Origin: Methanobacterium sp.
GTDB taxonomy: Archaea > Methanobacteriota > Methanobacteria > Methanobacteriales > Methanobacteriaceae
Assembly: GCA_003166335.1 (NCBI GenBank)
Contig: PMWA01000060.1
Span: 1-14,629 of the forward strand
Reading direction: 5' to 3'
DNA length: 14,629 nucleotides
Shown: piece by piece, positions 1 to 14,629 of the stretch
Layout: the number at the start of each line of letters is the position of its first letter
Position numbering within the stretch: the stretch's first letter is position 1
Made by a program: the position numbers and the translations under genes
The notes under the pieces: model-generated
The model's database searches: none
Seen by the model: only the letters and a program-made list of their open reading frames with translations
What the model was told of the DNA's origin: nothing

Positions 1-2
1 CC

Positions 3-665
3 TTAGCTATTAGAATGGCTTTCGGAACTAGTCTAGCGGTTATTCTTCCCACAGCATTAAGCAGTGCTTATGGTCATCAGCGTAGACAAAATGTTATTTT
101 TAAAGCTGTATTATTTCTAGGTGTTTCAGGATTTCTGGGTGGATTAATAGGGGGTTATATAGCCACCCATCTTCCTGTGGACATATTGAAGACCATTTTT
201 GCTGTAGTGCTTTTATTAGTAGCGTTAAGAATGCTCTTATTTAAAGAACCTACAGAGGATACTACACGGGTGGATAATATTCCCTTATTCATATTATGGG
301 GTTTAATAGCGGGTATCATGTCTGGTCTTGTTGGTATTGGCGGTGCGGTGATTCTGATACCTGTGATGGTTTTAACTATGGGATTCAGTATGAAAGAAGC
401 AGGTGGAACTTCCAGTGCAGTTATTGTTTTAACTTCTCTGGGTGGAATTATATCCTACATCCTAAACGGTCTGCACACTCCGGGTTTACCACCCTATTCG
501 TTGGGTTATATAAATCTATTACAATTAGTGATTCTAGTTATATTCAGCATTCCCCTGGCACAAATTGGAGCATGGGCCTCTCATAAATTCCCTGAAAAAC
601 TTTTAAGATACATTTTTATCATTATATTAATATTTGTCTCATTGGAAATACTGGGAGTATTCTAA
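3..665 (+). CDS. Sulfite exporter TauE/SafE (TSUP) family membrane protein, 5'-truncated by the window edge
   Basis: Frame is open from base 3 (LAIRMAFGTSL...). Highly hydrophobic, with TSUP hallmarks 'A.GTSL', 'GLVGIGGAVILIP' and 'AGGTS' in the repeated half. Confidence 0.9.
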   Translation, partial: LAIRMAFGTSLAVILPTALSSAYGHQRRQNVIFKAVLFLGVSGFLGGLIGGYIATHLPVDILKTIFAVVLLLVALRMLLFKEPTEDTTRVDNIPLFILWGLIAGIMSGLVGIGGAVILIPVMVLTMGFSMKEAGGTSSAVIVLTSLGGIISYILNGLHTPGLPPYSLGYINLLQLVILVIFSIPLAQIGAWASHKFPEKLLRYIFIIILIFVSLEILGVF

Positions 666-743
666 TGACGTTTAATATTTCTACAAAAAATTAAGAATTT
701 TTTAATCTTTTATTAATGAATTTCAAATTTTGTGGGCCTTTTT

Positions 744-1367
744 TTAGTTTAAATCTTGTGAGTCTTGATTTATTATAATCATTTTGAGGTCGAATATCAT
801 AGCCCAGGCTTCTTCAACCTGTGGAGATGGATTCATTCCGTTAAGTTCAATGAACTTCTCCAAGCACTTAACAGCACCTTTATAATCTCCTAAAAATCGT
901 TTAACAGAACCTTTACCAGCCCAAGCCTTTGAATTTTCAGGATTTAACTCTAATGCCTTGTTAAAGCATTCCAATGCTTCCGAGTATTTTGAGAGATTAA
1001 AGAATGCAGTTCCCTTATTATTCCAAGCATCATCATTTTCAGTGTCAATTTCCAGTGCTTGATTAAAACAGTTTATAGCTTCAGTAAATCTTCCCATCGC
1101 TCCCAGAGAAACACCCATATTAATCCATGCTTTAGCATTATCCGGTTCTAAATCCAGTGCAATCTCAAAGGATTCAACAGCATCAGGATATCTCCCGGCT
1201 TTAGAAAGAGCCACTCCTCGATTATCCCATATCCTAGAGTTATCTTCATTTAACTCTAATGCTTTATCATAACAAAATACAGCAGCCCGGTATTCCCCAT
1301 CATTTAAATGAACATACCCCTGATATATCAATGATTTAACTTGCTGATTTTTATCTTTAGAATCCAC
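744..1367 (-). CDS. Tetratricopeptide repeat protein
   Basis: About five 34-aa TPR units (WDNRGVAL..A...F..AL..EP; WINMG; WNNKG; WAGKG). GTG start with AGGTGA ribosome-binding site upstream. Confidence 0.9.
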   Translation of the reverse strand: MDSKDKNQQVKSLIYQGYVHLNDGEYRAAVFCYDKALELNEDNSRIWDNRGVALSKAGRYPDAVESFEIALDLEPDNAKAWINMGVSLGAMGRFTEAINCFNQALEIDTENDDAWNNKGTAFFNLSKYSEALECFNKALELNPENSKAWAGKGSVKRFLGDYKGAVKCLEKFIELNGMNPSPQVEEAWAMIFDLKMIIINQDSQDLN

Positions 1368-1478
1368 TAAAATTCACCTATAAAAAATTTAAATTTATTC
1401 TATTATATTATTAGTTACCAATAATCCACTTCTTATAAAAAAAAATATTGTATTATATTTACCTTTTTTTAGATTCCT

Positions 1479-2138
1479 TTACCTATAACTATATCTCTCC
1501 TCTGTCCAGGGATCACCATGATTATGATAACCATGGGATTCCCAAAATCCACTTTTATCACTTTCTAAGAATTCCACACCAGTAACCCATTTAGCGCTCT
1601 TCCAGAAATATAGTTGAGGAACAACCAATCTAAGGGGATAACCGTGTTTAGTGCTTAATTCTTCTCCGTTATGATGAGTAGCAAATATTACGTCTTCTTT
1701 AAAGAATTCTTTAATAGGAAGATTAGTGGTAAAATTTTTATATGCATGTACCAGGACAAATTTAGCCTCAGATAGTACATTATCCTTCAAAAATGATGTG
1801 CTGACTCCTTCCCATAAATTATTTAATTTAGACCAGCTGGTTACGCAGTGAATATCTGAAAAAACCTTGGTTGATGGCAATAACCGGAATTCATCCAAGT
1901 TGTATTCTTTTTCTTCTTCAACCAATCCCCATACTTTAAAATTCCATTTGGTTAAATCAATTTTAGGCACCCGACCGGCCTGTAACACTGGCCACTTTTT
2001 AATTTCCCTCTGACCTGGTGGAACCCTAACATCTCTATTAGTATTCGGACTAATAATAACTTCTTCATTCTCTAAAACTGATTTAATATACTGGTCTTCC
2101 TCCTCATTATTACCAAAAAGATTTTTTAAAAATTTCAG
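1479..2138 (-). CDS. Sulfite oxidase-like molybdopterin-dependent oxidoreductase; probable CTG start at 2138 (track starts it at 1988)
   Basis: Motifs DIHCVTSWS (Mo-ligand Cys), HGYPLRLVVP.LYFWKSAKW and GFWE..GYH..GDPW.EERY. The conserved N-terminal 'RVPPGQ...WPVL' lies in frame upstream of 1988. SD-like AGGTGG sits 7 nt before CTG 2138. Confidence 0.88.
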   Translation of the reverse strand: MKFLKNLFGNNEEEDQYIKSVLENEEVIISPNTNRDVRVPPGQREIKKWPVLQAGRVPKIDLTKWNFKVWGLVEEEKEYNLDEFRLLPSTKVFSDIHCVTSWSKLNNLWEGVSTSFLKDNVLSEAKFVLVHAYKNFTTNLPIKEFFKEDVIFATHHNGEELSTKHGYPLRLVVPQLYFWKSAKWVTGVEFLESDKSGFWESHGYHNHGDPWTEERYSYR

Positions 2139-2327
2139 TTTCCTTCCACCTATTATATTAATTAAACTTAAAACTTTTTCTACAATGTTATATATACTGT
2201 TTAAAGTTTATTTAATTTTTTTACCACATTAAAAATGAAATCAAATTTTTTTTATTCCTTTGAATAATACTCTGATTCTGTAATTCTAAGGTTCATTACC
2301 TTTAGTTAAAAGAGTTACTGACAGAGA

Positions 2328-2336
2328 TTATATATA
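2328..2336 (+). promoter_or_regulatory. Putative TATA box of the metallophosphoesterase gene (likely leaderless or short-leader transcript)
   Basis: TTATATATA ends 23 nt before ATG 2360, and no SD motif precedes the ATG. Confidence 0.4.
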
Positions 2337-2359
2337 TTAAAAGATAAAAAATTAATACT

Positions 2360-3121
2360 ATGGGGAAACTGATAGAACTGCCAAAAAAAGGCAAAGCACT
2401 GATAATCACAGATATACATGGTAATCTAACCGATTTCAATAAATACATGAATATTTGGGATCAGTTCAAAAACAGAGATAACCATCTAATTCTTACCGGA
2501 GATTTTATCCATGCTATGGGCCGTGAAAACGATAGATCCATTGAAATCATGGAATCCGTACAATACCAGTGTGAAAACTCCGAAAATTTCCATGTTTTAC
2601 TGGGAAACCATGAATGGTCAACCATAACGAAAAAATCTGTTTATAAGGCAGGTATAAACCAAACACTCAATTTTGATGAACTCTTGAAAGATAATTTTGG
2701 TCAAAGTTACAATAAAGAACTAGAAGAATATGTGGAATTTCTTAAAAAACTTCCCATAGCAGTTAGAACAGCAAACAAAATTTTTATAAGTCATGCTGGA
2801 CCTCCCAGAAATATTAAAAGCTTAGATAAAATAAATCACATCACCGATAAAGGATACAACGAGAACCCACCATTATTCCAGATCCTGTGGAATAGATTTG
2901 AAGACTACACCGAAAATGATCTGAAATCTTTTCTAAAAACTGTGAACTGTAAAATGATGATTGTAGGTCACACACCAGTTGATGGAATTAAATTAGTATA
3001 TAAAAATCAACTAATAGTCTCATCCAGTTACAGTAAAGGAAAAAAAGCTTACGTTGAATTAAATCTTAAAGAAGATATAAAAAATAGTCAAAACCTCTTA
3101 AAAATGGTTAAATATCTATAA
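2360..3121 (+). CDS. Calcineurin-like metallophosphoesterase, possible Ser/Thr protein phosphatase
   Basis: Motifs DIHG, GDFIH, LLGNHE, SHAG and VGHT appear in the canonical order. The 3' end overlaps the convergent FHA gene by 6 nt (3116-3121). Confidence 0.88.
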   Translation: MGKLIELPKKGKALIITDIHGNLTDFNKYMNIWDQFKNRDNHLILTGDFIHAMGRENDRSIEIMESVQYQCENSENFHVLLGNHEWSTITKKSVYKAGINQTLNFDELLKDNFGQSYNKELEEYVEFLKKLPIAVRTANKIFISHAGPPRNIKSLDKINHITDKGYNENPPLFQILWNRFEDYTENDLKSFLKTVNCKMMIVGHTPVDGIKLVYKNQLIVSSSYSKGKKAYVELNLKEDIKNSQNLLKMVKYL

Positions 3122-3673
3122 TTGACCCACCTTATTATATTTAATATGCAGGGATTTAGCTACAACAATTTCATCCCCATCATTTAGCCTGTACTTCTTG
3201 GATCCATGTAATTCTTCTCCATTTAAAGTAGTACCATTTTTAGTTTTAAGATCTTGTAGGAAAAAACAGCATAAATAACAACAGTCCTTCTTAGTGATCT
3301 TAAAATGATCTCTTCCTATAAAATAAAGTTCATCTGAAGGGATTACTCCTAAAAAATCCTCTCTACCCATAATTTTTTCAGCATCTTTAACAATTATATT
3401 GTTATTATTTGGAAGAATTAATTTAGCCACTGTTCCACTATTATCAGCACACTGAGTCTGAGTAGTCTTTAAAATCTTAGATTGAGGTGATAATTTCTTA
3501 TAAATAAATTCTATTAAAAATCCAGCTATTATAGCCATTATCAAAGCTAAAACAATTTCCTGAGTTTGATTCTGAAGCAAACCGAAAATACCATTTAATT
3601 TCCAAATCACAGTTGCAAAAGCACCTACAATCAACATCATCACTATGAGACCAATAAGTTGCTTTCTAGACAT
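3116..3673 (-). CDS. Membrane-anchored FHA domain protein (2 N-terminal TM helices)
   Basis: Two hydrophobic segments, then FHA motifs MGREDF, IGRDHF, QDLKTKNGTTLNG and L.DGDEI. Confidence 0.85.
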   Translation of the reverse strand: MSRKQLIGLIVMMLIVGAFATVIWKLNGIFGLLQNQTQEIVLALIMAIIAGFLIEFIYKKLSPQSKILKTTQTQCADNSGTVAKLILPNNNNIIVKDAEKIMGREDFLGVIPSDELYFIGRDHFKITKKDCCYLCCFFLQDLKTKNGTTLNGEELHGSKKYRLNDGDEIVVAKSLHIKYNKVGQL

Positions 3674-3813
3674 TTAAACTCAACCGGTTTTATTAAAAAT
3701 GATTTTATTTCAAATTTATTTCATAATATATAAAGATTTTATTCTAAACCTTTCTAATAGGAAATCTTATTCCACCCAAATAAAACAAAAAAATTCTAAT
3801 TTTATATGAAATA

Positions 3814-5586
3814 TCATTTTTTCAATTTTTTCATAACCATCGTATATCCTTGACGATATCCACTGCGATATCCATCTCTGTAAAGTTTTAGACATTCTTT
3901 TTCCTTAAATTCTTCTAAACAATCCTTCTTAGCAGCTTCATATCCCTCTTCATAAAGATCTTCAACTTGTGGGTGAGATAAAATCATTGTTAAGAATTGT
4001 TTATTTATAATTTCTTGGGATGTTTTATCTGATTTTACCGCATTTGAAGGTATATTATCTGATTTAACTACATCTGAAGGCATTTTATCTGATAAATATG
4101 GATCTTCAACGTTTTTAGGCTGGAATCCAACACCCATTTCCGCTTTCATCAAATCTGTGGAATCACTGATAGAAGCCACCTTCACCAAAGACTTATCACC
4201 TTCATAAGACTTACTGTTCGGGGTGGATTCATCATCAAAAATTCTATTATTAGTTCTACCAGGGAAAGGATCCCCTTCATCACCAGCTAAGTCTTTCTGT
4301 ACTTTATCAACATCCTCTTCCTTAAGCAATACAGTCATATCCCTTTGAAGATCCTCTCTTCCATCAGATTCCTTTACTGTAAGGAAAAAATGCTGTGGAT
4401 TGTAGTTAGGAGCCTCTAAAACGCATACGCTCTCATCAACATGCCAAATCATAAGACCACTAGCAGGTAAATTCTGTTCAAATCCCTTCTGTTGACGGTT
4501 TTCCAATAGAAAATACTCTTCACCATCAGAACCATCAACCTCTAGTTTGTAAATATCTTTATCAGAATCCATCACCGCTGATATTTCATAGGGATTAGGG
4601 ATTTCTTTTAAAATCTTCGGTTTAATCCAGCCCAGATGCATCTTACACCAGGCGCAGGGATGGGCGGGTGTTCTACCATTGTCAATATGATCACCGATAG
4701 CCATTAAACACCAGCTTCCCACCACTGGAGAATAACCTTCCTTATATAGGTCTGGTAATCCCAGAAAATGCCCTACTTCATGACAGAAACAGCCTAGATC
4801 ATCCGCAGGAAGTTCTGGTATCAAGCAATATCTTTTGGCATATATTCCTTCTTGTACTTCAATGGGTTCTGCTAATCTATCCTTGTGAGGTCGTATATAA
4901 TTAATATTAAGTTTGGTATCTAATCCTTCACCAGCATATATCACTATCAGGATTTCAATTTCCCCATCCTTAGCAATTTTTGAAAAATCAAAACTACCAC
5001 TATCTTTAGCCTGTAAAACAACTTCTGAAATCAGATTTTGAGCTTTTGGGAAATGTCCATCAATCTCATACTTATCAACGTAATCTGATAAGTTATTTGC
5101 TGCTGAAAACCATTCGTTGTTGACTTCTCCATTTATGTCAAGCTGATTCCAGGAGGCTTCTGAATAATAGTCCCTCATACTATGGTTAGAGCCTTTAGAA
5201 AAGAGTAAATCTTTAAAATAGTCGGGTTTAATGGAATGTTTTCTGTCTTTAAATTCTGTTAAAAGAACCAGAGCGTTTTTAGTGCCGACAACCGGGTCTA
5301 TTTTTTTACAGGGACCCGTGGAAATGGGAGCAGCTTTTAAAGAACCATATTTAGTAATAATTTCCTGTTTACGATCTTCCATTCTCTGTTCCAGATTCTG
5401 CCAATTCTGCTGCAGTACATTATAAGTTTCCAGATCCAACCCACCCCTCGACTCGAATTCCGCTGGATCTACTCCTTTCTGGAGTAAATTTTTGGTTTGT
5501 ATTATCTTTGCATATACTGAAGGACGAAGATGCCTTTCCTGAGAATTTTCACCATTATTTTTTAAAAACAATTCATAAACCCCCAC
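3814..5586 (-). CDS. M6 family (immune inhibitor A-like) zinc metalloprotease with a C-terminal GYxxGYxxGY helix; no evident signal peptide
   Basis: Metzincin motif HEVGHFLGLPDLY, Met-turn WCLMAIG, and M6 motifs SMRDYY.E.S, PAHPCAWCK..LGW, EYFLLENRQ..GF and GLMIWHVDE. GTG start. Confidence 0.9.
   Translation of the reverse strand: MGVYELFLKNNGENSQERHLRPSVYAKIIQTKNLLQKGVDPAEFESRGGLDLETYNVLQQNWQNLEQRMEDRKQEIITKYGSLKAAPISTGPCKKIDPVVGTKNALVLLTEFKDRKHSIKPDYFKDLLFSKGSNHSMRDYYSEASWNQLDINGEVNNEWFSAANNLSDYVDKYEIDGHFPKAQNLISEVVLQAKDSGSFDFSKIAKDGEIEILIVIYAGEGLDTKLNINYIRPHKDRLAEPIEVQEGIYAKRYCLIPELPADDLGCFCHEVGHFLGLPDLYKEGYSPVVGSWCLMAIGDHIDNGRTPAHPCAWCKMHLGWIKPKILKEIPNPYEISAVMDSDKDIYKLEVDGSDGEEYFLLENRQQKGFEQNLPASGLMIWHVDESVCVLEAPNYNPQHFFLTVKESDGREDLQRDMTVLLKEEDVDKVQKDLAGDEGDPFPGRTNNRIFDDESTPNSKSYEGDKSLVKVASISDSTDLMKAEMGVGFQPKNVEDPYLSDKMPSDVVKSDNIPSNAVKSDKTSQEIINKQFLTMILSHPQVEDLYEEGYEAAKKDCLEEFKEKECLKLYRDGYRSGYRQGYTMVMKKLKK
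4021..4093. repeat. 30-bp in-frame tandem repeat (about 2.4 copies) in the protease linker
   Basis: tgttttatctgattttaccgcatttgaagg / tatattatctgatttaactacatctgaagg / cattttatctgat, encoding SDKMPSDVVK-SDNIPSNAVK-SDKT. Confidence 0.85.
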
Positions 5587-5589
5587 TTC

Positions 5590-5630
5590 TAAATGATTTA
5601 TAGTTATTTACATGTACTATAAATTATTTA
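5590..5630. promoter_or_regulatory. Inverted repeat (15-bp arms, 14/15 match, 11-nt spacer) directly upstream of the protease start
   Basis: taaatgatttatagt (5590-5604) pairs with actataaattattta (5616-5630). It contains a minus-strand TTTATA TATA-like element. Confidence 0.45.
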
Positions 5631-5683
5631 TTATTTCAATGCTTTTTTTGAATTAAATAAATATTTTTTTGGATGAAATGTAG

Positions 5684-5697
5684 TAATTACGTAATTA
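5684..5697. promoter_or_regulatory. Perfect 14-bp palindrome in the divergent intergenic region; candidate operator
   Basis: TAATTACGTAATTA lies roughly midway between the protease start (5586) and the small-protein start (5788). Confidence 0.35.
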
Positions 5698-5787
5698 ATA
5701 TTCATAATATTAAGTATTAAAGAATAAAAACGAAAAATTTAATACTTTAAACTTTTAAATTAAATGTCAATTAAAAGGGGGATTTAG

Positions 5788-6039
5788 ATGGAAGAAAAAA
5801 AATCTAGAAAAGAAGAATATCTGGAAGGATATGAAGATGCAAAGCAAGATTGTATCGATAAAATGAAAGATGAAAAGTGTGTGGAAAGTTATGTAGATGG
5901 ATATAAAGCCGGTTATAGTGATGGTTATAAATCTGCTATGGAAGATATGAAAAATATGATGGGGCAAATAACACCAGAAACAAAGCAAAAATTGATGGAA
6001 GAAGGGGGAGCTCAGCCTCAATGGGGATGGCCTTGGTAA
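5788..6039 (+). CDS. 83-aa protein homologous to the M6 protease C-terminal helix, with a GG|AQPQWGWPW tail; candidate peptide precursor or protease partner
   Basis: G-rich RBS (aagggggatttagATG). Residues 11-55 align without gaps to the protease C-terminus with 21/45 identities, which supports it being a real gene. Confidence 0.85.
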   Translation: MEEKKSRKEEYLEGYEDAKQDCIDKMKDEKCVESYVDGYKAGYSDGYKSAMEDMKNMMGQITPETKQKLMEEGGAQPQWGWPW

Positions 6040-6269
6040 TTAGTTTACCTTTTAAGGATTTATGATTAAAATAAATTAAATAGATTTGTATTTGTAATTG
6101 TAATGGAAAATATGTCAAAGTCTAGAGTGTATAATCTAAGAATCTTAAGAGAGAGCTAAAAATTAATCTAGTAATCATTGAATCAATTATTGCCCGGATT
6201 TACTTTTCATTACAAAATTATATTTCTTTATAAAACTTCATCATTTGTGTGAAATGAGGGGTAATTTAA

Positions 6270-8525
6270 ATTTTAAAATCTAACAAATTTAAAATTTTTT
6301 TTATTATTACTTTATTTATATTACCATTATTCCTATCCTTAAATCTTGTTTCTGCTCAAGATAATACTAATAATAATACTAAAGTCTTATTTGATGAAAC
6401 ACGTCCAGATCTAGGAACATTATACACTATTTATAATATGGGAACGTACGGATCATCCAGTTTTGCAACTCTACTAGAACAAAATGGTTATAGTGTTTCC
6501 CGGTTAACAAACGGACCAATCACCCCTGAAAAACTGAATGGATATAATGTTTTAGTACTTATGGCCCCATATGGTAATTACACTGATGCTGAAGTTAATA
6601 CAATTAAGGAATTTGTAAACAACGGTGGTGGACTATTTTTAGTTGGGACTAACTGGGGTGATGTAGATGGTAATCAGAGTTTTGCAATCAATAAAATTGC
6701 GGAAAGTTTTGGGGTAAATTTTGCAAATAATTCAATAGTTACTGATGACCAAAATAATATTTTTGCTCCTACTTTCGTGACTATCAACAATCTTACACCA
6801 AATCCCATAACCACAAACGTTTCTTCGTTTTATTATCTCCAGGGAACTTACATAGAAAATCCCGGACCATCTAATGTTGTTGCTTATACAAGCGCTAATG
6901 CATGGGGTGATCAAGGTTTTACCACCCCCCAAGGAACTACAGCAAGTAACAGTATCAAAGATCCTGATGAAACAGGTGGTCCTCTATCCGTAATTTCTGA
7001 AATGAATTATGGAAAAGGGAAAATAGTTTTCATGGGTGCTGCTGGATCTTTTATTAATGCAATGATTTATAGGAGCGATACCTGGAAATTAGAATTAAAT
7101 ACTGTAAATTGGCTGGCTAATCGCCCTGCGCCAACTAACTACCAACCTGCCGGGTTGATCTCCTTAAATTTATTAGGATACCAAATTGTGGGAATGATTC
7201 TATTATCTTTGATATTATTTTCAGGATTATTTATTAAAATTAGAAGGGATAAGAAATTAGGGGATCCGCAGACATTTAAAACCATTAAAAATTGGAAATT
7301 TAATGCTTTAATAGTAACCAATGCATTTTTTGGTGTTCTAGCTGGTATCCTGTTTATTCCAATCAATTTTTTCTTATATAATATTACATTATTCTCAGTT
7401 TACGATCCTAATTTAGGTTATACACTGATAATAACCGGAGCATTATTTTTGTTCTTTATAGGGGTGATATTATTCAACCTTATCGCCCGACAAAGGATGT
7501 TGGTGAAATATTCCTATTACACAATTGTCCTAATCCTCTTTTTTGCTGGTTTAACAGTTATTTTAGGGGACATATTTAGTTTCCCCTTAATGCAGATATT
7601 CACTTTTGGTAGTTTGATTCTTTTAATTCCCTTTGCCCTTAATATATGGATCCACAGAAATTATGGATCCAATCTGATTATTGAAGGTAAAGAATTTGAT
7701 CGGCTGAAAAAATTATCAAGTAAATCGTTACCTTATGAGCTTCAACCATTTTTTACTGATTCAGCTTATATGGGAGAAGGTGGATTTGGACGAGTTTTCA
7801 AAGCCATTAATAAAAAAGGTGAACAAGTAGCTTTGAAAATACCAAAGAGTTTTGATAAAAGGTCTGAGAGAACATTTATCACTGAGGTGTCCAATTGGAG
7901 TCATTTAGATCATCCTAACATTGTAAAACTAATTGGATATAAAATTCTCCCTATTCCGTATATTGAAACAGAGTTCTGTGAAGGAAAGTTAGAGAAAGGT
8001 ATGAAATCTCTCCAAGAGGCTGTATCAATAGTGTATGAAATTGCGAAAGGATTAGAATATGCACATAATAAAAACATCATTCATGGAGATGTAAAAATCT
8101 CTAATATTCTCATAAAAAATGGAGTTTACAAAATATCCGATTGGGGTTTAAGTAAACTAAAAATTGATGAATCAGTGACATTATCAGGTGCAACACCTTC
8201 TTATGCAGCTCCCGAGCAGATATCTCAAGAATTTGGTAAAGCTGATGAAAGAACCGATATTTATCAACTGGGTAATGTTTTTTATGAACTTTTAACGGGC
8301 AGATTACCATTTGAAGGTGATATATCACAGATTTACAGTTCCATACTCACCACTCAACCCATACAACCTGCAGAAATAAATTCCAACTCACAGCCTGTAA
8401 ATGATATTATCATGAAATGTCTAAACAAAAATAAAAATAGCCGATATTCCTCTATGGGAGAATTGATTAAAGAATTAGAGAAATATAGACCTGCTGATAA
8501 AACATTAATGTTTAAAAACAGTTAA
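6270..8525 (+). CDS. Receptor-like membrane Ser/Thr (Hanks-type) protein kinase: signal peptide, extracellular DUF4350/GldG-like alpha/beta domain, about 6 TM helices, kinase domain. Start uncertain (track gives 6438)
   Basis: Kinase motifs GEGGFGRV, VALK, HGDVKISNIL, DWG, YAAPEQ and DIYQLG. The frame is open from 6270 and encodes KSNKFK + hydrophobic stretch + VSA|QD and 'KVLFDETR' before Met 6438. The extracellular domain family is my recognition, not a search result. Confidence 0.88.
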   Translation: MLKSNKFKIFFIITLFILPLFLSLNLVSAQDNTNNNTKVLFDETRPDLGTLYTIYNMGTYGSSSFATLLEQNGYSVSRLTNGPITPEKLNGYNVLVLMAPYGNYTDAEVNTIKEFVNNGGGLFLVGTNWGDVDGNQSFAINKIAESFGVNFANNSIVTDDQNNIFAPTFVTINNLTPNPITTNVSSFYYLQGTYIENPGPSNVVAYTSANAWGDQGFTTPQGTTASNSIKDPDETGGPLSVISEMNYGKGKIVFMGAAGSFINAMIYRSDTWKLELNTVNWLANRPAPTNYQPAGLISLNLLGYQIVGMILLSLILFSGLFIKIRRDKKLGDPQTFKTIKNWKFNALIVTNAFFGVLAGILFIPINFFLYNITLFSVYDPNLGYTLIITGALFLFFIGVILFNLIARQRMLVKYSYYTIVLILFFAGLTVILGDIFSFPLMQIFTFGSLILLIPFALNIWIHRNYGSNLIIEGKEFDRLKKLSSKSLPYELQPFFTDSAYMGEGGFGRVFKAINKKGEQVALKIPKSFDKRSERTFITEVSNWSHLDHPNIVKLIGYKILPIPYIETEFCEGKLEKGMKSLQEAVSIVYEIAKGLEYAHNKNIIHGDVKISNILIKNGVYKISDWGLSKLKIDESVTLSGATPSYAAPEQISQEFGKADERTDIYQLGNVFYELLTGRLPFEGDISQIYSSILTTQPIQPAEINSNSQPVNDIIMKCLNKNKNSRYSSMGELIKELEKYRPADKTLMFKNS

Positions 8526-8565
8526 TTAAAAAAGTCAATTAATAAGAACTAGGGGAACGGTCTGA

Positions 8566-8979
8566 TTGGGAATGAACCTGAATAAAGGCGTAATTCTAGG
8601 AATTGCTGGTGCTATTACTGTTTTTATTTTTATTCTAATAATTATTTTATATATTGATTCAGATTTTGATCAACAATTAATTTATCAAGTGGATAGTGGA
8701 GTGCCTGCTGATAAATTGATCCCTCAAATTGATAAAGAAACTGAAGAACTACAGATGAATGCATTAAAAAGTTACGAATCTAATGTTATAAATAACAATC
8801 TGGGAGGAAATGCTAGTAATTATGATTATTATACACAAGTGTATCAAAATGAGAATAAAACTATTTCAGAATATGAAAATACTCAGAAAGAATTTGCTAA
8901 TCGGGAGATAAGCAAAGAACAATTTGAACAGGATATTAAATCACCAAAAGAATTTATACAACTAATGAATTTAAATTGA
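8566..8979 (+). CDS. Hypothetical protein with one N-terminal TM anchor and a helical N/Q/E-rich soluble part
   Basis: 137-aa ORF 40 nt after the kinase, with AGGGGA RBS upstream. The start may be TTG 8566 or ATG 8572. Confidence 0.75.
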   Translation: MGMNLNKGVILGIAGAITVFIFILIIILYIDSDFDQQLIYQVDSGVPADKLIPQIDKETEELQMNALKSYESNVINNNLGGNASNYDYYTQVYQNENKTISEYENTQKEFANREISKEQFEQDIKSPKEFIQLMNLN

Positions 8980-9046
8980 CAATTAATATTTAAAAATTAA
9001 TACTTTACTAACATTTTTATTTTATGACCTGTTATGGAGATTTATT

Positions 9047-10303
9047 ATGGAAATATTTATTGATGTGGGAGGAAAACCCGGCATAGAATGTGGTGGTTTC
9101 TGTGAGTTTTGTTTTTATAAAAAAGTGGATTTTAAAAAATTAGAATCACTCTCCATAGGATGTATAAATTGTCCACCCAACCAGATCGGATGTGATTATT
9201 GCCATAACACAGTTACAAGAGTAAAAAATGATTTTAAACCTCTTTCTCAAGTTTTAAATGACTTTAAAGAAAAATTTAATAAACATTTACGAGCAGGTTC
9301 GTTAAATTATAAAGAACTAAATGTTATCATAGGTGCGGGTGCTGACGTATTCAACTATCCACACTTATACGAACTTGTTTCAACATTAAAAGAGTATGAA
9401 TTACGATTACATTTAGGTTATACTAGTGGAAAACCAATAGATAATGACCATATGGCCGAAAATCTTATTTCATTAGGAGTTGATGAAATAAGCTTTTCTG
9501 TGTTTTCAACAGATCCTGAAAAGAGAAGAAAGTGGATGAATGACAATACTCCTCAGAAGTCACTTGAAGGTTTAAAGATATTTTGTGAAAATATTGATGT
9601 TAACGCCTCTGTTGTAGTTATTCCCGGAGTAAATGACAAAGAAGAACTATTCCAAACCTGTGTCAACATGGAAGAATGGGGTTTAAAATCGTTCGTTTTA
9701 AGGAGATTCGCTAATTTTAAAAATCAGGGTTTAATATTGAACAACAAACCCATAATAGAAGGAGTAAATCCTCTATCGTATGAAGAGTTCCAAGAATTAG
9801 TGCGTGAAGTAGCTCGCGAATTCTCTTTCAAAGTTTTAGGATACCCCTTTTGTGACCCCCAAAATGATTTTCCCTTCGCGATCTCGAGAGTTAAAAATAG
9901 GGATTATCTGGAGAAATTACCGGATATTAAATCTGAAGCTACCATTATAACGAGTAAGTTAGCTGCACCTTATTTAGAGAGGATATTTGGGGTAATTGAT
10001 GAATTTAATTTGGTTAATATTGTTAGTGTGGATAAAGATATTGCTGATTTGATTACTCATGAAGATTTGGAGTCTGTTAATCTAGGTAATGTCAAGAGAA
10101 ACGTCATTATTCCGAGTGGAGCATTGGTTCATGATAAAAAGGCTGAAGAGATTTTAAATAAGGATGGTAAAGTTAGATTAGTTGTTAGAGGTCCTTATGT
10201 GTTAACAAATCCATATTACAGGGATGAATTTTATAAAGAAGAATTATTAAACTTTGAATTAAATTCTTTTACAGCTTTAATAGATAAAATCAATTCATTT
10301 TAA
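9047..10303 (+). CDS. mmp10: Mmp10-family (methanogenesis marker 10) cobalamin-dependent radical SAM methyltransferase; divergent, probably a paralog
   Basis: N-terminal DVGGKPG..CGGFCEFC (CX3CX2C), iron-loop CINC..GCDYC, HLGYTSGK, RFANF..QGLILNN.PII, KDIADLIT and VRGP all match the Mmp10 family. GGAGA RBS upstream. Confidence 0.85.
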   Translation: MEIFIDVGGKPGIECGGFCEFCFYKKVDFKKLESLSIGCINCPPNQIGCDYCHNTVTRVKNDFKPLSQVLNDFKEKFNKHLRAGSLNYKELNVIIGAGADVFNYPHLYELVSTLKEYELRLHLGYTSGKPIDNDHMAENLISLGVDEISFSVFSTDPEKRRKWMNDNTPQKSLEGLKIFCENIDVNASVVVIPGVNDKEELFQTCVNMEEWGLKSFVLRRFANFKNQGLILNNKPIIEGVNPLSYEEFQELVREVAREFSFKVLGYPFCDPQNDFPFAISRVKNRDYLEKLPDIKSEATIITSKLAAPYLERIFGVIDEFNLVNIVSVDKDIADLITHEDLESVNLGNVKRNVIIPSGALVHDKKAEEILNKDGKVRLVVRGPYVLTNPYYRDEFYKEELLNFELNSFTALIDKINSF

Positions 10304-10330
10304 ATTTAATTAAATTTTTTTTGTTTTTAT

Positions 10331-10353
10331 GATCCTATTGGGGGTCTTTTTTT
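10331..10353 (+). terminator. Putative terminator (short hairpin plus T7) after the mmp10-like gene
   Basis: gatcct-attg-ggggtc (6 bp including 2 G-U) followed by seven T. Confidence 0.4.
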
Positions 10354-10363
10354 ATTGTATTTA

Positions 10364-10392
10364 TTTTACACTTGAACCAAAGCTTTTAAATA
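10364..10392 (+). promoter_or_regulatory. BRE/TATA promoter, copy 1 of a direct repeat
   Basis: ttttacacttgaaccaaagcttttaaata is 25/29 identical to 10529-10557. A purine-rich BRE precedes TTTTAAATA. Confidence 0.6.
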
Positions 10393-10414
10393 GTTGTTCT
10401 GCTTATTTTTAATT

Positions 10415-10496
10415 GATATGTGTATCTCACACACCTCACACCCTAGTATTATTATTTGTCTTTGAATTTAATTTATTACCCGTTTAAGTCTTTTTT
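10415..10496 (+). ncRNA. Candidate small RNA 1 (5' TGTGT/ACACA hairpin plus CACACCTCACACCC); alternatively a leaderless micro-ORF MCISHTSHPSIIICL (10418-10465)
   Basis: Starts about 23 nt after the TATA box and is homologous to copy 2. The 3' end is guessed from the T-run near 10491-10496. Confidence 0.35.
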
Positions 10497-10528
10497 ATTA
10501 TGGATTTCTGGTATTTAATGATCCATTT

Positions 10529-10557
10529 TTTTACACTGGAACCGAAACTTTTATATA
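10529..10557 (+). promoter_or_regulatory. BRE/TATA promoter, copy 2 of a direct repeat
   Basis: ttttacactggaaccgaaacttttatata has a near-consensus CCGAAA BRE and TTTTATATA TATA box, 165 nt from copy 1. Confidence 0.65.
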
Positions 10558-10577
10558 ATGGATTATACTATGTAAGA

Positions 10578-10621
10578 GATAGGTGTGTACTATACACACC
10601 TCACCCCCCCTAATATATTAA
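10578..10621 (+). ncRNA. Candidate small RNA 2 (AGGTGTGT/ACACACCT hairpin plus C-rich tail); alternatively a micro-ORF MCTIHTSPPLIY (10583-10621)
   Basis: Perfect 8-bp stem (10581-10588 with 10594-10601) at the expected start distance from the TATA box. The 3' end is unknown and may run through to 10755. Confidence 0.35.
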
Positions 10622-10675
10622 TTGAAGATTTCAAACAAAAAACTAATAATTTTATGTTCGAAATCTTAAAAAAAG

Positions 10676-10755
10676 CGGCTTTCAGAGGGGACTTCACACG
10701 GTCCAACATCACACCTCCAAAAATTTGTTTACTCTGGAAGCTGAACCTTTTTTTT
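10676..10755 (+). ncRNA. Candidate structured RNA: long stem with an anti-SD-like loop, followed by T8
   Basis: cggctttcagag (10676-10687) pairs with ctctggaagctg (10732-10743), extended by ggac/gttt. The four G-U pairs work only on the + strand. The loop contains ATCACACCTCC. Confidence 0.4.
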
Positions 10756-11086
10756 AATTTTATAAAAATAATAATTTTACAAACCTTAATGAAAAATTCT
10801 TTTAATAATAAAATTCTCATTTTAATGAACTTAAATTATTTATCTACATTATATGTCAAGTAGTATAAATAAATAAGGAAAATCAAAGCTGCTACACTAA
10901 ATTCATTTTCTATTTATTATAAAATTTTTCAGATTATTTAACACATAATTATCAACCTCCTTATCAATATATTAAAAAAAATGTTTTCCTGGAAGAAAAA
11001 TATTTTTGCTTAAAAAGAGTAAATATAATTTTTTATAAAAAAAGTTTGAAATAGTTTTTCCAACATAAATATAAATTAGGATAAAT

Positions 11087-11440
11087 ATGACTATTAAAAT
11101 CAAAAGAGCATACCAGGATTCAAGTAAAAATGATGGCTTCAGAATCCTTGTGGATAGGTTATGGCCTCGTGGAGTAACTAAGGAAAAGGTAAAATTGGAT
11201 TTATGGATGAAAGAAATCGCTCCATCCAATGATTTACGCAAATGGTTCAATCACGAGCCAAGAAAGTGGAATGAATTCCAAATTAAATATAATGAAGAAT
11301 TAAAAGAAAAAAAAGAATTAATTACACAGCTAAAAGATATAGAAAATGAAAAGAAAATCATCACATTAGTTTACGCGGCTAAAGATGAAAAACATAACAA
11401 TGCAGTAGTAATTAGGGATGCATTAAAAAAATTAGAATAA
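11087..11440 (+). CDS. DUF488 (YeaO-like) family protein
   Basis: Motifs IKRAY...[30 protein letters not shown] and [14 protein letters not shown]. Confidence 0.9.
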
Positions 11441-11492
11441 TAATTATAGTATTTTTTTTTTAAATCAAAAAAAAATGTGGATGGAAATTATT

Positions 11493-11891
11493 ATGAGTGG
11501 AAATCTTTATGATTATCTTAAAAAAGAACACATGGAAGTATTGGAACTCTTTCGTATAACATTGGATCAGAAAATTCAATCATACTATCCTGAGATTAAA
11601 GAAAAACTTTACAAACATATGGATAACGAGGAGAAATATTTATATCCATCATTAGAGGTATTTGATAAAATTACAATACTTGAAGGATATGAAGAACACG
11701 CAATAGCTAAGAGATTAATCAATGATTTAGATTTACGTGATCAATACGATGAGAAATGGGTTGCTAAAGCTAAAGTATTAAATGAAATCATCAAGCATCA
11801 CATTAAAGAAGAAGAAACATATATCTTCAAAATCGCTGAAAAAATATTAAATAAAGATGATGAACTAAAAATCTTAAACCAAATACAATAA
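11493..11891 (+). CDS. Hemerythrin-like (HHE) domain protein; start at 11493 or 11475
   Basis: Motifs LKKEH, HMDNEEKYLYP, EEH and HHIKEEETYIF. Confidence 0.85.
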   Translation: MSGNLYDYLKKEHMEVLELFRITLDQKIQSYYPEIKEKLYKHMDNEEKYLYPSLEVFDKITILEGYEEHAIAKRLINDLDLRDQYDEKWVAKAKVLNEIIKHHIKEEETYIFKIAEKILNKDDELKILNQIQ

Positions 11892-11929
11892 ATAAACTTT
11901 TTTTCTTTTTTAATCAAATATTAATTACT

Positions 11930-13123
11930 TTAAAATACTGGAATTAAACCATTATTAATCCCTGTAATACACTCTCCACCATGAGAAGTGACTATGAAAG
12001 TGTTTTCAATTCCCACCATTCCAATATCACGAATACCCTTCTTAGGTTCCACAGCAAACACCATCCCCTCCTTTAATGGCTCGTTAAATCCTTCTGCAAT
12101 TACAGGCAGTTCATCAATTAATAAACCAATCCCATGACCGAGGAAATTAACTCTTCGATTACCAAAACCCATGAAATTTCGAAGAAAATCCTTATCAAGA
12201 TTTTCCATTATTATCCTATAAATATCTGAAGGAATAACACCAGGTTTTAACATAGCCGCAATTTCATTCTGAACAGCCACACATTCATAATGAATATCAA
12301 TAGCATACTGGGGAAGGGAATGACCAAACATGTAAGTCATGGTTTTATCTGTATTATAACCTTCAACTCCACATCCCACATCAATAAAAACTAGATCACC
12401 ATTTCTTAATTTCCGATCACGACTACCCAATAGAGGTACCGCTGGACTCAATCCATAATTCCCCCCAGGTCCGTTAAAATACGTGGGATAAATTGAACTT
12501 TCACCAAAACCCAATTGTCCCAGGACTATCTCCGTATCAAACATGCCAAAACGGGTTACTCCATCATGCCCCTCCTCCACCATAACCTGGAAAAGTTCTG
12601 CAACCAGACTTGCTTCACTCATTCCCACCTGTAACATTTCCTGAGCCAGATCTTCCAATACGTGCTGATGAATCTTACCCGCTTCTCTCATCAATGATAA
12701 TTCATATTCACTTTTAACTGCCCTAACCTTGGCTATAACATTATCAACAGGTTTAAAATTCTTAAATGGAAAATATTTATGGAATCTATGATATAAAGCA
12801 AGTGGAATTACTTCAGTTTCCAAATATATTGTATCTGGAAGTTGATTTTGACTTTCCGCTGCATCATGGAAACTATTCATAGGTTTAATTACCCTGAATA
12901 ATGATTCATCCAAAGCCCTTTCATAACTACGCCGCACCCAAAAAATAGGCTCATCATCATGGTTAATTATGATTATGCCCTCCTGCATCGTGCCAGTGAA
13001 ATAATAAAGGTTAATTTTACTGAAAATAACCGCCATCTTCCATTCTGGATTCATATTATCCATTACTGTTTTAAATCGTTTCATACGATTATCCAATTCA
13101 GTTAAAGGAGTTTTTTTAATCAT
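11930..13123 (-). CDS. Xaa-Pro aminopeptidase/prolidase-like M24 family peptidase
   Basis: Creatinase-like N-domain (NLYYFTG), R.VKS.YE linker, and all five metal ligands: IDVG, YNTDKT, GHGIG, VEPK and GIEN. Confidence 0.9.
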
Positions 13124-13505
13124 TTAAAACGGGCCTCATTTAATAAATTTTTTAACTAAATCTGTGAGTATATATTTAATTGAATATAACTAAATTATTT
13201 AACTCAAATAAAAAAAAATATTTTCATTAAAATATATTAATTTTATGGAAATTTTCTAAGTTAATTCCTTTTTAAGGAGGGATAGGTTTTTTATAAAAAA
13301 ACATCATATGATTTAATATAAGAACATGATAATATGAATAAAAAGAATGTTTTAATTGAATCTTTTATATAAATTAAAGAATAATTTTGTATATTCTTGT
13401 ATTAATTTGAAATATCCTTACATGGAGTTTATTTTAAATATTTTTACAGAAAATTAAAAAGTTTAATATATAATTAGAATTTTCTTATTTAGGAGTTGAA
13501 ATAGT

Positions 13506-13610
13506 ATGGCAAAAGTATCAGGAACTAACAAAAGAACTAGACAAAAGAAGAATTATGTTAAACCGGGAAGTAAGAGAGGACGAGGAGTTAAAAAATCAAA
13601 AGTTAAATAA
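13506..13610 (+). CDS. Small highly basic protein, 34 aa (MAKVSGTNKRTRQKKNYVKPGSKRGRGVKKSKVK); not in the ORF track
   Basis: AGGAG RBS at 13491-13495, ATG 13506, TAA 13608-13610, and a TATA-like ttaatatata upstream. 14/34 residues are K or R, with no acidic residues. Confidence 0.7.
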   Translation: MAKVSGTNKRTRQKKNYVKPGSKRGRGVKKSKVK

Positions 13611-13674
13611 TGGGAAAGAACTTAAACTAAAATCTTTTTCCTTAAAAAAAAATAGTCAAAAAAAATGAATGATT

Positions 13675-13697
13675 AAAAAAAAAAAATATTTTTTTTT
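13675..13697. terminator. A12-TA-T9 tract between convergent genes; candidate bidirectional oligo-T terminator
   Basis: Gives a T-run on each strand between the 34-aa ORF and the 13696-13989 ORF. Confidence 0.35.
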
Positions 13698-13989
13698 ATA
13701 CTTCACTTTCTAGGCATAAATTACTTTCGTTTATTGGAATTTTCCAAAGATATCCTACTTTTTTGGGTTTTATTTTTTTATTTTTCCCTTTCTTGTTTTC
13801 TAAGTTAGCTTCACTTCCATCCCATGTTTTCACGGTTTTGTTTAGATATTGTGCTATTTTTTCATTATATTTTCTCGTTCCAATGGTGTAGCTATCGCCT
13901 TCATTAAGAATATAGCTAATTCCATCACCATTTTCACCGATTATCTTTGAGATTTCTACAATTTTTTTGGAGAAGGTTATAGACATCAT
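13696..13989 (-). CDS. Hypothetical protein, 97 aa
   Basis: Protein-like composition and higher GC than the flanks. No recognisable motif and no clear RBS. Confidence 0.5.
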   Translation of the reverse strand: MMSITFSKKIVEISKIIGENGDGISYILNEGDSYTIGTRKYNEKIAQYLNKTVKTWDGSEANLENKKGKNKKIKPKKVGYLWKIPINESNLCLESEV

Positions 13990-14407
13990 AGTTTTCTTAT
14001 TACTCTTTTTTTTTAATAGATAATATATTAGATTTTCAATAAAGTATTATTATAAAATAAAAAATTAAATAACTAAATTTATAAATGAATATTAAATTTT
14101 CTCAACAAAAAAAACATATTTCAATAAGCATGTCCTATAATTTGTTGTTATAATTATTATAAATATTTCTTCATATAAAAAACCTTCGATATAAAAAACA
14201 CTTATAAAATTCAATAATAATCATCCGTTCTAAAAAATAATAGAATATTTAATATATTTTGTAAAAAAACAATTTATACACTACAAATCTGTTAAATTAA
14301 AATAATTCAATAGAATTTATTTACTCGTTTTTTACATTACTTTATATGCTCTTAACATCAATACTAAATTAGACCATTATTTTGGTCATAAATTGGAAGT
14401 GATAAAT

Positions 14408-14629
14408 TTGTTTGGAAATTACAGTAATGATAAGAAAAGTAATAGAGGCGGCAGTAATTCTCCTATTAATGAAGGAGAGGAATACGATGTTAAAATTGAA
14501 GACACTGGTAGAGATGGGGATGGAATCACACGTATAGAAGGTTTCGTTGTATTTGTCTCAGGTGCTAAAGTAGGCGATGAAGTTAAAATTAGAATTAATT
14601 CTACTAGAAGAAATTTTGCTTTTGCAGAA
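14408..14629 (+). CDS. Stand-alone TRAM domain protein (archaeal RNA chaperone), 3'-truncated by the window edge; not in the ORF track
   Basis: TTG 14408 follows GGAAGTGA and translates to [74 protein letters not shown], a classic TRAM pattern. Confidence 0.92.

Follow-up and report, generated by a model that had tools for sequence, protein, structure and literature searches.

Hanks-type kinases are encoded together with FHA-domain proteins and phosphatases in sets such as PknB-PstP-FhaA/B of Mycobacterium and PpkA-PppA-Fha1 of Pseudomonas. To our knowledge, Ser/Thr signalling in methanogens is almost unstudied. Among archaea, the ArnA/B/C/D network of Sulfolobales is described in the excerpts available from two papers (PMC5007285; PMC12852372). 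We analysed a stretch of 14,629 nucleotides from Methanobacterium sp. (GCA_003166335.1, PMWA01000060.1; the whole stretch is called the window below). The host is a peat methanogen, in which this kinase-centred membrane signalling gene cluster is optional. Like the three known sets, the locus combines a membrane-spanning Hanks kinase that has an outer sensor with co-encoded FHA and phosphatase genes. Unlike them, it is found in a methanogen, has a DUF4350-type ectodomain, five transmembrane (TM) helices and a PPP-type phosphatase, and adds an M6 protease, a small protein with a GX3 domain and a Trp-rich tail, and a radical SAM methyltransferase.

All seven predicted open reading frames were re-found in the window at their original coordinates, the kinase start aside, and the domain identities given to them held, with the Metallophos, FHA, M6, Pkinase and Mmp10 models all matched. 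The genes and their parts are as follows:

2360..3121, plus strand: PPP-like (PP1-like) metallophosphoesterase, cytoplasmic, without a TM segment; Metallophos 67 bits
3116..3673, minus strand: TM-FHA membrane protein; two TM helices, FHA domain at the C-terminus
3814..5586, minus strand: M6-family zinc metalloprotease, cytoplasmic; TIGR03296
3820..3954, minus strand: GX3-repeat domain at the protease C-terminus (residues 545-589), a homologue of the 83-aa protein's N-terminal part
5788..6039, plus strand: 83-aa small protein, cytoplasmic, comprising a domain of GX3 repeats (GY repeats), the linker PPEI(K/R)xQMEEG and a tail rich in Pro and Trp
6010-6036, plus strand: Pro/Trp tail AQPQWGWPW, at the very C-terminus of the 83-aa protein
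6256..6262, plus strand: GAGGGGT, read from the sequence as a probable ribosome-binding site; 7 nt upstream of ATT 6270
6270..8525, plus strand: receptor Ser/Thr kinase with the probable revised start; signal peptide, ectodomain of DUF4350/GIFT-like type, five TM helices and kinase domain of Hanks type
8566..8979, plus strand: 137-aa bitopic membrane protein (mem137) with one TM helix at the N-terminus, the motif SDFDxQLI and a bundle of three helices
9047..10303, plus strand: kinase-linked Mmp10 paralogue of the B12-dependent radical SAM methyltransferase family; TIGR03278, separate clade

As predicted, the kinase, membrane protein and radical SAM genes all point the same way, and their coordinates leave 40 and 67 nt between them. 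The kinase frame as first drawn (6438-8525, plus strand) had the right end and a start that was too late: ATG 6438 is preceded by 56 open codons in frame, and this extension encodes a signal peptide, which the kinase had been taken to lack. The start is probably the ATT at 6270, behind the GAGGGGT site; orthologues begin with ATG or TTG at the equivalent position, and the same ribosome-binding-site layout was seen in G004 and G012. Hanks kinases are recognised by a Gly loop, the Lys of VAxK, an HxD...N catalytic loop, a DFG-like motif and APE, and the catalytic motifs of the window kinase were complete (GEGGFGRV, VALK, HGDVKISN, DWG and APE). The kinase domain scored 152.6 bits in Pfam (Pkinase; cut-off 31.7) and the ectodomain 50 bits (DUF4350), and the kinase belongs to a closed family of 113 clusters. 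The 137-aa membrane protein is its constant partner. The SDFDxQLI motif of this protein was invariant in an alignment of 30 members and its AlphaFold2 model reached a mean pLDDT of 85.3; family and fold searches with it gave no match.

The FHA domain (residues 117-170) scored 39.3 bits against a Pfam gathering score of 20.7, and TM-like segments were found at residues 6-24 and 40-58 of the same protein. FHA domains contact phospho-Thr through Gly-Arg, Ser-x-x-His and Asn. Read by eye and unaligned to solved FHA domains, the window protein has the Gly-Arg and an 'NGT..NG' stretch, while the Ser of S-x-x-H appears to be Gly (IGRDH); we consider it a probable phospho-Thr reader. PPP-family phosphatases carry the motifs GDxHG, GDxxDRG and GNHE, for which the phosphoesterase reads TDIHG, GDFIHAMG and GNHE, the second being atypical. 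All 42 of its matches among PDB sequences were PPP-type and mostly PP1, at weak significance (best E 9e-7), and some database sources call members of its cluster 'PP1 catalytic subunit'. We consider it the probable eraser of phospho-Ser/Thr. With complete kinase motifs, an FHA domain that passes Pfam and a phosphoesterase whose nearest solved relatives are PP1, the original reading of the three proteins as writer, reader and eraser is reasonable.

The original prediction would have been undermined by homologs that are not neighbours in other genomes. Comparison of neighbourhoods showed the module genes clustered together at 49 kinase loci in 10 genera; they are arranged in at least four orders, and most of the flanks are unrelated. 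The membrane protein was present in 45 of these loci (a second family included), the small protein in 42, the M6 protease in 39, the Mmp10 paralogue in 29, the phosphatase in 26 and the FHA protein in 24, the last two counted in locus neighbourhoods only. The FHA gene sometimes occurs in two copies and was lost in L009, L010 and L012, and three of the ten loci that missed M6 did so at contig ends. Receptor kinase, 137-aa membrane protein and GX3/Trp-tail small protein make up the constant core, usually accompanied by the TM-FHA protein, the PP1-like phosphatase and the cytoplasmic M6 protease, the last with the GX3 domain of the small protein at its C-terminus. The presence of the Mmp10 paralogue varied independently of that of M6, indicating that neither is essential to the core. 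Across 328 genomes, the kinase was found in 49 and the small-protein profile in 46, with both in 41, one only in 13 and neither in 274, counts that overstate the support since related genomes are not independent.

These distributions bear on whether the genes form a functional unit at all or are adjacent only through a gene order common to close relatives. Within the window's genus, the flanking TauE, TPR, Mo-oxidoreductase, M24 peptidase and TRAM genes are syntenic as well, as such a shared order would have it. The TauE, TPR and Mo-oxidoreductase flanks were, however, confined to this genus and L041, while other genera keep the module together in differing orders and orientations as the flanks change. 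The kinase and small protein co-occur tightly genome-wide, and components were also lost jointly: a single deletion in G002 runs from M6 to the paralogue, and only remnants are left in G016. Mere adjacency is therefore hardly credible as an explanation.

Kinase genes were split or contained stops in G004, G006, G016, G026, G032, G083, G100 and G111. A module broken so frequently fits a dispensable function, and some copies may be inactive. Patchiness (49 of 328 genomes), the many broken copies and the tandem expansion of the paralogues would also suit a conflict or defence system shaped by an arms race, in which the kinase would trigger the protease and methylase as effectors upon infection. 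The kinase domain matched PADLOC mad6 at 188 bits and PD-T4-6 at up to 159 bits, and NCBIfam MADS6 at 108 bits, though below its cut-off of 460. Yet the PADLOC matches covered only the generic catalytic domain (residues 442-688), the other six proteins had none, and typical effectors such as a nuclease or NTPase are missing; the signal peptide and large ectodomain point to sensing of the outside, and the chromosomal context is conserved within the genus. On this evidence we regard a defence role as very doubtful.

Among known systems, the window protease stands closest to InhA (immune inhibitor A) and other M6 metallopeptidases, and sources name relatives 'immune inhibitor A'. Like InhA, it has the M6 domain (TIGR03296 160.4 bits, cut-off 110.8; PF05547 51 bits, cut-off 22) with an invariant HExxH zinc site, in which H269, E270 and H273 were retained across 18 orthologues. 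Taken with the kinase motifs and topology and the PP1-like phosphatase, this gives signalling parts that look active. Unlike InhA, it lacks a signal peptide, and it ends in a GX3 domain shared with the neighbouring small protein. Neither a TM segment nor a signal peptide was found in the protease, and the small protein has no signal peptide either; the lack of a signal peptide in the two proteins had been noted originally. In loci L060-L063, a pentapeptide-repeat membrane protein replaces M6. The predicted kinship between the 83-aa protein and the protease C-terminus was borne out by BLASTP, with 21 of 45 residues identical (47%, E 5e-13), and the small-protein HMM matched the C-termini of M6 orthologues at profile positions of about 1-51, never in the tail. 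Two Cys residues that had been singled out in the shared domain are not conserved family-wide.

No feature of the small protein is better conserved between genera than the Pro/Trp tail at its extreme C-terminus. In a 24-member alignment, D45, G46 and W83 were invariant and W79 nearly so. The family alignment contained no conserved Ser or Thr, so the small protein is not an obvious kinase substrate. Short Gly-x3 repeat helices in two partner proteins are also a feature of the Yae1-Lto1 (deca-GX3) pair and of FliH (GxxxG), and Lto1 docks through a C-terminal Trp. Unlike Yae1-Lto1, the small protein is archaeal, is 83 aa long and is paired with a protease. No Pfam family scored above threshold. 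Yae1_N (PF09811) was a sub-threshold match in 7 of 12 members, the best at E 0.0014, with 13.5 bits for the window protein against a gathering score of 27.5; FliH models were weak NCBIfam matches (E 6e-4). Membership in the Yae1_N/deca-GX3 family was rejected, all scores being far below gathering. The literature searched describes no archaeal adaptor or decoy of the kind for which the small protein, sharing a domain with its neighbouring protease, is a candidate.

Mmp10 has been seen as a 'methanogenesis marker' with one purpose, the modification of one McrA arginine. The original prediction placed the window radical SAM protein near Mmp10; the family assignment held (TIGR03278, 492.1 bits, equivalog cut-off 350), and identity with the housekeeping enzyme did not, the window copy being a surplus paralogue with an altered substrate pocket. 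It aligned over its full length with Mmp10 of Methanosarcina acetivorans (PDB 7QBS), the C5-methyltransferase of an McrA arginine (phmmer E 6.5e-90). The housekeeping Mmp10 of the genome lies on another contig (G000:C79:5743-6993, 643.6 bits), divergent to mcrBDCGA and adjoining the single mcrA; the McrA peptide that it would methylate reads 'LPVRRARGENEPGG'. A position beside the mcr operon is typical of the Mmp10 orthologue, as the available part of a preprint describes (bioRxiv 10.1101/211441). The window copy, 51% identical to the housekeeping enzyme, lies in the kinase operon and not beside mcr, and falls in a separate clade of kinase-linked copies (SH-aLRT 100, stem length 0.68); it was thus rejected as the genome's orthologue.

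Residues were compared between 34 kinase-linked copies (a first set of 18 and 16 later ones, 15 of them full-length) and 19 canonical ones. [quoted passage not shown] The window copy retains the CxxxCxxC cluster (Cys15/19/22), the four iron-loop Cys, Tyr115 and Leu322; all seven Cys were kept in 18/18 first-set and 15/15 full-length later paralogues, and Y115 and L322 in 16/16 later copies. Glu at position 378 was found in 19/19 canonical copies and 0/34 paralogues, the window copy having Tyr, and C326 was Asp in all 34. The first 18 paralogues uniformly changed R350 to G, G91 to A and Y21 to F; among the later 16, G350 and A91 occurred in 14 and F21 in the 15 covering that site. The arginine clamp 'DGE' became Pro plus an aromatic residue (Tyr in 9 and Phe in 3 of the first 18), and four residues are inserted after the cluster motif. 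B12-dependent radical methylation chemistry is thus probably retained, whereas the canonical arginine clamp is lost; the gained Asp326 could in principle bind a basic residue. Loss of Glu378 with the cofactor residues intact implies a new substrate. On these sequence features, the kinase-linked clade is an undescribed Mmp10 subfamily, whose members pass the equivalog model and are over-called as Mmp10 in current annotation.

Methyl-coenzyme M reductase might still be the substrate of the paralogues, modified at a different residue or in particular conditions, with the kinase module as a regulator of methanogenesis and not the source of the substrate. McrA is the sole substrate of the Mmp10 family known in the available part of PMC8828468, published abstracts describe several methylated residues on MCRs, and the 492 bits exceed the Mmp10 cut-off. 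Against this, the one mcrA of the genome has its own Mmp10 alongside, and most Methanobacteriales genomes get by on a single Mmp10 copy. All 34 sequenced extra Mmp10 copies, and every paralogue of known position, sit in kinase loci and none in an mcr locus, and changes have remade both the substrate clamp and invariant residues next to it. An MCR substrate consequently seems quite improbable. Among the genomes with at least two Mmp10 matches, 32 of 41 were kinase-positive. None of the module proteins contained an RRAR-like loop when one was sought.

The reading we favour, and consider fairly probable, is that of a transmembrane Ser/Thr phospho-signalling module that is dispensable and confined to one lineage, the Methanobacterium-type Methanobacteriaceae. 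In such a module, the ectodomain, perhaps together with the 137-aa protein, would detect an envelope or external cue and the kinase would autophosphorylate on Thr. The FHA protein would dock on the phospho-Thr and the phosphatase would reset the system. Output may pass through the small protein, which could act as an adaptor, decoy or substrate paired with the protease via the shared GX3 helix, its Trp tail serving as a docking or membrane-interface element. The paralogues would C-methylate something other than the McrA arginine, with one of the module's own proteins or peptides as the likeliest substrate. A clade with intact chemistry, a rebuilt pocket and invariable linkage to the kinase would give the Mmp10 family at least one other substrate, and the module offers a compact, tractable set of sensor, reader, eraser and candidate outputs.

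The original prediction had read protease, small precursor and radical SAM enzyme as a RiPP unit. In its fuller form, the small protein would be the precursor, its GX3 leader would recruit M6 by way of the shared domain, the paralogues would C-methylate residues of the Pro/Trp core and the kinase would sense the Trp-rich peptide once released. Clusters of B12-dependent radical SAM RiPPs such as thiostrepton likewise bring together a small protein with a conserved C-terminus, a protease and one or more methyltransferases, and TsrM, an enzyme of this class that methylates Trp at C2, is described in the accessible text of PMC11659888. The strong conservation of the tail points the same way, as do the intact cofactor sites with a clamp turned to Pro and aromatics, as would fit an aromatic or hydrophobic side chain. 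Multi-methylated RiPPs employ several such enzymes, and the paralogue, present in about 60% of the resolvable loci, occurs there in one to three tandem copies; in one genome (L009), a second small-protein gene (6746-6970) lies between two of them. The grouping is not fixed, however: 18 of 47 resolvable loci have no paralogue and M6 was missed in 10 of 49, and the Trp tail stays conserved with or without either. As had been noted, the window contains no exporter, and no exporter or transporter gene was found in any annotated locus, nor a recognition-element protein, so these loci lack the obligatory RiPP set of precursor, tailoring enzyme, protease and exporter. Candidate precursor and protease both lack a signal peptide, and homology between a RiPP leader and part of the protease that processes it is not known to us. 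A RiPP-like pathway is accordingly unlikely, if worth keeping in mind. We hold it distinctly unlikely that the paralogues are the first Mmp10-family members with a non-MCR substrate by virtue of C-methylating residues in the small protein's Pro/Trp tail, one to three tandem enzymes adding one to three methyls, the tail or peptide being the signal or switch for the kinase module. The ribosomally made, methylated Trp-rich tail would then be read after M6 cleavage or while still attached, and such a circuit, if true, would be RiPP-like signalling in methanogens.

All seven genes are covered by RNA-library contigs, which come from four runs belonging to three studies and hint at expression, with DNA carry-over possible; some of the contigs bridge 5542-6728 and 8139-9249.

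The seven genes of the module were found exactly at the positions of the original prediction, with the kinase, the 137-aa membrane protein (mem137) and the radical SAM protein encoded in the same orientation and separated by gaps of 40 and 67 nt. The genes and their domain calls are as follows.

2360-3121, +, phosphoesterase; calcineurin-like metallophosphoesterase by library scan
3116-3673, -, FHA protein; two TM segments and an FHA domain by library scan
3814-5586, -, M6 metalloprotease; TIGR03296, 160 bits
5788-6039, +, 83-aa small protein; no family by library scan
6438-8525 (ORF as first called), +, kinase; fusion of DUF4350 and protein kinase
8566-8979, +, mem137; no family by library scan
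9047-10303, +, radical SAM protein; 492 bits in the Mmp10 equivalog model, above its cut-off of 350

The closest solved relatives of the phosphoesterase are PP1-type Ser/Thr phosphatases (42 matches, best E 9e-7), and source databases name the module proteins 'PP1 catalytic subunit', 'DUF4350 domain-containing protein', 'protein kinase', 'immune inhibitor A' and 'methanogenesis marker radical SAM protein'. As had been stated, neither the small protein nor the protease has a signal peptide; they also contain no TM segment, and both features are likewise absent from the phosphoesterase and the radical SAM protein. Within the FHA domain (3116-3673, -), residues ~128-140 form a Cys-rich stretch, KKDCCYLCCFFLQDL, where the FHA orthologue at locus L017, from a second family of the order, has 'RMDDGFYIEDL'. 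Scanning the window for Rfam families and tRNA genes gave no match. The flanks (1-2000 and 11087-14629) encode a TauE/SafE exporter, a TPR protein, a molybdopterin oxidoreductase domain protein, DUF488, hemerythrin, an M24 peptidase, a 97-aa ORF without family and a TRAM-domain protein.

The kinase frame is open for 56 codons upstream of the ATG at 6438, and these codons specify a typical signal peptide and then 'VLFDET...YTIYN.G.YG'. Orthologues start at the upstream site, with ATG in loci L005, L007, L015 and L016 and TTG in L009, L011 and L013, and those of the second family likewise have an N-terminal Met and a signal peptide. The window and genomes G004 and G012 offer no start candidate other than an ATT, which follows a strong ribosome-binding site (GAGGGGT/AGGGGT) at a distance of 6-7 nt. 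Because of the open frame, the signal peptide, the orthologue starts and this lone ATT, we placed the start of the receptor kinase at 6270, where translation probably begins at the non-canonical codon. An out-of-frame ATG lies at 6254. In the extended protein the signal peptide leads into an ectodomain of ~270 residues, after which come five TM helices and the kinase domain, its motif set complete. A protein search with the ectodomain and TM part returned 113 clusters, the named ones all from Methanobacterium or Methanobacteriaceae-type MAGs except for one labelled Methanothermobacter and one labelled Methanomicrobiales, and scores dropped from ~400 bits to 76 bits beyond the family. Extending the kinase search to the phylum widened the order set by one genome without yielding a new match, and the PADLOC match was limited to the generic kinase domain. 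Genome G075, which also has a full module, carries two tandem kinase paralogues without the ectodomain (C4:1052612-1055382; ~43% identity to residues 251-685).

The original prediction had proposed comparing gene neighbourhoods across genomes. In the window's genus the entire block is syntenic, unrelated flanks included, so that synteny there proves little by itself, and the decisive evidence for a unit comes from loci of other genera. Across the 328 genomes of the order, a small-protein profile was positive in 46, all from one family and nine genera, and the kinase in 49, within these nine genera and as two decayed copies in the second family; both occurred together in 41 genomes, the kinase only in 8, a small-protein match only in 5 (3 of them weak) and neither in 274. 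From 49 fetched stretches and the window we obtained 49 kinase-bearing loci, L057 being without a kinase. Among these, mem137 was present in 45, the small protein in 42, the M6 protease in 39, the Mmp10 paralogue in 29 (absent from 18, ambiguous at a contig end in 2), the phosphatase in 26 and the FHA protein in 24, several of the misses falling at contig ends. The module genes are thus co-located in other genera, in at least four gene orders:

Order A (window type): phosphatase, FHA, M6, small protein, kinase, mem137, paralogue
Order B: M6, small protein, kinase, mem137, 0-2 paralogues
Order C: kinase, FHA, small protein, M6, FHA, mem137, phosphatase
Order D: phosphatase, FHA, pentapeptide-repeat membrane protein, small '...PWWP' protein, FHA, kinase, mem137, paralogue; M6 absent

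The flank genes showed no link to the module beyond the window's genus and locus L041. Genome G138 holds two modules of differing gene order (L041 and L058), its type A copy having a frameshifted paralogue and a split M6. The components also decay jointly: a single deletion in G002 runs from M6 to the paralogue, and G016 retains remnants only. The second-family loci L017 and L018 keep only the phosphatase, a broken kinase, FHA and mem137, with no radical SAM paralogue. Between FHA and mem137 these two loci contain a class I SAM-dependent methyltransferase-like gene (L017 11182-11980, split; L018 11362-11997). Three M6-less loci (L061 7028-8104, L062 12847-13929, L060 10250-11329) encode a ~358-aa protein whose N-terminus is rich in Cys and which also has pentapeptide-like repeats and, at its C-terminus, TM helices; the adjacent small protein ends in '...PWWP' ('...RPFW' in L060).

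The enzyme at 9047-10303, described earlier as Mmp10-like, does pass the Mmp10 model but is a paralogue. The window genome (G000) has two Mmp10 homologues, and the housekeeping copy, which scores 644 bits, is at C79:5743-6993, where it adjoins mcrBDCGA divergently with mtrE downstream. On the fetched stretch of that contig (L019, 3642-12585) the order is methanogenesis marker 7, a YaeI-like phosphodiesterase, mmp10 (divergent), mcrBDCGA and mtrE. A second MCR isoenzyme served by its own Mmp10 was considered and rejected, the genome having a single mcrA. In a tree of 37 sequences, made by a quick method, rooted on a single out-of-order sequence and leaving out the truncated G002 copy (341 aa), the 18 kinase-linked copies formed one clade (SH-aLRT 100, stem length 0.68) and had far longer branches than the 19 canonical ones. 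Two or more Mmp10 matches at E 1e-30 or better were found in 41 genomes, 32 of them kinase-positive. Two of the nine kinase-negative ones represent the decayed loci of G002 and G015; in the rest (G087, G102, G118, G192, G200, G222 and G279) the extra matches may be split genes or contaminants, judging by E-values or contamination.

The residues of Mmp10 named in PMC8828468 are Cys15, Cys19 and Cys22 of the radical SAM cluster, four iron-loop Cys, Tyr115, Leu322 and Glu378, the last of which binds the target arginine by its guanidinium and forms a hydrogen bond with Tyr115. When both copies of the window genome were aligned to the solved enzyme (7QBS_A, a chain with a 25-residue tag), the window copy kept all cofactor residues and had 'LT-NPYYR' in place of the enzyme's 'SVDGEMS'. 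Glu occupies position 378 in 19/19 canonical copies versus 0/34 kinase-linked copies; the first 18 paralogues have Tyr (9), Phe (3), His, Ile, Val or Thr (1 each) or a gap (2) there. The changes C326 to D, R350 to G, G91 to A and Y21 to F occur in all of these 18, and the other 16 paralogues have D326 in 16/16 and G350 in 14/16. Canonical copies share 133 invariant columns, of which 64 hold in at least 17 of the 18 paralogues. Since the cofactor residues are intact and Glu378 and further residues are changed, the paralogue has probably kept its chemistry while its substrate pocket was rebuilt, and we infer a changed substrate. A McrA-like target loop ('RRAR'; McrA peptide LPVRRARGENEPGG) was sought in the module proteins and not found. 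In a representative library of 1.84 billion proteins, the Mmp10 family comprised 111 representatives at E 0.001 or better, which carried the canonical and the kinase-linked signatures together with a few odd lineages, among them two from metagenomes: P0008, in which neither Tyr115 nor Glu378 has an equivalent, and P0004, with S326, V350 and A-D-Y.

In the small protein, examined in 24 members, a core of Gly-x3 repeats (EGYKxGYRDGYKAAM) is joined by a variable linker to a Pro/Trp tail, which forms the extreme end (e.g. WGWPW, GWWWPW, WFRWWPW, GWLPWW); D45, G46 and W83 are invariant, and no Ser, Thr or Cys is conserved. Its most frequent weak Pfam match was Yae1_N (7/12 members, each below threshold), and its profile gave only chance-level matches against solved structures. 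The predicted domain shared with the protease was recovered as 45 residues at the protease C-terminus (545-589; 47% identity, E 5e-13). Every M6 orthologue with an intact C-terminus has this GX3 domain, and none has the Pro/Trp tail. A Cys in the shared domain is present in both proteins or in neither at 16/17 loci, perhaps representing three independent lineages, a weak hint that the two may have co-evolved as partners. Gene conversion between them was dropped as a candidate, same-locus pairs not being systematically the most similar (ranks 1 to 15).

These proteins had been read as a RiPP-type circuit, in which the protease would release from the small protein a peptide, possibly modified by the radical SAM enzyme, that feeds kinase-FHA signalling. 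Such a circuit, the boldest of the readings, now appears improbable, as the protease and the methyltransferase are present or absent independently of each other and no exporter was seen in the annotated loci; the tail is kept with or without the paralogue or M6 in the locus. The best supported reading is that the module is an optional transmembrane Ser/Thr signalling unit. Gene linkage, the paralogy of the radical SAM enzyme and its residue changes are established by the data. As we infer the signal flow, its outputs would include the M6 protease and GX3 small protein, acting as a pair; neofunctionalised Mmp10 paralogues would be a further output in many lineages. In the open literature searched, neither Mmp10 paralogues whose substrate residues are altered nor this kinase module in methanogens is described, the search for the latter covering passages of PMC5007285. 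The passages covered of PMC8828468, PMC11659888, PMC12667266 and bioRxiv 10.1101/211441 do not mention Mmp10 paralogues; 'MMP10..' strings in the third are locus tags.

For mem137, a confident model from a 30-member alignment (mean pLDDT 85.3) comprised a TM helix and a three-helix bundle, which probably lies outside the cell, given the charge distribution around the helix. An atlas search gave scores of at most 0.79 and no informative match, and Foldseek against the PDB returned only helical bundles of a generic kind, with no E-value as good as 0.001. Its start is a consistently weak TTG right behind the kinase gene, in the window (8566) and in 27/32 orthologue calls made by script (4 ATG, 1 GTG).

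The stretch is present in peat metatranscriptome assemblies (four runs from three studies), most contigs of each run being at least 99% identical. Single contigs span 2302-3382 (phosphatase and FHA), 5542-6728 (5' end of M6, small protein and 5' end of the kinase), and 8139-9123 and 8501-9249 (kinase, mem137 and paralogue), though contigs do not reveal strand or transcript ends and may reflect DNA carry-over; interpretation was confined to well-covered parts. The best public RNA-library holders of the stretch were all peat metatranscriptomes (at least 20 runs, 17 studies).

What the first reader, a model, noticed from the sequence alone, without database searches (positions are those of the whole stretch)
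3817..5955. The 83-aa protein is a free-standing copy of the adjacent protease's C-terminal helix
Seen: protease tail YEEGYEAAKKDCLEEFKEKECLKLYRDGYRSGYRQGYTMVMKKLK (within 3817-3954, minus strand) aligns to small-protein YLEGYEDAKQDCIDKMKDEKCVESYVDGYKAGYSDGYKSAMEDMK (5818-5952, plus strand). There are 21/45 ungapped identities, including both Cys (CX8C) and all four GY units. The GY region is Arg-rich in the protease and has more acidic residues in the small protein. Known: GxxxG-periodic helices (FliH/Yae1-like) mediate helix pairing. Inference: this is a like-with-like docking module that recruits the small protein as substrate, inhibitor or adaptor, possibly with a Cys-based metal or disulfide link.
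Basis: partly seen in the sequence, partly recalled or inferred. Interest (0 to 1): 0.85.

Follow-up and report, generated by a model that had tools for sequence, protein, structure and literature searches.

The report
Protease tail copied in neighbouring mini-protein
A methanogen's metalloprotease ends in a small two-helix, glycine/tyrosine-rich hairpin, and the 83-residue protein encoded next door carries a related copy of it; the gene pair recurs across related methanogens, so the two probably work together, but whether they bind each other is not shown.

Summary
The last 45 residues of the 590-aa M6 metalloprotease (3814-5586, minus) and residues 11-55 of the 83-aa protein (5788-6039, plus) share 21/45 ungapped identities (BLASTP E 5e-13). 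They are the only two copies in the 2.49-Mb genome.

The module is a helix-turn-helix hairpin with G-x3-G spacing, not a single helix. In the protease it hangs on a ~55-residue low-confidence linker.

The divergent gene pair recurs in 33 of 201 sampled genomes of the family, in 9 genera. It always sits in a Ser/Thr-kinase / FHA / phosphatase cluster, and the small gene lies just upstream of the kinase on the same strand.

The small protein also has a conserved Trp-rich C-terminus. The tail hairpin is basic and the small hairpin neutral to acidic in most pairs.

The CX8C pair is not conserved. Three lineages keep the small protein beside a tail-less protease, and one keeps it with no protease.

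Docking is a reasonable analogy to Yae1-Lto1 (PMC4523923) but unproven. No Pfam or NCBIfam family covers the module. The bare GYxxGY motif is widespread in unrelated proteins.

The parts
3814..5586 (-). M6-family metalloprotease gene, 590 aa. It has no N-terminal hydrophobic signal visible in the sequence. HEVGH is at residues 269-273.
   Evidence: Pfam Peptidase_M6; TIGR03296 160.4 bits against 110.8; AF2 mean pLDDT 89.4, core 12-490; 4yu6 InhA2, E 1.7e-20. H269, E270 and H273 are invariant in 106 homologues.
3817..3954 (-). C-terminal hairpin module of the protease (residues 545-590). It consists of helix 1 (Y-x-EGYE-x-AK-x-D), a turn, and helix 2 (LY-x-x-GY-x-x-GY-x-x-GY) with a basic end (KKLKK).
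   Evidence: alignment A1; H546-563, H566-589; net charge +6.
3955..4116 (-). Low-confidence, Ser/Thr/Lys-rich linker (residues about 491-544) between the catalytic body and the hairpin. It contains one weakly predicted helix, 521-536.
   Evidence: pLDDT 43-62 over residues 491-545, with segments below 50 at 504-520 and 537-545.
5587..5787 (.). AT-rich 201-bp divergent intergenic region shared by the protease and small-protein genes. GGGGGA lies 7 nt before the ATG of the small gene.
   Evidence: sequence. In one search, RNA-library contigs of X17 and X18 cover both genes but not bins 5580-5767. This is only a weak hint.
5788..6039 (+). Gene of the 83-aa small protein. It has an N-terminal hairpin module, a short helix, and a Trp-rich C-terminus.
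   Evidence: It is conserved as an open frame in 9 genera. Metatranscriptome contigs cover it.
5818..5952 (+). Hairpin module of the small protein (residues 11-55). Small residues sit at every fourth position: S34, G38, G42, G46, A50.
   Evidence: H7-26, H29-59. G46 is invariant and G38, Y39, K40, G42, D45 are at least 90% conserved in 48 family members.
6001..6036 (+). C-terminal motif EGGAQPQWGWPW (residues 72-83), predicted unstructured.
   Evidence: W79 and W83 are invariant in 16 orthologues. A Trp lies within the last 8 residues in about 40 of the short database hits. pLDDT is 52-57.
6438..8525 (+). Membrane Ser/Thr protein kinase with a DUF4350-type N-terminal domain and a Pkinase domain at 442-672. 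It lies directly downstream of the small gene on the same strand. Its signal-peptide-like N-terminus lies upstream of the first canonical start codon.
   Evidence: The order small gene, then optionally FHA, then kinase on one strand holds in all 30 loci with enough sequence.
3116..3673 (-). Protein with an N-terminal hydrophobic segment and an FHA domain, downstream of the protease on the same strand.
   Evidence: FHA, E 9e-10. Synteny.
2360..3121 (+). Calcineurin-like metallophosphoesterase, the conserved flank of the cluster.
   Evidence: Metallophos, E 3.3e-18. Synteny.

Best explanation
The protease tail and the N-terminal two thirds of the 83-aa protein are paralogous copies of one small helix-turn-helix module. 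Its second helix carries a glycine zipper (G-x3-G-x3-G, each Gly followed by Tyr). I think the two hairpins most likely pair with each other into a pseudo-symmetric four-helix bundle, basic tail against neutral or acidic small copy.

That pairing would tether the small protein to the catalytic body through the tail's ~55-residue flexible linker. The working end of the small protein would then be its conserved, unstructured, Trp-rich C-terminus. Once tethered, that end could reach the active site as a pseudo-substrate plug or a substrate. Alternatively it could serve as a handle for a third protein of the surrounding kinase / FHA / phosphatase cluster, as Lto1's C-terminal Trp does.

Shown:
- the homology of the two modules;
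- the hairpin predictions;
- the flexible linker;
- the conserved gene pairing;
- the charge asymmetry;
- the conserved C-terminal Trp residues.

Inferred:
- that the two hairpins bind each other;
- what the Trp end does;
- any control by the kinase.
For: (1) The similarity is specific: 21/45 identities, E 5e-13, and only these two copies exist in the genome.

(2) Both copies are predicted as confident helical hairpins. The protease's copy lies behind a low-confidence linker, which is the anatomy expected of a tethering module.

(3) The divergent gene pair is found in 33 of 201 sampled family genomes (34 loci, 9 of 27 genera). The protease orthologue is in 37 genomes and the small protein in 34.

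(4) Module architecture agrees between partners in 28 of 33 classifiable loci: 21 full/full and 7 helix-2-only in both. No half-size small protein sits beside a full tail.

(5) The helix-2 core has mean net charge +2.9 in tails and -0.8 in small proteins. The tail is the more positive partner in 24 of 28 pairs.

(6) Wherever a tail has Cys at the first Cys column (4 of 19), its partner has Cys there too (7 of 19 overall). The hypergeometric p is 0.009 ignoring kinship, and there are at most 3 independent lineages.

(7) There is an experimental precedent. Yae1 and Lto1 heterodimerise through their shared GX3 motifs, and Lto1's C-terminal Trp binds a third complex (PMC4523923, passages read).

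(8) Both genes lie in contigs of four peat metatranscriptome runs.
Against: - No binding evidence of any kind was obtained.
- The tail is missing from proteases that still have the small gene next door in G208, G217 and G102.
- G068 keeps the small gene with the kinase but without any protease.
- The small gene is linked to the kinase at least as tightly as to the protease: 30 of 30 loci with enough sequence.
- Own-partner module identity is barely above cross-genome identity: 0.334 against 0.316, permutation p 0.033, 19 pairs. Rate variation alone could inflate that difference.
- The architecture agreement needs only 2 changes in the small protein and 4 in the tail on the protease tree, and all 20 full/full rows form one clade. 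It therefore amounts to very few independent events.
- Adjacent genes are gained and lost together, whatever their function.
- The locus is often decayed: frames are broken in G002, G004, G101, G160, G162a, G175 and G187.
Confidence: 0.4

Rival explanations
1. Decoy or shared-partner model (a 'microprotein'). Both hairpins bind the same third surface, or each forms homo-oligomers. The partner could be a site on the kinase, the FHA protein or the membrane. The free copy then competes with, or caps, the protease tail instead of docking on it, and so titrates the protease's localisation or oligomer state.
For: Paralogous modules normally keep the ancestral binding preference. The small gene sits in the kinase operon in 30 of 30 loci with enough sequence. 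It survives without the protease in G068 and beside tail-less proteases in G208, G217 and G102. FliH-type GX3 helices are described as homodimer elements (abstract of PMC2674601; discussion passage of PMC4523923).
Against: A +6 hairpin is a poor candidate for self-pairing. The consistent opposite charge trend (tail more positive in 24 of 28 pairs) fits hetero-pairing better than competition for one site. No third partner is identified.
Confidence: 0.27
2. Shared ancestry only. The small protein is a regulator or substrate of the Ser/Thr kinase pathway. Its likeness to the protease tail is a relic of a partial duplication between neighbouring genes and has no present functional meaning.
For: Synteny with the kinase is perfect in the loci examined. 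G068 lacks the protease. Own-versus-cross identity shows almost no concerted evolution. DNA identity of the two modules is only 85/135, so there has been no recent exchange.
Against: Both copies have been kept as confident hairpins with the same invariant Gly/Tyr positions across 9 genera. There is no conserved Ser or Thr in the small protein. Helix 1 is shared by tail and small protein in the one clade where the tail has it, which points to a later exchange or to joint retention.
Confidence: 0.2
3. Peptide-precursor model. The small protein is a ribosomal peptide precursor, with the helical part as leader and the Trp-rich end as core. The M6 enzyme is its processing protease and recognises the leader through the look-alike tail.
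For: The layout is an N-terminal helical region plus a short conserved aromatic C-terminus. A protease and a radical SAM gene are nearby.
Against: The radical SAM protein is an equivalog-level match to Mmp10, the methyl-coenzyme M reductase arginine methyltransferase (492 bits against a cut-off of 350). No transporter or modification enzyme is conserved in the cluster. No signal for export is seen. The C-terminal motif varies in length and sequence.
Confidence: 0.05

Closest known systems
Yae1-Lto1 deca-GX3 adaptor pair of the eukaryotic cytosolic Fe-S assembly pathway (PMC4523923)
   Same: Two different proteins share a Gly-every-fourth-residue helical motif, and in that system the motif mediates their heterodimerisation. 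One partner (Lto1) also ends in a conserved Trp that binds a third complex. Yae1_N is the most frequent sub-threshold Pfam match of the small-protein family: 24 of 48 members at E<=1, best 0.0014.
   Different: Here there are only 3-4 GX3 steps instead of ten. Each Gly is followed by Tyr, and the motif sits in a two-helix hairpin. One partner is a protease tail. The setting is archaeal and sits in a kinase/FHA cluster. No link to Fe-S assembly is seen. No member reaches the Pfam gathering score (window protein 13.5 against 27.5 bits).
FliH / YscL glycine repeats AxxxG(xxxG)mxxxA (PMC2674601)
   Same: The same periodic small-residue pattern is present: SxxxGxxxGxxxGxxxA in the small protein. 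A database source named a close homologue 'FliH'. There are weak NCBIfam FliH matches (E 6e-4, 19 bits).
   Different: The scores are far below the cut-offs (19 against 200 bits). There is no FliH C-terminal ATPase-binding domain. The protein has 83 residues. Methanogens have no bacterial flagellum (from my own knowledge).
Immune inhibitor A (InhA, MEROPS M6) metalloproteases
   Same: The catalytic domain, the HExxH motif and the fold match.
   Different: The archaeal enzyme shows no signal peptide and lacks the C-terminal domains of InhA2. Instead it carries the flexible linker plus the GY hairpin. By a C-terminal regex, 60 of the 86 best-scoring homologues carry such a tail, against 1 of the remaining 34 more distant homologues, of which the named ones are bacterial.
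MicroProteins: small single-domain paralogues that regulate larger proteins through the shared interaction domain (concept recalled, no paper read here)
   Same: A free-standing copy of one interaction-type module of a larger multidomain protein is encoded beside it.
   Different: The concept comes from eukaryotic transcription factors. Here the small protein has its own extra conserved C-terminal motif, and no dominant-negative effect has been tested.

Membership tests
Peptidase M6 (immune inhibitor A family): the protease | Match to the curated family models above their cut-offs | tested here: met
   Pfam PF05547 scores 51.4 bits against 22. NCBIfam TIGR03296 scores 160.4 bits against 110.8.
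Peptidase M6 (immune inhibitor A family): the protease | Zinc-binding HExxH with a downstream conserved Asp | tested here: met
   HEVGH is at 269-273. H269, E270 and H273 are invariant and D279 is at least 90% conserved in 106 homologues.
Peptidase M6 (immune inhibitor A family): the protease | Fold like a solved M6 enzyme | tested here: met
   Foldseek top hits are 4yu6 and 4yu5 (InhA2 zymogen), E about 1e-20, TM (query) 0.55-0.56.
Yae1_N / deca-GX3 proteins: the small protein and the tail | Pfam PF09811 at its gathering score | tested here: not met
   Small protein: 13.5 bits against 27.5, E 0.06. Tail: E 0.29. Of 48 family members, 24 match at E<=1, best 0.0014.
Yae1_N / deca-GX3 proteins: the small protein and the tail | About ten consecutive G-x3 steps | tested here: not met
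   There are three consecutive Gly steps (G38, G42, G46), flanked by S34 and A50, plus G14/A18 in helix 1.
Yae1_N / deca-GX3 proteins: the small protein and the tail | The motif mediates heterodimerisation of the two motif-bearing proteins | not testable with these tools
This needs a binding experiment.
Yae1_N / deca-GX3 proteins: the small protein and the tail | Conserved C-terminal Trp on one partner (Lto1-like) | tested here: met
   W79 and W83 are invariant in 16 orthologues. This is a resemblance in sequence only; its partner is unknown.
FliH / YscL | Match to curated FliH models | tested here: not met
   NF005198 scores 19 bits against a cut-off of 200. NF004270 scores 17.3 against 180.
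FliH / YscL | C-terminal ATPase-binding domain and a flagellar or injectisome gene context | tested here: not met
   The protein has 83 residues and no further domain. Its neighbours are a protease, a kinase, an FHA protein and a phosphatase.
MicroProtein-type regulator | Small protein consisting essentially of one module homologous to a module of a larger protein | tested here: met
MicroProtein-type regulator | Acts by binding through, or competing for, that module | not testable with these tools

The most novel reading that the evidence does not exclude
Methanobacteriaceae carry a previously undescribed kinase-linked proteolysis switch. A cytoplasmic M6 metalloprotease is governed by an ~80-residue partner that zips onto the protease's tethered GX3 hairpin. 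The partner then presents its Trp-rich C-terminus as a plug or as a recruiting handle. The membrane Ser/Thr kinase, the FHA protein and the phosphatase of the same cluster decide when the pair is engaged. This would be an archaeal counterpart of Yae1-Lto1-type 'like-with-like' adaptor pairing, used for protease control.
Probability: 0.12. Interest if true: 0.75.

Novelty: new variant of a known kind. Interest (0 to 1): 0.5.

Why it matters
GX3 (glycine-zipper) helices in soluble proteins have few worked examples: FliH dimers and the Yae1-Lto1 adaptor. Here the motif is built into a compact hairpin and used twice, once as the flexible tail of a protease and once in a free mini-protein. The two are kept side by side in nine genera of methanogens, inside one of the few conserved Ser/Thr-kinase/FHA clusters of these archaea.

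If the two copies pair, this would be a simple and testable case of protease regulation by a paralogous mini-protein. It would also give a first handle on what this kinase cluster controls.

If they do not pair, the result still defines an unannotated small-protein family (no Pfam or NCBIfam model) and a clade-specific protease appendage.

The literature searches found no description of either. One search returned 0 papers. One search returned only the Yae1-Lto1 paper. One search returned 5 papers, all general reviews or unrelated by title and abstract start; I saw the listing only.

Tried and rejected
- Complex prediction of protease residues 518-590 with small-protein residues 1-60, each with its alignment. 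The score was 0.19 against a mark of 0.32, so there is no verdict. It counts neither for nor against binding.
- Word-based homologue search with the small protein found only 2 proteins.
- The protein atlas gave only chance-level hits, 0.78-0.80.
- Foldseek of the small-protein model against PDB gave no match at E<=10.
- A profile search of the module against PDB sequences gave nothing significant. The best hit, E 0.022, is a low-complexity DRYG stretch of eIF4B.
- Earlier notes of this scan held nothing near the site.
- Concerted evolution or gene conversion as the cause of the likeness is rejected as a recent process. DNA identity is 85/135, and own-versus-cross identity is 0.334 against 0.316.
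- A general Cys-metal or disulfide link is rejected because the Cys are not conserved. A lineage-specific site in this genome cannot be excluded.
- In the RNA-contig laying, the lack of cover over the intergenic bins in X17 and X18 is not evidence of anything on its own.
- Two literature searches failed on term format and were re-sent in corrected form.
Full report
WHAT IS THERE

The window comes from a Methanobacterium-type archaeon. Database sources name close homologues of the protease 'M6 family metalloprotease domain-containing protein [Methanobacterium sp.]'.

ORF 3814-5586 (minus) encodes a 590-aa protein.
- It passes Pfam Peptidase_M6 (51.4 bits against 22).
- It passes NCBIfam TIGR03296 (160.4 bits against 110.8).
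- It has HEVGH at 269-273, with H269, E270 and H273 invariant in 106 homologues.
- Its AlphaFold2 model has mean pLDDT 89.4. The model's best PDB match is the InhA2 zymogen 4yu6 (E 1.7e-20).

ORF 5788-6039 (plus) encodes an 83-aa protein with no Pfam or NCBIfam family at threshold.

THE OBSERVATION

BLASTP aligns protease residues 545-589 with small-protein residues 11-55. The alignment has 21/45 identities, 34/45 positives and no gaps, with E 5e-13.

A six-frame search of the window's whole assembly (2.49 Mb) finds the module in these two places only. The tail scores E 7.2e-11.

At the DNA level the two modules share 85 of 135 positions. This is an old duplication, not a recent copy.

ANATOMY

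The module is a hairpin, not one helix.
- In the small protein AlphaFold2 gives helices 7-26 and 29-59 at pLDDT about 90. A short helix follows at 63-71, and the C-terminus 72-83 is low-confidence.
- In the protease the catalytic body (12-490) is confident. Residues 491-545 are low-confidence (43-62). The hairpin is 546-563 / 566-589 at pLDDT 73-89. The tail is therefore a small folded unit on a long flexible tether.

Helix 2 carries Gly at every fourth position, each followed by Tyr. In the small protein the pattern is S34, G38, G42, G46, A50. This is the AxxxG(xxxG)mxxxA pattern described for FliH (abstract of PMC2674601).

CONSERVATION OF THE PAIR

I searched 201 genomes of the same family with three queries: a profile of the module, a profile of the whole small protein, and the protease.
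- A protease match at E<=1e-10 occurs in 38 genomes. That is 37 after setting aside G135, whose only match is a 1106-aa frame at 29% identity.
- By my reading of the tables and loci, the small protein with its Trp-rich end occurs in 34 genomes.
- In 33 genomes (34 loci, because G162 has two) the two genes are divergent neighbours. These lie in 9 of the 27 genera sampled.

Exceptions:
- G002 has an N-terminally truncated protease (430 aa) and no small gene or kinase.
- G151, G181 and G199 have only protease fragments. I did not examine G151 further.
- G068 has the small gene but no protease within the 6.5 kb fetched.

Several loci are decayed. The small gene is frameshifted in G004. The protease is split in G101, G160, G162a and G187. 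Both genes are broken in G175. Some of these breaks may be assembly errors.

CONTEXT

The pair always sits in one cluster. Upstream and divergent lie the protease and often an FHA-domain membrane protein, flanked by a calcineurin-like phosphoesterase.

Downstream of the small gene on the same strand lies a membrane Ser/Thr kinase with a DUF4350-type outer domain. The kinase follows directly in 23 loci and after the FHA gene in 7. This holds for all 30 loci with enough sequence (together for the window).

The small gene is therefore linked to the kinase as tightly as to the protease.

THE FAMILY OUTSIDE THESE GENOMES

A profile of 31 modules was searched against 1.84 billion representative proteins. 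It gave 151 hits at E<=1e-3 and 14 at E<=1e-10. By a rough script plus reading, the 150 listed hits divide as follows:
- About 40 are 50-110-aa proteins with the module at the N-terminus and Trp near the C-terminus.
- About 12 are C-terminal pieces of M6 proteases.
- About 98 are unrelated proteins with several GYxxGY-type repeats, namely secreted proteins and 500-1000-aa phage-like proteins.

Of the 14 best hits, 11 belong to the first two classes.

The bare GYxxGYxxGY stretch is thus a common repeat. The two-helix module, however, is specific to the small proteins and the protease tails.

Among the 120 listed protease homologues, 61 have a GY tail by a C-terminal regex. That is 60 of the 86 best-scoring and 1 of the remaining 34 more distant ones, of which the named ones are bacterial.

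TESTS OF COUPLING BETWEEN THE TWO COPIES

(a) Architecture. Of the 34 loci:
- 21 have a two-helix small module and a two-helix tail. This count includes G004, with its frameshifted small gene, and G006, whose tail is cut by the contig end.
- 7 have only helix 2 in both partners (G026, G080, G084, G096, G097, G125, G162b).
- 2 are full/half (G130, G187).
- 1 is full/none (G208).
- 2 are half/none (G217, G102).
- 1 cannot be classified (G175).

I built a protease tree of 32 loci plus 3 bacterial outgroups. G006 and G175 were left out, and tail columns were not specifically removed. All 20 full/full rows form one clade (SH-aLRT 94). The fewest changes are 2 for the small protein and 4 for the tail. 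The agreement is real but rests on very few events.

(b) Identity. In 19 full/full pairs, own-partner identity is 0.334 against 0.316 for cross-genome pairs (permutation p 0.033). This is weak, and rate heterogeneity can inflate it.

(c) Charge. The helix-2 core averages +2.9 in tails and -0.8 in small proteins. The tail is the more positive partner in 24 of 28 pairs, positive in 24 of 28, and the small copy is zero or negative in 26 of 28. Kin are not independent, but the trend spans genera.

(d) Cysteines. The C-x8-C pair is not a family feature.
- The first Cys is in 7 of 19 small modules and 4 of 19 tails.
- All 4 of those tails have a Cys-bearing partner (p 0.009 ignoring kinship, at most 3 lineages).
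- The second Cys is in 8 of 19 small modules and 3 of 19 tails.
- Among the close relatives, only the window's protease has both.

EXPRESSION

Contigs from four peat metatranscriptome runs, from at least three studies, cover the protease gene and the small ORF. One example is X18 record 24, at 5799-5964. X15 record 4 and X16 record 12 span the whole small gene.

DNA carry-over in RNA libraries cannot be excluded.

The small gene has a GGGGGA stretch 7 nt before its ATG.

INTERPRETATION

The best-documented analogue is Yae1-Lto1. Two proteins share a GX3 motif that is needed for their heterodimer, and Lto1's C-terminal Trp binds a third complex (PMC4523923, passages read).

The small-protein family gives Yae1_N as its most frequent sub-threshold Pfam match: 24 of 48 members at E<=1, none at the gathering score. 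It works like that motif at the level of sequence logic, but it is not a member of the family.

I rate hetero-pairing of tail and small protein as the single most likely mechanism, at about 0.4. The Trp-rich end would act as plug, substrate or handle.

The tail-less and protease-less exceptions, together with the perfect kinase synteny, keep two rivals alive. One is a shared third partner or decoy role (about 0.27). The other is likeness by descent only (about 0.2). A peptide-precursor reading is unlikely (about 0.05), because the nearby radical SAM gene is Mmp10.

VERDICT

This is a new variant of a known kind (GX3 helix modules, mini-protein paralogues). It defines an unannotated small-protein family and a clade-specific protease appendage. 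Interest is moderate, because binding, the heart of the claim, remains untested.

Noticed in passing
window 6228-6440: The kinase's signal-peptide-like N-terminus (...KIFFIITLFILPLFLSLNLVSAQDN...) is in frame with ORF 6438-8525. It lies upstream of the first ATG/GTG/TTG, behind a stop codon. A short frame starting at an ATG near 6255 ends just before a run of T. This could be a frameshift, an assembly error in the T run, or a non-canonical start.
   Followed up: partly
window 9047-10303 (+): The radical SAM protein is an equivalog-level match to Mmp10, the methyl-coenzyme M reductase arginine methyltransferase (492 bits against a cut-off of 350). It is a conserved flank of the cluster in several relatives but is probably unrelated to it.
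   Followed up: no
L035 1246-1473 (G014): A second, 75-aa paralogue of the small protein has a degenerate first GY unit but an intact PPEIRKQMEE...WPLPW end. It lies between two Mmp10-like radical SAM genes about 4 kb from the main pair.
   Followed up: no
L065 and L066 (G162): One genome carries two complete clusters of protease, small protein and kinase. One has two-helix modules and the other has helix-2-only modules. On the protease tree they fall in different clades, which suggests old paralogous systems or a transfer between genera.
   Followed up: partly
L051, L052, L055-L058, L063 (genus g13): A separate family of ~65-aa proteins (...ERLREFSLELFKEGFKLGFKKGY...) matches only helix 2 of the module. 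It lacks the Trp-rich end and is not next to an M6 protease.
   Followed up: no
proteins P0137, P0141, P0146, P0172, P0194 and others: These are large proteins (500-1000 aa) that begin MVIYT(R/K)EEK.LIIPEG and carry 5-14 GYxxGY-type repeats. They look like a phage or virus structural family using the same repeat. Their origin is unknown.
   Followed up: no
window 8566-8979 (+), 13696-13989 (-), 10585-10863 (+): These three ORFs (137, 97 and 92 aa) have no Pfam family at E<=0.01. The 137-aa ORF also has no NCBIfam match.
   Followed up: no
L043 (G002): In this relative the protease is cut to its C-terminal 430 aa, with an intact GY tail. The small gene and the kinase are missing, and an Mmp10-like gene abuts the break. 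This looks like one deletion that removed the promoter region, the small gene and the kinase.
   Followed up: partly
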